Under the pieces are notes generated by a model. It saw only the letters and a program-made list of their open reading frames with translations. It ran no database searches and had not been told where the DNA came from. From Candidatus Poribacteria bacterium (lineage in GTDB: Bacteria > Poribacteria > WGA-4E > PCPOR2b): a stretch of 64,000 bases of DNA. Numbering within the stretch: position 1 is the stretch's first letter; every line of letters begins with the position of its first letter. Where the stretch lies: the NCBI GenBank assembly GCA_965208675.1, contig OZ242351.1, forward strand, positions 608,001 through 672,000. Reading direction: 5' to 3'. Shown here in pieces: positions 1 through 64,000 of the stretch. A program made the translations under genes and the position numbers.

Positions 1-6
1 TCCGGC

Positions 7-609
7 ATGATTGAACTCGCAAGGGGAAACGCCATCGGGATCGGTTTATCTATTTTTCAAGCCTTGTTCAAAGTGGAGTATCGGACGTTTGGCGAGGCAT
101 TCCGTCCTACCATTTTTGACTACACCTATGATGCGGCTAAGGCAAATGTAGAAGACTTTCTAGGGAAGGATCCAAACACCCAAATTGACGGGCCAGGACG
201 CGGATTCTTCTCACTGCTAGCCTGGCGGCCGACTCCAATGGTACATCTGCTAGGCACATTTGAAGATTACAATACGACCGAGCCGAAGTTATACATCGGC
301 GTTACTGAATCTGGCCTGGTAGATAAGATGTCGTTCAGAGCGTTTTATGTCAAGCGTAACATCGGCGGACCGGATACGGGATACCCGGATGGCATCGGTA
401 GCAAAGACCCATTATTCTTCGAAGATCTGTTCCGTCTTGATGAAAAATCCGCGTTCACCGTGCGGATTGGGTATGAAGCGTATGCACCCATTGAGGTGGC
501 AGTTATCCGAGAGTTTCGGTTCCGGCAGGTGGAAAAACCGGATAAGAGTTTTGGCTTCGAGCCAATTCGGAAAACCACAGTCGAGGTAGGAGTGAATCTC
601 AAGTTCTAA
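7..609 (+). CDS. Hypothetical protein, probably the C-terminal part of a gene starting before the window; possible outer-membrane protein
   Basis: The frame is open from position 1. It ends in an alternating beta-strand with terminal Phe (VEVGVNLKF). Confidence 0.6.
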   Translation: MIELARGNAIGIGLSIFQALFKVEYRTFGEAFRPTIFDYTYDAAKANVEDFLGKDPNTQIDGPGRGFFSLLAWRPTPMVHLLGTFEDYNTTEPKLYIGVTESGLVDKMSFRAFYVKRNIGGPDTGYPDGIGSKDPLFFEDLFRLDEKSAFTVRIGYEAYAPIEVAVIREFRFRQVEKPDKSFGFEPIRKTTVEVGVNLKF

Positions 610-704
610 GCCGGAAGCGGGGGACAATTTGAAAGAAGGATTTACCCCTTATCAAAGTGCATTCATCGCTGCTGGAGAAATGGACCGAAACACAAATACG
701 CGTG

Positions 705-1442
705 ATGAATAGATGGTTAGAAAGCCTAATCACGTTTATCTACCCCGCAAAATGTCGATGCTGCGAAATGCCTATGGGCGTCGGTGGCGTCCACTACATC
801 TGCGACAGCTGTTGGGAAAAAATTGAGTTTCTGTCAACACCGTGGTGCGGAATCTGCGGTACACCGATCAACGCTAGTGCATCATATAATAACGATGTAT
901 GTGCAGATTGCCGAAAGCAGCCGCCGTGGTATGGCAAACGCCGTGCCATCGCATATTATGAACCCACTGTGCGTGGGGCTATCCATCTCTTTAAGTACGA
1001 AAAAAAGCGAATTCTGGCAAAACACCTGAATCAGTTAATTCAAGCGCATCTTCCCACGGATCTCTACGCCGCCGACTATGATTTTTTAATCCCAATCCCG
1101 CTTCATACTCGTCGGCAACGCGATAGAGGATTTAACCAATCTGAACAGATTGCCCAGAGTATTGCGGAGATCTGGCACGTGCCAGTCCGGATGGATATCC
1201 TTTTTCGCATTAAAGACACTGCGCCGCAAAGCAGCATGAATTCTCGCGAGGAACGTATTGAAAACATCGCTGACGCCTTTGAAGTCCGCTCGATAGAAAC
1301 CATTACCAATCAACGAATATTGCTAGTCGATGACATCTATACAACAGGTACAACCGTAGACGAAGCGTCAAGGGTTCTCCTGACCGGGAACCCTACTGAA
1401 GTCGATATATTGACGCTTGCCCGAACGAGACCGGCCAGATAA
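705..1442 (+). CDS. comF: ComF family protein (double zinc ribbon + PRTase domain)
   Basis: N-terminal CxxC pairs (CRCC, CDSC, CGIC, CADC), RGFNQS and LLVDDIYTTGTT. ATG 705 preferred over GTG 657. Confidence 0.9.
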   Translation: MNRWLESLITFIYPAKCRCCEMPMGVGGVHYICDSCWEKIEFLSTPWCGICGTPINASASYNNDVCADCRKQPPWYGKRRAIAYYEPTVRGAIHLFKYEKKRILAKHLNQLIQAHLPTDLYAADYDFLIPIPLHTRRQRDRGFNQSEQIAQSIAEIWHVPVRMDILFRIKDTAPQSSMNSREERIENIADAFEVRSIETITNQRILLVDDIYTTGTTVDEASRVLLTGNPTEVDILTLARTRPAR

Positions 1443-1461
1443 TAATTTTGGAGATTTCAAG

Positions 1462-2169
1462 ATGAAACTTCTAATCACTTCTGCAGCTTCTGATTTAGGT
1501 CAAACATTAGCGGCAACTTTCTCCAGTAAATATCAGGTTCGCTTGACAGACCTGGTTGATGTCGAAACCGATCTCGAGTTCGTCCGCAGCGATCTCGGTC
1601 ATGGTGAGGCGACTAACGAGCTAGTGCGGGGAATAGATACCATAATCCATCTAGCGGCGTTGCCCCCCGTCCTGCTTTCAGAATCATGCGATGCAGCAAA
1701 TTTGGAAATCGACTTTTTAACGCGGTGCACCTACAACTTGCTGTTAGCTTCCGCTGCCGAGAATGTATCGCATGTCATCTACGCGAGTACACTAGGCCTA
1801 ATGGAGCAGTATGATGAAGATTGGACTGTCACTGAATGCTGGCGTCCGCTGCCCACAACAGACGCTTGCACGCTCTCTAAGCACCTCGGCGAATTCGTGT
1901 GCCGCGAATTTGCCCGCGAAGGATTGATCAACATCACTTGTCTTAGATTAGGTGCACTAGTCACCGAAGCCAAAGTCTCAAACCAACCATTTGACGCGGC
2001 ATGGCTTGAACTGAAAGACGCAGTCCACGTATTTGAGTGTGCGCTAAACGCGCCTGCCGCAAAGTGGGAAATATTCCACGTCCAATCGGAATATCCAGAT
2101 TCACGCTTTTCCATCCTCAAGGCGAAGGATTCCCTAAAATTCAATCCGCAGTTTTCTTTTGAAAGGTGA
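1462..2169 (+). CDS. NAD-dependent epimerase/uronate dehydrogenase-like SDR with degenerate motifs
   Basis: Extended-SDR pattern (IIHLA, YASTL, LRLG), but TSAASDLG replaces GxxGxxG and CTLSK replaces YxxxK. Confidence 0.75.
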   Translation: MKLLITSAASDLGQTLAATFSSKYQVRLTDLVDVETDLEFVRSDLGHGEATNELVRGIDTIIHLAALPPVLLSESCDAANLEIDFLTRCTYNLLLASAAENVSHVIYASTLGLMEQYDEDWTVTECWRPLPTTDACTLSKHLGEFVCREFAREGLINITCLRLGALVTEAKVSNQPFDAAWLELKDAVHVFECALNAPAAKWEIFHVQSEYPDSRFSILKAKDSLKFNPQFSFER

Positions 2170-2172
2170 ACA

Positions 2173-2904
2173 ATGAAAGTACTGATTTTGGGCGGACACG
2201 GTTTTTTGGGCCCACATCTCGTGACGGCATTAGAGCCATATCATCATCTGCGCATCACAGATATCAAACCGATTGAGACCGAACATGAATCAATGCACGT
2301 TGACGTTGGATCGCTGGATGAAGTTTTGAAAGCTGCGGAGGGGATGGACGCTATCATCAACTGTTCGGTTTTGCGTGAGGATCGCCAACTCGCGTTTGAT
2401 GTGAACACACGCGGCTGCTACAACACCATGTGCGCCGCAGTAAAACACGGAATTCAGAGAGTGATTAACACCGGTCCGCATTTTACGATCCAAGGAAGTT
2501 CTTACACGGACTTCGACTACGAAATCAATCCGGATGTGCCTCCGCATCCGGGCACACTCCTTTATGCAATCTCAAAAGGACTCGGGCAGGAAATTTGTAA
2601 AGTTTTCACGGAGAATCATGACATTTATGTGCTCTGTTTTCTCTTTCTAGCGTTCCATTCCCATGATGTTGTGGGTGAAGGCACAGATATCAATTCGTTC
2701 TCTGTCTCGTGGCGAGATGCGGCAGAGGTATTCAGGTTGGGATTGGAGATTGACCTTGCCGAGCTTCCGTCGCGGTGCGAGGTTTTTAATATCTTTTCCA
2801 ATCTTCCGCATCGGCAATTCTCTAACGACAAAGCAAAACGGATTCTCGGTTTCAACCCGCAAGACAACTTTGAAAAGAGGTGGCAAAAAAAGCGGGAATC
2901 GTAA
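2173..2904 (+). CDS. NAD-dependent epimerase/dehydratase (uronate dehydrogenase-like SDR)
   Basis: GGHGFLG, YAISK catalytic motif, KAKRILGFNP C-terminus. Confidence 0.85.
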   Translation: MKVLILGGHGFLGPHLVTALEPYHHLRITDIKPIETEHESMHVDVGSLDEVLKAAEGMDAIINCSVLREDRQLAFDVNTRGCYNTMCAAVKHGIQRVINTGPHFTIQGSSYTDFDYEINPDVPPHPGTLLYAISKGLGQEICKVFTENHDIYVLCFLFLAFHSHDVVGEGTDINSFSVSWRDAAEVFRLGLEIDLAELPSRCEVFNIFSNLPHRQFSNDKAKRILGFNPQDNFEKRWQKKRES

Positions 2905-3111
2905 CATCTGAAAATACGATTTTCACATCATCAGTTGATTTTCAACGGTTTTATCATCAAATAGCGTGTCTAGGTCAATTACCATTAAAATTAAGCCGAT
3001 TGGAATCGATACGATTATTAGGAAAGCCCTGAGAATAACCCTGAATACATCTTGAGTTTGTCGATGGGAACGACCACACTAACATAAAATCTTCCTATTC
3101 TACGCGGATTG

Positions 3112-3693
3112 TCATGGCCTTATTATCCGCTCTTTTCCATTTTTGCTTAATAGCCCGACTTCACCGTCGCCATATTCATTTATGATTAAGGCAGCTGCAG
3201 GTACCCCATCTTTACCTAAGACGGCTACAGCCCCGTTGCCATGTTGATTAACGCCTATGCCAGCTGCAACCTTACCATCGTTACCGTTGACCTCGACAAC
3301 CCCGTCACCATGTTCACCAACGCCCAAGGTAACTCTACGATTCCTATCGTTACCTAAGACACCTACAATCCCATCGCCATTTTCATCAACGCTTACCGCA
3401 ACTCTAGGCTTGCTATCGTAACCGTTGACGAGTACAGCACCGCTGCCAATGTGGTTAATGCCTATGAGCACTTTAACCGCATCATCCTTACCTAAGACGG
3501 CTACGGCCCCACCACCAGTTTCACCAGGACCTAACCACGCCTTTACTTCGCCGTTGACGTCGACTACCTTCAACTTTGTACACTCAATTTCCCCGAATTT
3601 ATCTTTTTGCGCATTGAGCGGCGAAATTATCATGCCTAATGCAACTAACGCACCGCCGATGGCGATGTAAGCGACTTTATGGATCGTATTCAT
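3112..3693 (-). CDS. Secreted or membrane-anchored protein with about six 23-aa Gly-rich beta repeats
   Basis: GGAGG RBS before ATG 3693, hydrophobic N-terminus, repeats of GxGxVxVxGxDG; the DNA repeat ttacctaagacggctac occurs at 3212 and 3488 (276 bp = 4x69). Confidence 0.8.
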   Translation of the reverse strand: MNTIHKVAYIAIGGALVALGMIISPLNAQKDKFGEIECTKLKVVDVNGEVKAWLGPGETGGGAVAVLGKDDAVKVLIGINHIGSGAVLVNGYDSKPRVAVSVDENGDGIVGVLGNDRNRRVTLGVGEHGDGVVEVNGNDGKVAAGIGVNQHGNGAVAVLGKDGVPAAALIINEYGDGEVGLLSKNGKERIIRP

Positions 3694-4064
3694 TGCGAAC
3701 CTCCGTAGTAAGTTGTATTTAAGATAAAATGGACGAGTTTTCATCGCGGATTGTTAATTCTTTTGCGAATCAACATGATGGTTAAACAGACGATGATTGG
3801 ATTGAGGCTTACGAGGGCGACGCCGACAGCACCGAGCAAGACACTAACAATGCCAATTCAACTCCGCGGCCCGGTACTTTTTGTACTCGTCAATATTAAC
3901 GCCGCAAAAATTGCTACCCACTATCGTAGTTGGGTTTGCCTGAGAGTAGGATCTTCGCAGGGTTGTAAGCGTCGTAAAGACAAAGGGACACAATGGTCCA
4001 GATTCAACTTAAAAGTATGACGGCGATGATGCCGCATAATATGCTCGTCAGCAACTGCACAATT

Positions 4065-4502
4065 CTATTCATATTTCAGATGGTGTGTCAATAAACGTAC
4101 TGACACTCCATCCTTATTTTTACTAAAATGAGAAATAAGCTCTACCATTTTGCCTATTATTTCAGCGGCAGATGTGGTCTTGCACACGCTTATGCGACAG
4201 TATTTCATCCTTTGCCAAGCATCAGGTGTTTCTTGGTGCTGTGGCGACATGTCAGACAAATACGAAAATTTGCCAGATTTGGCTTCGTTTACGAATAGGT
4301 CGCCATGGTTTTCAAATAATTCTTCGCACAACAGAGGTAACATCTCATTCCAATTATACACTTCAAAGGCCCGATCAAGTTCACGTTTGCTGTTGTTATA
4401 AGTAACACCTAGGGCTATTGGCTTGTATTCGCCAAGTTTAATTTCTTCCCTGCGTATGGTTAAGCTATTAATGTGTTTGCTTTTCTCCCCGGTTGTTTTC
4501 AT
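4065..4502 (-). CDS. Hypothetical AT-rich protein, weakly resembling SeqA-like domains found with restriction enzymes
   Basis: 145-aa ORF with AAGGT RBS; pattern KP...V.NW.EML..LCEEL...SA.EII..M.EL...F. Confidence 0.5.
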   Translation of the reverse strand: MKTTGEKSKHINSLTIRREEIKLGEYKPIALGVTYNNSKRELDRAFEVYNWNEMLPLLCEELFENHGDLFVNEAKSGKFSYLSDMSPQHQETPDAWQRMKYCRISVCKTTSAAEIIGKMVELISHFSKNKDGVSVRLLTHHLKYE

Positions 4503-4854
4503 GTTAACCTTCTTAAACTGATGTTGGTCGTGATTTAAGGTACTTCATGTCGCGGTCAATTTTGATGACGTTGTCAGCACCGCAGAAGAACTGTAGGTTG
4601 CCCTATGTATCCTGTCATCCTCTGGATTTGGGCAGGATGCTGTTTACGTGGAAGTGGCAGAACACAAAGTAAAAATTGCAGCCGTTGCGTTCGTCCTCCT
4701 ATAGCTCGTGGAGTTTGTATTTGAAGTCTCTCGATCTTACGATGTTCCCAGTTCAATTCGGGAGATTAGACCGATGGATTATCTCATAGATGCGGGTGCT
4801 CATGTCGGAGAGCAGGTTTGTGAACTCGCGTTAGGAGTGAATCTTATGCGCAAA

Positions 4855-5847
4855 TCACACTGGAAACAACAATTGCTGATCGAAGAAAACCTTGCTGACA
4901 GAACGATGTTGGTGAATCCTCAAGATGGCTTCAGCGACCAGCGGCGCGATCGAAAGCACCTTAATTTTTCCGTTTAATTGTTTTTCAGCGGGAACAGGAA
5001 TCGTATTGGTGACGACCACCTCTTGGATGCCGGGGTGACTTAGCCGTTCAATTGCAGAACCGACGAGTACGGGATGGGTAACGCTTATATATGAGGGATT
5101 AGCGCCCGCTTTGGATAGTGCTTCGACCTGTTTGTAAATCGTACCGCCAGTCGCAATTTCATCGTCAATAATTATGGGGGTTTTGCCCGCGACATCACCG
5201 ACGAGTTCAACGAACTCAACCTGCTGACCGCCCACGCCGCTGCGCCGTTTGTGCATTAAGGCCAACGGTAGTTCGAGCATATCCATGTACTTTTCTGCTA
5301 ACTTTGCGCGTCCAACGTCAGGGGAGGCAATAACTCCATTTTCGATATGCTTCTCTCTGAAATAGTTCACCAATGTTGCGACAGCAGTTAAATGATCCAT
5401 AGGAATATCGAAGAAACCTTGAATCTGCGATGCGTGTAGGTCCAGTGCCACGACACGATTCGCGCCGGCGGTGGTCAATAGATCTGCAACCAACTTTGCG
5501 CTAATCGGTTCCCGTCCAGTGGTTTTGTGGTCCTGGCGGGCGTAACCAAAGTACGGAATAACAGCGGTAATCTGTCTTGCAGATGCACGTTTCATTGCGT
5601 CGATGGTAAGGAGTAATTCCATCAAGTGGTCGTTAGCTGGTTCGCACGTTGGTTGAATGACATAAATATCCGTACCGCGAATACTTTCTTCAATTTGGAC
5701 GCTGGTCTCGCTGTTTGGGAATGGACGGATTGAAATCCTGCCAAGCTCAACGTCCAGAATGGCAGCGACCTCCTTTGAAAACTCCGGATTCGCACGCCCT
5801 GAGAATAATCTGAAATCGCTGCCAACCCTTTCCATTTTCATGGACAT
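4855..5847 (-). CDS. prs: Ribose-phosphate pyrophosphokinase
   Basis: PYFGYARQD, DLHASQIQGFF, IIDDEIATGGT. Confidence 0.97.
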   Translation of the reverse strand: MSMKMERVGSDFRLFSGRANPEFSKEVAAILDVELGRISIRPFPNSETSVQIEESIRGTDIYVIQPTCEPANDHLMELLLTIDAMKRASARQITAVIPYFGYARQDHKTTGREPISAKLVADLLTTAGANRVVALDLHASQIQGFFDIPMDHLTAVATLVNYFREKHIENGVIASPDVGRAKLAEKYMDMLELPLALMHKRRSGVGGQQVEFVELVGDVAGKTPIIIDDEIATGGTIYKQVEALSKAGANPSYISVTHPVLVGSAIERLSHPGIQEVVVTNTIPVPAEKQLNGKIKVLSIAPLVAEAILRIHQHRSVSKVFFDQQLLFPV

Positions 5848-5910
5848 ATTACTATAACCTCCGTGATTTTTTCGTGCTTATCGCATTGGAATGAGGCACA
5901 CACCCAATGC

Positions 5911-6429
5911 CTAACCAATGTTCATTCTATGCGGTAATCCCCACTGAAAAACAATTTCAGGCGGGAAAACACATGATTCAATTTCGGAAATCAGATTTTG
6001 TAGCATATTCCTTGCCTTCTCTGCTACATCGCCCCGTATCCAATTGTGCAAAATCGCGTTCTCAAATTCATCTTCATCATGAAGTTGATATCTTCCATCC
6101 GGCGAAACCCACAAATCCAAAAATAAATCTGTAATTTCGAAATGCGTTTTTGTTCGATTCATCGGCATAATTATGTCACAGTAATAGCCCGTGAGTTTAT
6201 TGTTAAGATCATAAATCTTGCCAATGTCATACCATCGGTTGGCGAAGACAAACCAAATGGCGGTAAAGTTATCCCCAAGCACAGTTACTCCGTCAATCAC
6301 GATTGGCTTTGAAGGCTTGACCTGCTGAAGGGTTACGATTAAGTCCTTGTCTTCATAAAGCAAGTCCTGTTGAAAATGGCTAACGCGATCCGGTAAACGT
6401 CTGTAGATTAGTTCGATAGTCTGCGTCAT
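5911..6429 (-). CDS. DUF402 family protein (FomD/Ntdp-like)
   Basis: GYYCDI...DLFLDLWV.PDG...DEDEF motif. Confidence 0.85.
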   Translation of the reverse strand: MTQTIELIYRRLPDRVSHFQQDLLYEDKDLIVTLQQVKPSKPIVIDGVTVLGDNFTAIWFVFANRWYDIGKIYDLNNKLTGYYCDIIMPMNRTKTHFEITDLFLDLWVSPDGRYQLHDEDEFENAILHNWIRGDVAEKARNMLQNLISEIESCVFPPEIVFQWGLPHRMNIG

Positions 6430-7047
6430 TTAAACTGTTGTTGCTCTCACGGCGTCAATAAATGCCTTGATTTTGGCAGGATCTTTACGGCCCGGGCTTA
6501 TTTCAACGCCGCTGCTGACATCAACACCATACGGACGCACCTGCAGAATCGCTGACGCAATGTTTTCGGGATTTAGCCCCCCAGCCAAAATGATTCGACC
6601 ATATTGTCTTGCCTTTACTGCTAGGTTCCAATCGAAAACTCTACCTGTGCCGCCCATTGCCCCTCTGACATAAGCATCCAATAAATACGCGCTGACGCGA
6701 AAATCGCCCAAACGAGACAGGTTCGATTCGTCTTTAACACGGAATGCTTTGACAACTTTTCGTTTCAATGATAAGCATAATTCCGGCGGCTCTTCACCGT
6801 GTAATTGTATCGCATCTAAAGAACAGTCGTTTGCAACCTTATTAATTTCGCTCAGTTCGGCGTTAACGAACAGTCCGACGGTTGTAATGAAGGGAGGTAA
6901 ATCTTCGATAATTTTTGCGGCTTCATCGGGATGGAGATATCGGGGTGTGTTTGGGACAAAAATAAAACCGAGCGCATCTGCACCTGCCTCCACCGCAATC
7001 AATGCATCGACAAGGTTCGTTATTCCACATATTTTGATGCGAGTCAA
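6430..7047 (-). CDS. trpF: Phosphoribosylanthranilate isomerase
   Basis: IKICGIT, QLHGEE, GGTG, LAGGLNPEN, VDVSSGVE. Confidence 0.97.
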   Translation of the reverse strand: MTRIKICGITNLVDALIAVEAGADALGFIFVPNTPRYLHPDEAAKIIEDLPPFITTVGLFVNAELSEINKVANDCSLDAIQLHGEEPPELCLSLKRKVVKAFRVKDESNLSRLGDFRVSAYLLDAYVRGAMGGTGRVFDWNLAVKARQYGRIILAGGLNPENIASAILQVRPYGVDVSSGVEISPGRKDPAKIKAFIDAVRATTV

Positions 7048-7254
7048 CGTGCAATCCTCGGTTCTTATCGGTTTTCCTTTGTAATCTTATTGTAACAAAT
7101 TGTCAAAGTATAGATCAAGCCATAAGTCATTCAAAGATTCAAACTTTCATTTAAAAAAATCTGACATTTTTCTCGTTTGAATTGACTCCCCATTTCTAAA
7201 CTCGTTAAAATTCTCAAGCTCATCTCAGTTGAATCTAACTAAATAAACTGTCAA

Positions 7255-8040
7255 CTACGAATGCGTTGAATTCGTTGTACCCTTTCTATGTTCAAAGTGT
7301 GTTTGTAGAGCGACGCTGCTAGACAAGATATGTTGAGTCATTGCTTGCTGTGCCTCTTCAGCATCCCTTTTCTGGAGCGTTAGGAGAATTTTCTGGTGCT
7401 CTCGAACCGACAAAATTGCGCGTCTTTCCGCTTTAGGTATTGGGGGTTCGGCTAGACTCCCTTTAATCCACGTTTGCAGGTAATTGCGTGTCATGTTTAA
7501 TAGGTTATAAAGTATCGAATTTTGTGTGGCTTGAGCAACCGTAAGGTGGAACTGCACATCGAATTCTAAATATTTCTCGGGCTGCTGAATTGATGCTTCC
7601 ATTCCCTTAAGCGTTCGCTCGATTTCGTCTATGTTCTCGGACGAAGCCCTTTGTGCAGCTAGAAATGCGGTTTGGGATTCCAACATCAGCCGAGTTTCAA
7701 TCAAATCTTGGATTTTTTTTCGGTCGAGCAACAAACTCCACTGCAGGGCTTTTTCTAAATACCGCTCGTTGTCGTTGGAGACAAAAGTGCCGTCACCCAC
7801 TCGCCCGTCTAGTATTCCCATTACGGTAAGAGAACGCAGCGCTTCTCTTAACGAACTGCGTCCTACACCAAATTGTCTACATAGCTCACGTTCAGAGGGA
7901 AGCCGTTCTCCGGGTTTAAGCACATCTCTCGAAATCAGGTCGACAATTTGAGATACAATTTCATCGCTCAGAGACGTACGCGCAATAGGACGCATCTCTT
8001 CCATGGCTGAGTTGATCGTGTTATGGTGTCTCATAGTCAT
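7255..8040 (-). CDS. GntR/FadR-family transcriptional regulator (FCD domain), divergent from the methyl-transfer operon
   Basis: LKPGERLPSERELCRQFGVGRSSLREAL wHTH; FH...EH...H FCD residues. Confidence 0.95.
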   Translation of the reverse strand: MTMRHHNTINSAMEEMRPIARTSLSDEIVSQIVDLISRDVLKPGERLPSERELCRQFGVGRSSLREALRSLTVMGILDGRVGDGTFVSNDNERYLEKALQWSLLLDRKKIQDLIETRLMLESQTAFLAAQRASSENIDEIERTLKGMEASIQQPEKYLEFDVQFHLTVAQATQNSILYNLLNMTRNYLQTWIKGSLAEPPIPKAERRAILSVREHQKILLTLQKRDAEEAQQAMTQHILSSSVALQTHFEHRKGTTNSTHS

Positions 8041-8121
8041 CCACGCTGCCTCGTGTTTTCCATTTCACAATTCAATAATACCGTGCATGCAACCATAGTC
8101 AAATTGCACGAAAAAATTTTC

Positions 8122-8150
8122 TTTACAATTCTATGATTTTGCGATAAAAT
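8122..8150 (+). promoter_or_regulatory. Sigma70-type promoter of the methyl-transfer operon
   Basis: TTTACA (8122-8127), 17 bp spacer, TAAAAT (8145-8150). Confidence 0.6.
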
Positions 8151-8156
8151 TACTAA

Positions 8157-8167
8157 AGGTCAGACCA
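8157..8167. promoter_or_regulatory. FadR-subfamily operator
   Basis: Palindrome aGGTC-A-GACCa matches the FadR/PdhR/LldR-type TGGT-N3-ACCA box and sits over the predicted +1. Confidence 0.65.
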
Positions 8168-8267
8168 TCAGTTATTATGCTTCTAACTTTCTCTGTTGTC
8201 AAGTAAATTACATTGTGAACGAACAGCCGAGAATGCGATTAATTCATTACCCGAGAGGATTTAAATT

Positions 8268-8903
8268 ATGGGTGAGACGATCGATATTGGAAGGCGGATT
8301 GAATTGGTTCCGATGGATTCCCATTTTCAAGACATTACTATTGGCTTGTACAGCCAGGAACAGGATGAGGGTCCCGCTTTTTTGGTTCATACGTATAGTC
8401 GCCTTGACGGCACCGAGCAGCGCATTGCATTTGTGCGAAGGGCGATGAAAATTTTGGGAGGCATGGAATTTACTCCCGATGGGTTGCTACGGTTTACTTG
8501 TAAGACAAAACATGAACTTGCTTGTAAACGCATTTTTCTGGAAGCCTGCAAGCTCGACCCAGCTAAGCAGATCGAACCGCGCCCTCTAAATACTCTCGAC
8601 AGGAAGTCCGGTTTTACTATCACAGTCCTCAGTCTCGGAAACGGGGTTTATCAAATCACGGCCGACGGCGAGGGGCGCCACAGAGAAAAGCGCATTTCGG
8701 CTATAGGCGGAGGTTTAATTAAACTCGGGCAGATGGATGAAACAGGTGAAGATGCAGATCGAGTGGCTTTTTCTTGTGGACACGTCCACGATGCCATGGT
8801 TGGACTATTACTGGTTCGTGCGCCGAATGTACGCGCCGTAATGCGGGAACAGCAGGCGGTTACATCACGAGGGACGCTGTCAGCACCCAGCCAACAGGAA
8901 TAG
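8268..8903 (+). CDS. Uncharacterised protein with internal duplication, each half carrying LGxM...FxCxxxH
   Basis: RI...LGGM...RFTCKTKH versus RI...LGQM...AFSCGHVH; GAGGA RBS. Confidence 0.85.
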   Translation: MGETIDIGRRIELVPMDSHFQDITIGLYSQEQDEGPAFLVHTYSRLDGTEQRIAFVRRAMKILGGMEFTPDGLLRFTCKTKHELACKRIFLEACKLDPAKQIEPRPLNTLDRKSGFTITVLSLGNGVYQITADGEGRHREKRISAIGGGLIKLGQMDETGEDADRVAFSCGHVHDAMVGLLLVRAPNVRAVMREQQAVTSRGTLSAPSQQE

Positions 8904-8952
8904 TCTGAACGCAAGTAATGACTGGTCCTTTTTACGTTAGGAGAAAAACGAG

Positions 8953-9987
8953 ATGCAAACTCAATCGATGACGAGTCGCCAACGTGTCCTTGCAGCGTTG
9001 CAAAGAGCACCGGTGGATCGGACGCCCATTTGCAATCCGACATCTGTGGCCACGGTGGAATTGATGGACTTGGTGGATGCGCCGTTCCCTGAGGCAAACC
9101 GGCAGCCGGACCTGATGGCACGGCTAGCAGCGACTGGTTATACTGAGTTAGGATTCGACACGATTATGCCGGTTTTCACTATTATTCAAGAGTCTTCCGC
9201 ACTCGGTTGCAAGATTCAATGGGAACAAAAGGATAACTGGCCCACTGTGAAAATGCGAGAACCGATTTGGGAAGACGTTGAGGACATCATAATTCCGCCC
9301 AATCTCTTAACTCACCAAGATACTCGCTGCGTGACCGATGCGATCCAAATCCTCAAAAAGGAGTACGGAGAAGAAGTCGCTGTGATTGGCAAGACGATGG
9401 GGCCCTGGTCACTCGGATACCACTGTTTCGGAGTCGAGCCTTTTCTGCTGCTGTCCTTAGACGATCCGGAAAAAACGAAACTCGCGCTGGATAAGATGAA
9501 AGAAATCACGATAGCGTTTGGGTTAGCACAGATTGAAGCCGGGGCGGATGCGCTAACCTTGCCCGATCACGCAACTGGGGATTTGGTCAGCGGCGAGTAT
9601 TATCAGCGGTACTTGCGGGATCTTCACATTGAGTTCGCCGAACGCCTTCCAATCCCGCTTATTCTACATATTTGCGGGCGCACGGTCGACCGTATGGAGT
9701 ACATCGCACAAACTGGTTTCGCAGCCTTCCATTACGACTCCAAGAATGCCCCGGATGAGTCTATGGCAGTGATGCAGAAGCGAATTGCCCTAGTCGGAAA
9801 TATCAACAATCCCGAAACGTTGTTTGCAAAGGGTCCTGAGGAAGTGCGCCAGGAAGTCTACAAAAATCTTGATGCAGGCGTCGAACTTGTAGGTCCTGAA
9901 TGTGCGATTCCGCTGCAAACTTCGATTGAAAACCTAAAAGAGATTCCCGCCGCCGTCAATGATTGGCACCATCAAAATGCGAGTTAG
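8953..9987 (+). CDS. MtaA/CmuA-family (URO-D superfamily) corrinoid-dependent methyltransferase
   Basis: MTSRQRVLAAL, GPWSL, AQIEAGAD, Zn motif LHICG...PECAI, GNIN. Confidence 0.9.
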   Translation: MQTQSMTSRQRVLAALQRAPVDRTPICNPTSVATVELMDLVDAPFPEANRQPDLMARLAATGYTELGFDTIMPVFTIIQESSALGCKIQWEQKDNWPTVKMREPIWEDVEDIIIPPNLLTHQDTRCVTDAIQILKKEYGEEVAVIGKTMGPWSLGYHCFGVEPFLLLSLDDPEKTKLALDKMKEITIAFGLAQIEAGADALTLPDHATGDLVSGEYYQRYLRDLHIEFAERLPIPLILHICGRTVDRMEYIAQTGFAAFHYDSKNAPDESMAVMQKRIALVGNINNPETLFAKGPEEVRQEVYKNLDAGVELVGPECAIPLQTSIENLKEIPAAVNDWHHQNAS

Positions 9988-10026
9988 ATTTAAGAAGAAT
10001 AAATTTGAAACTTAAAGAGACACACT

Positions 10027-10791
10027 ATGCCTGAAATTACCGACATCGTAAATGAGTTCATTAGGGATGAAATCGAAGAATACATTGAGCGTGCCGATGA
10101 ACGCACGCGCACTATCGCAATATTTGCCCAAGCAAGTACCGCGATGCAAGCGATTGCTGCCGCACTTGTTGACGGTGACCACCATACCGTGGATCAATTA
10201 ACAAAAGAGGCTTTGGACGCGGGTACCGAGGCTTTGGAGATTATGGACGATGGCCTCATCGCTGGGATGGGCATTGTTGGAATAAAATTTCGAGAAAATT
10301 TCATTTTCGTCCCGGAGGTCCTCGCTTGTGCACGTGCCATGAAGGCAGGTATGGCGTATATTGAACCGATTCTGTCCGCGTCGGGGATTGAGCCTATTGG
10401 TACCGTTATCATGGGGACAGTGAAAGGAGATCTTCACGATATTGGCAAGAATCTATGCATCATGATGCTTCGCGGCGCAGGATTCGTTGTACACGATTTG
10501 GGCGTCGATACTTCAGACGACGAGTTTATTGATGCCGTGGAAGAACACGGTGCGCCGGTGCTAGGAATGTCGGCACTTTTGACGACGACGATGCCCAACA
10601 TGGGTAAGACGATTGAAGCTTTCATTGATGAAGATCTCCGCGAAGATGTCAAAATTATGGTAGGTGGTGCACCGGTGACCCAGGAGTTTGCCGATGATAT
10701 GGGAGCAGACGGATATGGGAAGGACGCACTTGCGTGTGTGGCGTTGGCGAAGCAACTATTTGTAGAACTTAGAGACGAAGGAAGGTTATAG
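10027..10791 (+). CDS. Corrinoid (B12-binding) protein, MtaC/MtbC/MetH-cap type
   Basis: FVPEVL cap, GDLHDIGKN (DxHxxG), SALLTTT, GGAPVT. Confidence 0.95.
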   Translation: MPEITDIVNEFIRDEIEEYIERADERTRTIAIFAQASTAMQAIAAALVDGDHHTVDQLTKEALDAGTEALEIMDDGLIAGMGIVGIKFRENFIFVPEVLACARAMKAGMAYIEPILSASGIEPIGTVIMGTVKGDLHDIGKNLCIMMLRGAGFVVHDLGVDTSDDEFIDAVEEHGAPVLGMSALLTTTMPNMGKTIEAFIDEDLREDVKIMVGGAPVTQEFADDMGADGYGKDALACVALAKQLFVELRDEGRL

Positions 10792-10980
10792 TTGATCCTA
10801 CACCAGTTTTGCTTAATGCTCCCACCTCGCTATTCTGATGAAGCAACTATGCAAAGATTGGCCAAGCAAATGAATTAGCGCATACTTGGACTTAATCGCT
10901 TATCGGCGAAGTTGTCTAGCTCGGTTTTAGTCACTGCCAAAATTCAAGTCTGTGCGTTGAATTTGCGGATAAGACTCATT

Positions 10981-12894
10981 ATGCTGAAAATCCCCAAGGA
11001 AGAATACCGGAAACGGTTGGACAAAATTACGGAATTGTTCGCTAGCATCGTGGGGCACGCCGATGAACAAGCCGCATATAGGTGTCCTTACAAAAACCGG
11101 TTCGATCAATGTACCGCCAAATTCGGCTGTAGAAATCAGCGTAAACCTCGTGAAAAAGGGAAGTCATTGATGTGCGGCGGCGACGATAAGCTAGACTATC
11201 GCGGTGCTTGGGATACTGAGGCCGATGTAGGGGTTTTTATTGAGAGAGATGGCGATTACGGAAAGGGTACCATAACGCATGATGACACAAAGCGTAAACT
11301 TATGGCCGGCAAAACGGTTTTCGACTATGCTGACGAATTGGCGGTACAGGTGCCGACCTCCTGTTTGCGTACGGGGCAATGTCACGAGTGTATAGTTGAG
11401 ATAAAGCAAGGCATAGAGGCATTACGTCCGCGCAACGAAGCTGAGTCGTTTCTACGGGAAAATTACCGCCTTGCTTGTCAGGCAGTTGTCGAGAACCCTG
11501 ATGTCGATGTACAGTTTTCGCCGCTGCGCAGAAAGCCCAGGATTCTCACACTTACCCAAGAAAAGCCCGTTGAGCTCAAACCGATGGTCACCCGTCAGGG
11601 CGATACAGTCTACTACGATAGGGAAGCTATCGACACATACCGCGGGCACCTTTACGGTCTTGCCATAGATTTGGGTACCACAACCGTCGTAATGGATTTG
11701 GTAAATCTTGAGACCGGCGAAAGCGTAAGCGTCAACTCCTTTGAAAATCCTCAGCGGTTCGGCGGCAGCGATGTGATGCATCGTATTTCATATGATGGCG
11801 TGTTTGCCGGTGAGTTACGCAAGGCGGTTACCAATGGTCTGAATCACGAAATCGCCGAGATGGGAAAACGGTTGGGCTTCGTCCGTCAGGAAATCTACGA
11901 GATTGTTGTTGCGGGCAACTCGACTATGCGCGATATTTTCTTCAAGCTGGATGTGCAGAGCATCGGCCAAAAGCCCTACAAGTCCGTGATTGAACATGCG
12001 TACATCGCAGAGGAACTCAACACGACTTCGCTTGTTGAGAAAACGCGGCGATTAGGGCTTCGGGCGAATCCAAGAGCCCGAGTTTATGGGTTGCCGTTGA
12101 TTGCAAGCCATGTGGGTGCCGATGTTGCAGCCGATTTGGTTGCCATTGACATGGCATCGCAGAAAAAAGCCGTCATGCTGGTAGATGTTGGTACTAACAC
12201 TGAAGTCGTTGTGGGACACGCAGGAAGGCTGATAACAGCGTCTTGTCCGGCAGGTCCCGCGTTTGAAGGAGGCGGAATTAAATTCGGTATGCCAGGGTAC
12301 GAAGGAGCCATCGAGTCTATTCGGTGGGGTGACGGTCATATCAACTATGACACTATTGGCGGTATTGCACCACAAGGAATCTGTGGATCGGGATTAATCG
12401 ACCTGTTGGCAGAACTTCGCCGCCATAATCAGATGACAGCAAAAGGTGTTTTTGCTGATAGAAAACAGTATGACATGACCGTTGTGCCTGAACATGGCAT
12501 TACGCTTTCCCGGGAAGACATTAGCAACTTGGCTCAAGCCAAGGCAGCCAATTACTGCGGACAATTTATTGTCTTGCGAAAGTTCGGTATCGACCCAACG
12601 GAAATCAATCGGCTCTATTTGGCCGGTGGATTCGCAAATTATGTGGATGTTCACAATGCCGTCGAAATCGGTTTTCTTGCGCCAGTGCGCGGCGATAGAA
12701 TCGTCAAAGTTGGAAACGCGGCGGTGCAGGGCGCGCGGGAAGTTCTCCTATCACGGAAAAAGCGTGACGCTATTGAGCATCTGGTTAAAGGAATCGAACA
12801 TGTCGAACTAGAGACAACGCCCGATTTCTTCGAGGTGTTCGTGGAAGGGTGCCAGTTTAAACCCATGCCGAAGGAGTTAGCTGACATATCATGA
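10981..12894 (+). CDS. RamA/RACE-type ASKHA ATPase corrinoid reactivase (DUF4445) with [2Fe-2S] domain and extra N-terminal 4-Cys domain
   Basis: CLRTGQCHEC...RLACQ, DLGTTT, NPQRFGGSDV, DVGTNTE, AGPAFEG, GICGSG, LAGGF. Confidence 0.93.
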   Translation: MLKIPKEEYRKRLDKITELFASIVGHADEQAAYRCPYKNRFDQCTAKFGCRNQRKPREKGKSLMCGGDDKLDYRGAWDTEADVGVFIERDGDYGKGTITHDDTKRKLMAGKTVFDYADELAVQVPTSCLRTGQCHECIVEIKQGIEALRPRNEAESFLRENYRLACQAVVENPDVDVQFSPLRRKPRILTLTQEKPVELKPMVTRQGDTVYYDREAIDTYRGHLYGLAIDLGTTTVVMDLVNLETGESVSVNSFENPQRFGGSDVMHRISYDGVFAGELRKAVTNGLNHEIAEMGKRLGFVRQEIYEIVVAGNSTMRDIFFKLDVQSIGQKPYKSVIEHAYIAEELNTTSLVEKTRRLGLRANPRARVYGLPLIASHVGADVAADLVAIDMASQKKAVMLVDVGTNTEVVVGHAGRLITASCPAGPAFEGGGIKFGMPGYEGAIESIRWGDGHINYDTIGGIAPQGICGSGLIDLLAELRRHNQMTAKGVFADRKQYDMTVVPEHGITLSREDISNLAQAKAANYCGQFIVLRKFGIDPTEINRLYLAGGFANYVDVHNAVEIGFLAPVRGDRIVKVGNAAVQGAREVLLSRKKRDAIEHLVKGIEHVELETTPDFFEVFVEGCQFKPMPKELADIS

Positions 12895-12973
12895 CTTTAG
12901 AAAGTGTTGGGCAGCTCACGTACCAGATAAGAAGCCTACAGGAAAGCTGACCACATATCTTTAGGAGACGAAG

Positions 12974-14011
12974 ATGAAGCTTAACGGTCTAGAATTCATA
13001 ATTATTGGTGAAAATGTCCACACTACTCGTGTGGTGCGTCGAAAAGGGAAGCTCGTTACGAATAACGCTGACGGCGTCGAATCCATTCGCTATCTAGATA
13101 AAAACAAAAAACGCCGGTATCTCGTCATCCCCGATAGCATCAGGAAAACTCAGGACTACGAGGAAGGGCGCATTAAACACGTCAAGATCGCCATTCAGGC
13201 AGCCATGACCGAAAAAAATCCTCATGCCGGTGAAGGGCTCGAGTACCTGATGCGACTAGTGCAACGTCAGTTAGACGCCGGAGCCGATTACTTAGACTTG
13301 AATGTAGACGAAGTCTCACTGCATCTTGAGGAACAAAAGGCTGCCATGAGATGGCTTGTGCAGACCGTGCAGGAGATGTATTCTATTCCATTGTCGGTGG
13401 ATTCATCCAATACGGAAATCATACAAGCGGGACTTGAGGCTGCTGATGGCAAAGATGCCCAAACTATGCTAAATTCAGCAGCACCGGAACGCCTTGAAAC
13501 CTTAGATCTTGCGAAACAGTATCATACGAGGGTCATTGTTCAAGCAGCGAGCGTAAACGGTATGCCAGAAAACGCAGAAGAACGGGTGTCCAATGCCTCT
13601 TTCATGGTGGAAAAAGCCTTAGATAAAGGGATTGCGATTCATGATATTTTCATTGACCCCGTAATCTTTCCAATCTCGGTCGACAGCCAATACGGCAATC
13701 ACTGCTTCGATGCGATACGGCAAATCCGCGAGAAATATGGTCCCAATCTCCATATTAGCGGTGGTTTCAGCAACGCCTCATTCGGTTTGCCATGCCGCCG
13801 CCTCATTAACGATGTATTTATGATGTTAGCCATTGAAGCAGGTGCTGACAGTGGGATCATCGATCCTGTCACGAGTGACCCTCGAAAGATTATGGAAATG
13901 GATCGACAGTCAATGCCCTACAAACTCGCTGAAGATATGCTTCTGGGTAGGGACGAATATTGCGCTAATTTTATTAAAGCATATCGAAAAGGGGAATTGG
14001 AGCTCCGCTAA
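12974..14011 (+). CDS. Methyltetrahydrofolate:corrinoid methyltransferase (AcsE/MetH pterin-binding, DHPS fold)
   Basis: IIGEN, AGADYLDLN, LSVDS, MLNS, FIDP, SNASFGLP, DSGIIDP; long insertion after strand 1. Confidence 0.9.
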   Translation: MKLNGLEFIIIGENVHTTRVVRRKGKLVTNNADGVESIRYLDKNKKRRYLVIPDSIRKTQDYEEGRIKHVKIAIQAAMTEKNPHAGEGLEYLMRLVQRQLDAGADYLDLNVDEVSLHLEEQKAAMRWLVQTVQEMYSIPLSVDSSNTEIIQAGLEAADGKDAQTMLNSAAPERLETLDLAKQYHTRVIVQAASVNGMPENAEERVSNASFMVEKALDKGIAIHDIFIDPVIFPISVDSQYGNHCFDAIRQIREKYGPNLHISGGFSNASFGLPCRRLINDVFMMLAIEAGADSGIIDPVTSDPRKIMEMDRQSMPYKLAEDMLLGRDEYCANFIKAYRKGELELR

Positions 14012-14014
14012 ACC

Positions 14015-14293
14015 GTGGCTGAATATCAAATATTGTACTGGAAAGGCATTCCAGCCCAGGTGAGAGTTTTTGAGGGAAAGAAAACAATCTCGCGAGAGAT
14101 GCCCGCTCGTTTCCAAGCTGACATCGATCGAATCGCAATGCAAGAAGGTTTGTACGGAAGTGACAACTATCTTGACCAATGGGAATGGACCGAGAAACGC
14201 CAGCGGACCGGCGATGCCAAACTAGTATTAGATTCGCTTTTACGTGAACTCGAAACCGATTACGACGATAAATTTAGAAAACCGAAAAATTAA
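14015..14293 (+). CDS. Small 'virulence factor' family (PF13769-like) protein
   Basis: YWKGIPAQV...RFQ..IDR.AM..G..GSD.YL..W signature. Confidence 0.8.
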   Translation: MAEYQILYWKGIPAQVRVFEGKKTISREMPARFQADIDRIAMQEGLYGSDNYLDQWEWTEKRQRTGDAKLVLDSLLRELETDYDDKFRKPKN

Positions 14294-14301
14294 TTCCAAT
14301 A

Positions 14302-15348
14302 ATGCCCAAATTCTCACCTGAGACGCTTCGTCAAATCGGGTACCAGCTTTTTGAAGCCGCGGGGTGTAAACCCGAAGATGCGCACGTAGTGGTTAATCAC
14401 CTGATCGAATCCAATCTCTTTGGTCATGATTCTCACGGCGCAATTCGGTTTGGCGAATACCTGCGCGCTATTCGAGAAGGCCGGTTCCAACCTCGTGAAA
14501 CACCTGAGACTGTAAGCGAAAACCCATGCACTGCGGTCGTTGACGCCCACGGCGCGCTAGGGCAAATCGGCGCGTCCTATGCGATGAACTTGGCAATTGA
14601 AAAGGCTGGCCGCCACGGTGTTGGCACGGTGACCTTACGGAATACAAGCCATGTTGGGCGCGTGGGCGCCTATCCCTTAATGGCCGCTCAGACAGAGATG
14701 ATTGGTCTTGCCTTTGTCAATGCGGGCCGGCTCGGTTACCAAATAGTTCCCTTTGGAGGCATCGACGGCCGCCTAAGTACCAACCCGATTGCATTTGCCG
14801 CCCCGCGCCGGGAAGCCCCGCCTATTTTTGTTGATATGACTACCTCGGTATCTGCTGAAGGTAAAATTCGGGTTGCTATCAACCAAGGGAAGCAGGTTCC
14901 GGAGGGTTGGATCATCGATGCTCAAGGCAATCCCACCACGGATCCAAAAAAATTTACAGGTCCTCCGCCCGGAGCCATCCTCCCATTAGGCGGAGTAGTA
15001 GCACACAAGGGTTACGGTTTGAGTATTGTAGTAGAACTCTTGGGCGGTGCCTTGAGCGGTCAGGGTTGTGCCGCTGGTGAACGTTCAATGGCAAGCAATG
15101 GCGTGTTATTTACCGTATACCACATTGAGCATTTCACCACTCTTGATGCTTTCTATAACGAAGTGGAATCACTGCTTCATTACGTCAAATCGAGCCGACT
15201 AGCCCCCGGGTTTGTGGAAATCTTAGCGCCTGGTGAACCTGAATTTCGTAACGCTCAACGGAAGACGGTCGAAGGAATTGATATTGATGAGACAACTTGG
15301 AATAATATCTGCCTAGAAGCTCTCGCCTTCGGGATTAATCTAGAATAA
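14302..15348 (+). CDS. Ldh_2 family (malate/L-lactate/L-sulfolactate dehydrogenase, ComC/AllD-like) oxidoreductase
   Basis: GHDSHG, SHVGR, TNPIAF, DMTTS, HKGYGL, PGEPE. Confidence 0.92.
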   Translation: MPKFSPETLRQIGYQLFEAAGCKPEDAHVVVNHLIESNLFGHDSHGAIRFGEYLRAIREGRFQPRETPETVSENPCTAVVDAHGALGQIGASYAMNLAIEKAGRHGVGTVTLRNTSHVGRVGAYPLMAAQTEMIGLAFVNAGRLGYQIVPFGGIDGRLSTNPIAFAAPRREAPPIFVDMTTSVSAEGKIRVAINQGKQVPEGWIIDAQGNPTTDPKKFTGPPPGAILPLGGVVAHKGYGLSIVVELLGGALSGQGCAAGERSMASNGVLFTVYHIEHFTTLDAFYNEVESLLHYVKSSRLAPGFVEILAPGEPEFRNAQRKTVEGIDIDETTWNNICLEALAFGINLE

Positions 15349-15400
15349 TGGTGTACCAAAGCAATGTAATGGTCGAAAATTTAAAATTAGAGCGCTTCAA

Positions 15401-16402
15401 ATGAGGACGTTTCTTGAGAGGTTAGCCGACCCAAGCCCTATGATTTACGACGGCGGATTTGGCTCAGAATTGTTCGCCAGGGGGATAGAGCTGACGAATA
15501 GCGCACTTGCAAACGAACTGCATGCAGACGCGGTAATGGATATTCATTCTGATTATATTGAAGCAGGTGTTAATGCCCTAGGAACAAACACATTTGTAGC
15601 TTCGAGGCTGCATCTTGAAATGGCAGGAATAGAGGGACATGCGGCGGATGAAATCGCCCAGTTGGCGGTAGAACATGCCAAGGTAGCGGTTGAAAAAGGT
15701 GGCAAGGAGATATATATCGCAGGATCGATTGGGCCTTCGCCCGGCGCAATTGAAGCCGATAGCGGCGACATAGATTTTGGAATCCCGAACGCTGTTGTCA
15801 GGGATGTTTACGAGAGGCTGGCGAACATTCTGGCAGATGGCGGCGTTGACTTTTTCTGTATAGAAACTATGTTTTCCGCGAAGGAAGCCGCAATAGCAGT
15901 CGATGTTACCAGAAAATACGGGCTTCCTATCGCCGTAAACTTGACATATAAGCACACGAAGGACCGCGCTAGCGGCAATGTCGTCTACCGTACAGATTGG
16001 GGGCATTCGGCGGCGGATTTGTTAGGTATCTTGTCAAGCGGGGAGTTCTCCAATGGTGATAATCTCTTGGATTATGTCCACATATTAGGTCTAAATTGTG
16101 GCGCGGAGGTCAAGCATGAGCAACACACTGGGATGCCCTATGCGATAAATGGAATACAACAGTTGAAAGACGCATTGGCGATGAACAATGTTCAACCGAA
16201 ACGGTTGATGGCTTATCCAAATGCAGGTATGGCACGCCTGGACGAGAATCAGCGTACATATTATTCGCAATCCGCAGAAGAAATGGTGATTTACTTACCA
16301 ACTCTTCTCCAAGCAGGTGCATATTTTGTCGGTGGATGCTGCGGCACTGGATTTTCGCACATTAAAGCCTTTCGTGAAATTATCTCCCCGATAAACAATT
16401 GA
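15401..16402 (+). CDS. Homocysteine S-methyltransferase family protein (stand-alone MetH Hcy domain/Bmt-like)
   Basis: DGGFGSEL, TNTF, AGSIGP, IETM, Zn ligands GLNC and GGCCG. Confidence 0.92.
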   Translation: MRTFLERLADPSPMIYDGGFGSELFARGIELTNSALANELHADAVMDIHSDYIEAGVNALGTNTFVASRLHLEMAGIEGHAADEIAQLAVEHAKVAVEKGGKEIYIAGSIGPSPGAIEADSGDIDFGIPNAVVRDVYERLANILADGGVDFFCIETMFSAKEAAIAVDVTRKYGLPIAVNLTYKHTKDRASGNVVYRTDWGHSAADLLGILSSGEFSNGDNLLDYVHILGLNCGAEVKHEQHTGMPYAINGIQQLKDALAMNNVQPKRLMAYPNAGMARLDENQRTYYSQSAEEMVIYLPTLLQAGAYFVGGCCGTGFSHIKAFREIISPINN

Positions 16403-16450
16403 CGTAATGCCGCTCCAATCCAGATAGCCAGCGGTACGTAGCAGTTTTGA

Positions 16451-16479
16451 TTGACAATCTCCCACTAGAGTCGTATACT
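16451..16479 (+). promoter_or_regulatory. Sigma70 promoter for the FBP aldolase/phosphatase gene
   Basis: TTGACA, 17 bp spacer, TATACT. Confidence 0.7.
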
Positions 16480-16674
16480 AACAATTTATAAAAATGCTGT
16501 TGCCTACCTTCTTTAGGCTTTTGTTTTTCCCGTCTTAATACATGTCTCAAGTGAACACTTGCCTAACTTCAGTATGTATAGTTTAGTCTAATAAACGGCG
16601 ATTCCGAATTCATCCGCGGTTTTGAAAATGGTAAGATGTATAAGGGGGGTGACAGCAACTTTGGAGGTGAATGA

Positions 16675-19212
16675 ATGTCCGATTCCTTTGATAAATCTAG
16701 AGAAAATCGTCCACACGGACAATCTAATGTCACCATTGTTACTCTCGATTTGGGGCGTTGGATTCATGGTGAATTGCCCAATCAGATTGTAGAATTGGCA
16801 CGCAATGAACTTCAAGGCGGACTATTAGAGAACCGGTTGCGAGGTGCGTGGGTACGAGGATTTGCGCAGGATTTGCATCTGCACATAACAACCTACAACG
16901 AAGATTTCATCGTAAACGGCGCGTATACGAATCATCCCATTGAGGCCGCGGTGCGAGCCGCTGTCAATGCGGGTCTCATTGCGCTGGAACAAGCCGTTAA
17001 AATGCAACGCTGTACTGACGCGGCGAAGGAAGTCCTGACACTTGATACCGAACAGCAAGCCGAGGCGTTGGGGCCGTATTACCTAAACTTCCCCTTTACC
17101 GAGAGAGGCGCCGAACCCATATTTGCTGCGAAGGCTATCAACGGAAGCTGGGGATTCTTCAACCGCGCCGTTTTTAATCTGTTTTTCAACCCGGATAAAG
17201 GTTCCGGGAGGCGCATTGAGGGAAATGAATTTTTAGGTGTAGTTGAATCAATTGCGGATCTCAAGAACGGCGTGGATAATGTACGAACCTATGAGTTTGG
17301 CCCTGGAAACCTTAACGAAATGGTCGCGTTAATTGCCGACGCCGATGAATGGCGTCTCAGCCGCGTTTACGCAGTCCGTGGTAAGTTCGGTGAAAGTGAA
17401 CTGCGCGGAGAACCCGCCCTTGTGGTCGAAGGTGCCAAAAACCCAGTTTTGGTAGGTCGCTCTCAGTCAGGTCTTCCCGCTGTCGGTGAATTCACTCAAG
17501 CCGTTGGAGAATTCTGCTTTGGACCGGGAGGCGGCGCAGGCAAATACCGGGTTGGACTCATACCCGTTAATTTTGAGGAGGCGCGCTGCTATTCCATTCC
17601 TCAAGGTACAGCGAAAGTAGTCGCCTATGCCTATCAGTCCTACGGCTACGGAAAGATTCCGAGTGATTCGGATGTGGTTGACGTTTTTGACCAAAACCGC
17701 CCTGAGACTAGGCGTTTACAGCGAGATGCAGCAGACCTAATAGGGAAAATGGTCAGTCACGGGGAGTTTGAGCCTTACGTGAACCCAATGGCCGCAGAAG
17801 ATACCGCCTCACAGGAAGCGCAACATTTGGAGGCGCGATTTGAATCCATTCCTGAAATTTCCGACCCCTTGTTAGAAGCCGCCAACAAAAAGGCTAAATT
17901 CACACTTTCAGATATCAAAGCCGACAGCGGCGGCAAAGTCGGACATACCACACCGCCTCACCTGTTCCGATATGTCGCGGAAGCTAGCCTGCAAGAAGGG
18001 AAAGATGCAGGGCTAATTTTTGAATCGTCCGAAATCATAGAAGTCGGGGACGACGGACATCTGTTGATGAGTCATAACCGCGGCACCGATAGCAATGATA
18101 TTCATCTTTTCGCTTACCGTACTTTTTTCCGGCAAGTGTGGGTAGCGGAGGTGTTAGGACATAAGTGGTATGGTTTGGGGCAGGATTTGGTCGGCGAAAC
18201 TACGGCTGGACACCCTACCGAAGAATTGGCAAACCTTAACGATGCTTTCCTCAAATTATTGCCCAAATTCCTTCCTACTGTGGAACGTGCGCATATACGT
18301 CGGCTAGAAAATGCCTATAACGTGTGGAAGACTGGTGAAGGACAAGGGCATAAAGTACTTCACGTTTTCTCAGGAAACATCTCGGGACAAGGTCCCGGCT
18401 TTGCGGAACTCCCGTTGGTTCGCCCTGGCAGAATTGGGTTGCTGGCAATTGACAAAACAGGTCCCTCAGCTTTTAATTTGCCAATATGGTGGAGTCTAAA
18501 TCAAGCATCAGCATCGGGCGCCCTCACTTCCTATCTCAACCGAACCGGGGGAGTAGGCTGCGTACTGGAGATTTGGGATGTGGAACATCATCGTCGAATT
18601 TTCTTAGATTTCAAGAGTGAAGCAGAAATTGCACAGCATTTACTTGGCGCGGTCGAAAGGTTTAACATCAAGCGAATATGGAGCCGTCGAGGAAAAAACT
18701 GGAACGCAGAAAGCCCATCGGACGGACTGGGTGAGGTGCTTTTGGCGGCCTCCACAGAAAAGCTCGCGGTCATTACCGGCGGAGAATACCGAGGGAAAGA
18801 TGACCCTGTTTTGCTTGCAGTGGAGCCTTTGGCGGACGCGCTCAACCTATTCATGCGCGACTGCTTTTATATGACCCAGGGAGATGGCCGAGGTTCTCAT
18901 TTCATGTTCCCGACGCCGCTTCCCTTCCAAGATGCTATTGCGACGGTCAACAGCCGCGCCGTGGCGGTGTCCGCTTGGGTAAGTATAAATTCTGACGGTC
19001 AGATTTGTGGGTTGCAAGACGTTTTTTCGGATGCAATCTACGAAACTGCACGGGATCGAGCTTACCGGTTCAATAAAGCAATCTGGGATGCTCAAGGTGG
19101 CAACTTTATTCCCGTCGGTGTAGGTTCAGCCAAGGTAGAACAATCCTATCCTCTGGCAAAAACGCTGGACCGCATCACCGCCTCAAATTCCGAGTTTGCG
19201 TCCAAGCACTAG
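16675..19212 (+). CDS. fbp: Tandem-duplicated class V fructose-1,6-bisphosphate aldolase/phosphatase
   Basis: C-half has IKADSGG.VGH, VGDD, YGLGQDL, FSGNISGQGPG, DKT, YRGKDDP and RGSH. N-half is a degenerate copy with ERGAEP, RSQSGLPAVGE and HGEFEP. Confidence 0.85.
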   Translation: MSDSFDKSRENRPHGQSNVTIVTLDLGRWIHGELPNQIVELARNELQGGLLENRLRGAWVRGFAQDLHLHITTYNEDFIVNGAYTNHPIEAAVRAAVNAGLIALEQAVKMQRCTDAAKEVLTLDTEQQAEALGPYYLNFPFTERGAEPIFAAKAINGSWGFFNRAVFNLFFNPDKGSGRRIEGNEFLGVVESIADLKNGVDNVRTYEFGPGNLNEMVALIADADEWRLSRVYAVRGKFGESELRGEPALVVEGAKNPVLVGRSQSGLPAVGEFTQAVGEFCFGPGGGAGKYRVGLIPVNFEEARCYSIPQGTAKVVAYAYQSYGYGKIPSDSDVVDVFDQNRPETRRLQRDAADLIGKMVSHGEFEPYVNPMAAEDTASQEAQHLEARFESIPEISDPLLEAANKKAKFTLSDIKADSGGKVGHTTPPHLFRYVAEASLQEGKDAGLIFESSEIIEVGDDGHLLMSHNRGTDSNDIHLFAYRTFFRQVWVAEVLGHKWYGLGQDLVGETTAGHPTEELANLNDAFLKLLPKFLPTVERAHIRRLENAYNVWKTGEGQGHKVLHVFSGNISGQGPGFAELPLVRPGRIGLLAIDKTGPSAFNLPIWWSLNQASASGALTSYLNRTGGVGCVLEIWDVEHHRRIFLDFKSEAEIAQHLLGAVERFNIKRIWSRRGKNWNAESPSDGLGEVLLAASTEKLAVITGGEYRGKDDPVLLAVEPLADALNLFMRDCFYMTQGDGRGSHFMFPTPLPFQDAIATVNSRAVAVSAWVSINSDGQICGLQDVFSDAIYETARDRAYRFNKAIWDAQGGNFIPVGVGSAKVEQSYPLAKTLDRITASNSEFASKH

Positions 19213-19593
19213 CACGGGTTTCAGGAAAGAAAAAACAACTCGAAACTACCAGGCCACGCCTCTTTGGTTTTAACCCTGCCAAGTTTGCACAAACTGCGAT
19301 TTCAAAAACGTTTACTACGCAGCAAAGTCATTCATTGCCAAGGGTTTTGGAATAGAATGACTGTGCGTGCTGAACCTACCAATGCAGGACGCTTTAAATA
19401 GATATGGTACTGTGAAACCAAACCTATACGCCACACAGTTTCGCATTGGGTTTACATATCTCTTCAACTCCAAATGTGAATATCCCGTGTTGGAATAGCA
19501 ATTGAAGCATTGCTGACCAACCCCGTACTATCTGATGCATGTTCCTCGCAAGCGTTGTCCTATGGGGACAGAAAAAACAATTGAACAAAATTA

Positions 19594-19622
19594 TTGACAA
19601 AGCGGAAGTCATCTGATATACT
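19594..19622 (+). promoter_or_regulatory. Sigma70 promoter of the TetR gene
   Basis: TTGACA, 17 bp spacer, extended TGnTATACT. Confidence 0.75.
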
Positions 19623-19635
19623 TAACGGCGTTAAG
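19621..19635. promoter_or_regulatory. Putative TetR operator 1
   Basis: Perfect palindrome CTTAAC-GGC-GTTAAG overlapping the -10/+1. Confidence 0.7.
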
Positions 19636-19666
19636 TTAAATTACGATGTAAATTAATGGTTATGTA

Positions 19667-20272
19667 ATGGGCGTTAAAGAACGCAGAAAAAGGGAAAAAG
19701 AGCAGTTACGGCGTCAGATTCTTGCTGCCGCGCGAGAGTTGTTCGTCAATGAAGGCTACGAAAACGTCTCTATGCGAAAGATTGCCGATAAGATTGAGTA
19801 TTCGCCGACGATGATTTACCTATACTTCAATGGAAAGGCAGATCTTTTGGATTCCGTTTGCCAAGAAACTCTCCTGAACTTATTGAATACATTTGAACTA
19901 CTGAAAAAGGATAAAAGCGACCCCGTTGAGAACCTGAGAAAAAGTGGTAAAGCCTATGTCGAATTCGGTCTAAAGTACCCGCAGGATTATAAGCTGACAT
20001 TTGTCGTCCGTCCTCAGTACCAGAAGGGTTTAGGTCTGCCAGAAGGATCGATTGGCGAAAGAGTGTTTAATTACCTGAGTGCAATGGTCTCCGAATGTGT
20101 TCGACAGAAGACCTTCCGCCAAGTGGATGTCGAAATCACCGGTCAAGCGCTGTGGTCAGCAGTTCACGGAGTTACCATGCTCCTGATTGATTTCCCCGAT
20201 TTCCCCTGGACAGCCAAAGATAAATTGATTGACACGGTGATACACACGATGATCGGAGGTTTGAAGGCGTAG
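19667..20272 (+). CDS. TetR/AcrR-family regulator (WHG-like C-terminal domain)
   Basis: ILAAARELF...SMRKIA..IEYSP..IYLYF..K; WSAVHG. Confidence 0.95.
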   Translation: MGVKERRKREKEQLRRQILAAARELFVNEGYENVSMRKIADKIEYSPTMIYLYFNGKADLLDSVCQETLLNLLNTFELLKKDKSDPVENLRKSGKAYVEFGLKYPQDYKLTFVVRPQYQKGLGLPEGSIGERVFNYLSAMVSECVRQKTFRQVDVEITGQALWSAVHGVTMLLIDFPDFPWTAKDKLIDTVIHTMIGGLKA

Positions 20273-20318
20273 ATATTGAATTATTGGGCGAGGTTTTATA
20301 TATTTTTTTGGCGTTTTG

Positions 20319-20331
20319 TTAACACTGTTAA
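20319..20331. promoter_or_regulatory. Putative TetR operator 2
   Basis: TTAAC-ACT-GTTAA, the same TTAAC-N3-GTTAA palindrome, upstream of the lipoprotein gene. Confidence 0.6.
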
Positions 20332-20478
20332 TTTAATTATCTATGTTAATAGATGAAATCTAATGAAAGGTAAACAAAAATTAATAAGCATATCCAATCC
20401 TACAAACACTGTCTTTATGCAATTCTTAACTCGCCAAGCAATCAGGCGGACTGCTGCCGACGGAGTCTGCTTTCCATA

Positions 20479-22041
20479 GTGGTGCTTGGAGTGTTCTTAT
20501 CGGGATGCACGACGCTGTTCGGGAAAGAGGTTAATCCGATACCCCTTGCCTCCGAGGAATTTTCTTTCAAGCAGTACGAAATCGTCACGGGCACAGCAAA
20601 ACACCAAACCGTTTTGACAGGATTTCTTCTTGGCGGTATTAGCGCGGAAATTGTAGTGGTGAGCATCGACACGGCGCATAATCGCCGGTTATTTCTGTAC
20701 GAATTTAACAGCGAGAGTTGGGCAATAAAGCTCGACGCAACGCTGCGTCCGGAAGTGCTATTCGTCGACGTGGTTAACATCAAAGGACGCGACCGATTGA
20801 TTACATATGAGCACGGTCGCATAAATTGGTTCGAGCCCGAAGCATCAATCGAGCACTTGCTGGTCGAGGTTAGTACTAATATCCCGCCTCCCGAAATTGA
20901 TGTCCCCCATGTTGATATTACGCGGGACCTCAATGGTGATGATCGAGACGATATAGTCTTGCCGGATGCCGACGGCTTCTGGGTGTTCATCCAGATGAAC
21001 GATGGTGCATTCGCCGATCCGATAAAGATTGGTCCCTCGTTTAAGATGGGTGAAATCTACACGGCTGACGGGTACCGATTCATCCCATGGAATGAAAGCC
21101 GCATCCACGAAGTGGACTATAACCGAGATGGGCGCATTGACCTCGTCTTCTGGCGTGAGGACCACTTCGTAGTTCATCCTCAAGATGAGCATGGGCTGTT
21201 TTCTCCAGATACGGAGACCTTCTGTACGGAAGTGAGATTCGATTCGGACGACCTCTCATCGCTTGTCGCGCCCGAAGGGGTACGCGGCAGGCGTTTTGAT
21301 CACGGTGCACCTGGAGTCATGACGGGAAGAGTGTTGCACGAATTGACCGATATGAACCATGACGGTGTCGCCGACCTGGCGGTATTTTCCTTGCAGGCGG
21401 GGAGTGGCCGCCTATTCGGTCAGACATCCAAGTTGTGGGGTATGCGCTCCACCTACGAGGTGCACTTTGGGGTGCCGGCGCCGGGCGCCACTGAATTCGG
21501 ATTAGAGGTTGGCACCATGATTCGGGCAGACGGAATCCCGTTCGAGATAGCCACGCGCGACTTCGACCACGATGGTCATGTCGATGTGATGTTCACGGTC
21601 ATTAATCCGGGTGTCTTCAAAATCATCGGTATGTTGGTAAGGGGGATGGCCACGGATTCCGCGTTGCTAGATCTCAATCTCTACCGCTTGACAGACAACA
21701 CGTATCCCGACGACCCCAACACTTCTCGTAAAATCAAAGCGTATACTCCTGGAGATTCAGGGGAGAAAGCCATGCACTTTCCGGCGCTGCTCTACGGGGA
21801 CGTATCCGGCGACGGACTCTCGGACCTTTTGGTACAGAATGGACTGAAAGAACTTTACGTCTTCATCGGCGAGCGCGGCCCGAATATGTTCGCCCGGAAG
21901 CCTCAAAAGGTAGCAATCAACATGCCGTACGAGGAATACACCCAGTTGATAGATCTTAACGGAGACGGCTTATATGATGTCCTCATGCATCACCCGTCCA
22001 TCGCAGAGCCGCATCGGGTGACTATGCTTATTGCTCAATGA
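20479..22041 (+). CDS. FG-GAP/VCBS-repeat lipoprotein (start uncertain)
   Basis: LSGC lipobox; several DxNxDGxxD loops (DLNGDDRDD, DYNRDGRID, DMNHDGVAD, DFDHDGHVD, DVSGDGLSD, DLNGDGLYD). Confidence 0.85.
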   Translation: MVLGVFLSGCTTLFGKEVNPIPLASEEFSFKQYEIVTGTAKHQTVLTGFLLGGISAEIVVVSIDTAHNRRLFLYEFNSESWAIKLDATLRPEVLFVDVVNIKGRDRLITYEHGRINWFEPEASIEHLLVEVSTNIPPPEIDVPHVDITRDLNGDDRDDIVLPDADGFWVFIQMNDGAFADPIKIGPSFKMGEIYTADGYRFIPWNESRIHEVDYNRDGRIDLVFWREDHFVVHPQDEHGLFSPDTETFCTEVRFDSDDLSSLVAPEGVRGRRFDHGAPGVMTGRVLHELTDMNHDGVADLAVFSLQAGSGRLFGQTSKLWGMRSTYEVHFGVPAPGATEFGLEVGTMIRADGIPFEIATRDFDHDGHVDVMFTVINPGVFKIIGMLVRGMATDSALLDLNLYRLTDNTYPDDPNTSRKIKAYTPGDSGEKAMHFPALLYGDVSGDGLSDLLVQNGLKELYVFIGERGPNMFARKPQKVAINMPYEEYTQLIDLNGDGLYDVLMHHPSIAEPHRVTMLIAQ

Positions 22042-22079
22042 CCAAAAAATCGAAAATAGATTGATAGGAGAAATTTACT

Positions 22080-22646
22080 ATGAGAATCACAGGGAAACAC
22101 GATTCAAACCGAAAATCAGCGGCAATATTAATTGCAACAATGACTTGTGTATGTTTGGGGTTAATTGTCAGTTTTTCGAATCAAGCACACGCATCTGATC
22201 TCACCAAAAAATTCGGTATTGGACTCCAGGGAGCCACACCCGCATTTGGCGGAATTAGTTTTCGTTACAACGGGCTTGCGCCCGTCTATCTTCAAACCGT
22301 TGGACGTTTTATTCTCAATAATCAGGATAGCGACCATATGTTAGGCGCAAGCGTTTCATATGCCATTTTCGAGCATAATGGCAGGCGGAACTTAGCCCGG
22401 CTGTATTTTAGTTTAGAAGGTGGCTGGCGGTATGAAGAAGCGCAGGAGCATGGCAGATCAAAGGTGGAAACCACGACGCTAGCGGCAGGAATCGCTTTTG
22501 GAGGCGAACTGGTGTTTTCATTTGGAGGGATTCCGCTCGGCTTAAACGCGGAAGTAGGTCAAGGGTTTGGCAGGGAAAAAGACACGTCTCAATCCAACGG
22601 TATTGCCGGCGTTTACGTAGGAACGGGCATACATGCCTATTTTTGA
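22080..22646 (+). CDS. Putative small outer-membrane beta-barrel protein
   Basis: Signal peptide ending AHA, amphipathic strands, C-terminal GIHAYF. Confidence 0.7.
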   Translation: MRITGKHDSNRKSAAILIATMTCVCLGLIVSFSNQAHASDLTKKFGIGLQGATPAFGGISFRYNGLAPVYLQTVGRFILNNQDSDHMLGASVSYAIFEHNGRRNLARLYFSLEGGWRYEEAQEHGRSKVETTTLAAGIAFGGELVFSFGGIPLGLNAEVGQGFGREKDTSQSNGIAGVYVGTGIHAYF

Positions 22647-22766
22647 ATCTCTATAAGCATTGCGCAGTTCATCGCTTAATAGCCTCGAGTTGTTAATTTA
22701 AACCTTGTAATCAGTGGTGTTTTGCCGGACGCAACCCGACGTCATCACCAATTCCAAACACATTTG

Positions 22767-24062
22767 TTATGTCAAATAAGGTTGAATGTGAGCAAGTGTC
22801 CGTTGGGTAGCTCCCAAGTTTTCCTCAATGGTTTCCATCGCAATTTTCCCCATCCGATCGCACAGGCCTGGGTTGGAAAGCAGCAATTTAAGAACAGTCG
22901 CCATCTCTTGAACAGAATTGACCAAACGTGCCGCGCCCCGGTCCTTCAGTAGGTATGCTTCATGTGCATTATGGATGGTAGGACCGAATAGAATAGGTTT
23001 TGCCATTGCGGCTGGCTCCATCACGTTGTGCACGCTTCCGTTAAAGCTCCCGCCGACAAACGCTAAATCTCCTAGCCGATAGAGTTTTGCGAGCATACCC
23101 ACAATGTCAATTACGATTGCATCAATTTTGCTTAAGTCGTCCACTGCTTTCAGCTGCGAAAAACACGTGTGTGTAAATCCTTGCCGATCCAATTGAGTCC
23201 GAATTTCTGAGATTCGTTCGGCTGTAGGCTCGTGGGGGACCAGGACTAAACTCGGCATGTCCTGCGGCGAATCTCGGCGAAGGAGATGGCATGCTTCAAA
23301 CAGAACTCGTTCATCTTTCGAGTAAGTGCTTCCCGCTATTAAGATGGGATGCTTTAAGGTAGATTGCCCCGGGAAGAATTGAGCGTCGGCATCAATCGCG
23401 GCCGCATGTTGAAAAACCCGATCAAAACGAGTATCCCCCGTGACTTGGATTTGAGCGTTTATCGGGCAAATACGTCGAAACCGTTGTGCGTCTAGGTTTG
23501 ATATAACGCAGTGCACCGAAATGTGATGATGGACGCACTTGAAAAAAGACCGGGCAAAGGGGGTCAATCGTTTGGATTTTGCATGCAGCGATCCAGCGAT
23601 GAGGATGATCGGTATCCTACTTTTGGATGCGCACCAGACTAGGTTGGGCCAAATGTCGAACTTGGAAAAGATTAGGACGGACGGCTTGATAAGTTGAATG
23701 AGCCATTTAGTGTTACGAATGGTGTCAAGAGGAAGATAGGAGGCTGCATCGCAATGCGGATATTTTGCAATGTTGGGATGTACCGAAGGGGAGAAGTAAG
23801 TTAGGACGATTCGTGTGTCATCTTTAACGGCTTCGATTAGCGGTTTGGCTTGCTCGAATTCGCCAACGGAGGTGAAATGAAACCAAACCGTTCGGTCGAT
23901 TTCTCGTGAGGATTCCAACTGGCTTTTCAGATTCGTAAAAACGTTTCGTCTGCCGGTTATCCCCTCACGAGTCTTTGCGTTAAACCTTGCACCTATGTGG
24001 AATCCGACGAACAGTGCGGGAACTACGATTGTGTTATAGAACGCTCTCCAAATTATATCCAT
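22767..24062 (-). CDS. waaA: 3-deoxy-D-manno-octulosonic acid (Kdo) transferase
   Basis: WFHFTSVGEFEQ, YLPLD, DIWPN, GDTRFD, AGST, FVGGSF...HNVMEPA. Confidence 0.92.
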   Translation of the reverse strand: MDIIWRAFYNTIVVPALFVGFHIGARFNAKTREGITGRRNVFTNLKSQLESSREIDRTVWFHFTSVGEFEQAKPLIEAVKDDTRIVLTYFSPSVHPNIAKYPHCDAASYLPLDTIRNTKWLIQLIKPSVLIFSKFDIWPNLVWCASKSRIPIILIAGSLHAKSKRLTPFARSFFKCVHHHISVHCVISNLDAQRFRRICPINAQIQVTGDTRFDRVFQHAAAIDADAQFFPGQSTLKHPILIAGSTYSKDERVLFEACHLLRRDSPQDMPSLVLVPHEPTAERISEIRTQLDRQGFTHTCFSQLKAVDDLSKIDAIVIDIVGMLAKLYRLGDLAFVGGSFNGSVHNVMEPAAMAKPILFGPTIHNAHEAYLLKDRGAARLVNSVQEMATVLKLLLSNPGLCDRMGKIAMETIEENLGATQRTLAHIQPYLT

Positions 24063-24159
24063 CGAATATGCGTTCCTTCACAATTGAACGAATGGACCGG
24101 CGCAAAACGCATAAAAGTTCCGTTTTGCGCATTGTGGCATCTGTTTCGGTATCCATTTT

Positions 24160-24486
24160 CTACAACGCGGAGAGTATCTTTTCCTTCAGGGCGCCTTTTG
24201 GTAATGCACCGACTATCTGCCCTTTAACCTCCCCATCGCCAAACACTAGCAGCGTGGGGATGCTGAGGACGCGGTATTTCATTGCAGTGTCACGATTGTC
24301 ATCAACGTTGAGCTTGCCGACTTTGAACTGGGCGGTATGTTCGTCGGCGAGTTCTTCCAAGATTGGGGCAATCATCTTACACGGTCCGCACCATTCCGCC
24401 CAAAAATCAACAACAATCGGCATATCCGAATTTAATACAGTTTCCTCAAATGTGTCGTCAGTTATTTCTAGAACGTTTTTAGCCAT
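24160..24486 (-). CDS. trxA: Thioredoxin
   Basis: WAEWCGPCK, SIPT. Confidence 0.97.
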   Translation of the reverse strand: MAKNVLEITDDTFEETVLNSDMPIVVDFWAEWCGPCKMIAPILEELADEHTAQFKVGKLNVDDNRDTAMKYRVLSIPTLLVFGDGEVKGQIVGALPKGALKEKILSAL

Positions 24487-24774
24487 TTAGTTTTCTCCTA
24501 AACAATTCCTTCAATCGCAAAAAATGCCGAGGTGTTCACCACGCTGTGAACTTCAGCATTTACGCTGAAATGGTCAAACTCAAATTTGTATCAATTATTG
24601 CCAACAGATCTCTAATATGATACCCTAAAAATATGTGGAATTGACGTTCAACACCCGATCTTGCGTCTGGGACGAGGACGAAACGCCCAAGTTGTCTACC
24701 TTTAATAAAAGAGAAAAACACTGACGGAGTACAACCCTAAATTTTGGGTCTATACACCGCAGCCGAGTAATTTT

Positions 24775-25587
24775 ATGCTAATTCGTTCTACTTCAAACCC
24801 ACACATCAAATACATTCGGACCTTGTGCGAAAAACGGAAGGCGCGGAATATCCGCCATGAGTTTTTCGTAGAAGGAGTCCGCGCAGTCTCTGAAGCATTC
24901 AGTCACGGTTGGAATGTGAAAAAACTGATTTACTGTCCGTCATTGGTTCGATCCGATTGGGCGAAGAAGATTGTTGCGGAATCCGATCCGTTTATTCACC
25001 TTCAAATTTCAGAAAATCTGCATAATAAACTGTGCGACCGCAACGATTTAGAATTGATGGCAATCATTTCACAGGTCGGGGACGATTTTGACCGCATCCC
25101 GATTCGATCGAATCTTCTTGCCATCGCAGCGGAAAATCCGCAGAATCGAGGGAATTTGGGGACAATCATCCGATCCGCCGACGCTATGGGTGCACACGGA
25201 GTATTGATAATTGAGCCCGCTGTCGATCTCTACGATCCCAAAACGGTTCGGGCCACAATGGGATCTTTGTTTGCATTGCCTGTAATTCGGATTGAAAGCC
25301 ACGCACTGTTCCGGAGTTGGCATGAAAAAGTTTGTGCGGTTCTCGGGGTGCTACAGGTCGTTGGCACAAGCCCACATGCGTCAACGACAATCGACAAGGT
25401 CAACTTTATGGCCCCAACGCTGCTGGTTGTTGGTAATGAACAAGCCGGAATCAGCAAACAGCTTGAAACAATGTGTGATGCGTTGATTTCTATCCCAATG
25501 TCAGGATCGGCGGATTCTCTGAACAGCGCAATCGCCGCGTCAGTCGCCCTTTATGAAGCCAATCGTCAACGATTTTCGAGCAAGTGA
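24775..25587 (+). CDS. TrmH/SpoU-family RNA 2'-O-methyltransferase (TsnR/AviRb-like)
   Basis: GNLGTIIRS, RATMGS, GNEQAG, IPMSG..DSLN. Confidence 0.92.
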   Translation: MLIRSTSNPHIKYIRTLCEKRKARNIRHEFFVEGVRAVSEAFSHGWNVKKLIYCPSLVRSDWAKKIVAESDPFIHLQISENLHNKLCDRNDLELMAIISQVGDDFDRIPIRSNLLAIAAENPQNRGNLGTIIRSADAMGAHGVLIIEPAVDLYDPKTVRATMGSLFALPVIRIESHALFRSWHEKVCAVLGVLQVVGTSPHASTTIDKVNFMAPTLLVVGNEQAGISKQLETMCDALISIPMSGSADSLNSAIAASVALYEANRQRFSSK

Positions 25588-25773
25588 ATTAATCGTGCCT
25601 GCTATTGTCCAGTCAGTCCAATCACCGCGTAAAACCGCCACATTTAACACTTACGTCGTCTTTTTTACCGTCTGTTTTATTCTTTTGAGGCGGCGTTTTT
25701 GACGGTGATGAATGAGTGTCCTTCGTCGAACTCGTCCACTCTTGCTACGCGCCATCCAATCACCTCCTTACTA

Positions 25774-26817
25774 CTATTCATCCAAAACCTTCGCAAGATA
25801 AAACACAGATTTACCACAGAGTGTCTCTATCTCTTGCATGGCATCGTTTAATTGTGCCTTTCGTGGACATTGGAGCAGGAGTCTATCCGTTGTAAGGGTG
25901 ACATATCGGTGCTGTGTTTTGTGTGTATATTGAGCTTGCTGTTCCCCATCTGTGGTTAGTCGGTATCCATCTCCCAATTCAAACGTCTGACGCACTTTCT
26001 CCCAGTCCAAGTTTTTGTACAACGCTTTTGCAGGCAACTCCCTCGGTGTAGGCGTCTGAGATTTTTGAGTGGGTTCATCTTCATCCACAAAATAGTCTGT
26101 TATATCGCTCGATTTCTGAAAGCCATTGTCTAAGCCGTCAGAAACCTGTTCATCTATTGTGTGTATCTGCTGATCTTGAATGTTCTCACCTTGACCGAAC
26201 GCTAGCAAATCGTAAATGACCCATTGTATCGCTTCGTGCTCATCCCGTCCAAGTTGAGATTGAGTAGACATGGTTTCAAGCGTACGAACACAAATGTTCA
26301 ATATGAGTGGATGGAGATTAAGCGATGCTGGTTCAGCAAGATCAAAAAACATTCGCGTAACTACTGCAATCTCAGCTTTTTCCCTAGCGCCAATACGTTT
26401 TAGCCGTGTTTCGCAGGCTTTAAGCGACTGGCTGATTAGTTGGAGGAAGTTGGGTGTAATCAGGCAGGGCAGCGTTTCGTTGCGGAATTTTTCAGAAATA
26501 GCTTCCAAACAATCCTCGCCTGGTGGCAATTCGTCATGGTCTTCGGCTCGCACATAGTTTAGAGGGGAGAGGCGGAGCAATTCACGTATTTCCTGATGGA
26601 GACGCTCTGTATCAAATCTGATTTTCTCTAGTTCAGGTTCATTAACTAGCAACCCGCTTTTCATGATTCTGTCTTGTAATTGCTCTCCATCTGATTTTGC
26701 ACTCTCCAGCATCCGCTGTTTTCTGAACGCCATCTGCCGCTGGCGGGATTTTCCAACCTGATTCCGTTTAGCACGTTTATTTGCAATGTTAAGTTGCCGA
26801 TTCTTTTTTCTCGCCAT
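25774..26817 (-). CDS. Hypothetical protein with basic N-terminus
   Basis: Long ORF starting MARKKNRQ; no recognised motif. Confidence 0.7.
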   Translation of the reverse strand: MARKKNRQLNIANKRAKRNQVGKSRQRQMAFRKQRMLESAKSDGEQLQDRIMKSGLLVNEPELEKIRFDTERLHQEIRELLRLSPLNYVRAEDHDELPPGEDCLEAISEKFRNETLPCLITPNFLQLISQSLKACETRLKRIGAREKAEIAVVTRMFFDLAEPASLNLHPLILNICVRTLETMSTQSQLGRDEHEAIQWVIYDLLAFGQGENIQDQQIHTIDEQVSDGLDNGFQKSSDITDYFVDEDEPTQKSQTPTPRELPAKALYKNLDWEKVRQTFELGDGYRLTTDGEQQAQYTHKTQHRYVTLTTDRLLLQCPRKAQLNDAMQEIETLCGKSVFYLAKVLDE

Positions 26818-27108
26818 TTTTACCGGATGCCGCGGTGTAAGTGAGCGTTGCTCCAATTTGTTGCATCGAACGTAGGAAAGTATACAGAATGAGCACTAAA
26901 TTGTCAACACGGGAATTTTGGGGTTATGACATGAAACCTCAAGCATAAATTGTAGCCCGAGAGGATTCTGAATCCCAATCAATTCGAATAATCACACCCT
27001 CATCTTTCCTACAACGATCCTGTGCGGAACCGATTTTATTTCACGCTGATTGGGGTGGGAAGGTTTAAATTCTGTTCGAATAATCGTGCCATCCACACGC
27101 ACGCTATT

Positions 27109-29484
27109 CTAATGTCTTGGACTAAGCGCTTTTGCAAAGACCTGGTCAACCCGGTCTACAAACACGAAATCAAGCCCCTCTTTTGCATCGTCGGGAATTT
27201 CTGCGAGATCTTTTTCATTTCGCTTCGGAATAATAAAGGTTTTGATTCCCGCCTGTTTAGCCGCGAGGATTTTTTCCTTTACGCCTCCAATTGGTAGTAC
27301 ACGTCCTCTCAATGTAATTTCTCCTGTCATGGCAATTTCAGGATTAACGCTTTGCCCAGTGGCAAGCGAAGTGAGCGCCGTCGCTATTGTGATTCCAGCA
27401 GAAGGTCCATCTTTCGGTATGGCGCCCGCTGGCACGTGTACGTGAATGTCATTCTTCATGAAGAAATCCGGGTTAAATCCTAATTCTCCGGCTTTAGACT
27501 TGACGTAACTCAAAGCTGCCTGAGCAGATTCCTGCATCACTTCACTAAGATGGCCAGTCAGGACGAGTTTACTTTCACCACTCATGCTTGTCGCTTCAAC
27601 GAATAAAATTTCCCCGCCGAATGCAGTGACCGACATACCTGTTGCGACGCCTACCTCTTCCTCTTGTTCGGCAACTTCAGAATGGAATTTGATTGGGCCG
27701 AGGAAAACCGAAATCCCGCTAGGGGTCACATGTGTAAATTGGGCCCCGCCTTCGGCAATCTTGCGGGCGGCTTTTCGGCAAATTGCTCCCAACTCACGTT
27801 CAAGGTTTCGGACGCCTGCCTCACGTGTATACGCTTCAATCACCGTACGAATCGCGTCGTCCGATATTGAGAGCAACTCGTTACTGATTCCATGAGCTTC
27901 CAATTGTCGTGGAATAAGATACTGTTTGGCAATTCCCGTTTTTTCATTTGTGGTATAACCGGGCAGCTCCAGAACTTCCATACGATCTCGTAGGGGGGAA
28001 GGGATAGTGTGAAGCTGGTTGGCGGTTGTAATAAACATCACTCTCGACAGGTCAAACGGGGTGTCAATGTAGTTATCCACAAACGTATTGTTTTGCTCTG
28101 GATCAAGTACTTCAAGCAACGCCGCCGCGGGATCGCCTCTAAAATCCGATCCGAGCTTATCGATTTCGTCTAACATAAAAACCGGATTATTGGATTCTGC
28201 CTGGCGCAATCCCTTTATAATTCGCCCCGGCATCGAGCCGATATATGTTCTCCGATGTCCTCGAATCTCCGCTTCATCGTGTAGCCCGCCTAAAGAGATA
28301 CGGACGAAATTTCTTCCCATGGTTCTCGCAATGGATTTCCCTAATGAAGTCTTTCCGACCCCAGGAGGACCTACGAAGCAGAGAATTGGCCCTTTCATAT
28401 CTTGCTTGAGCATGCGTACAGCGAGATATTCCAGAATTCGGTCTTTGACTTTTTCCAGATCGTAGTGATCTTCGTCAAGAACCTGCTGTGCATGAGAGAT
28501 ATTAAGTTCATCTTCAGCGCTGACTGCCCATGGCAGATTGACGAGCCAATCCAGATAATTCCGGGAAACTGCCGATTCTGGAGAGGAGGCGTGCATTTTG
28601 GACAAGCGATTGAGCTCCTTTTCTGCAACTTTGCGCGCCTTTTCGGGCATTTTTGCGGCTTCAATTTCCTGCCGAATCTCTTCCACCTCCAGTAATAAAT
28701 CATCAGCCTCGCCCAACTCCGTCTGAATGGCCTTTAATTGTTCCCGAAGGAAATATTCACGTTGTCCCTTATTTATCACTGCTTCCGCATCCGACTGAAT
28801 CTTGCTCTCTAGTTCGGTGAGATCTAACTCCTTGGTTAGTATTACAATGAGCTGATTTAACCGGTTTTTGATAGGAATGGTTTCCAACAACAACTGTTTA
28901 TCGTCTGGTTTGAGATCAAGCACAGCGGTGATATAATCCGCAAGCCGTTCTAAATCATCTAAATTTTCAGCGATTATACCTAGCTCTTCCTGGTATCTTG
29001 ACGATAGCTTGACGATTTTTTGAAACAGTTCAACTGCAGTTCGCTTGAGGGCTTCAATCTCAATGGTGGTTTCCTCTTTTTCATCTAGCTCAACAATTCG
29101 AACCTGCACTTTTACAAACGGTTCTGTTTGAATAATATCTTCGATTTGAACCCTTGCGCGTCCTTGCGCGAGAATCAACACATTTTCATCATCCGTTCGG
29201 TACTTTATAATATGGACTAACGCCCCAACCGGAGCAAAATCATCTATCGTCGGCGAATCTGTTTCCTTCAATCGCTTAAAAACACAAATACTTCTAGAAG
29301 TGTTGATCATCGCGTCATCGACAGCGGCAGTGACTGTCTTCCCGGATAACGCGAGATGATGCGGGGAAAACGGCGGAACTGGAGGCATGTGAGGGAAAAT
29401 GACGAGATCGTTCACAATCAGAACCGGAAGTTCTTTCGGAATCTCCAAATCCTTTTTTGGTTCATTCACGAATTCATCCACCAT
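27109..29484 (-). CDS. lon: ATP-dependent Lon protease
   Basis: [21 protein letters not shown] Ser, GGVKEK Lys. Confidence 0.98.
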
Positions 29485-29971
29485 GATTCGCCTCCTTTAG
29501 CGGCTGCTCGTTTTCAGTCTCTTCTTCATTCTGGCGGCCAATCTTTTCCGATTGTTCAACTTTGACTTTGGGAATATCAATCTCAAGGAAACCGCCGACG
29601 TATCTGGCTTGAGGCTTTACAGCATCTGAGAGAACGTCTGGCAGCGCGATAGACCGTTCAAACGGTCCATAATTTATCTCGGCCTGATGATAATGTTGCT
29701 TTTTCAATGCGGTCCGATCTTGTCGATTTCCGTTGATTGTCAAGACATTTCCATCTAGACGAATTTGAATGTCCTCTTCCGGCTTTAGGCCAGCAACTTC
29801 AATCTTGATAACGAAGCTTTCAACCGTTTCGTAAATATCCATAGGCGGCTGCCACAGTGCGGTTTCTGGTGTCAATTTTTGAGGAGGCCGCGTAAAGGAG
29901 TCAAAATGGATTTCAAGCTCCTCTTGCATCTCAAAAAACCCCGTGATCAATTCACTGGGATTTGATTTCAC
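29474..29971 (-). CDS. Hsp20/alpha-crystallin small heat-shock protein
   Basis: WQPPMDIYET, YGPFERSIALP, GFLEIDIPK; overlaps the lon start. Confidence 0.9.
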   Translation of the reverse strand: MKSNPSELITGFFEMQEELEIHFDSFTRPPQKLTPETALWQPPMDIYETVESFVIKIEVAGLKPEEDIQIRLDGNVLTINGNRQDRTALKKQHYHQAEINYGPFERSIALPDVLSDAVKPQARYVGGFLEIDIPKVKVEQSEKIGRQNEEETENEQPLKEANHGG

Positions 29972-30135
29972 TTTCTTACTCTCCTTTGGCGAAATGATTT
30001 TCTATTAGCGTTTATCGGCGGAAAATCTAGGCGGGGTTATCGAGAAATATTCAATGCAACCTGCGTTACTTGACGTACGGGGTTCGACAGTGGAATTAGA
30101 GCGGATTCACTGCTGCAAATTGAACCAACGAAGTG

Positions 30136-30759
30136 CTAATCAGCCAATTCCGTTTCGTTCAAACCTTCCCCTTCCTTAAATTTCATTCCGAGAGCGATCA
30201 GATCATTCGCCAATGTAAAACGGCTAATTTTATTGTCATCCAACGCGTCCGTCTCAGTAATTAACTCATGCCTCAGTGTGTCGGAGTTTCGTCGCATTTG
30301 GTCGCGCAACTCAGCTATTTGAACGGTTATTGAATTACTTAGTTTGTCAATTTTTTCTTGCACTTCCTGTACCAATGTGTCTGCCACTATGGAAATTTTG
30401 CGAGCATCTGCGATTACTTCGCCAATTACTTGGTTAATCTGTTCATTGATTCTGTTTTCAAACTCTCTTAACTCATTGTGTAAATCCACAGTCAATTCGT
30501 CAATTTTATTATCCAATTTTGTGTCGACATCTTGGGAGAGTGCATTAAACAATTGTTGGAGGTTTTCTAACTCTCTTTCTATTACACGGAATCGGTTTTC
30601 ATCCTCACGAAGCTTAGGCCCAAGAATTACTTCGCGGATAGTATCTGCTGTTTCTGCAGAAGGTGCTGATTCACCGGTTGGCGAGGGGGCAATGGTTGTT
30701 TTTTCATCTTCATGCTCACCAGAGTCGAGCGTCGGATGGGCAGGGTCAATTATACTCAT
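30136..30759 (-). CDS. Coiled-coil hypothetical protein (IRxxLxG family)
   Basis: AGGAG RBS, heptad-rich helical sequence, IREVILGP motif. Confidence 0.75.
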   Translation of the reverse strand: MSIIDPAHPTLDSGEHEDEKTTIAPSPTGESAPSAETADTIREVILGPKLREDENRFRVIERELENLQQLFNALSQDVDTKLDNKIDELTVDLHNELREFENRINEQINQVIGEVIADARKISIVADTLVQEVQEKIDKLSNSITVQIAELRDQMRRNSDTLRHELITETDALDDNKISRFTLANDLIALGMKFKEGEGLNETELAD

Positions 30760-30894
30760 CAAATTCTCCTTATCGGGACGGTTTATCGGACTAGCGGTCG
30801 GCACAGCAGTTAACAAGCATATTTTATCAAAGGCTTTTAACCAATGTCAAAGAAATCAGGTTGGGTATGGCACGCTCGCGTGAGTCAATGGTGA

Positions 30895-31992
30895 TTAAGG
30901 ATAATTATACAAGTTCTCATCGTCATTGTGATGCTCTTGTGGAGTGGATTGGTTCTGCTGAAATTCACGGAGAATGCAATCGATAATTTCTTTGTTGTAG
31001 GCTTGAGCATTGATTCGTTTCTGATTGGCTTCCCACGCCATTTGCGCGGCAGCTTCAAAATATTCCGCATGCTTATACGCATCAAGAATGTCTGTACCTC
31101 GTGAGAAAGTACCATGTCCAACCCAACATAGTATATGACGCATTTCGTGACGCTGATTCGACGGTAGGTCTTCTTTTTTGAAGAGGCGCAGATTCTCATA
31201 AGAAAGCTCAGGTATACCTGGCGCTTTCTCTTGGACGAATCCGATGCCGCCGGATTTTTCATAAGTGATTGGCGTTTCTGGTTCGTAACCCTTTAAGAAA
31301 TCGTAGAATTGTGATGGACTCCCATACTCACTCCGAGAAATAAGGTTCAAAAACTTCGGCTGCAAATGGACAAGCGCCTTGAAGCCGTGATTTTCGAGCT
31401 GGTCAAAAATCAAGAGGTAGTGGAATAGTTCGCTGGTCGGTTTTGGCGGTGTAATCTGTCCTTGTTCCAATACGGACTCTGACGGCGTGCCATATCTCAT
31501 TCGGTAATGGCGTCCATCGTCTTCGACTTCAACAATTGTTAAATTCAGCGCTGGATGTTCCACTGCAATTGCGTCTAATCTTGAACCGGACTTGGTAATT
31601 AACACCTGTCGCCCCGCTAGCTGTTTTACAGTAATTGCTGCCGGCAAGGAGTAACGAGGGGATTGATTGCGTGGCACCAGACACCGTACATCAATTGTTT
31701 CAGAGAGCAATGCCCCCATGTTGCCGGCTGTTCCCCACAGATAACCGCGCGCATGCGCTTGGCTTCCCAGCCACCCCATTTGTCCAACGAGAACTCCCAT
31801 TTCGCTATCGGACGACAATGGTTGAAGGGCAGCTTGATATCCGCGTGCTTGCCACTGCCGGCAGCGGAAACTCCTCGGCGGAGGTGGAAGTAAATCTTTG
31901 GTGAGATAAGGATTTGATGGCGTTATTCCGCGCACGGTTTTACCCCTTGTAACATGAATTTTGTGTCCCGTCTCGAAAGAAGAATATATCAC
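30895..31992 (-). CDS. Class II aldolase, rhamnulose-1-phosphate aldolase (RhaD)-like; true start may be near 31800
   Basis: AGNMG, ITKSGS, PTSEL, PET, PG..EL, W..HG...G.D...A....E..E.AA. Confidence 0.75.
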   Translation of the reverse strand: MIYSSFETGHKIHVTRGKTVRGITPSNPYLTKDLLPPPPRSFRCRQWQARGYQAALQPLSSDSEMGVLVGQMGWLGSQAHARGYLWGTAGNMGALLSETIDVRCLVPRNQSPRYSLPAAITVKQLAGRQVLITKSGSRLDAIAVEHPALNLTIVEVEDDGRHYRMRYGTPSESVLEQGQITPPKPTSELFHYLLIFDQLENHGFKALVHLQPKFLNLISRSEYGSPSQFYDFLKGYEPETPITYEKSGGIGFVQEKAPGIPELSYENLRLFKKEDLPSNQRHEMRHILCWVGHGTFSRGTDILDAYKHAEYFEAAAQMAWEANQKRINAQAYNKEIIDCILREFQQNQSTPQEHHNDDENLYNYP

Positions 31993-32214
31993 GCTTGTAC
32001 AATTTTATCAACTGTTTTCTGAGACCAATTACAATCTCAACACATGTTCTCACTTGAGCAATGCACCCCGAAAGTGATATAATCACATGTTCAAGCAAAC
32101 GATTAAGGTTTGTAGATCTAGATTCATGGTTTCAATACTCAAGACCAATAGTATTGAGATTTTCCCATGGTACCAAGACAGCATATAAGAATTGAAATTC
32201 TACCGGAGGAGTAG

Positions 32215-33615
32215 ATGGACACACGAATTGAAAAGGACAGTATGGGTGAAATTGAAGTTCGCGCAGATCGGTATTGGGGTGCGCAGACGCAGAGATCCAC
32301 CCAGAATTTTAAGATTGGCGGTGAACGGTTCCCGCGTGAAATGATCTGGGCGCTTGGAATCGTGAAATGCTCGGTAACCGAAGTGAACACTGCACTGGGT
32401 TTGCTAGAACGGAATAAAGCGGACGTAATCATGAGAGCCGCACAAGAAGTGATTGACGGCCTGCTTGACGATCATTTTCCGCTTGTGGTCTGGCAGACTG
32501 GCAGTGGAACACAGACGAACATGAATACGAACGAAGTCATTGCTAATCGTGCTATTGAAATGCTGGGCGGCCATCTGGGGAGCCAAGAGCCCATACACCC
32601 GAACGATCACGTCAACAAGTCTCAATCGACCAATGACGCATTTCCGACTGCAATTCATGTGGCTATCGCAGACCGCATCCACCATAACCTTATTTCAGCG
32701 GCGACTGTCCTACGCGACGCCCTCAATGATAAGGCGGAAGAATTCAATGATATCGTAAAAATTGGACGTACGCACTTGCAGGATGCGACGCCCCTGACGT
32801 TGGGACAAGAGTTCTCCGGGTACGCAATGCAAATTACCAACGCAATTCGTACAATCGAGAATTGCTTCCCGCACCTCTATGAATTACCGATTGGCGGCAC
32901 GGCCGTAGGGACGGGGTTGAACAGCCATCCAGAGTATGCCGCAAGAGCTGCAGCGGCGATATCTAGGCGAACAGGTTTTCCGTTCGTGTCGGCGCCGAAC
33001 AAGTTTGAAGCTCTCGGTGCACGAGATGCTGTTGTCGAGGTGAGCGGTGCTTGCAAAACATTGGCGTGTTCACTCAACAAGATTGCGAACGACATCCGTT
33101 GGCTTGGGAGCGGACCGCGTTGCGGCATTGGAGAGATTTCCCTGCCAGAGAACGAGCCAGGGAGTTCCATCATGCCGGGGAAAGTCAATCCAACACAATG
33201 CGAGGCGATGACGATGGTTTGCGCCCAAGTCATTGGCAATGATACGACGATAGCGCTCGCCGGCGCCTCAGGAAATTTTGAACTAAATGTGTTCATGCCC
33301 GTCATCGCCTTTAACGCGCTGCAATCGATTCGCCTTTTAGGAGACGCCTGCGCGTCATTCACGCAAAATTGCGTTCTTGGCATTCGCCCGAACCGCGAAA
33401 AAATCGACCAATATTTGAATGACTCCTTAATGTTGGTGACTGCGCTCGCCCCTAGCATTGGATATGACAACGCCGCTCTAGTAGCAAAAACAGCCCACAC
33501 GGAAAACAAGACGCTGCGCCAAGTCGCACTTGAATTGAATCTATTGACCGAGGAAGAGTTCGATCGCGTTGTCGTTCCCAATAAAATGATTGGTCCAAAC
33601 GTGAAAGCGAACTAA
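32215..33615 (+). CDS. fumC: Fumarate hydratase class II
   Basis: [35 protein letters not shown]. Confidence 0.98.
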
Positions 33616-33709
33616 CTTTACGCTTGAATTGAACTGATTGAACATTAGACCTCGAATTCTTTGAACGAATTGCGTATTGGCTTTTTTGAGATGTAATTCG
33701 TCACATGTT

Positions 33710-34630
33710 ATGCCGCCTATTGAAAAACTAATCGCTGACTTTGATGGAACCGTGTCTGAGGTAGATACACTTGGTCTATTGGTGCAGAACGCCGCAAAAC
33801 ATCGGGCAACTGCCGGCGAAGTGGGAGCGCAAACGTCATTATTAGAATGGCGCGAAACGGTGGAATGGTATTCAAAACAGCACAATCGGATTGTCAATGA
33901 ATGGCTTACCAACGACAGCGGGGGAACGCCTGGCACGGAGGACAATCTCGAAGTTCACCCAGACCTAGCTGGACTCCGGAGATTCCTTGATGCCGCTGAG
34001 GTCCTGGAATATGACGCTACCCGTAGAGTCATAGAAAGAAAATTCCTGTCAGGGCTCACAAAGGAGACGCTCCGGAAGATTGGCCGGAGCGTTCAATTGA
34101 GATCTGGGGTATTCACGCTAATGGATGCGATGCGCGCGATTGGTATAAAGATTGAAATACTCTCTGCAAATTGGTCAATGACCTTTATTCAAGGCGCGAT
34201 GGGAGACATGTGCGATCAGATTGTAACCAATAGCTTGGAATTTGATAAATCAGGGCGTTCAACCGGGGAAATTCATTTACGCGTGATTTCTGCACAAGAT
34301 AAACTGAAACACTTTTTAAAGCGGAAAAGCGACCGCAATCATTTTACTCCCTCGCAGTACGTGAAGGAACAGCACCACACGCAACAGCCACAGTCCGGAC
34401 GAACATTGTACATCGGCGATTCAGTTACGGATTTACTCGCCATTTTGGAGGCTGATGTTGGGGTGTTGATTGGCACCAAGCAAACCGCTGTTCAGGCAAT
34501 GAAGCGGTTTGGTATTCCCACGCGAACGATAACCGGCAAAGATAGATTTGATCCAGTCCGTGATGCTGCACGCACCGTACTACGTGTGGATTCATGGGAG
34601 ACATTAGGGCATTTCCTCGAAAATGAATAG
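33710..34630 (+). CDS. HAD-superfamily phosphatase resembling the plant TH2 HAD domain and fungal Cto1
   Basis: DFDGT, ILSANWS, K of motif III, YIGDSVTDLLAILEADVGV. Confidence 0.8.
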   Translation: MPPIEKLIADFDGTVSEVDTLGLLVQNAAKHRATAGEVGAQTSLLEWRETVEWYSKQHNRIVNEWLTNDSGGTPGTEDNLEVHPDLAGLRRFLDAAEVLEYDATRRVIERKFLSGLTKETLRKIGRSVQLRSGVFTLMDAMRAIGIKIEILSANWSMTFIQGAMGDMCDQIVTNSLEFDKSGRSTGEIHLRVISAQDKLKHFLKRKSDRNHFTPSQYVKEQHHTQQPQSGRTLYIGDSVTDLLAILEADVGVLIGTKQTAVQAMKRFGIPTRTITGKDRFDPVRDAARTVLRVDSWETLGHFLENE

Positions 34631-34846
34631 TCTTAGGCAAAATGACGAACAGGGAGTGCGGCAGAAGCTCCGCAGATTTTAACAACTCAAACGCACTAGA
34701 AAGGCATTATTTTCTATTGTTCAACCAGGTTTGCAGATATGAACACACGCAGCAATTGGATTAATCCTCTCAAATTTCTAGGTTAATCTATCATGTTGTT
34801 TTACGGGGAAGATTTGCGCGAGTGAGAATACAGGAGGGAAGTCATT

Positions 34847-36052
34847 ATGCTCAGTGTCGAGGAAGCGCGTAAACGGATATTGGACGTAACCCATGTCTTG
34901 CCGCCGGAAAAACTCAGGATTATGGACTGTCTCGGATATGTCTTGGCGGAAGATGTGCACGCCACGGAACATATACCGCCGTTTCGCAATTCTGCGATGG
35001 ACGGATACGCAGTGGTTGCTGAAGATACACAGTCGGCTTCCAAAGATTTTCCAATTCAACTTTCGATTGTCGAATCTATACCCGCAGGCTATGCCCCAAC
35101 CGAGTGCGTTGCGCGCGGCCAAGCTGCCCGGATTATGACGGGGGCAATGATGCCCAATGGAGCAGATGCCGTTGTGATGATAGAAGAAACGCAATCTGAA
35201 AAGAATCAGATTAAGGTCCTTGATAGTGTAGAAAAAGATGAGAATGTACGCTTTGCCGGTGAAAGCGTAATGCAAGGCGATCTCGTGATGTCAAGAGGCA
35301 AGCAAATCCATCCGCCGGAAATTTCCATGCTTGCCTCACTCAATCTACCGGCAGTCGAGGTGCACAAGCGCCCCAAAGTTGCCGTGATTTCGACAGGCGA
35401 TGAGCTAACACCTCTCGGCGGACCGCTGAAGCCGGGCAAGATTCGAGATAGCAACCGATACGGCATTTGCGCCCAGATTCAGGAAGCTAATTGCTTTCCA
35501 ATCGATATGGGGATTGCCACCGACGATGAAGTGGTGTTGGAACGCAAATTCCGCGATGCAGTGGGTCAAGCCGACGCTGTCGTCACCAGCGGAGGCGTAT
35601 CAGTCGGAGACCACGACAGCGTGAGAGCGGTTCTCGCCCGGATGGGTGAGATAAATTTCTGGCGGGTCGCGATGAAGCCGGGAAAACCACAGGCGTATGG
35701 ATTCATTGACGGCGTGCCAATCTTCGGATTGCCGGGGAACCCGGTATCGTCGCTTGTGGTGTTTGAATTATTTGTCCGTCCTGCCCTGCTCAAAATGGCA
35801 GGTCATACCGATTTACTTCGTCCAACGTTCCAAGCCATTTTAGATGATGACGTGGTAAACAGGGATGGGCGCGTAAACTTTCTGCGGACAATCATTACAT
35901 CGCGCAACGGCAAATTTCATGCCCAGACGACGGGACCGCAAGGATCCGGCATTCTTTACTCGCTCGTTCTAGCAAACGGGTTCATAATTATTCCGGCAGG
36001 TGCGACCATCAAAGCGGGCGAAACAGTCGAAGCACAGTTACTGAAGTGTTGA
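34847..36052 (+). CDS. moeA: Molybdopterin molybdenumtransferase
   Basis: SAMDGYA, IMTGA, STGDEL, SGGVSVG, MKPGKP, LPGNPVS. Confidence 0.97.
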   Translation: MLSVEEARKRILDVTHVLPPEKLRIMDCLGYVLAEDVHATEHIPPFRNSAMDGYAVVAEDTQSASKDFPIQLSIVESIPAGYAPTECVARGQAARIMTGAMMPNGADAVVMIEETQSEKNQIKVLDSVEKDENVRFAGESVMQGDLVMSRGKQIHPPEISMLASLNLPAVEVHKRPKVAVISTGDELTPLGGPLKPGKIRDSNRYGICAQIQEANCFPIDMGIATDDEVVLERKFRDAVGQADAVVTSGGVSVGDHDSVRAVLARMGEINFWRVAMKPGKPQAYGFIDGVPIFGLPGNPVSSLVVFELFVRPALLKMAGHTDLLRPTFQAILDDDVVNRDGRVNFLRTIITSRNGKFHAQTTGPQGSGILYSLVLANGFIIIPAGATIKAGETVEAQLLKC

Positions 36053-36215
36053 CAGTTGCGCTATAATAAACTGCAATTTCTGTAGAGATTCCTAATGACT
36101 GATTAAAACTGGGTACAAACAAAGGTACGAACCGCGCCGTTAAATTAAAGCTTTCAAACTGAAACCTGTGAGGGATTGGTGCACCCAACCCTACAAATTG
36201 AATGAGGGATCACAC

Positions 36216-36815
36216 ATGCCACGACAGGTTTTTGTCGATATAGATACGCAACACGACTTCATTGATGCTGACGGCGCTCTTTCGGTGCCGGGAGCAGAGG
36301 ATATCCGAGAAAATTTACATATGCTTACTAACCACGCGCTTGAAACTGGGGTGAAAATTATCGCCTCGGCGGATGCACATGCGCCTGACGATAAAGAGTT
36401 TGAGGTCTTCCCGCCGCATTGCGTACAAGATACCCCTGGGCAGAAAAAAATTGAGGAGACAAGCGTTGCCAACACGCAGGTCATCACAAACACCGCATCA
36501 GGAACCCATCCACACGAAGTGGTCAGTGGGGCGGATCTGGTCTTGTTAGAGAAACAGACATACGACGTTTTCACGAATCCGAACACGGCAGAGATTGTCA
36601 GGGCGGCAAACGCGGATGAACATATCGTTTACGGCGTTGCGACGGACTACTGCGTCAAAGCGGCAGTGTGCGGATTGCTTGATCGAGGGCATAACGTAAT
36701 CGTCGTCGAGGATGCCATTGCGGCGGTGGACGAGAGTGCGGGCAATGACGCTATCGCATTGATGAAACGGGAAGGGGCAATTTTTGAGAAGACCCGTGAA
36801 ATCATCGGTAGGTAA
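36216..36815 (+). CDS. pncA: Nicotinamidase/isochorismatase-family cysteine hydrolase
   Basis: VDIDTQHDF, DAH, FPPHC, K, GVATDYCV. Confidence 0.8.
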   Translation: MPRQVFVDIDTQHDFIDADGALSVPGAEDIRENLHMLTNHALETGVKIIASADAHAPDDKEFEVFPPHCVQDTPGQKKIEETSVANTQVITNTASGTHPHEVVSGADLVLLEKQTYDVFTNPNTAEIVRAANADEHIVYGVATDYCVKAAVCGLLDRGHNVIVVEDAIAAVDESAGNDAIALMKREGAIFEKTREIIGR

Positions 36816-36844
36816 TTCAGTCTGGCTTAAAGCTGCGGAATCCA

Positions 36845-37792
36845 ATGACTGCTGAGAAGAAAACTGGTTTTGTTTACCATCCCGATTGCTTGAAGCACGA
36901 TACTGGACACGGACACCCTGAACGTCCGGATCGGCTAAAGGTTTGTATTCAGGCCATTCAGGCATCGCATTTTTGGTCAGATTTAGTTCAATTAAAACCG
37001 ATAATTGCCACGATTGATCAGATTTGCGATGCGCATACAAAACCGTATGTAGACAGCGTGAAGCGCCATTGTGCTGAGAGCGTTCCACTCGCTTACGATA
37101 CGCCGCTCTCGACAGATTCTTTTAATGCGGCGTTACTATCCGCAGGGAACGTGCTTGCGGCGGCTGACGCCGTAATGACCGGAAAAGTTAAAAATTCGTT
37201 CGCCCTTGTTCGTCCCCCCGGTCACCACGCCACGTCGGATCGAGGTATGGGATTTTGCTTATTCAATAATGTCGCCGTTGCGGCTAAATTTCTTCAACGA
37301 GAGCACAATGTCGGGAAAGTTGCGATTGTGGATTGGGACGTGCATCACGGCAACGGCACGCAAGACATTTTCTACAGCGATGATTCGGTTTTTTTCTTTT
37401 CCATTCACCAATTTCCGCTCTACCCCGGTTCAGGACTGGCTAGCGAGATTGGCGCGGGCAAAGGAATCGGCGCGACCTTAAATGCGCCGATGCGCGCCGA
37501 GAGTGAGGCGAACAACTATATCGAGGTTTTCGAGAAATTGCTCATACCCGCGTTGAATAATTTTTCGCCGGACTTCATTATAATTTCGGCCGGATTCGAT
37601 GCGCATCGCTCGGACTTGTTGGCATCAATAAACTTGACCGCAGAGGGGTTTGCGGATTTGACTGACATTATAGTAAGAATTGCTGAGCAGTGTTGTGAAG
37701 GGCGGCTGGTGTCGGCATTAGAAGGGGGCTACAGTCTTGAAGGGTTGGCAGAATCGGTCGTCGCCCATATTGAACGGCTGTTTGAGAATTAG
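36845..37792 (+). CDS. Zn-dependent histone deacetylase-family protein
   Basis: HPERPDRL, RPPGHHA, GFCLFNN, DWDVHHGNGTQ, SAGFD, LEGGY. Confidence 0.95.
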   Translation: MTAEKKTGFVYHPDCLKHDTGHGHPERPDRLKVCIQAIQASHFWSDLVQLKPIIATIDQICDAHTKPYVDSVKRHCAESVPLAYDTPLSTDSFNAALLSAGNVLAAADAVMTGKVKNSFALVRPPGHHATSDRGMGFCLFNNVAVAAKFLQREHNVGKVAIVDWDVHHGNGTQDIFYSDDSVFFFSIHQFPLYPGSGLASEIGAGKGIGATLNAPMRAESEANNYIEVFEKLLIPALNNFSPDFIIISAGFDAHRSDLLASINLTAEGFADLTDIIVRIAEQCCEGRLVSALEGGYSLEGLAESVVAHIERLFEN

Positions 37793-37797
37793 AGAAG

Positions 37798-38991
37798 TTA
37801 AAATCTATCGGTTTCCCACAAGAATAACTCCCCGCGCGGGAAAAGTACACCAAGCAGCGCAATTTTACTGTCGTCAAGCGTCAAGCCGTTGGAGAACGCA
37901 ATCTGACGCGGCGTCATATTTCCGAACAACAGATTTAACAGTTGTGTGTGGCTGACAGCGAGATCGATGCTTGGCATTCCGATAAATGCTGAGCGCTTGA
38001 AAATTCCTCCGTCAACACTTAAGCATAAGATATCGGTCTCGCAGCGGATAACAATCGATCCGGCCCATCCCGAATAGTCAGAGTCATTGAGCCTGGTTTC
38101 GAATGTCGGCAGCATCTTCGTAAGCAGCGATTCCAGGTTAATTACCCGAATCATAGTATGATAATGTTCAACACGCTTCACTGCGCAGCTTGTACGTGCA
38201 AGTAACTTGCGGCATTCGTGCGGAACAATGGCTTCAACTGAATTAACACCCTCAACATTCGCTTGATTGAAGAAGCGGTGGAATAGTTCAATAGCTGCAC
38301 TTTCATAATTCGGTAGATAACCCATTTCGCGGATGAACCACCGGTCGCACATGAGATAAGCAACGATGCCGCCGTTCTGCCGCGCCGTCCAGAAGAGCGA
38401 GGGATCGTAATCACGCCATTTCGGCCGGTTATTCCAATATTCGACTGATCTGACAATCGTCCCTGTACGGGACGCATTGAAACGTTCGTAAATTTCCCGC
38501 AGCGCCCCTTCATCTTGGTCCAGGTTACATTGCCGAACGATCACGTCCGACGTGCTTTCAAACCTTTCAGGTAAAGTCATGCGCGTCCTGTACGCCGGGT
38601 GCATCACCCAACCTGCCTTGGCGTAATGTGATTGGATGTCCGTAAAGAGAATAGAGACATCATAGCCTGCCCCGTGCATGTACTGAACGCTATCCCGAAG
38701 CACTTGCGATGAGTGTCCGGCACGGCGGTATTCAGGGCGGGTGCTGACGTTCCCGACGCCTGCCATCTGCACAACGCTGCCGCCAATTCGCATGGGACGC
38801 CGAAATATCTGAACGACGCTAACCACCTTCCCATCTACAAAACAGGCGCGGGTATTGTTTAAATCGAACCATGGATCGAGTTTAACAATGTTCGTGAACA
38901 TGTGATCCGATTCATCGAATACACTAATGCTGCATTGAATTGAATCTTCCAGTTCAATTTGGTTTAGGGGCGCGCGGTATTGAATATTCAT
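37798..38991 (-). CDS. Eis-like GNAT acetyltransferase (tandem GNAT + SCP2-like domain)
   Basis: GVGNVSTRPEYRRAG, YAKAGW, C-terminal sterol-carrier-like region. Confidence 0.85.
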   Translation of the reverse strand: MNIQYRAPLNQIELEDSIQCSISVFDESDHMFTNIVKLDPWFDLNNTRACFVDGKVVSVVQIFRRPMRIGGSVVQMAGVGNVSTRPEYRRAGHSSQVLRDSVQYMHGAGYDVSILFTDIQSHYAKAGWVMHPAYRTRMTLPERFESTSDVIVRQCNLDQDEGALREIYERFNASRTGTIVRSVEYWNNRPKWRDYDPSLFWTARQNGGIVAYLMCDRWFIREMGYLPNYESAAIELFHRFFNQANVEGVNSVEAIVPHECRKLLARTSCAVKRVEHYHTMIRVINLESLLTKMLPTFETRLNDSDYSGWAGSIVIRCETDILCLSVDGGIFKRSAFIGMPSIDLAVSHTQLLNLLFGNMTPRQIAFSNGLTLDDSKIALLGVLFPRGELFLWETDRF

Positions 38992-39692
38992 GTCTTCCTG
39001 CCGACGTGTATGGCAACAATGCCAAGAGTCTTCTGATAGTATCGCACGTCCGCCAGGCCGCAGCCTTCCATTACGGCTTTAAGCTGTTCACAATTCGGAA
39101 ATTGCATAACTGAATCCGGTAGATAACCGTATGCATCGTCTTTGTTTCTTGAAATTAAATTTCCGATAACGGGCAATAGCCTTTTGAAGTAAAAGAAATG
39201 GAGATTGCTAAAAACCGGCGCGGACGGCTGAGTAAACTCAAGAATTACAACACGCCCGCCTTTGACGGCGACTCGTGCCATCTCGCTGATGCCGAGTTCT
39301 AGCTTCGCGACGTTGCGAATACCGAACCCAACTGACACGATATCGAAGGTATCGTCAGCAAACGGAAGTTGGAGCGTATCCGCCTCGACGGCAACCAAAT
39401 TATGGGTGCGTTTCTGTTTTTCTACTTTCTCTTTGCCAATCGCTAGCATTTCGAAGCAGAAGTCAGTGCCGATTACGGGTTTACCGTTACCCATCGCATC
39501 CGCGTAAGCAAGCGCGAGTTCACCGGTGCCTGTGCAAACATCAAGCACGCTATTGCCCGGTGCAACCTCGCTGACTCGGGTGGTAAATTTTCGCCATGAC
39601 CGGTCACGCCCCATACTCAACAGGGTGTTGAGGAAATCGTACCGCCTTGCAATCGCGGAGAAGATTTTATGGATGTAGGTTTCTTTTTCCAT
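38988..39692 (-). CDS. ubiE: UbiE/MenG quinone C-methyltransferase
   Basis: FSAIARRYDFLN, LDVCTGTG, FGIRNV, YLPDS. Confidence 0.93.
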   Translation of the reverse strand: MEKETYIHKIFSAIARRYDFLNTLLSMGRDRSWRKFTTRVSEVAPGNSVLDVCTGTGELALAYADAMGNGKPVIGTDFCFEMLAIGKEKVEKQKRTHNLVAVEADTLQLPFADDTFDIVSVGFGIRNVAKLELGISEMARVAVKGGRVVILEFTQPSAPVFSNLHFFYFKRLLPVIGNLISRNKDDAYGYLPDSVMQFPNCEQLKAVMEGCGLADVRYYQKTLGIVAIHVGRKT

Positions 39693-39720
39693 AATCCAAA
39701 CGGCAATCAGACACGCGTTG

Positions 39721-40512
39721 TCACGCGAAAGGCAACTGGATATTTGCCACAAACCGCCTCGTGAAATCGAGGTTCATTTTGGCAGAAGCGAAGGCATCCT
39801 CACCGGTCGGCGTTTCCAGTACGAACCAACCTTCATAATCGATTTCCACAATTGCTTTGCTGACCGCTTCAAAGTCCACTCGTCCCCCGCCCAGAGGCTG
39901 CGAATCCGTATCCTTCATGTGCAGATAGCCAATATGCTCCGCGGTAAGCATTCGGATTTCCCGCGCGGGGTCGTAGCCCGCGCTTACGGCGTTACCCACA
40001 TCGTAACAGAGGGCGACGGCCTCAATATCAACTGCCTCGAGCAGACGAAGTTGCTCCTCACCGCTCAATGTACATTCGAGAGCGAGTGTGACGCCGTATT
40101 GCGCGGCAACCACGCCTGTACGCTTTAGTCCATCCACCAGGCGCGGCGCCGAGGCGTGTTCTGAACTTAGCGTCGCCTCTTCAAAAAAGGGCAATACAAT
40201 TACGTTAGCCTCCAACCGCGGTGCAACGCGCGCCAAATAGTTTACGAAGTTTATTCCTTCACGACGCAGGTCATCATCAGGGTTCAAGAAGGTGCGTGGA
40301 ATCAACGCCTGAGCCGTAAGTGCGGCGGCACTACATCCTGACGAATCAATCAATTCTTGGACTTTTTCGACCCCTTCCTCGCTGAACAGTAGATGGTCTT
40401 GATAGTTATCTCCAATGCGAAACTCCAGTCCGTCAAAACCGAGTTCCGCCGCTTGGGCAAATGTTTCCTGGAAGGGAAGGGGCAACATCACATCACGAAT
40501 ACCGATTTGCAT
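39721..40512 (-). CDS. Sugar phosphate isomerase/epimerase (xylose isomerase-like TIM barrel)
   Basis: GFDGLE, LALE, YDVGN, HMKD, YEGWFVLE. Confidence 0.9.
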   Translation of the reverse strand: MQIGIRDVMLPLPFQETFAQAAELGFDGLEFRIGDNYQDHLLFSEEGVEKVQELIDSSGCSAAALTAQALIPRTFLNPDDDLRREGINFVNYLARVAPRLEANVIVLPFFEEATLSSEHASAPRLVDGLKRTGVVAAQYGVTLALECTLSGEEQLRLLEAVDIEAVALCYDVGNAVSAGYDPAREIRMLTAEHIGYLHMKDTDSQPLGGGRVDFEAVSKAIVEIDYEGWFVLETPTGEDAFASAKMNLDFTRRFVANIQLPFA

Positions 40513-40690
40513 ACGTCTAATCCTTTTGTGACTGTCCTTGTCGATTCGTACACACCAACAGCCGAGCATCTATCCCAATCGGCAGATTATGATAACAGAG
40601 ACCCAATTCCAGTCTTTACGGGAATCCGGCAGCGTTGAGATAGAATAGCAATGTGTGACGCTGAAGCCTGACGCCGCTATTTCACACCTT

Positions 40691-41092
40691 TTATTCTAAG
40701 ATTTGCATCAGTTCGAACACGAGGCCGTTGGGAGATCTGAAAAAGGCAATGCGGCGCGTCCCCAATCCAACACTGATTTGCCTCGGCTCGAATAGTGTTT
40801 CTGCTCCCAGCCCCGCGGCTTGTTCGCAGGCTTTATCCAGGTCTTCAACTTCGAACACCGCATGGGTCAATCCGGTCATGAGTGGGTAGTTAAGCGATTT
40901 TTCAAACGGCGGCTCCGGCATCAAAGACAGCCGCGTACCGCCGAAATCCAGTAACGCCACCTCGTACACTTCGCCATCGGGCTTTGAACGAGTTTCTCGC
41001 ACTAGAACTTTGCCGCCTAAAGCTTCGAAAAAGCCAACTTCCCGATTTAAGTCTTCAATTTTTACGCCGAGGTTCCAGAGACTTGTCTCCAT
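40691..41092 (-). CDS. VOC/glyoxalase-family protein
   Basis: HAVFEVEDLD, IAFFRSPNGLVFEL. Confidence 0.85.
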   Translation of the reverse strand: METSLWNLGVKIEDLNREVGFFEALGGKVLVRETRSKPDGEVYEVALLDFGGTRLSLMPEPPFEKSLNYPLMTGLTHAVFEVEDLDKACEQAAGLGAETLFEPRQISVGLGTRRIAFFRSPNGLVFELMQILE

Positions 41093-42045
41093 AATCCGCT
41101 GCCTTCGCTTGGATAAGGTTGCCGGCAACACACCTATTGTACCGACGGCCTTTTTTTTGCAATCCGATGGGAGAATACACGCCGCCAATAATCCAAGCCG
41201 TTGGTATTTTGGTTAGCAGAATGGTGAATTCTGATACTGTCGAGAACAACACTTATAGGGGGGTGCAAGATGTTGAGTCGTCCTACTATTGCGGGGCGTG
41301 CGTATCATCATATGAACATGCTCAATGCCTTTTCAATCCGATCAGTGCATTGTAGCAAGAGCGGAATAAAATGTCAACGTCCTAAACAGGTGAAAGAATG
41401 GCGTGGGTCGGCCGCGGGCAGATTTCCGTTTGACCCAATGACTTTGACAGATTAAAAAGGTGTCCCTTTATGCGAGGCTGAGTCCTTGGGGACACTCACG
41501 TCCACCGGCACAATCTTGATTGAAATTTGGCATTCGAAAACACTTGAGAAACCCGTCCAACACTAGCTCCATGGCATGTTCGGTGTATAGTTCAAAGCGT
41601 CAGTTTCGACCCGCGCAAAAGTGCCCTTTTGTGTCTTTTTGTGCCCCATTTCGATGTTTCCTTTTTGGGACACTTCTCACGGTTTGGGTGGCACGTCCGG
41701 CTTGCGGATTTGATTTTACGGTTCAGCACCAGTAGTCAATCCGGCGGTAATGAAATTGAATGTACGTTTTGCGCTCCTTTGGGTAAAAAAAAAGGCGAGG
41801 TTAGACATCCTTCAGCGCCCTCGCCTCGCCAACAAAAATTTAAATATTCAGATTTTATGCAAAACAAATTTCTATTGTATTTTACAAGGTGTTAAATACA
41901 CATGTCAAGGAAAAATTAAGCCTACAAACGAAAATTTATGGAGCGCGAGTGATATCTACTACGCTAATACCCGAGGACTATCGCGCGCCCTTTATTACCC
42001 TATAATGAACGACCTCGCAACGACTAAACATGAACTAGCCGTGGG

Positions 42046-42717
42046 TTAGAATTTCCCTGACGGGGATGTGCCGACTCCCACTTTTACCCCCGTTCCCTCC
42101 ATCTGTTCCACGACGTGGCGGATGCAGTCGTCAACCGTTTTGAACGGGGGATCAGCGTAGGATTCTAAGCTAAAACTCAAGTCATTTGCGCCGAACACAA
42201 GCATATCCACCCCAGGTTTTGCCAGTTTTCGTGCATTGATAACGGCATTAACAGATTCGATCTGTAGACAGAGAATACCATTATTGTTCCACCAATCGGC
42301 GTAATCGAGACGGTCAGGGTACGCTTTTACGCCGTAACCGGAGCTCGGACCCCAACTCCTTTTTCCAATCTGTGGATAGTAGAACGCATCAATCGCCTCG
42401 TCCACCGTCGATTCGTTCTCCACTTGCGGCACCACAATGGCTAGCGGCCCCAGATCGACGTAATTGCCAATTAGAAACGCGTGCCGTGTGTGTTTGATAC
42501 GGAACATAGCGGGCACACCCAGGTCCTCCGCCATGCCGCAAAACCGAACAAGTTCTTTTTCATCGAACGCCGAGTGTTGGCTGTCGATTCCGACCAAATC
42601 GTAGGTGTCTTTACTGAGGATTTCCTCGAGTTGTTCTTTAGAGGAATCCATGGGTGCACCTCCAACGTTAACTGGTTCCCCGTTGTGTATGCGTTGTTTC
42701 AAAGATAGCTCCGACAT
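42046..42717 (-). CDS. HpcH/HpaI aldolase family protein
   Basis: IDSQH, VPQVE, YYPQIGKRS, LQIES, GANDL. Confidence 0.88.
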   Translation of the reverse strand: MSELSLKQRIHNGEPVNVGGAPMDSSKEQLEEILSKDTYDLVGIDSQHSAFDEKELVRFCGMAEDLGVPAMFRIKHTRHAFLIGNYVDLGPLAIVVPQVENESTVDEAIDAFYYPQIGKRSWGPSSGYGVKAYPDRLDYADWWNNNGILCLQIESVNAVINARKLAKPGVDMLVFGANDLSFSLESYADPPFKTVDDCIRHVVEQMEGTGVKVGVGTSPSGKF

Positions 42718-43097
42718 ATCTAAAATTCTCCTTTATTTTGACTTAAACGTTGTAACATGCGGAAGAAATTGTATCTATCAATAAATTGATTGCCACCAGC
42801 CATTTTACGCCTTTTTCGTTTTCTGATCAACATAAATTTGTAAATGCGCGTTTACTTGCGTTTTACGCATAAAATTTTCGGTACAACTTGTTCATCGTTT
42901 GTCGACTGAATCCGAGACGGACAGTGATTGCCCCCTTACAATCGGCTTGCCCAACAATGAGTCGTGTGTTATCATTGTGGCTGAAAACCGTACTTTTTGG
43001 GATCCGAATTGTTTAATACGAGACGTTGAGAAACGGACAGGTGAAACTTCTCAATCGCTATTTTACCTAAAATAAACTGCAGAAAGGAATTCACGAA

Positions 43098-43508
43098 ATG
43101 GCTACGTTTTTGCACACACGTATTCGAGTCAGCAATCTAGACCGATCCATCAATTGGTATTGCGACAATCTCGGTTTCGTTGTGAAACGCCGAAGCGATA
43201 GATCGCCGGCGGGCAACCAAATCGTCCATTTGGAGTTACCCGGTAATGTTCCCACCCTAGAATTGACCTATTCCCCCGATTATGAACTCAACGTTCCGGA
43301 AGATTTGATGCACCTCGCCATCGGCGTACCGGATCTGGTAGCCTGCTGCGACGAACTGGAAAATTCTGGCCTTGAAATCTGGCCCGACGGTTGGCGTGAG
43401 CAATTCACATCAGGCGGCATGAAAATGGCTTTTATTACCGATCCAGATGGTTATGAGGTGGAATTGCTTGAGGATATGGAGAAAATTATGAATGAGTTGA
43501 GCGAGTGA
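43098..43508 (+). CDS. Lactoylglutathione lyase-like VOC protein
   Basis: FLHTRIRVSNLDRS, LELT, HLAIGV, DPDGYEVEL. Confidence 0.9.
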   Translation: MATFLHTRIRVSNLDRSINWYCDNLGFVVKRRSDRSPAGNQIVHLELPGNVPTLELTYSPDYELNVPEDLMHLAIGVPDLVACCDELENSGLEIWPDGWREQFTSGGMKMAFITDPDGYEVELLEDMEKIMNELSE

Positions 43509-43548
43509 GATGAATCGCCGCCCAATCTCATATGGGGTAGACCTACGG

Positions 43549-44190
43549 ATGAAGTTGCTCTCGGTAAATGTATCGAAACCCAAGCCTGTCTCATATAACG
43601 GTAAAACGATACACACAGGGATCTTTAAGGCTCCGGTGAAGGGTCGCGTTGCGCTTAAAAGATTGAATTTGGACGGAGACGGACAGGGTGATTTAACGGT
43701 ACACGGCGGCGTCGATAAGGCAGTCTACGCCTACCCAAATGAGCATTACGAGCACTGGCGGCGAGAACTCAGGCGTGACAATCTGACTTACGGACAGTTC
43801 GGCGAGAACTTTACTGTGGAAGGTATGTTGGAGGATGGCGTTCATATTGGAGATGTTTTCCGCATAGGGTCGGCATTGGTGGAAGTGTCGCAGCCGCGCG
43901 TGCCGTGTTTTAAACTTGGGCTAAAGATGGGCAACCCGACATTTCCGAAACTGTTCTTGGCGAGCGAACGGTCTGGTTTTTACTTGCGCGTATTGGAACC
44001 GGGGGAGGTCGGCGCTGGCGATGCGATCGAACGGGTTAAGGTTGGGCAAAAATGCCTAACGGTAAAGGCGGTACACCACCTGCTGTATTTCGACAGCAGT
44101 AATTTGGAAAGAATTCACGAGGTTTTAGGCATCCCCGCGTTGGCGGCGAGTTGGCGCGAATCATTCGAGAAGGTGTTAGCTAATGCCTGA
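43549..44190 (+). CDS. MOSC domain protein (YiiM-like, with 3-alpha domain)
   Basis: TGIFK, HGGVDKAV, FGENF, SQPRVPC, SGFYLRV. Confidence 0.92.
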   Translation: MKLLSVNVSKPKPVSYNGKTIHTGIFKAPVKGRVALKRLNLDGDGQGDLTVHGGVDKAVYAYPNEHYEHWRRELRRDNLTYGQFGENFTVEGMLEDGVHIGDVFRIGSALVEVSQPRVPCFKLGLKMGNPTFPKLFLASERSGFYLRVLEPGEVGAGDAIERVKVGQKCLTVKAVHHLLYFDSSNLERIHEVLGIPALAASWRESFEKVLANA

Positions 44191-44207
44191 AATCACAAGA
44201 AAGTGAA

Positions 44208-44257
44208 AAGCGCCGAATGGCTAGTGGAAAGCACGAAATTCACTAACCACTCGCCGC
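44208..44257. terminator. Imperfect hairpin between convergent genes (possible bidirectional terminator)
   Basis: agcgccgaatggctagtgga ... ttcactaaccactcgccgct. Confidence 0.35.
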
Positions 44258-44319
44258 TAATGTACAAATCACTGTTCATGGATGACTTCCTGATGCCGAC
44301 GATGGAAATCGCCCCAACG

Positions 44320-45816
44320 CTACTCAACCATGCCAATCTTGGCGGCTTGCGGCGCGCGCGTCGGTAGATTCTGCTTCGCCAGTTGATTTTCCGGAATATA
44401 TCCGGTGTAATCAGGTATTCGACCGTGCGTCAATGAGTAAACAGCGACATTGGTCATAAACCGATATACGCCTGGGGAATAGTGCACGGACCGCGTCGGT
44501 AGGCTTACTGCCTCCATGGCGCACATGTAATCTCGCCGCACGACTAACACCGAAAGTTTTTCACCAATTGAGATTCCTTCTAGGAAATTCCGCCGGGGCG
44601 GCGGTTGAGTGCCAAACCAAAAGATATCAAATCCCACCGGTGGTCCGCCCATTTCATAGAAGTTATTATAGAGCTCGTGGTCGTTAGGAATACGCCCAAC
44701 CTGAAATTCAGGCATGACATAGCGCATCTGAGCGAGGAAAACGCGAGTAAATCCACGGTCGGCGGCGTTTACGCCGCAATCGTCAAAGACGAGGAGGCCG
44801 CCTCTGTCAACAAGATATCGACGCAGTCCAGCCGCTTCCGGTTCCGTAAGTCTTTTGTTCAGCGTCATATTAGCAGCCGCATTAGTACTGCGAAGACCGC
44901 GCGCCATGTTGTGCGACCGCACAAAAACAGGATCGTGCCCAGTCATAAATGCCATTGGAGTCTTTTGCAGGTTGGCGTCCGTTAATTTCACCGCACCGCC
45001 TTCAACGTTCATGTCCGTCTTAATGTTCGTCCGTTCATTTATCCATTTCGTCAGCGCATTCAGCGATGATGCGTCTGCCCACCAATCAGACAGGTTATGC
45101 CGGATACGGGCGAAGCGGAACACACCTTGAATGTCGCGTCCTTTACCGATGACCCGACCCCCAGGTTCACCCCTCGGCAACGGTGGAACATCTGCATTTC
45201 CAAGTGTAATGCTTTCAACCACATCGCCTAGTGCATCACGCGCAGCACCAACCTGCTCCACCATGATTAGCCCTAGAAGATGTTCAAATGCGACCTTCAC
45301 CTGCACTATCCCGCCGGCAATCCCGCGTTCAATATTCGACGGGCCGGTATTTGGTGCAGTGGCGACAGGTCCGGAAAACGCCAATGCGCCCGGCACATCC
45401 GATTCCGGCAAATCCGCATGAGTCGTCACTTGCGGCAGGGTTGCATTGAGGCTAATCACTTTGGGTACATTAGGAGTCATGGATTGGTCTAGTTTGACGA
45501 CTTTATTCGAGAATTCGAGCACGGTTTGGGGCTCGAAAGTAGACGTACGAACGACTGCAGCAGTTGTGACTCTGGGTTGAACCTGAACTTGTTCAACGAC
45601 CAAAGTGTTATCCGTGAGAGTAGCAGGTTTCATCGGTTTAATTACCTGCTTACGTACTTTAGGTTTTGGCGGCTCTGGCGATACAAGTACGTGGGCACCG
45701 ACTAAGTCTTTGAATTGCGGGGTTTGTGTGACGAGATAAACACCTAGAATCAGCACAGCGACTCCGTGGAGGATTATCGACGTCATCAAAGCCCTTGAGG
45801 TTTTCTTGGCAGACAT
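44320..45816 (-). CDS. Membrane-anchored DUF4159-domain protein
   Basis: N-terminal TM (SIILHG), Pro/Thr-rich linker, C-terminal FMTGH...LRRYL..GG....DDC...IP.DHELY. Confidence 0.8.
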   Translation of the reverse strand: MSAKKTSRALMTSIILHGVAVLILGVYLVTQTPQFKDLVGAHVLVSPEPPKPKVRKQVIKPMKPATLTDNTLVVEQVQVQPRVTTAAVVRTSTFEPQTVLEFSNKVVKLDQSMTPNVPKVISLNATLPQVTTHADLPESDVPGALAFSGPVATAPNTGPSNIERGIAGGIVQVKVAFEHLLGLIMVEQVGAARDALGDVVESITLGNADVPPLPRGEPGGRVIGKGRDIQGVFRFARIRHNLSDWWADASSLNALTKWINERTNIKTDMNVEGGAVKLTDANLQKTPMAFMTGHDPVFVRSHNMARGLRSTNAAANMTLNKRLTEPEAAGLRRYLVDRGGLLVFDDCGVNAADRGFTRVFLAQMRYVMPEFQVGRIPNDHELYNNFYEMGGPPVGFDIFWFGTQPPPRRNFLEGISIGEKLSVLVVRRDYMCAMEAVSLPTRSVHYSPGVYRFMTNVAVYSLTHGRIPDYTGYIPENQLAKQNLPTRAPQAAKIGMVE

Positions 45817-46347
45817 TTTTTTCCCTCCATATCAACATGCGGTGTTAAGGTAGTTAAAACTCTTGATTGCCCCGCCGCCTAATCTATGGTATTGCGCGAG
45901 GTCATTTATCGTAATAAGCAATTTATATGCCACAATTACATTTCAGTGTGCAAAATACCAATTACCTATGTGCAAGCAGAAAGCATAATGGATTATCGGC
46001 ATTTGTCCAGCCCGCTCCATGACTGGGTTGCGGCGGTCGATATGACTTTTTTGCCGTGCACTGCATACGAATATAAAAACTTCCGACTTATGGCGCTAGC
46101 TATTTTTAAACACCGGCGAAGATTGTACATTTCTGCGCTAAACGGTTAATCCTCTTTGTCAGGTTGCACCAGATGGTGCACCCTCGCCTGCATGAAGAAA
46201 TTAAAACTTCACGTGATTGGGGCCTACCTAATCTCAAGCCAATCAGATAAGTGAACTGGTATAACACCGATTGAAGTATCCATCAAGAAACTCCAAAATT
46301 GCCTACATTTCCATCCCTGTGTTCAATAGCTGCAGACACAAAAACGC

Positions 46348-46376
46348 TTGACACGAACTCTATCCCGTGATAAATT
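46348..46376 (+). promoter_or_regulatory. Candidate sigma70 promoter
   Basis: TTGACA, 17 bp spacer, TGnTAAATT. Confidence 0.4.
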
Positions 46377-46691
46377 TGCTCGTTTGTTTTACCTTACCTT
46401 TACCGCCAATTGAATACCGCCAATCGAAATGTGTTTCCCACAAGACCGTACTTATACCATTTCTATAATTGGAAGTGCATTAATGGCGTCAATCATGTCT
46501 TTCCAAAGCGGGGCAAGATGCCCCGCCTACGGGGTTCGGTGGAAAGGGCAACAGTTAGTATGGGTCGCGTCATAGTAGTATAATAGAAAACACGATATGC
46601 ACTATTATTCAAGCGAAATGGTATTAGAACCCAAATGGGTTTATGATGAAATCTATTTCCTATTGATGAAACTTGACAGGAGGTTTATTCA

Positions 46692-47660
46692 GTGAAAGTG
46701 CTAATTCTCCCGTCCCCGCCACAATTGCATTATTGGTGCGACGGCGTTGTTACAGCGTTAGACGACAGGTATCCGATTAGGCATTTTGATCCGACGCAGG
46801 CGGTATTAGACCAATTTAGAGACATTGACGTCGTCGTGGAGTGTGCCGGCTGTACGCGGGAGATGGTTGATGCGGCAGTAGATGCCGGCGTAAAATTGTG
46901 GCAGGTCATGGCGGTTGGCTTAAATGCCTGGGACGTGAATTACTTCTTGGAAAAGGGTATGCTCTTTGCCAACACGCCCGGTCCTTTTAGCGCGGTCGCT
47001 CTGGCGGAACATGCTTTATCATTGATGTTCTTGATCGCCAAAAACTACACGGCAGCTCAAGAAAATGTACGATCGGAAAATTTTAGTCTGCCGGTCAATG
47101 ACGAGTTAGCGGGAAAAACGTTAGGCTTGGTTGGGTTGGGTGCAAGCGGGCGTGAACTCGCAAAGCGCGCCCATGCGCTGGGCATGCGGTTGGCGGCTAT
47201 TGATATCGTTGATGTTTCTCAGGAAATTCGGGACGAACTGCACTTGGAGTTCTTTGGCGATCCGAGCCGGTTGGACCACCTGTTGAGCGAGGCAGATTAC
47301 TTATCAATCCACACGCCGCTTACCTCAAAGACCCGACATCTGATTGACCGGCGAGCATTAGAAATAATGAAACCGACCGCCGCGTTGATTAACATTGCAC
47401 GCGGTGGAATCGTGGACGAGCCGGCTCTAATTGAGGCGTTAGAAACAGGGCAGATTCGGGCTGCCGGCCTGGACGTTTTTGCACATGAACCGTTGCCATC
47501 TAGCCACCCTTTCCAACAGATGAAAAACGTGTTTTGCACGCCCCACATCGCTGGAGTAACTAAGGAGACTGTTCAACGCCGCGCGGAATTAGTGGTTGAG
47601 AACATCGATCGGGTGGCTAAGGGCATGATACCTCTGCATCTCGTTACATCTGCCGAATAG
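46692..47660 (+). CDS. D-isomer-specific 2-hydroxyacid dehydrogenase
   Basis: GLGASG, INIARG, GLDVF..EP, TPHIAG. Confidence 0.93.
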   Translation: MKVLILPSPPQLHYWCDGVVTALDDRYPIRHFDPTQAVLDQFRDIDVVVECAGCTREMVDAAVDAGVKLWQVMAVGLNAWDVNYFLEKGMLFANTPGPFSAVALAEHALSLMFLIAKNYTAAQENVRSENFSLPVNDELAGKTLGLVGLGASGRELAKRAHALGMRLAAIDIVDVSQEIRDELHLEFFGDPSRLDHLLSEADYLSIHTPLTSKTRHLIDRRALEIMKPTAALINIARGGIVDEPALIEALETGQIRAAGLDVFAHEPLPSSHPFQQMKNVFCTPHIAGVTKETVQRRAELVVENIDRVAKGMIPLHLVTSAE

Positions 47661-47814
47661 TCAGGGACGAACCGCAAAGAATTTTTCTCGCTTTTGCCGC
47701 TGAACCGCCCGTTTCAGCGGATAGACTTCAACCCTGTATCGGCATGAATACACCTTTCTCGCAACATCATCCCGCATATTGCGTGAATGACGTACCGTTT
47801 TGGAGGAAAATCCA

Positions 47815-48864
47815 TTGAAGTATTTGTCTGCTTCCCAGCTACAAGAGATTGGCACAAGGATTTTGGATGCAGCCGGTTCGCCGCATGAAGAATCCGTTAT
47901 CGTAAGCAAAGCGCTTGTCCGCTCAAACTTAATGGGGCACGATTCTCACGGCGTCTTGCGTATCGCACAGTACGTCGGGGATATTCGGAACGGCGAGATT
48001 TTACCGGGGGCGCCGATTGAAATTGAGCGAGAAATGGACGCTTCTGCCGTGATAAACGGCAACTCCGGGTGGGGCATGGTGATTGCCCAGAAGGCGATGC
48101 AGCTTGCGATTGACAAGGCGCGCAGGTGTTCGATTGGTACGGTGGTTGTGCGCGGAAGCCATCACGTGGGCCGCGTGGGAGAGTATCCCACAATGGCGGC
48201 TGCGGCACAGATGATTGGTATGGCTGCCATCAACTCTTACGGTACCCCCGGTATGATGGCGCCGTGGGGAGGAATCGATCGGCGGCTCTCCCCAAATCCT
48301 CTAGCATTCGCTATGCCGAGCGGGGAAACGTGGCCCGTGCTTGTAGATGTAACTACATCGGTTGTGCCGGAAGGCAAAGTTCGCGCCGCCCAATACGCGG
48401 GCGAATCCTTGCCGGAAGGGTGTATCATTGATTCCGAGGGAAATCCAACTACAGATCCTAACGCTTTCTACGGTCCTCCGACTGGCGCAATCTTACCTCT
48501 CGGCGGCGTCATGGGATACAAAGGCTACGGGTTAGGCATCGTCGCCACCTTGCTGGCAGGCGCATTGTCAGGTGTAGGTTGTAATGGTCCCGAGGCGCCA
48601 ATGAAGGGCAATGGGATATTCTTTCAGGCAATTAACATCGAAGCCTTCCTCCCGCTAGAAGAATTCATCCAAACGGTTCAAGGGCAAATCGAATGGATGA
48701 AGTCGTCTCGGCGGAGACATGGTGTGGATGAAATTCTTTTTCCCGGCGAGCCGGAGTTTCGGACGGCACAGCGCCGCGAAACGGAAGGCATTCCGGTTGA
48801 GGACAGCGTTTGGGAAGAAATGGTTGAAACAGCGGCAAGTCTAGGGCTGGATATAGAGGAATGA
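47815..48864 (+). CDS. Second Ldh_2 family oxidoreductase
   Basis: GHDSHG, HHVGR, PNPLAF, YKGYGL, PGEPE; TTG start after GGAGG. Confidence 0.92.
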   Translation: MKYLSASQLQEIGTRILDAAGSPHEESVIVSKALVRSNLMGHDSHGVLRIAQYVGDIRNGEILPGAPIEIEREMDASAVINGNSGWGMVIAQKAMQLAIDKARRCSIGTVVVRGSHHVGRVGEYPTMAAAAQMIGMAAINSYGTPGMMAPWGGIDRRLSPNPLAFAMPSGETWPVLVDVTTSVVPEGKVRAAQYAGESLPEGCIIDSEGNPTTDPNAFYGPPTGAILPLGGVMGYKGYGLGIVATLLAGALSGVGCNGPEAPMKGNGIFFQAINIEAFLPLEEFIQTVQGQIEWMKSSRRRHGVDEILFPGEPEFRTAQRRETEGIPVEDSVWEEMVETAASLGLDIEE

Positions 48865-48939
48865 GGACAAGAACAAAAAATCCTCTCCCTTGGCAAGCTT
48901 ACTATTACCCACAAGTCCAGAAATTCGCACGGAGCCACG

Positions 48940-49052
48940 CTGTGGGAGGGAAATCCTTCTCCCGATTGTCGAGGCAGGGATGCCTCTCCTACAGTGAGAA
49001 CGCCCTGTCGGCTCCTTCCAATAATCATTCCCCTCCTTACTAAGGAGGGGAA
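48940..49052. repeat. Cluster of REP-like palindromes
   Basis: gtgggagggaaatccttctcccga, gaggcagggatgcctctcctac and cccctccttactaaggagggg; relatives occur at 52644-52757, about 63140 and about 63780. Confidence 0.8.
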
Positions 49053-49117
49053 TAAAAACAACCGCCCGGATGTTATTGCTCAGCCAACTTTACGGCGTAT
49101 GTACGAATTGCGTGCGC

Positions 49118-50875
49118 CTAGGATTCAACAACGGACGCCAACACCTCATTTAACAGCCCTTCGTTCTTCCGCTCCAATGCCAGCAATTCCTCGGCGATTT
49201 CATCAAGAGAACGAAGCGGCGTGTATTTGTAGAAATACCGATTAAAGTTTATTTCGTAGCCAACCTTGTCCTTTTTCCTGTCCAGCCAACTGTCCGGCAG
49301 GTGCGGCTTGACCTCCCGCTGGTAGTAGTCTTCGATGTCCTCACTGAGCGGCACCCGCTCATAGTCTCGCAGCTTAGAATCGGGTTTAGGATTGCCCTTC
49401 TTGTCTCTGACGACCACCTGTTTCTCCTCGCCTTGAATCTTGTTTTTCTCGACCAGCGGCCTCTCAACCGTGACTTTGGTGTAGCCGAAGAAATCGTTCT
49501 CGTAAATCTTGCAGTGTTCGTTCTCCTCAAAATTGGTGTAGAGCGCCGACAAACGACGGATATGGGCGTCAGAGATGAAAACGCTCTTGTCGCCCAAGTT
49601 TCGCTTCATCTTGTCGAAGAAACTCGCTCCGTTAATGAGTTGTATCATGCCGCGCCGTGCATTTGATTTTTGGTTCGTTAAGATCCAGATGTAGGTTGCG
49701 ATACTGGTGTTGAAAAACAGCTTATCGGGCAGCGCAACAATACACTCCAACCAGTCGTTTTCGATAATCCAGCGTCGAATCTCGCTCTCGCCGCTGCCGG
49801 CATCGCCCGTGAATAGCGGAGAACCGTTGAAGACGATGCCGATCCGGCTGCCGCGGAATTCCATCTTGGAAAGCATGTGCTGCAGAAAAAGCAACGCCCC
49901 GTCAGAGGTGCGCGGTGTACCAACAGCGAACCTGCCGCTCGGATTTTCGGCGTCCTCCTTAACTGTCCCCTCCTCGGACTTCCAACTGACGCCGAACGGC
50001 GGATTCGTAATCATATAGTCGAATCGCTGTGCTTGAAATTTGTCAGCCGATAGCGACGATCCGAGTCGGATTGAGTCCGGATCTTCTGCGGTAATCAGCA
50101 TGTCCGATTTGCAGATAGCGTAGGTCTGCGCATTCAGTTCTTGACCGAGCAGGCGAAGTTCGGCTGAGCGGTTGATATGTTCTAGGAAGTATTCCTTGCC
50201 GATGGTTAGCATGCCGCCCGTCCCGCAGCACGGGTCGAAGATGCTGCGGACAACGCCCTGTCCCTGCAGATTCTCGCGGTGTTCCGCGAACAGCAGCGAG
50301 ACGAGCAGCCTTACCACGTCCCGGGGCGTGTAGTGTTCCCCGCTAGTTTCGTTGGACATCTCCGAGAATCGGCGTAGCAGTTCCTCAAATACCTGACCCA
50401 TGATGTGGTTGTCCACTTTGTTGGGGTGCAAATCGACTTCGGTGAATTTGCTGCAGAAGATGAACAACCGATTGTTCCGGTCCAGCCGTTCAATGAACCG
50501 GTCTAGGTTGAAGTTTTCGATGATGTCCCGTACATCCGCACTGAATCCGTTCAGGTAATTCTGGAAGTTATGGCGTATGTTGGCAGGTTCATCTTTCAGC
50601 CGCGCCAGGTCGTATTGGGAGGTGTTGTAGAATTGGGTGCCAGTGGCTTTCAAAATAATCGGCGGCAACCTGTCTTCAGACACCTTGTCCTTGAATTGGT
50701 TGTAGGCGTCGATGGCTCTCTTTTTCCGGTCGCCCTCCTCCAAGATGCAGTCCAACCGCCGCAGCACGAGAAACGGCAGCGTCACATCGCCGTATTCGTG
50801 CGGCTTGAACAACCCGCGCAGCACATCGTCCGCGACATTCCAAACCAGATTAGCGAGTTCTTGATAGTTTGCCAT
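49118..50875 (-). CDS. hsdM: Type I restriction-modification methyltransferase subunit (m6A)
   Basis: GEHYTPRDVV, DPCCGTGG, NPPF, GYEINFNRYFY. Confidence 0.96.
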   Translation of the reverse strand: MANYQELANLVWNVADDVLRGLFKPHEYGDVTLPFLVLRRLDCILEEGDRKKRAIDAYNQFKDKVSEDRLPPIILKATGTQFYNTSQYDLARLKDEPANIRHNFQNYLNGFSADVRDIIENFNLDRFIERLDRNNRLFIFCSKFTEVDLHPNKVDNHIMGQVFEELLRRFSEMSNETSGEHYTPRDVVRLLVSLLFAEHRENLQGQGVVRSIFDPCCGTGGMLTIGKEYFLEHINRSAELRLLGQELNAQTYAICKSDMLITAEDPDSIRLGSSLSADKFQAQRFDYMITNPPFGVSWKSEEGTVKEDAENPSGRFAVGTPRTSDGALLFLQHMLSKMEFRGSRIGIVFNGSPLFTGDAGSGESEIRRWIIENDWLECIVALPDKLFFNTSIATYIWILTNQKSNARRGMIQLINGASFFDKMKRNLGDKSVFISDAHIRRLSALYTNFEENEHCKIYENDFFGYTKVTVERPLVEKNKIQGEEKQVVVRDKKGNPKPDSKLRDYERVPLSEDIEDYYQREVKPHLPDSWLDRKKDKVGYEINFNRYFYKYTPLRSLDEIAEELLALERKNEGLLNEVLASVVES

Positions 50876-51004
50876 ACTACTCCTATTTTTTTAGAGTGAA
50901 TTCTATTTCTCCTCATTGAAAAATCGGGGCTAGAGGAGGTGACTCAACTTTCGGAACCTTACTCTCAAGTTGGACGCGACAGGGAGTTCTCTGAGTCATA
51001 GGGC

Positions 51005-51034
51005 TTGACATCGCCATAAGGGATTTGTTATCCT
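51005..51034 (+). promoter_or_regulatory. Candidate promoter for the channel/GIY-YIG pair
   Basis: TTGACA, 18 bp spacer, TGnTATCCT. Confidence 0.45.
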
Positions 51035-51053
51035 TTGATATCCAAGCCTTAAG

Positions 51054-52085
51054 ATGATTACACCGTCAATTTATGCCGCATGGAATTGGAAAGAGGCTGA
51101 TTTGCCACGAATCACACAGAAATTTTCAAAGCACGGTCAACGATTGCTGGTCTACGTTGTAGAAAATGTCAGTATGTTCCAGTATATATCGGTATTCATC
51201 TCCGTCGTCATCGGCTTTGGTATACTATATACCATATTCACCCCAATGGGGCACGGCATTGGGGAAAATCTCAAGCCAATTTCTAATGTTACGTTTTTCA
51301 CGGGAATTTACTTTAGCGTCGTCACGATTTCTTCATTAGGCTATGGTCATATGCATCCAATGGGGATATCAAGGGCTTTTGCATGCATAGAGGTCCTATT
51401 TGGTCTTGCAGCAGTTGGCATCATGATTGCGAAATTAACATCGCAACGTCTTTCATACCATGTATCGCGTCTTTTTGGTTCAGACGCTCAAAAACGGCTT
51501 GAAGATTTCGCCGCAAATTTCGACACCTCTACGTTAAATCTTCATGAAATAATGCCGAAACTGATGGCCGCTTACCAGAACGAGCCCCAGCAAATCTCTC
51601 CACCGACCGAGATTAGGAGCGCATTAATTTCAGGTTTCCGTGAATTAATCAGCGCGTTTAAATCAGAATGTGTTAAATTGCATGACTATCTTGCTCGAGA
51701 AACCGAACAGGACAACTATTTCCAAATCGTGCCGGTTGATCCAGTCAAAAGAGTTGGCATCGCTGTGGGTGACGCATTCTTGAAGCTTGGTCAGCTCATC
51801 ACGAGTGTACCATCACAGTCCAGGTTTGAAATTTTCGATGACATCAACAGGCAAATGATATTTGAAGCGCTCAGCTCCCAAAAAAAGGTATGTGACTTAG
51901 TCGAAGAATATGCAACTGACGAAGCAACCCTAAGTAGGTTCCTTCGGGTTATGGAGACTTGTGAGACACTACCAACAAGCTACTTCGCAGTTCCAGAAGA
52001 ATCGCAACCCGACCAATCCTTTCAAGGTACTAATGAACCGCAGGAACCTCCAGAGGTGGACAATCAGCACACAGATTCTCCGTAG
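51054..52085 (+). CDS. 2TM K+-channel-pore (Ion_trans_2) protein with unknown helical C-terminal domain
   Basis: TM1, YFSVVTISSLGYGHMHP pore/filter, TM2 (EVLFG). Confidence 0.85.
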   Translation: MITPSIYAAWNWKEADLPRITQKFSKHGQRLLVYVVENVSMFQYISVFISVVIGFGILYTIFTPMGHGIGENLKPISNVTFFTGIYFSVVTISSLGYGHMHPMGISRAFACIEVLFGLAAVGIMIAKLTSQRLSYHVSRLFGSDAQKRLEDFAANFDTSTLNLHEIMPKLMAAYQNEPQQISPPTEIRSALISGFRELISAFKSECVKLHDYLARETEQDNYFQIVPVDPVKRVGIAVGDAFLKLGQLITSVPSQSRFEIFDDINRQMIFEALSSQKKVCDLVEEYATDEATLSRFLRVMETCETLPTSYFAVPEESQPDQSFQGTNEPQEPPEVDNQHTDSP

Positions 52086-52118
52086 TATTGAACTATCACG
52101 GCACGAAGGGGGATAAAA

Positions 52119-52472
52119 ATGCAACTCAATTGGAATAAGTGCCAGGGCAATGTGTGGTGCAAATTAAATGCGGTAAATCTAAACCACGAACATTTCAACA
52201 ATATGAATGGTGTCTATGTAATTTGGCATGGCGGTACAGATCCTAAAGTGGTATACGTTGGTCAGGGAAACATCAGAGAACGACTAACCGCACATAGGAG
52301 CGATAAAAGAATACAGCAGTTTGACTATCTAGATCTATATGTTACTTGGGCCGCGGTACCCAAAGAGAATCGCGGCGCCATCGAATTATACTTGGTTGAT
52401 ACCTGGTCACCAAAAGTCGGCGATCGACAACCAGAAGCAACTCCCATGCAAGTAAATTCGCCATGGTCATAA
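52119..52472 (+). CDS. Small stand-alone GIY-YIG-like nuclease-fold protein
   Basis: GVYVIW...VYVGQG.NIRERL..H...E. Confidence 0.7.
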   Translation: MQLNWNKCQGNVWCKLNAVNLNHEHFNNMNGVYVIWHGGTDPKVVYVGQGNIRERLTAHRSDKRIQQFDYLDLYVTWAAVPKENRGAIELYLVDTWSPKVGDRQPEATPMQVNSPWS

Positions 52473-52584
52473 TTGCGATCCCTGACTGACTAAGCCCTAC
52501 CAAAACCCGGACGGCGTTCCATTATCAAATCCGCACCGGATGATCGTCCACATACGCTTGCCTAACGACAGCGTGCGCCTAGTT

Positions 52585-53010
52585 AGTTGGGTTGAACGGG
52601 CTCGCGAAACCCAACGATCAACTACCCACTCGGCGAAGTATTGTCGGGAATCGGAATTCCCTCCTACAGGAGAAAAGCGGTAGGAGCGATCGCCGTATCG
52701 CGACACACTCCTGTCAATTGATTCACAATAATCGGGAAAAGGATTTCCCTCCCACAGGGTACATGTTCTGCGGCGTTTGTAGGTTGGGTCAAGCCAACGG
52801 TGAAACCCAACGCTTTTCTGTCGCCGAGAGGTTTGAAAAGCGTTGGGTTTCGCTTCACGCATTCAAGACTTGAACTCAATCGGCAAACTATGTGCGTGCT
52901 GCATAGATTACATGTTTCATGAACACCGCTCTACCCAACCTACAAGAGCTCCCAGTCGCCCAATAGTGCAGCTTACACCAGTAGGAGCGATCGCCGATTC
53001 GTGACACACA
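52585..53010. repeat. REP/REPIN (BIME-like) cluster
   Basis: gttgggttgaac..gaaacccaac; gtaggttggg..gaaacccaacgcttttc with inverted gaaaagcgttgggtttc..ctacccaacctac; two copies of gtaggagcgatcgccg. Confidence 0.85.
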
Positions 53011-53012
53011 CT

Positions 53013-55979
53013 TTACAAACCCGATGGTGCGGACGGATGGCGATAATCCTGATACAGCATATCCTTTAGGTCGGCATTGACCTCCTGCTTCGTCAGCTTG
53101 TTGTAAAGGTCAATTTTGGTACTGACAAATTCCAATAATATATCGTCAAACACTTGATTAAACTTGTATCGTCTGTTACTATCGGTGTTGTCACCCTCAA
53201 ACACCTGTCGGAGTGACTCGTCGGCGCGCACCTTTTGGCGGATAGTCTCAATGTCAACCTTGTCTTCCTCGGTAAAGTCCGTCTGATACGCGTCATTCAA
53301 TGTTTGGATGATGTTCGAGAGTAGGTCGTGTTCCGGGTCATTGGGCGTGGACTCATCGCCGCCGATACCGTTCACCTCGCTATCTCCTGGATCGAGATAC
53401 AGCGCTTGGCTATCATGAATCTTCTGCACGCGGAACGAATCCAAGTCCACGGATGCCAAGACATCGGACACATCTTCGTATTCTCGTTTCGGCAGTTTCT
53501 TGTTTAGACTGCGGCAGAAAACGTAGAGTTTCTCCAACGCCGGGTCGGTGAACGTAATTAACTGAGATATGTATCCGTAACCCCGAATGTAGCTCTGCAG
53601 CGCGGATCGAAAATCCTCACGCGCTTCGCTCTCCAACTCCGACCATCTCTTAACGACGCTGTCCAGAATGGGTTGCAGCCGTTCATTGGGCTGATTTTCG
53701 TCATAGAAAATAAGGCAAAATCCGTCAACCGTATCCAGGTCGAATAGATCGAAATCCTCCAGCCGCCGCTGCAGGTCATAAAGCCGATTCGGGTCGGTCT
53801 CCTCCTCAAGGATTGTCGCCTCATAGTATTGCTGAAACGCGCCCTGAATCTGGTCGGGTTCGTTCACGAAATCGAGCACCAGCGTCTCGGTCTTGCCGGG
53901 CGCGACGCGGTTCAGGCGGCTGAGGCTCTGGACGCATTGCAGCCCGTCCAACCGCTTATCGACGTACATGGTTTGCAGCATCGGCTCATCGAAACCGGTC
54001 AGGAACTTGTTGGATACGATGAGAATCCGATACTCCGGACGCTTGAATGTGTCCGCAATCGAAACGCTCGGCGCCAGGTTGTTCATGCCGTTCTCGGTGT
54101 AATCCCGCCCGATATCCGTGTCGTGTACCGTACCGCTGAACGCGACCAGACAGCCGTAATGCAGGTTCATATCCCGCATCTGGCGGTCAAATTCGGTCTT
54201 GTACCGCACGCAGTGCATGCGGGACGGCGTGATTAGCATCGCCCGCCCCTTCCCTGCAATAGTATTTGCGGTGCGCTCGACGAAGTGCTCTAGGATAATC
54301 CGCGCCTTGGTCTCAATGCTGTGCGGCTGCAGGTCAACGTAAGTCGTTAACATCCTGAGCGTTCGACCCTTCTCATAGGCTTTATCCTCTGGCACGCTCT
54401 TGACCAGTTGAAAGTACCGTTTAAAGGTGGTATAGTTCTGCAGCACGTCGAGCGTGAACCCTTCGCTGATGCTCTGGCGCATCGAATACACGTGGAACGG
54501 GACGAATTTTCCGGCGTCGTTTTTCCGCCCAAACAGCTCCAGGGTCTTGTTCTTGGGAGTGCCGCTGAACCCGAAATACGATATATGGTCCTGCGCCCGG
54601 CGCCGCTCCATCTCCTCGATAATTCGCGCATCCATGTCTGAAACGTCAGGTTGGTCTTCGTCCGATGCCGTGCTCTCGATCCCTTTTGATAGCGAGACTT
54701 TGAGGTTCTTTGCGGCTTCGCCGCTCTGCGAGGAGTGGACTTCGTCAACGATTACGGCGAAGGTCTTGCTCTTGAGTTCCCCGATTGCCTCTGCGATTAC
54801 GCTGAACTTCTGAATCGTCGAGATGATGATGTCTTTACCAGATTCAAGGAACGCCTTGAGCTGTGCCGAGGTTTTGTCAACAGAGTGCACGACGCCGGCG
54901 ACTTGCTCCATCTGCTTAATTGTCGCCTGAAGTTGCCGGTCGAGCACGCGCCGATCGGTCACGACGATGATGGAGTCGAAGATGCGATCGGTGTCCTCGG
55001 GCGAGCGGTACAGATGCGTGAGGAGGTGCGCCAGCCATGCAATCGAGTTCGACTTGCCGCTGCCGGTGGCGTGTTGGATGAGGTAGTTGCGCCCGACGCC
55101 GTCCGCAATGACCGCCTCCTTCAATTTCCGAATTACGTCGAGTTGGTGGTATCGCGGGAAAACCAACACTGAGCGTGGCTTATCTTTGACTTCGCCAAGG
55201 TCAGGGTCGTAGACCTTGTCTGTGACCTTTTGCTCATGAATAAAGTCGCCGATGAGTTCCATCAGGTTATCGGGCTGCAAGATGTCATCCCACAGGTAGG
55301 CGGTCTTGTGCCCGTCCGGGTTCACCGGGTTTTCGATGCCGCGGTTGTACGGAAAGAAGCGCGTGCCGCTGCCCTGTAGGCGCGTCGTCATGGAAACCTT
55401 CTCGTTACCCACCGCGAAGTGAACTAGACAGCGCCGGAATTTGAACAGCGGTTCTCTCGGATCCCGATCGGTGCGGTATTGTTTCTCGGCGTCCGCCACC
55501 ACCTGACCGGTCAGGCTGTTCTTCAGTTCCATGGTCACCAGCGGCAGACCGTTGAGGAACAGCACCATATCCAGCGAACTCTCATTTTTTTGCGAATACT
55601 TCAACTGCCGGATCAGAGAAAACCGGTTCTGCGCGTAGCGCTTCAGAAGGTCGGGGTTCATGCCGCTTGCCGGGCGGAAATAGGTCAGGTCGAAGTAGCA
55701 GCCCCTGTCTTTAACGCCGTTTCGCAGCACATCCAGGACGCCGCGGCGCTCAATCTGTCGACTTATTTCGTCGAGTAGCTTCTCGGGTGTCTCCTTCTGG
55801 TATTGGCGTTCAAGTTTCTCATACGTATTCAGTTGCGTGTCCCGAATAAAATCCAGCATCTCATCGTGAATCAAGCAGAGCCGCTTATTGTAAAAGATGG
55901 GCTGCCGCGAGCGGTAACCTGAGCGATTCAGGTGCGCTTCGATGTGGTCTTCAAAATTTGTCTCGTCATACGTCGGCAC
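53013..55979 (-). CDS. hsdR: Type I restriction enzyme subunit R
   Basis: DMVLFLNGLP...ELKN, HATGSGKS, DEVHSSQ, FSGTP, TGFDEP, QSLSRLNR. Confidence 0.96.
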   Translation of the reverse strand: MPTYDETNFEDHIEAHLNRSGYRSRQPIFYNKRLCLIHDEMLDFIRDTQLNTYEKLERQYQKETPEKLLDEISRQIERRGVLDVLRNGVKDRGCYFDLTYFRPASGMNPDLLKRYAQNRFSLIRQLKYSQKNESSLDMVLFLNGLPLVTMELKNSLTGQVVADAEKQYRTDRDPREPLFKFRRCLVHFAVGNEKVSMTTRLQGSGTRFFPYNRGIENPVNPDGHKTAYLWDDILQPDNLMELIGDFIHEQKVTDKVYDPDLGEVKDKPRSVLVFPRYHQLDVIRKLKEAVIADGVGRNYLIQHATGSGKSNSIAWLAHLLTHLYRSPEDTDRIFDSIIVVTDRRVLDRQLQATIKQMEQVAGVVHSVDKTSAQLKAFLESGKDIIISTIQKFSVIAEAIGELKSKTFAVIVDEVHSSQSGEAAKNLKVSLSKGIESTASDEDQPDVSDMDARIIEEMERRRAQDHISYFGFSGTPKNKTLELFGRKNDAGKFVPFHVYSMRQSISEGFTLDVLQNYTTFKRYFQLVKSVPEDKAYEKGRTLRMLTTYVDLQPHSIETKARIILEHFVERTANTIAGKGRAMLITPSRMHCVRYKTEFDRQMRDMNLHYGCLVAFSGTVHDTDIGRDYTENGMNNLAPSVSIADTFKRPEYRILIVSNKFLTGFDEPMLQTMYVDKRLDGLQCVQSLSRLNRVAPGKTETLVLDFVNEPDQIQGAFQQYYEATILEEETDPNRLYDLQRRLEDFDLFDLDTVDGFCLIFYDENQPNERLQPILDSVVKRWSELESEAREDFRSALQSYIRGYGYISQLITFTDPALEKLYVFCRSLNKKLPKREYEDVSDVLASVDLDSFRVQKIHDSQALYLDPGDSEVNGIGGDESTPNDPEHDLLSNIIQTLNDAYQTDFTEEDKVDIETIRQKVRADESLRQVFEGDNTDSNRRYKFNQVFDDILLEFVSTKIDLYNKLTKQEVNADLKDMLYQDYRHPSAPSGL

Positions 55980-55982
55980 GGT

Positions 55983-57299
55983 CTACACCTCGATTCGGAC
56001 ATCTATCTTGCCCGTCACGGCATTTGAGATGAGCGATTGGCGGTACTCTTTGAGGAGTTCAATGCTCCGTTGCTCTTCGGATATGAGTTTGTCAATCTGT
56101 GCGGTTTTGCGGTCGAGGTAGTCGGCGATTTTGGCCTGTTCACTTAGTGGTGGCAGGAGGATAGGTAAATTCTCTATGGCGGATTTTCCTAAACTAAATC
56201 TTGTAATACCCGTCGAATTGGATCCAAAATATCGACAAGTCTGATTCGATTGAATGAAACGAAACAAGAACTCTCCGTCAACGTCATTTTCTGGTCTTAT
56301 CACGCTCAAATGATACCCACATACAACATTTGTAAATTCTTCCTGAATAAAGGCTGGAACCCCAATATCATCAGGACTTTCAGAATCCTTCGTGATAACT
56401 ACATCTCCCTTTCTTAGCACTGACCGATTGTACTCATCTTGGCTACAACTCCCTTTCATAAAATTGATGCTCGAGTGGATTTTTTCAGCGTAGTATACAT
56501 CGGTGTAATTGCAAAGATCCACTTGGATTTCATCAGGGTTGACATGTTTATCGACGTAGCTTGCTACGATTTTAGAGGTATGCTTTAGCCTTTTTGCTCT
56601 CCAATGTTTCGGTGTCTCCCCAATCCACTCCACGCCCGACGGTTTCATTTCCACATTTGGGTCAAGCCCCTTCGTCACCGCCTGATTTATCAGTGTAGTT
56701 CGCTGTTCCTGCAGCAACGCTATCTTCCGCTCTTTGACGCGGATTAGCTCGTCAATCTGCCCAGTCTTGCGGTCGAGGAAGGCGGCGATTTGGATTTGTT
56801 CAGGAAGCGGTGGCGTCGGTAGTTTCAGGGCTTTGAATTGGATGAAATTTAGGGCTTCACGAATTTCCATCAATCCTGACGATATTTGAATTAGACTTTT
56901 TTGGAAGGGTCTAATTTTGAATACGTAATCAAAATAACTCATATCAATATCAGTTCTTTTTGGGGCAAGAACAATATAAATGCCGGACAAAGCCCCAAAT
57001 TGGTCTGACCTTCCTACTGACCCAATGGTGACATTCATATTGTTTACAACAATGTCGCCGGCATGAACAAGTTGATAGTTTTCAATGTTATCGGAAACCT
57101 TGTTACCGATATTTCCTTTATCTTCATAGCGAATGACCCCGCGGTCTTTTAGGACAGACAAGATGTTGTCACTAACGATGTTAGTGTTTTTTTCTCTTCT
57201 CCGAAAAAAAAGAGAGTCAATGCGGCTTAATCCCCAATCGCCAGGTATCATTCCAATCCACTCTATTCTACTCTCTTTGTGTGCCATGTAACACTTCAT
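55983..57299 (-). CDS. hsdS: Type I RM specificity subunit (two TRDs)
   Basis: Repeated EWIG.IP..W and PPL.EQ..IA..LDRKT.QID conserved regions; AVTGKIDVR C-terminus. Confidence 0.95.
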   Translation of the reverse strand: MKCYMAHKESRIEWIGMIPGDWGLSRIDSLFFRRREKNTNIVSDNILSVLKDRGVIRYEDKGNIGNKVSDNIENYQLVHAGDIVVNNMNVTIGSVGRSDQFGALSGIYIVLAPKRTDIDMSYFDYVFKIRPFQKSLIQISSGLMEIREALNFIQFKALKLPTPPLPEQIQIAAFLDRKTGQIDELIRVKERKIALLQEQRTTLINQAVTKGLDPNVEMKPSGVEWIGETPKHWRAKRLKHTSKIVASYVDKHVNPDEIQVDLCNYTDVYYAEKIHSSINFMKGSCSQDEYNRSVLRKGDVVITKDSESPDDIGVPAFIQEEFTNVVCGYHLSVIRPENDVDGEFLFRFIQSNQTCRYFGSNSTGITRFSLGKSAIENLPILLPPLSEQAKIADYLDRKTAQIDKLISEEQRSIELLKEYRQSLISNAVTGKIDVRIEV

Positions 57300-57340
57300 T
57301 ACTTCATTACCTCAATCTTCCGCCAATGTGTTAATGAGCC

Positions 57341-60300
57341 CTAGTAAGGCATTCTTTCATGGCGCAATTCTTCATCTTCATTTTGCTTGTTCAACCGGTC
57401 GATCAGTTCATCAATCCAGCGCTTTACGTTTTCGTTATCTTCGCCGTCTCTAATCCTACGTAGACTTTTTAGTTTCTCTTCATAGTACGAGTTCTCAGAC
57501 CCATACCAACCCTCTGTGCAATAAACGTAATTCGTGCACAGATTTCTGCAAACCTCCGCCCGTTCGCCGTAACGCACGAGGAACGCACGCGTTAGAGATG
57601 TCGGCCATTCTCCGGCAGAAAAGGTTTTGGGGATAAAGCTGCCAGCCAAAAACGCCGCACGGTCTTGTAGGTCTTCATCAACCCATTCCCAAATTTTTTT
57701 ACGTGGGAACTGTGCAAGTGCACCTTGACTGTCTTCTCCTGATAAAAATCTGCCCTCTCTAAGCCACTGTTCTAAAGGGCCTATTCTTGAATAATCCGTT
57801 CGGTCCTCTAAAATTTTACTGACCTGTTCCCAGACCTCCGAAGGATACTGCGAGGTAATTTTATCTAGCACTTTAAGTGCTTCTTCGTAGAGTCTTTCAA
57901 AAACGGTTCCCTGTTTGCCCAATTGACGCAGCATTGGTTCCAAAAGTTCCAAGCTCTTCTCGGAATTGAGGTGTAGAATCACCTTCCCAATTTCTGCCCA
58001 ATTATACTGCGACGTCGCATCAAACCCGTGTTTATCTGATTCTTCAAACAGGGGAGGATGGCAGAGCAATTGGAATGTCAAATCTAGCGGTAATGTAGAT
58101 TTTCGCTTGGGAAAGATGTAGTAGCGATAGTATAGCTGTAATGCAATTGACGTGGCGGCTTTATTGGAAACATTTAACAAATACTCAATCCATTTCCTGA
58201 AGATATCATCGGTGAGGTTGTTAATAACTGTCGCATGGGTGAAGGGTTTAAAGTCATTTATACCGATGACGTCACGCTGTGCGAGGTCAAGAAGATGCAG
58301 ACCCGCGTGATTCGTCATCCCGGAAAAACAAGTAAGCCGCGGGATTAGTGGACTTAGCGCAGCGTCATGACTAAGTATCTTAAGTTGCCTTTCCCACAAG
58401 TTAGAATCTGATTCAAAAATGGCGCGGAAATAGCCACCTAGAAAACCCACATCCGCACTCTCTTGGGTGTTTCGTTGGGCATCTAGTAACGTTGGAAGTA
58501 AACGAAAACCATCATCCATTTTGCCAAGTTCAAACCCATACCTGTAACCATTCTGCGCTTCCACGGTGACGAGCCAGTATAGTTCAGATTGCAAAAGTGA
58601 AGGCGAATCAACGGCGCGCTGGGCGAGTTCTGCAATGCGAGGTTGTGAATAATCCACGTAATTCTGATTTTCTTCGAGCTTAAGGTCTTCTAGCAGGTCC
58701 ATGCCAACATACCGACGCATCATAGAATGAAAATCTGGAGTAACCAACTCATCCATGAGTTGCTCCCAACGTCCTAGAGTTTCCGCAGGCAATCTTTCAC
58801 CGTGATTGTGCAAGATTGCGTTAACTGTCTTGATGACTTGTTTTTTATTCACGTCCGAGCGTTTTGCTATCAATGCAACCGTTTCCACGATCATCTCAGC
58901 GAGATTTGGAATCCGTGAGAGCCCCGGTGCATGACCGAGCAAGATGTCTACCCCATCTTTACGCTCATCTTCAGACAGATGTTCTAATTGATTAACTAGG
59001 AGTTTCCACACTCGCTTATAGGCGTCCCAAAATTCGCCTTCTGTCTTGGGTAGCCACAGCTTGGGTTTCTCGCTTAACCCCTGATACTCTGGACTTCCGG
59101 TTCTCGAAAAGAAAAAAAATACTAACGCTACATTACATGCCTTCATCGCAAGAGCGCGGTGTTCTTTTAATCCGGATTCAAACGCCTCTTTTAAGACAGG
59201 AAACCGCTCTTCTGGGGGCGCTGCCGTTGGGGCCACGGTACCTTGACCAAGCGAGAATAGATCGGCAAACTTGGTGTCGCCAAGCGTGAGGAGCAACCGC
59301 GCGGCATCCACGAACAGATGGCGCCACACTACAATTTTTTCGAGTGCGGACAGCACGTAAGTTCGTCCCACGAATTTCGAAAAGGCATCTCCACCCCAAG
59401 TCTTAACAGAATTCTGCAGGCATTCTAAGGCGGCGTCTGGATCCGCCTCCGTCAGTGCTAAAAAAAAGTCGCCATCATGATTTGTCTGCAAATCGCCACG
59501 CTTTTGGAAGGGACCGTTTGTACCAAGAAGGTCCTTGACGACTGTGGATGCCACCCCTGACGTGGCAGCATACCGAAACATCTCATAGAACCATTCAACT
59601 AGTTTTGGCGTCAAACCTTGTTTAAATTCCTCAAGGTCAAATCCCCTCCCATAAATGTCCCACCACTCTGTCCATAGTTTGATGTGCAGGGCTTTTGGCG
59701 TGATGGAGAGCGTGAACTTGCCTTGAAGAATTTTGCGTTTCTTAAGGTTATCAACGACTTCCTGAAATATCGTCCAAGTAATTTGCGGATCTGCCTCGTT
59801 AATTTTTCTGGCAACGACTTCAGCTTCTTCGCCAACGGGTGCCTCAAAACCGAATTGCTTAAATAATGCCATGAATCGAAGTACACGTCGGCGTTGTTCT
59901 GTTCTTTCCTGACTTGGATCGTCTACTGAGACGATATAACGTTCCCAGATGTTGATCGTGCTCAGTGGGTTCAAAACATCTTGGGGATAATTTGCCAAAT
60001 TCCATCCTACAACATGTGCAACTCGTGGAGAACCGCTGCATAGCTCAACCCAACGCATATCTGAGGTGTCCGAGGATTGGGTATAGTCGGCAATGATGCT
60101 GCAAATCTGTTCGTCGCTGAGTCGTGGGGGAACATAGGGTGAAATATCTCCGGCAATCTCTTCGTGGTTATTATAAATCACAATTAACTTAATCTTTGCA
60201 CCGCGGTACTTCAGTTTGTTTAAAATCTCGGATCGGCTATGGAGGTTACAATCATCAATCACGACAATCGCGGAAAAGTCGCTTTCGCTGTTGCATAGCT

Positions 60301-61138
60301 CGTCCATCAAAAACTTATCTTGAAGAAATTGGTCCGCCGGGGAGTAAATCACTAGCGGTGCTAAATCTTCAGTCCTTGTAGTTTCCAATACCAGCCTTGT
60401 CTTGCCAATGCCTGGGTGCCCGGACACTAACACAGGATTTGTGTAATCGTCGCGTCGCAAATCGCTCCGAAGATTTTCAATAAATTTATCCTGTGATTCT
60501 CCAAAAATAAAGGGACCTTGCATGTTCGCATCTCGCGACCAACTGTCATGTGTCTGAAATTTTGCGCTATCACGTCCATTTACCCACAACGAAAATGATG
60601 GGAAAGATTTGAGGAAACGGATAAGAATATTCTGAGACCATATGTCAACCTTCGCATTAGGATATCCACACGCTTTGAGGTAGTCCGAGATGAGTTTGAA
60701 GGCTTTTTTCCGATAGGGAGGGACAAGACGGTCGATTCCGGTGCAAACTAAAACGTAAGTACCGCATTCATCAAGGCAGTCCCTGATGCTCTCTCTTAAA
60801 TGTTCTTGCTTCGGGACTTTAGGGCTTCCCTGCTTGAGGAGTTCTTTCCGGATATCCCCGTCTCGCCATGGCTTAAATACTGTTCCTGATCGGATTTGGT
60901 AACCGTTTTTGCCTCGGGAAATTATATCGCTTTCTTGTGCACACGAACTAGCGTCAGCAGTGGCATCAATCCCACCATCAGGGATTTTGGTTTCACTCGG
61001 CACATTAATCTTGCAGGTTCCTGGTCCCAGCCTGCGTGCTTCCGCCCAAAGCAATCTCTTAAAAAATTCAACGGCCGTGTCCTCAGTTAGCAAGTCAAGA
61101 TGCTCTTTTTTTACAGTGAAAATATTCTCAAAGTCCAT
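57341..61138 (-). CDS. Large STAND-like NTPase with N-terminal PD-(D/E)xK-like domain and helical C-terminus (Avs-like candidate)
   Basis: PDGGID...YQIR; Walker A GHPGIGKT; Walker B VVIDD; GSPRVA (GxP); long helical tail. Confidence 0.75.
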   Translation of the reverse strand: MDFENIFTVKKEHLDLLTEDTAVEFFKRLLWAEARRLGPGTCKINVPSETKIPDGGIDATADASSCAQESDIISRGKNGYQIRSGTVFKPWRDGDIRKELLKQGSPKVPKQEHLRESIRDCLDECGTYVLVCTGIDRLVPPYRKKAFKLISDYLKACGYPNAKVDIWSQNILIRFLKSFPSFSLWVNGRDSAKFQTHDSWSRDANMQGPFIFGESQDKFIENLRSDLRRDDYTNPVLVSGHPGIGKTRLVLETTRTEDLAPLVIYSPADQFLQDKFLMDELCNSESDFSAIVVIDDCNLHSRSEILNKLKYRGAKIKLIVIYNNHEEIAGDISPYVPPRLSDEQICSIIADYTQSSDTSDMRWVELCSGSPRVAHVVGWNLANYPQDVLNPLSTINIWERYIVSVDDPSQERTEQRRRVLRFMALFKQFGFEAPVGEEAEVVARKINEADPQITWTIFQEVVDNLKKRKILQGKFTLSITPKALHIKLWTEWWDIYGRGFDLEEFKQGLTPKLVEWFYEMFRYAATSGVASTVVKDLLGTNGPFQKRGDLQTNHDGDFFLALTEADPDAALECLQNSVKTWGGDAFSKFVGRTYVLSALEKIVVWRHLFVDAARLLLTLGDTKFADLFSLGQGTVAPTAAPPEERFPVLKEAFESGLKEHRALAMKACNVALVFFFFSRTGSPEYQGLSEKPKLWLPKTEGEFWDAYKRVWKLLVNQLEHLSEDERKDGVDILLGHAPGLSRIPNLAEMIVETVALIAKRSDVNKKQVIKTVNAILHNHGERLPAETLGRWEQLMDELVTPDFHSMMRRYVGMDLLEDLKLEENQNYVDYSQPRIAELAQRAVDSPSLLQSELYWLVTVEAQNGYRYGFELGKMDDGFRLLPTLLDAQRNTQESADVGFLGGYFRAIFESDSNLWERQLKILSHDAALSPLIPRLTCFSGMTNHAGLHLLDLAQRDVIGINDFKPFTHATVINNLTDDIFRKWIEYLLNVSNKAATSIALQLYYRYYIFPKRKSTLPLDLTFQLLCHPPLFEESDKHGFDATSQYNWAEIGKVILHLNSEKSLELLEPMLRQLGKQGTVFERLYEEALKVLDKITSQYPSEVWEQVSKILEDRTDYSRIGPLEQWLREGRFLSGEDSQGALAQFPRKKIWEWVDEDLQDRAAFLAGSFIPKTFSAGEWPTSLTRAFLVRYGERAEVCRNLCTNYVYCTEGWYGSENSYYEEKLKSLRRIRDGEDNENVKRWIDELIDRLNKQNEDEELRHERMPY

Positions 61139-61236
61139 CGCTTCTCTCGCATTGATTAACGGTCATCACCTAATGTTCTGTCAATCCATTCTCTTTATAA
61201 TCAAAATTACACCGCACTCGCTTAGCCTCTGTTCAA

Positions 61237-61737
61237 TCACCCATCGTAAAACCGTTGAATGTCATCTTCACAAATAAACTCAACCGTAACCCCGTGACGA
61301 CTGAGCACGTCGCGGAAATCCCGCCAATGGCTATCGGTCGCTTGCAAAATCGGCGGCTTGTTTGGATGGGCGAGTGCAACTGCGACAAATTTCCGATCTT
61401 TTGAATGAAAACCATTCAGCGCTTTATCGAGCGGAAACTCTTCAAATTCATTTTCTAAACCGTTCACAGTCGTGATCGAAACTAAGTCGCATCGTTTATC
61501 CTTGTTCATCAAGACCCAGCGAAGAAACCTATCGCCTGTACCCGGCTTACCACTAGAGCGGAGATTATCCATATATTCGGCGAGAATTATCCATCTATCA
61601 TCAAGAACCAATGTCTCCTCGCCGCGCATAATTTTTTCAAGCTTACCGATACAGGTGTTGACGCAATTCGGAGTAGCTTGAGGTGACTCCTCTCGACCAT
61701 TGGCGACCTTCGCAACGTTTGTATCCACAACAACCAT
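61237..61737 (-). CDS. PIN-domain-like ribonuclease
   Basis: VVVDTNV...EY...DRKFVAVA...ATDS; TAATG-coupled to the upstream ATPase. Confidence 0.75.
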   Translation of the reverse strand: MVVVDTNVAKVANGREESPQATPNCVNTCIGKLEKIMRGEETLVLDDRWIILAEYMDNLRSSGKPGTGDRFLRWVLMNKDKRCDLVSITTVNGLENEFEEFPLDKALNGFHSKDRKFVAVALAHPNKPPILQATDSHWRDFRDVLSRHGVTVEFICEDDIQRFYDG

Positions 61738-63047
61738 TATTCCATCACTTTCCGCCGGTTCATTTCAGCTTTAGTCTTTTCCACTAGGTCGCCCATATCA
61801 TCGCCAAAGAAGTTTTGGGGCCAATTTCGGATGTTGCCGTATTCGTCCATATTGAGGCGTTCAATTTCGGATTTGCCATCGTTGTTTTGGCAGGAATAGA
61901 GTTCCGTGTCATTCGTCGAAAGCTGCTCCTCGGCGATGCGGCGCGTTAGGCGGTGCAGCAGATGCTCGCTGTGGCTTTCAAGGATTATCTGGACGTTTCG
62001 ATTCATCACGACATCAATCAAGACATCCGCGAGTTCTGATTGCGCTTTTGGATGTAGATGGGCTTCAGGTTGTTCAAGGATAAGTATTGAGCCTTCAGGA
62101 GCATAGTAGCATAGAACCAACACTGGCAGGACCTGGGAAACGCCAATACCGACATCTGAAAGTTTGACTTCGAGACTACCATTGTATTCTGTGACATGGA
62201 ATTCGTAGCTCTGTTCTCTTCCTGGAACCGGGTCAAGTCGATAGGAGTCAATCAATTCCAGTCGTTTTACCCATTTCTGTATCTGTTCGTCAACTGAGAG
62301 TCGCCTAACTCGCGCTGAAAGCAGTGCGGCAACCATCTTTTCCCCATGCTGACCAACGCCTTTTGGGTGGTCGCCTTCCCAGATGTAATGGTGGCGGGGC
62401 TGTTCGCGGAGCGGACCTAGGTAGTGGATTTTGGAGAATAGAGATTCGAAAGCCCTCTGTAGAAGCAAGAAACTGTTGAGCCCTGGTCCTGAATCATGTA
62501 CCCCATAGCACCGAAACGGATTTGCGTCTATCGACTCCTGTGAAAAGACCAGCAAACCGGTCTTAACCAGAAAATCTGGAAATCTGAATCGGTGCCCTTG
62601 TGCCTTCCTCTCTAAAACCCAATTCTGTGCGTTAGCGGTATAACAAAAGCCGTTCAAATCTGTGTGCTGATCGTCTTGCTCAACGGACGTTGAGAAGGTA
62701 AGCGAGTCGGTTGATATCTCTGCAGATACTACTCTAATATCCATAGCCCTAGGAAGGCTCCACGATACCAACATGTCTAGCTTTGAATCCTCGTTGTGCC
62801 CGTGGATAATGTCATCGAATTCGCCGAGATTAACCAGTGACTTCGTGTCGTTCCCATCACCAAAGTAAAGCGGTTCATTCCAATCGGGTGATGGATGCTC
62901 TACGGTTTGCTTGAGCATGAGCAGGACTTGCAAGATACTAGATTTGCCGGAGCTATTCGCGCCGAAGAATCCAGTCAAGGGTGCGAAACGCAGCAAACCC
63001 GTATCTTGCCATGACTTGAAGTTTTGGGCTTTGAGTTCGGTAATCAT
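61737..63047 (-). CDS. ABC-type (AAA_15/21) ATPase with DUF3696 C-terminus
   Basis: NFKS, GANSSGKSS, YLGPLR, VGIGVSQVLP, EQPEAHLHP, ESHSEH, WPQNFF. Confidence 0.9.
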   Translation of the reverse strand: MITELKAQNFKSWQDTGLLRFAPLTGFFGANSSGKSSILQVLLMLKQTVEHPSPDWNEPLYFGDGNDTKSLVNLGEFDDIIHGHNEDSKLDMLVSWSLPRAMDIRVVSAEISTDSLTFSTSVEQDDQHTDLNGFCYTANAQNWVLERKAQGHRFRFPDFLVKTGLLVFSQESIDANPFRCYGVHDSGPGLNSFLLLQRAFESLFSKIHYLGPLREQPRHHYIWEGDHPKGVGQHGEKMVAALLSARVRRLSVDEQIQKWVKRLELIDSYRLDPVPGREQSYEFHVTEYNGSLEVKLSDVGIGVSQVLPVLVLCYYAPEGSILILEQPEAHLHPKAQSELADVLIDVVMNRNVQIILESHSEHLLHRLTRRIAEEQLSTNDTELYSCQNNDGKSEIERLNMDEYGNIRNWPQNFFGDDMGDLVEKTKAEMNRRKVME

Positions 63048-63107
63048 AACTTTTCCGCTCTTTCACAAAGAGATTGAAACATAAAATTTAACATGCGCCG
63101 ATGATGA

Positions 63108-63244
63108 AGCGCTGGGGTTCGCATTCAACCTCCCCTAGCCCCTCCTTGGTAAGGAGGGGAATAAAACTGAAAAATTGATTGCCGGCAAGGCATCGGAGGC
63201 TATCGCGCTCTATAGTCGGTCATTAAACGGTCAACCCAACCTAC
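63108..63244. repeat. REP-like cluster
   Basis: caacctcccctagcccctccttggtaaggagggg nested between gctggggttcgc and acccaacctac. Confidence 0.75.
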
Positions 63245-63260
63245 GCGCTGCAATTGCTTG

Positions 63261-63662
63261 TTAGGTCAGCTTGAAGGCGCGCTCGAGTGCTAGCAAAGAA
63301 TCAACCCTGCTTAACGCCTCATTCATGGACTGTAGTTTCATGGTGGTCATCCCAGCGAAGGCAAGGAATGCACCGTATTTTACCGAGATGCCAACCTTGG
63401 TTGTCGATTCACCTGCTGATTCAAAATCGTAGATTATTGTCCAACCCTTGTGGCGAATACGCGTGACGGCTTCTACTGCAGGTTCTTGAATCACGACTCT
63501 GTGGTTTTCATTCTCCTCCAGAATTGCTCCAGAATATCCCCAGCCTGAATGAAGGTTGTTGTAGGCAGCTCGGAATTTGGGATTCGATATTGATTCTTTT
63601 ACGTAAGAATAGCAAACTTCAACCGGCACCTCAACATCAACCGAAACAAACGTCCTACCCAT
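63261..63662 (-). CDS. Hypothetical protein, SRPBCC/START-like fold
   Basis: GGAGG RBS; SVDVEVPVEVCYSYV N-terminal pattern, TTKV strand, C-terminal helix. Confidence 0.6.
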   Translation of the reverse strand: MGRTFVSVDVEVPVEVCYSYVKESISNPKFRAAYNNLHSGWGYSGAILEENENHRVVIQEPAVEAVTRIRHKGWTIIYDFESAGESTTKVGISVKYGAFLAFAGMTTMKLQSMNEALSRVDSLLALERAFKLT

Positions 63663-63766
63663 TTGAACCTCCATCACTTCAGAATTTAGGGTTATAATTT
63701 GATCGTTTGCGAGGAAAACCTTGGTTTTTCACCGCGCCGAGAATAGTATGCTGGTTTTCGATGCTA

Positions 63767-63968
63767 CAACCTCCCCTAGCCCCTCCTTGGTAAGGAGGGG
63801 GATAAAAACAAAAGAACTTCCCACAACGTACAACGTAGTCTGGAAGTCCAGAGGTTTGAAAAGCGTTGGGTTTCGCTTCACGCATACAAGTATTAGCTTG
63901 AATCGGCAGACTATAATCATGCTGCACAGTTTACATTTTGCATGAAACCCGCTCTACCCAACCTACAA
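63767..63968. repeat. REP-like cluster including a 119-bp copy of 52827-52945
   Basis: caacctcccctagcccctccttggtaaggagggg, then agaggtttgaaaagcgttgggtttcgcttcacgcat...gctctacccaacctacaa. Confidence 0.85.
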
Positions 63969-64000
63969 AATCACAAAAACTATCGCCTTCCCTAATCGGT

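Follow-up and report, generated by a model that had tools for sequence, protein, structure and literature searches.

What would a methyltransferase of the MtaA/CmuA family contribute to an operon that also encodes, on separate genes, the parts of a methionine synthase (MetH)? The question is raised by a stretch of 64,000 nucleotides (all of the DNA analysed, hereafter the window) from the MAG of a Candidatus Poribacteria bacterium. The source organism is a sponge symbiont. An initial annotation had described here an operon controlled by a FadR-type regulator, in which one corrinoid protein would be served by three methyltransferases, and had interpreted it as a pathway for the catabolism of a methylated organic acid. 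The observation of the operon is confirmed below, while this interpretation is supported in part. What is new is the joining of split-MetH parts to an MtaA/CmuA-family enzyme and a protein of 211 amino acids (unk211), a combination that occurs in many uncultured bacterial phyla.

Gene content and putative transcription signals

Eight co-oriented genes and a divergent gene for the regulator are present as open reading frames, with domains assigned from Pfam and NCBIfam as initially described (Table 1), and the gene content agrees with one corrinoid protein, three candidate methyltransferases and an activase of the RamA type. From one plus-strand gene to the next, the gaps measure, in order, 49, 39, 120, 79, 3, 8 and 52 bases. 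The putative operon promoter on the plus strand, a consensus match only, is followed by the palindrome GGTCAGACC, identified by sequence inspection and likely to be the binding site of the GntR/FCD regulator. At the other end, a terminator-like hairpin and a second promoter-like site set the operon apart from the next gene in the consensus scan; since terminator-like sites were not enriched over shuffled sequences, this hairpin is weak evidence.

Table 1 Genes and putative transcription signals of the operon, with positions in the window
Feature	Position	Strand	Basis
GntR/FCD regulator	7255-8040	-	GntR 66 bits + FCD 89 bits (Pfam)
Promoter-like site TTTACA, 17 nt, TAAAAT	8122-8150	+	Consensus scan, 10/12 matches
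Putative palindromic operator core GGTCAGACC	8158-8166	.	Sequence inspection; box kept in orthologous intergenic regions
unk211, 211 aa	8268-8903	+	No family in Pfam/NCBIfam
MtaA/CmuA-family UroD-fold Zn methyltransferase (MtaA-like)	8953-9987	+	URO-D PF01208 215 bits; TIGR01463
Corrinoid methyl-carrier protein	10027-10791	+	B12-binding_2 PF02607 + B12-binding PF02310
RACo/RamA-type activase	10912-12894	+	Fer2 + Raco_middle + RACo_C_ter
Pterin-binding methyltransferase, MtgD/AcsE/CmuB-like	12974-14011	+	Pterin_bind PF00809 83 bits
PF13769 ('Virulence_fact') small protein	14015-14293	+	PF13769 68.7 bits
Ldh_2-family 2-hydroxy/oxo-acid dehydrogenase	14302-15348	+	PF02615 361 bits
Homocysteine methyltransferase (HMT), MetH N-terminal module, MtgE-like	15401-16402	+	S-methyl_trans PF02574 165 bits
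Promoter-like site, strong	16451-16479	.	Consensus scan
Terminator-like hairpin	16502-16518	+	Consensus scan

A probable methionine synthase in pieces

Matches to the MetH model TIGR02082 fall on three separate genes of the operon. Because HMT (cysteines at 233, 313 and 314) is the only PF02574 gene of the genome, because the only Pterin_bind gene besides the cluster copy is read as FolP, and because no full-length MetH was found in this genome, the operon appears to be its only MetH-type methionine synthase; the initial claim that the cluster is "not plain Met synthesis" was thus overstated. The corrinoid protein carries a DLHDIG motif at residue 135. The activase possesses a 2Fe-2S domain and scores 290 bits on the AcsV model, below its cut-off, as does the pterin enzyme on PRK07535 (214.5, cut-off 259). 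The PF13769 protein, whose atlas clusters consist of stand-alone proteins of 87-100 aa, is encoded directly after the HMT or the pterin gene and is an accessory of the operon to which no role is assigned.

Conservation across phyla and within Poribacteria

Eighty loci were picked by their likeness to unk211, so that its presence in 80/80 is true by construction; all derive from MAGs, whose binning labels may be wrong. They span Poribacteria, Latescibacterota, Gemmatimonadota, Opitutales, Acidimicrobiia, Alpha- and Betaproteobacteria, Acidobacteriota, Planctomycetota and Gaiellales. The gene order unk211, MtaA-like, corrinoid, RACo recurs in 80, 80, 78 and 71 of them, respectively, with RACo after the corrinoid gene in the 71, and they are accompanied by the PF13769 gene in 50/80, HMT in 41/80 and the pterin gene in 40/80. 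A MTHFR gene separates RACo from the pterin gene in at least 16 loci, and likewise in one Poribacteria genus (g5). The genes thus recur together across phyla, as the initial annotation had anticipated, with the exception of Ldh_2.

FadR-type control is supported in that regulator and operator are both conserved. A divergent orthologue of the regulator adjoins unk211 in 30/80 loci, and the box (T)GGTC[A/T]GACCA (GGTnnnACC) is present in 32 of 38 intergenic regions that separate the regulator gene from unk211, drawn from relatives as well as other phyla (kin included, and at least one record entered twice), compared with a mean of 1.2 and a maximum of 4 regions in shuffled sequences. The top NCBIfam matches of the regulator are NanR, LldR and PdhR, all below cut-offs, and it is also GlcC-like.

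Of all parts, the MtaA-like enzyme with its predicted partner unk211 has the closest ties to the corrinoid carrier. Within Poribacteria, the genes for the MtaA-like enzyme and the carrier are concordant in 172 of 176 genomes (high-identity pair: both present in 148, both absent in 24), the 4 discordant ones being assemblies of 50-760 contigs. The module is also lost as a unit: the complete genome G103 is without the MtaA-like and corrinoid genes, and its HMT is reduced to a 64-aa remnant. Family f2, by contrast, possesses a full MetH and in addition the unk211/MtaA-like pair and a corrinoid-RACo-HMT cluster; here, as in family f3, the pair lies far from the corrinoid gene. No orthologue of the stand-alone pterin enzyme was found in the four f2 genomes carrying the pair (4/4), hence the module cannot depend on methyl-THF there.

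Ldh_2, which had been regarded as an integral part, occurs in 3/80 loci (one of these a 34% match on the opposite strand) and in 8 of the 18 Poribacteria relatives, every one of them a member of family f1. It is a lineage-specific insertion, a Poribacteria-specific addition outside the conserved module. Unrelated D-2-hydroxyacid dehydrogenase genes adjoin the module in 12/80 loci from several phyla (rough chance expectation about 2, the kin among them not being independent); together with the NanR/LldR/PdhR-like regulator they lend the proposed link to 2-hydroxy or oxo acids weak support.

The MtaA-like methyltransferase and unk211

The MtaA-like enzyme passes the TIGR01463 (MtaA/CmuA) cut-off with 248.2 against 235.4, and reaches neither the MtaA equivalog (234.9, cut-off 400) nor that for MtbA (194.5, cut-off 600). 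Its best sequence match in the PDB is MtaA (4ay7, E 1.9e-52), and identity to the MtaA of M. mazei amounts to ~31% (104/336 alignment columns, counted by hand). The putative zinc ligands H239, C241 and C317 are invariant in 25/25 sequences, and according to PMC10418091 a His-Cys-Cys triad of this kind distinguishes the S-methyltransferases within the UroD superfamily. The presumed substrate class is read from this triad alone, the equivalog cut-off having been missed, and the sequence would allow methyl groups to pass through the enzyme in either direction. Protein identity across phyla is 73-85% (median 80% outside Poribacteria, as also for the corrinoid protein across phyla) despite saturated synonymous sites of the gene; such constancy is unusual in an enzyme that captures substrate at the periphery and hints at a possible more central role. 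Natural fusions of MtaA-like and corrinoid parts are represented by 4 proteins of 607-634 aa.

Although unk211 matches no Pfam or NCBIfam family and its AF2 model (pLDDT 93) no PDB fold at E<=0.001, it is a member of a real, so far unnamed conserved family with 224 cluster representatives at E<=0.001, characterised by two C-x3-H motifs (C78/H82 and C170/H174) and an invariant D17. Its gene and that of the MtaA-like enzyme are neighbours in 17 of 18 Poribacteria relatives and in all 80 loci. Complex prediction for the two proteins yielded an ipSAE of 0.88 (best control 0.00; in the benchmark, 58 of 80 solved complexes attained this mark, as did 2 of 110 mismatched pairs), with at least 91% of contacts shared among runs and a partner pLDDT of at least 87. 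The predicted interface takes in the zinc ligand C317, and unk211 is predicted to be a partner subunit docking on the active-site face. It could also gate or block the enzyme instead of aiding catalysis, because its site would cover the face where the corrinoid protein is expected to dock.

Possible function of the module

We give about an even chance to a scheme in which one corrinoid carrier serves up to three methyltransferases and is loaded by the MtaA-like/unk211 pair from a soft-atom donor. A carrier shared by several methyltransferases is suggested by the recurrence of the gene order and of the HMT, PF13769, pterin and MTHFR genes across loci. Co-occurrence and joint loss in Poribacteria, the fused proteins, the zinc triad, the f2 gene set and the predicted complex also speak for the scheme; against it weigh the acceptor-side role of characterised MtaA and MtbA, the possible gating by unk211, the unusual identity across phyla and the distance of the pair from the corrinoid gene in f2 and f3. 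The RACo/RamA protein would hold cobalt as active Co(I) at the expense of ATP and with the help of its 2Fe-2S domain. Methyl groups would be exchanged between the carrier and methyl-THF by the pterin-binding enzyme, and HMT would move them from the carrier to homocysteine, yielding methionine, so that these four proteins would together represent a split MetH. The third methyltransferase, a predicted heterodimer of the zinc enzyme and unk211, would be the loading enzyme (MT1), transferring the methyl group of a small donor to Co(I), from where it would pass to homocysteine, or to THF in hosts that have the pterin enzyme. A GntR/FCD repressor would occupy the TGGTCWGACCA box over the promoter, its effector probably being a carboxylate. 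As the donor, an S-methyl compound (methanethiol, DMS or a methylthio-acid) can be named tentatively; a methyl halide, as in CmuA, is unlikely, and Se-methyl or other donors are very improbable.

It appears unlikely that the pair works on the acceptor side, moving methyl groups from methyl-Co(III) to a thiol or selenide (sulfide, methanethiol, a mercapto-acid or a CoM-like compound), with methyl-THF as the source via the pterin enzyme, or methionine or another S-methyl donor via HMT. Characterised MtaA and MtbA are acceptor-side enzymes. The closest solved relative is the methylcobalamin:CoM methyltransferase MtaA, the top-scoring NCBIfam models are CoM methyltransferases, and the sulfolactate dehydrogenase model gives Ldh_2 218 bits, short of the cut-off; moreover, the His-Cys-Cys zinc site activates thiols according to PMC10418091. 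However, none of the genes that recur in the 80 loci would serve to produce or consume an acceptor thiol, and the fusion of MtaA-like and corrinoid parts is the architecture of the donor-side enzyme CmuA. Furthermore, the f2 module, having no pterin enzyme, would have to draw on methionine with HMT reversed, a reaction that we reason to be about energy-neutral and opposed to methionine supply.

That the operon is a plain split methionine synthase, whose MtaA-like/unk211 pair loads the cofactor, protects or resets the corrinoid protein or gates methyl flow and forms no substrate branch of its own, seems improbable. The genome has no other MetH-type synthase, the MtaA-like and corrinoid proteins are very strongly conserved despite saturated synonymous sites, as would befit a housekeeping complex of central importance, unk211 is predicted to lie over the active-site face, and DUF1638, an unexplained helper in the Phaeobacter system, is absent here. 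Against this, Phaeobacter and Ruegeria have a split MetH that functions without an MtaA-like protein, as far as these accounts go (10.1101/192971; PMC12478193), f2 Poribacteria retain the module despite their complete MetH, and the zinc triad, being intact, speaks for genuine catalysis on a soft nucleophile.

Similarly improbable is the initially proposed catabolism of a methylated 2-hydroxy or oxo acid, such as a methylthio-hydroxy acid of the DMSP/methionine cycle, with Ldh_2 as an integral part and the FadR-type regulator as sensor of that acid: the position of Ldh_2 within the operon (gaps of 8 and 52 bases), the D-2-hydroxyacid dehydrogenase neighbours and the NanR/LldR/PdhR/GlcC-like regulator, conserved along with its operator, speak for it, but Ldh_2 is confined to few loci and, in Poribacteria, to family f1, no dehydrogenase reaches any equivalog cut-off, the majority of the 80 loci are without one, and neither a transporter gene nor another catabolic gene is found repeatedly among them.

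Comparison with known systems

The initial view that the cluster matches no characterised pathway holds for the MtaA-like branch, for which none was found in literature and database searches; the corrinoid, pterin, HMT and RamA proteins correspond to split MetH/MtgCDE. As far as the sources describe them, the MtgBCDE systems of Phaeobacter inhibens and Ruegeria pomeroyi likewise consist of separate corrinoid, pterin and PF02574 proteins with a RamA-like Fer2+DUF4445 activase, one carrier serves both methionine synthesis and a substrate-specific demethylase, many carriers of the system are without MetH, and a MTHFR paralogue adjoins the pterin gene (10.1101/192971; PMC12478193). The substrate enzyme described there is MtgB (MttB family, PF06253), which was not found in this genome, whereas here it is the MtaA/CmuA-family enzyme with unk211; the present genes furthermore form a single operon with a GntR/FCD regulator, and include PF13769 instead of DUF1638.

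CmuA/CmuB, the chloromethane dehalogenase of Methylobacterium and Hyphomicrobium, resemble the module in coupling an MtaA-like methyltransferase to a corrinoid module (fused forms occur here too), in a pterin-binding methylcobalamin:THF methyltransferase with a MTHFR paralogue nearby, and in their occurrence in aerobes (PMC13222342). The family TIGR01463 is common to both, and a protein search of a plasmid collection gave only matches below 30% identity. The two parts of CmuA are here mostly separate genes, and unk211, HMT, RACo and PF13769 are not known from cmu clusters.

With the soluble CoM methyltransferases MtaA, MtbA, MtsA and MtpA of Methanosarcina the MtaA-like enzyme shares the UroD fold, the His-Cys-Cys zinc site, a cognate corrinoid protein and a RamA-type activase; unlike these, it occurs in bacteria with no sign of CoM use and is joined by unk211, its predicted second subunit, and by a homocysteine methyltransferase. 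Type 1 mlp clusters, as outlined by Kountz & Balskus (PMC10418091), likewise combine bacterial MtaA-like His-Cys-Cys enzymes with a corrinoid protein and a RACE activase, and methyl-sulfur or methyl-selenium chemistry was proposed for them. In that account, however, they contain at least two distinct Mlps (Mlp2, Mlp3) and no THF or homocysteine methyltransferases, and belong to obligate anaerobes, mostly Firmicutes, whereas the present operon, found in other phyla, has a single MtaA-like gene, unk211, HMT and often the pterin enzyme. Finally, the homocysteine, pterin and B12 modules are homologous to segments of MetH; they differ from it in being distributed over separate proteins, in having RACo in place of the SAM-dependent activation domain, and in the additional methyltransferase branch.

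Results

Organisation of the locus

The gene list and coordinates of the initial annotation were borne out by the ORF listing and by Pfam and NCBIfam scans. The genome (4.89 Mb, a single contig) carries, at window positions 8268-16402, eight plus-strand genes separated by gaps of 3-120 bases. Likewise confirmed was the FadR-type regulator with its box: the protein joins an N-terminal GntR winged helix-turn-helix to a C-terminal FCD domain in Pfam, and a palindromic putative operator is present. This box recurs in 32 of the 38 intergenic regions between a regulator and unk211, a 211-residue protein (shuffle mean 1.2).

Features of the locus, with family evidence
Feature	Position	Strand	Evidence or remark
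GntR+FCD regulator gene	7255-8040	-	Pfam
Promoter-like site	8122-8150		upstream of palindrome
Palindrome GGTCAGACC	8158-8166		after promoter-like site
unk211, 211 aa	8268-8903	+	without Pfam or NCBIfam family
MtaA/CmuA-family UroD-fold methyltransferase (MtaA-like)	8953-9987	+	TIGR01463 248.2 vs cut-off 235.4
Corrinoid protein	10027-10791	+	PF02607 + PF02310
Fer2+RACo activase (RACo)	10912-12894	+	Fer2 + Raco_middle + RACo_C_ter
Pterin-binding methyltransferase	12974-14011	+	PF00809 83 bits
PF13769 protein	14015-14293	+	Pfam
Ldh_2	14302-15348	+	PF02615 361 bits; below every equivalog cut-off (YbiC-like 276.9 vs 336, sulfolactate dehydrogenase 218.5 vs 500)
Homocysteine S-methyltransferase (HMT)	15401-16402	+	PF02574 165 bits

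The N-terminal ~120 residues of the activase (10912-11277, +), which precede its 2Fe-2S domain, have no Pfam match even at E 0.1; its relatives align over 634-651 of 660 residues, so that most of this extension is conserved. Two further genes of the window deserve mention. The fructose-1,6-bisphosphate aldolase/phosphatase gene at 16675-19212 (+) encodes 845 aa, about twice the usual length, with a full profile match from about residue 408 and a partial FBPase_3 stretch within the first 400 residues. This suggests a tandem duplication or fusion, and the full length of the protein is kept at 81-95% identity in relatives of the same genus. A 520-aa FG-GAP-repeat protein (20479-22041, +), which follows a TetR-family regulator (19667-20272), is unrelated to the operon.

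A predicted split methionine synthase

Domain searches upheld the claim that the operon encodes a methionine synthase in pieces, with separate corrinoid, pterin and homocysteine modules and a RamA-like activase in place of the activation domain of MetH. The corrinoid protein consists of B12 cap and B12-binding domains and carries the D-x-H-x-x-G motif of corrinoid proteins as DLHDIG at residue 135, and cysteines 233, 313 and 314 of HMT presumably form the Cys triad. HMT is the sole PF02574 gene of the genome and lies in an open frame of 352 aa, hence there is no full-length MetH; with no long MetH frame present, the cluster is the only MetH-type methionine synthase of this genome. Searches of the genome, which is 96.4% complete, gave no match to the MttB family of MtgB (PF06253) or to the DUF1638 helper (PF07796), one weak match to MTHFR and two Pterin_bind genes, namely that of the operon and one read as FolP. 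Beyond the window, at G000:C1:4428907-4429884, lies a short Meth_synt_2 frame (348 aa) that may encode a folate-independent core-MetE; its product might also take methyl groups from the operon's corrinoid protein.

The MtaA-like enzyme

The MtaA-like protein matches the UroD fold over its full length (PF01208, 215 bits, profile positions 1-345 of 346) and passes, besides TIGR01463, the curated cut-off of PRK06252 (257.8 vs 244); it stays under the equivalog cut-offs of MtaA (NF040654, 234.9 vs 400) and MtbA (NF041608, 194.5 vs 600). Its best solved match is MtaA 4ay7 (E 1.9e-52, ~31% identity by hand count), with whose LHICG and PGCG segments H239, C241 and C317 align. These residues, invariant in 25/25 sequences, we take to be putative zinc ligands in an H-x-C ... 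C pattern. A His-Cys-Cys set is the published mark of S-/Se-methyltransferases of the UroD superfamily, in which O-demethylases replace the cysteines (PMC10418091). Just two URO-D genes occur in the genome, the second of which, 1.5 Mb away, is read as hemE because it scores higher on the URO-D model. In a plasmid-collection search the MtaA-like protein drew only matches below 30% identity, to hemE-like or unnamed UroD proteins, and no CmuA.

unk211 and its predicted complex with the MtaA-like enzyme

Apart from the two family collections, the ESM Atlas also yielded no usable match to unk211, and 224 cluster representatives were found at E<=0.001 among 1.84 billion proteins. In an alignment of 35 rows D17 is invariant, and an internally repeated fold contains two C-x3-H motifs (C78/H82 and C170/H174), a candidate metal site. 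The AlphaFold2 model has a mean pLDDT of 93 and a pTM of 0.87, and a Foldseek search of the PDB with this model returned nothing at E<=0.001 (best E 0.055, TM 0.14).

Co-prediction of unk211 with the MtaA-like enzyme gave an ipSAE of 0.88 (median of three runs; best control 0.00), a mark that 58 of 80 solved complexes but just 2 of 110 mismatched pairs attained. The runs share at least 91% of their contacts, with partner pLDDT of at least 87. On the enzyme side, the predicted interface includes residues 317-318 (thus the putative zinc ligand C317), 320-326, 286-287, 35-44 and 92-96 among others, and on the side of unk211 residues 2-26, 42-46 and 199-204 among others. These models support the predicted binding of unk211 to the MtaA-like enzyme.

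Conservation within Poribacteria

Of 176 Poribacteria genomes, 152 match the MtaA-like protein at E<=1e-30, 150 of them at ~79-100% identity and two at ~50%. For the corrinoid protein, 150 of the 176 have a high-identity orthologue and 12 a weaker match. Cross-tabulation of the two gave 148 genomes with both, 24 with neither and four discordant ones, kin not being independent in this count; every discordant genome comes from an assembly with 50-760 contigs. In 17 of 18 loci of relatives unk211 adjoins the MtaA-like gene, the exception being a 49% paralogue. The 50%-identical paralogue of relative G004 stands without unk211 or a corrinoid neighbour and yielded no clue.

Family f1 keeps the whole operon, and Ldh_2, present in 8 of the 18 loci, is confined to it. 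In genus g5 an MTHFR gene is inserted ahead of the pterin gene. Families f2 and f3 carry the unk211/MtaA-like pair alone amid housekeeping genes, and a corrinoid-RACo-HMT or corrinoid-RACo...pterin-PF13769 cluster elsewhere in the genome. All four f2 genomes with the pair possess a full MetH (frames of 1229-1254 aa) and no stand-alone pterin enzyme, which indicates that the module there does not rely on methyl-THF and is not their only methionine synthase. In G103, a complete f2 genome, both the MtaA-like and the corrinoid gene are missing and the HMT orthologue survives only as a 64-aa remnant, which points to loss of the module as a unit.

Genes unrelated to the module interrupt two loci between the RACo and the MTHFR/pterin genes (L028:12280-13848 in g5; L026:12472-14013 in genus g4); they encode an Eco57I/N6-type DNA methylase and a PhyH-family dioxygenase, in L026 also a DDE transposase, so that the operon evidently tolerates insertions at this place. 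In a relative of the same genus (G003, locus L024) no GntR match was found beside unk211 in a stretch that covers ~4 kb past it, and one TAA was flagged in the frame surrounding its MtaA-like gene.

Conservation beyond the phylum

When species genomes were scanned with a nine-row alignment of unk211, 122 places were confirmed, and the best 80 of these were analysed. The labels of these 80 comprise Poribacteria, Latescibacterota, Gemmatimonadota, Opitutales/Moanabacter, Acidimicrobiia, Gaiellales/Thermoleophilia, Alpha- and Betaproteobacteria, Acidobacteriota/Bryobacteraceae and Planctomycetota. Around unk211, which is present in 80/80 loci by construction, tblastn detected the MtaA-like enzyme in 80, the corrinoid protein in 78, RACo in 71, PF13769 in 50, HMT in 41, the pterin enzyme in 40, GntR in 30 and Ldh_2 in 3 of these best 80 of 122, counts that are lower bounds because some contigs are short. 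Of the genes in the synteny proposed initially, all but Ldh_2 recur.

Two layouts are recurrent among the best 80 of 122 loci, namely HMT-PF13769-unk211-MtaA-corrinoid-RACo, and a GntR gene divergent from unk211-MtaA-corrinoid-RACo-(MTHFR)-pterin-(HMT)-PF13769. Two other families recur as neighbours, MTHFR with a DUF5981 tail (at least 16 loci) and D-2-hydroxyacid dehydrogenases (12 of the best 80 of 122); these numbers too are lower bounds, since longest-ORF calling picked antisense ORFs in GC-rich loci. Other neighbours (GNAT, APH kinase, Zn-ADH, S41 peptidase, MnmG, lipoyl synthase, HicB) are lineage-specific and unrelated. A search for longer, fused relatives of PF13769 found none, which carries little weight. 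Four proteins of 607-634 aa fuse the MtaA-like enzyme to corrinoid domains (URO-D at 16-346, B12 domains at 424-619).

Outside Poribacteria, the median identity to the proteins of the window amounts to 80% for both the MtaA-like enzyme and the corrinoid protein, 67% for RACo, 63% for HMT, 61% for GntR, 57% for the pterin enzyme, 55% for unk211 and 51% for PF13769. Recent horizontal transfer is ruled out as the cause of the high identity, because third-codon-position identity at conserved four-fold-type residues is saturated (0.29-0.36 in 10/10 comparisons).

Discussion

The module is a real, conserved variant of the modular corrinoid methyltransferase/split-MetH kind, and it includes a new predicted subunit, unk211, whose modelled structure has no known fold. 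We infer both the substrate of the MtaA-like/unk211 pair and the direction of methyl transfer as follows. The pair would take methyl groups from a donor whose leaving atom is soft, be it a methyl halide, a methyl selenide or a thioether or thiol-methyl compound, and load them on the corrinoid carrier; HMT would then use the loaded carrier to make methionine, and the pterin enzyme, where present, would link carrier and methyl-THF in either direction. That methyl groups do have a second way in or out through the MtaA-like branch is argued most strongly by the f2 genomes, which possess the module, lack its pterin enzyme and have a complete MetH as well.

Alternatively, the MtaA-like/unk211 pair may act on the acceptor side, as MtaA itself does, or it may serve in maintenance or gating. 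The extraordinary conservation is explained by none of the donor, acceptor, maintenance or gating readings. The initial annotation had favoured catabolism of a methylated 2-hydroxy/oxo acid through Ldh_2, an idea that is weakened because Ldh_2 is a family-level addition. A little support remains in the LldR/PdhR/NanR-like character of the regulator, in the conservation of regulator and operator, and in the unrelated 2-hydroxyacid dehydrogenases that were recruited independently beside the module in 12 of the best 80 of 122 loci.

Returning to the loading of the carrier from a methyl donor, we advance a broader proposal tentatively, as a possibility with the balance somewhat against it: unk211 and the MtaA-like enzyme would together make up a hitherto unrecognised two-subunit Zn methyltransferase, the substrate site of which unk211, as a new fold, would form or gate. 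Such an enzyme could enable bacteria of many uncultured phyla, including symbionts of sponges and corals as well as pelagic and soil lineages, to make methionine and supply C1 metabolism straight from a methyl compound of the environment that is not activated (for example a methyl halide, a methylthio-acid, methanethiol or DMS), through a B12 carrier and independently of methyl-THF. Should a methyl halide or methyl-sulfur compound be the donor, the module would represent a new sink for climate-relevant trace gases, and sponge holobionts, the ocean and soils would each offer an additional reason to depend on B12. The module occurs in at least nine named bacterial groups (the best 80 of 122 loci, all from MAGs) under exceptionally strong selection, and, consisting of five or six proteins that can be cloned, it makes the question directly testable.

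Comparison with known systems

Modular B12 methyltransferase systems in aerobic bacteria have been recognised only recently, the known case being the roseobacter system that couples the demethylation of glycine betaine to methionine synthesis. The present module, which pairs a methanogen-type Zn enzyme with a partner protein of no known fold, would be a second, different branch. The split-MetH part has already been described, whereas our literature searches found no description of the MtaA-like/unk211 module; the supplements of PMC12478193 and PMC10418091 may show related neighbourhoods.

Among Zn-enzyme systems, type 1 mlp clusters belong to obligate anaerobes and lack methyltransferases for homocysteine and THF (PMC10418091). 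They encode several Mlps, at least Mlp2 and Mlp3, whereas here the MtaA-like enzyme is single, the other URO-D gene being the presumed hemE. In architecture, the adjacent MtaA-like and corrinoid genes and the four fusions are compatible with CmuA of the chloromethane system CmuAB (PMC13222342); a pterin-binding MT II belongs to that system, and a pterin-binding methyltransferase to the present operon.

Split methionine synthases are known from Ruegeria pomeroyi (PMC12478193) and Phaeobacter inhibens (10.1101/192971). Separate corrinoid, pterin and PF02574 modules and a RamA-like activase are shared with this split MetH/MtgCDE arrangement, which has DUF1638, unlike the Poribacteria genome. MtgBCDE comes closest to the present module: a single corrinoid protein and a single bidirectional pterin enzyme there support methionine synthesis as well as glycine betaine demethylation, the latter performed by an MttB-family enzyme (PMC12478193). 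The substrate-specific position held by that enzyme is occupied here by an MtaA/CmuA-type Zn enzyme together with a new partner.
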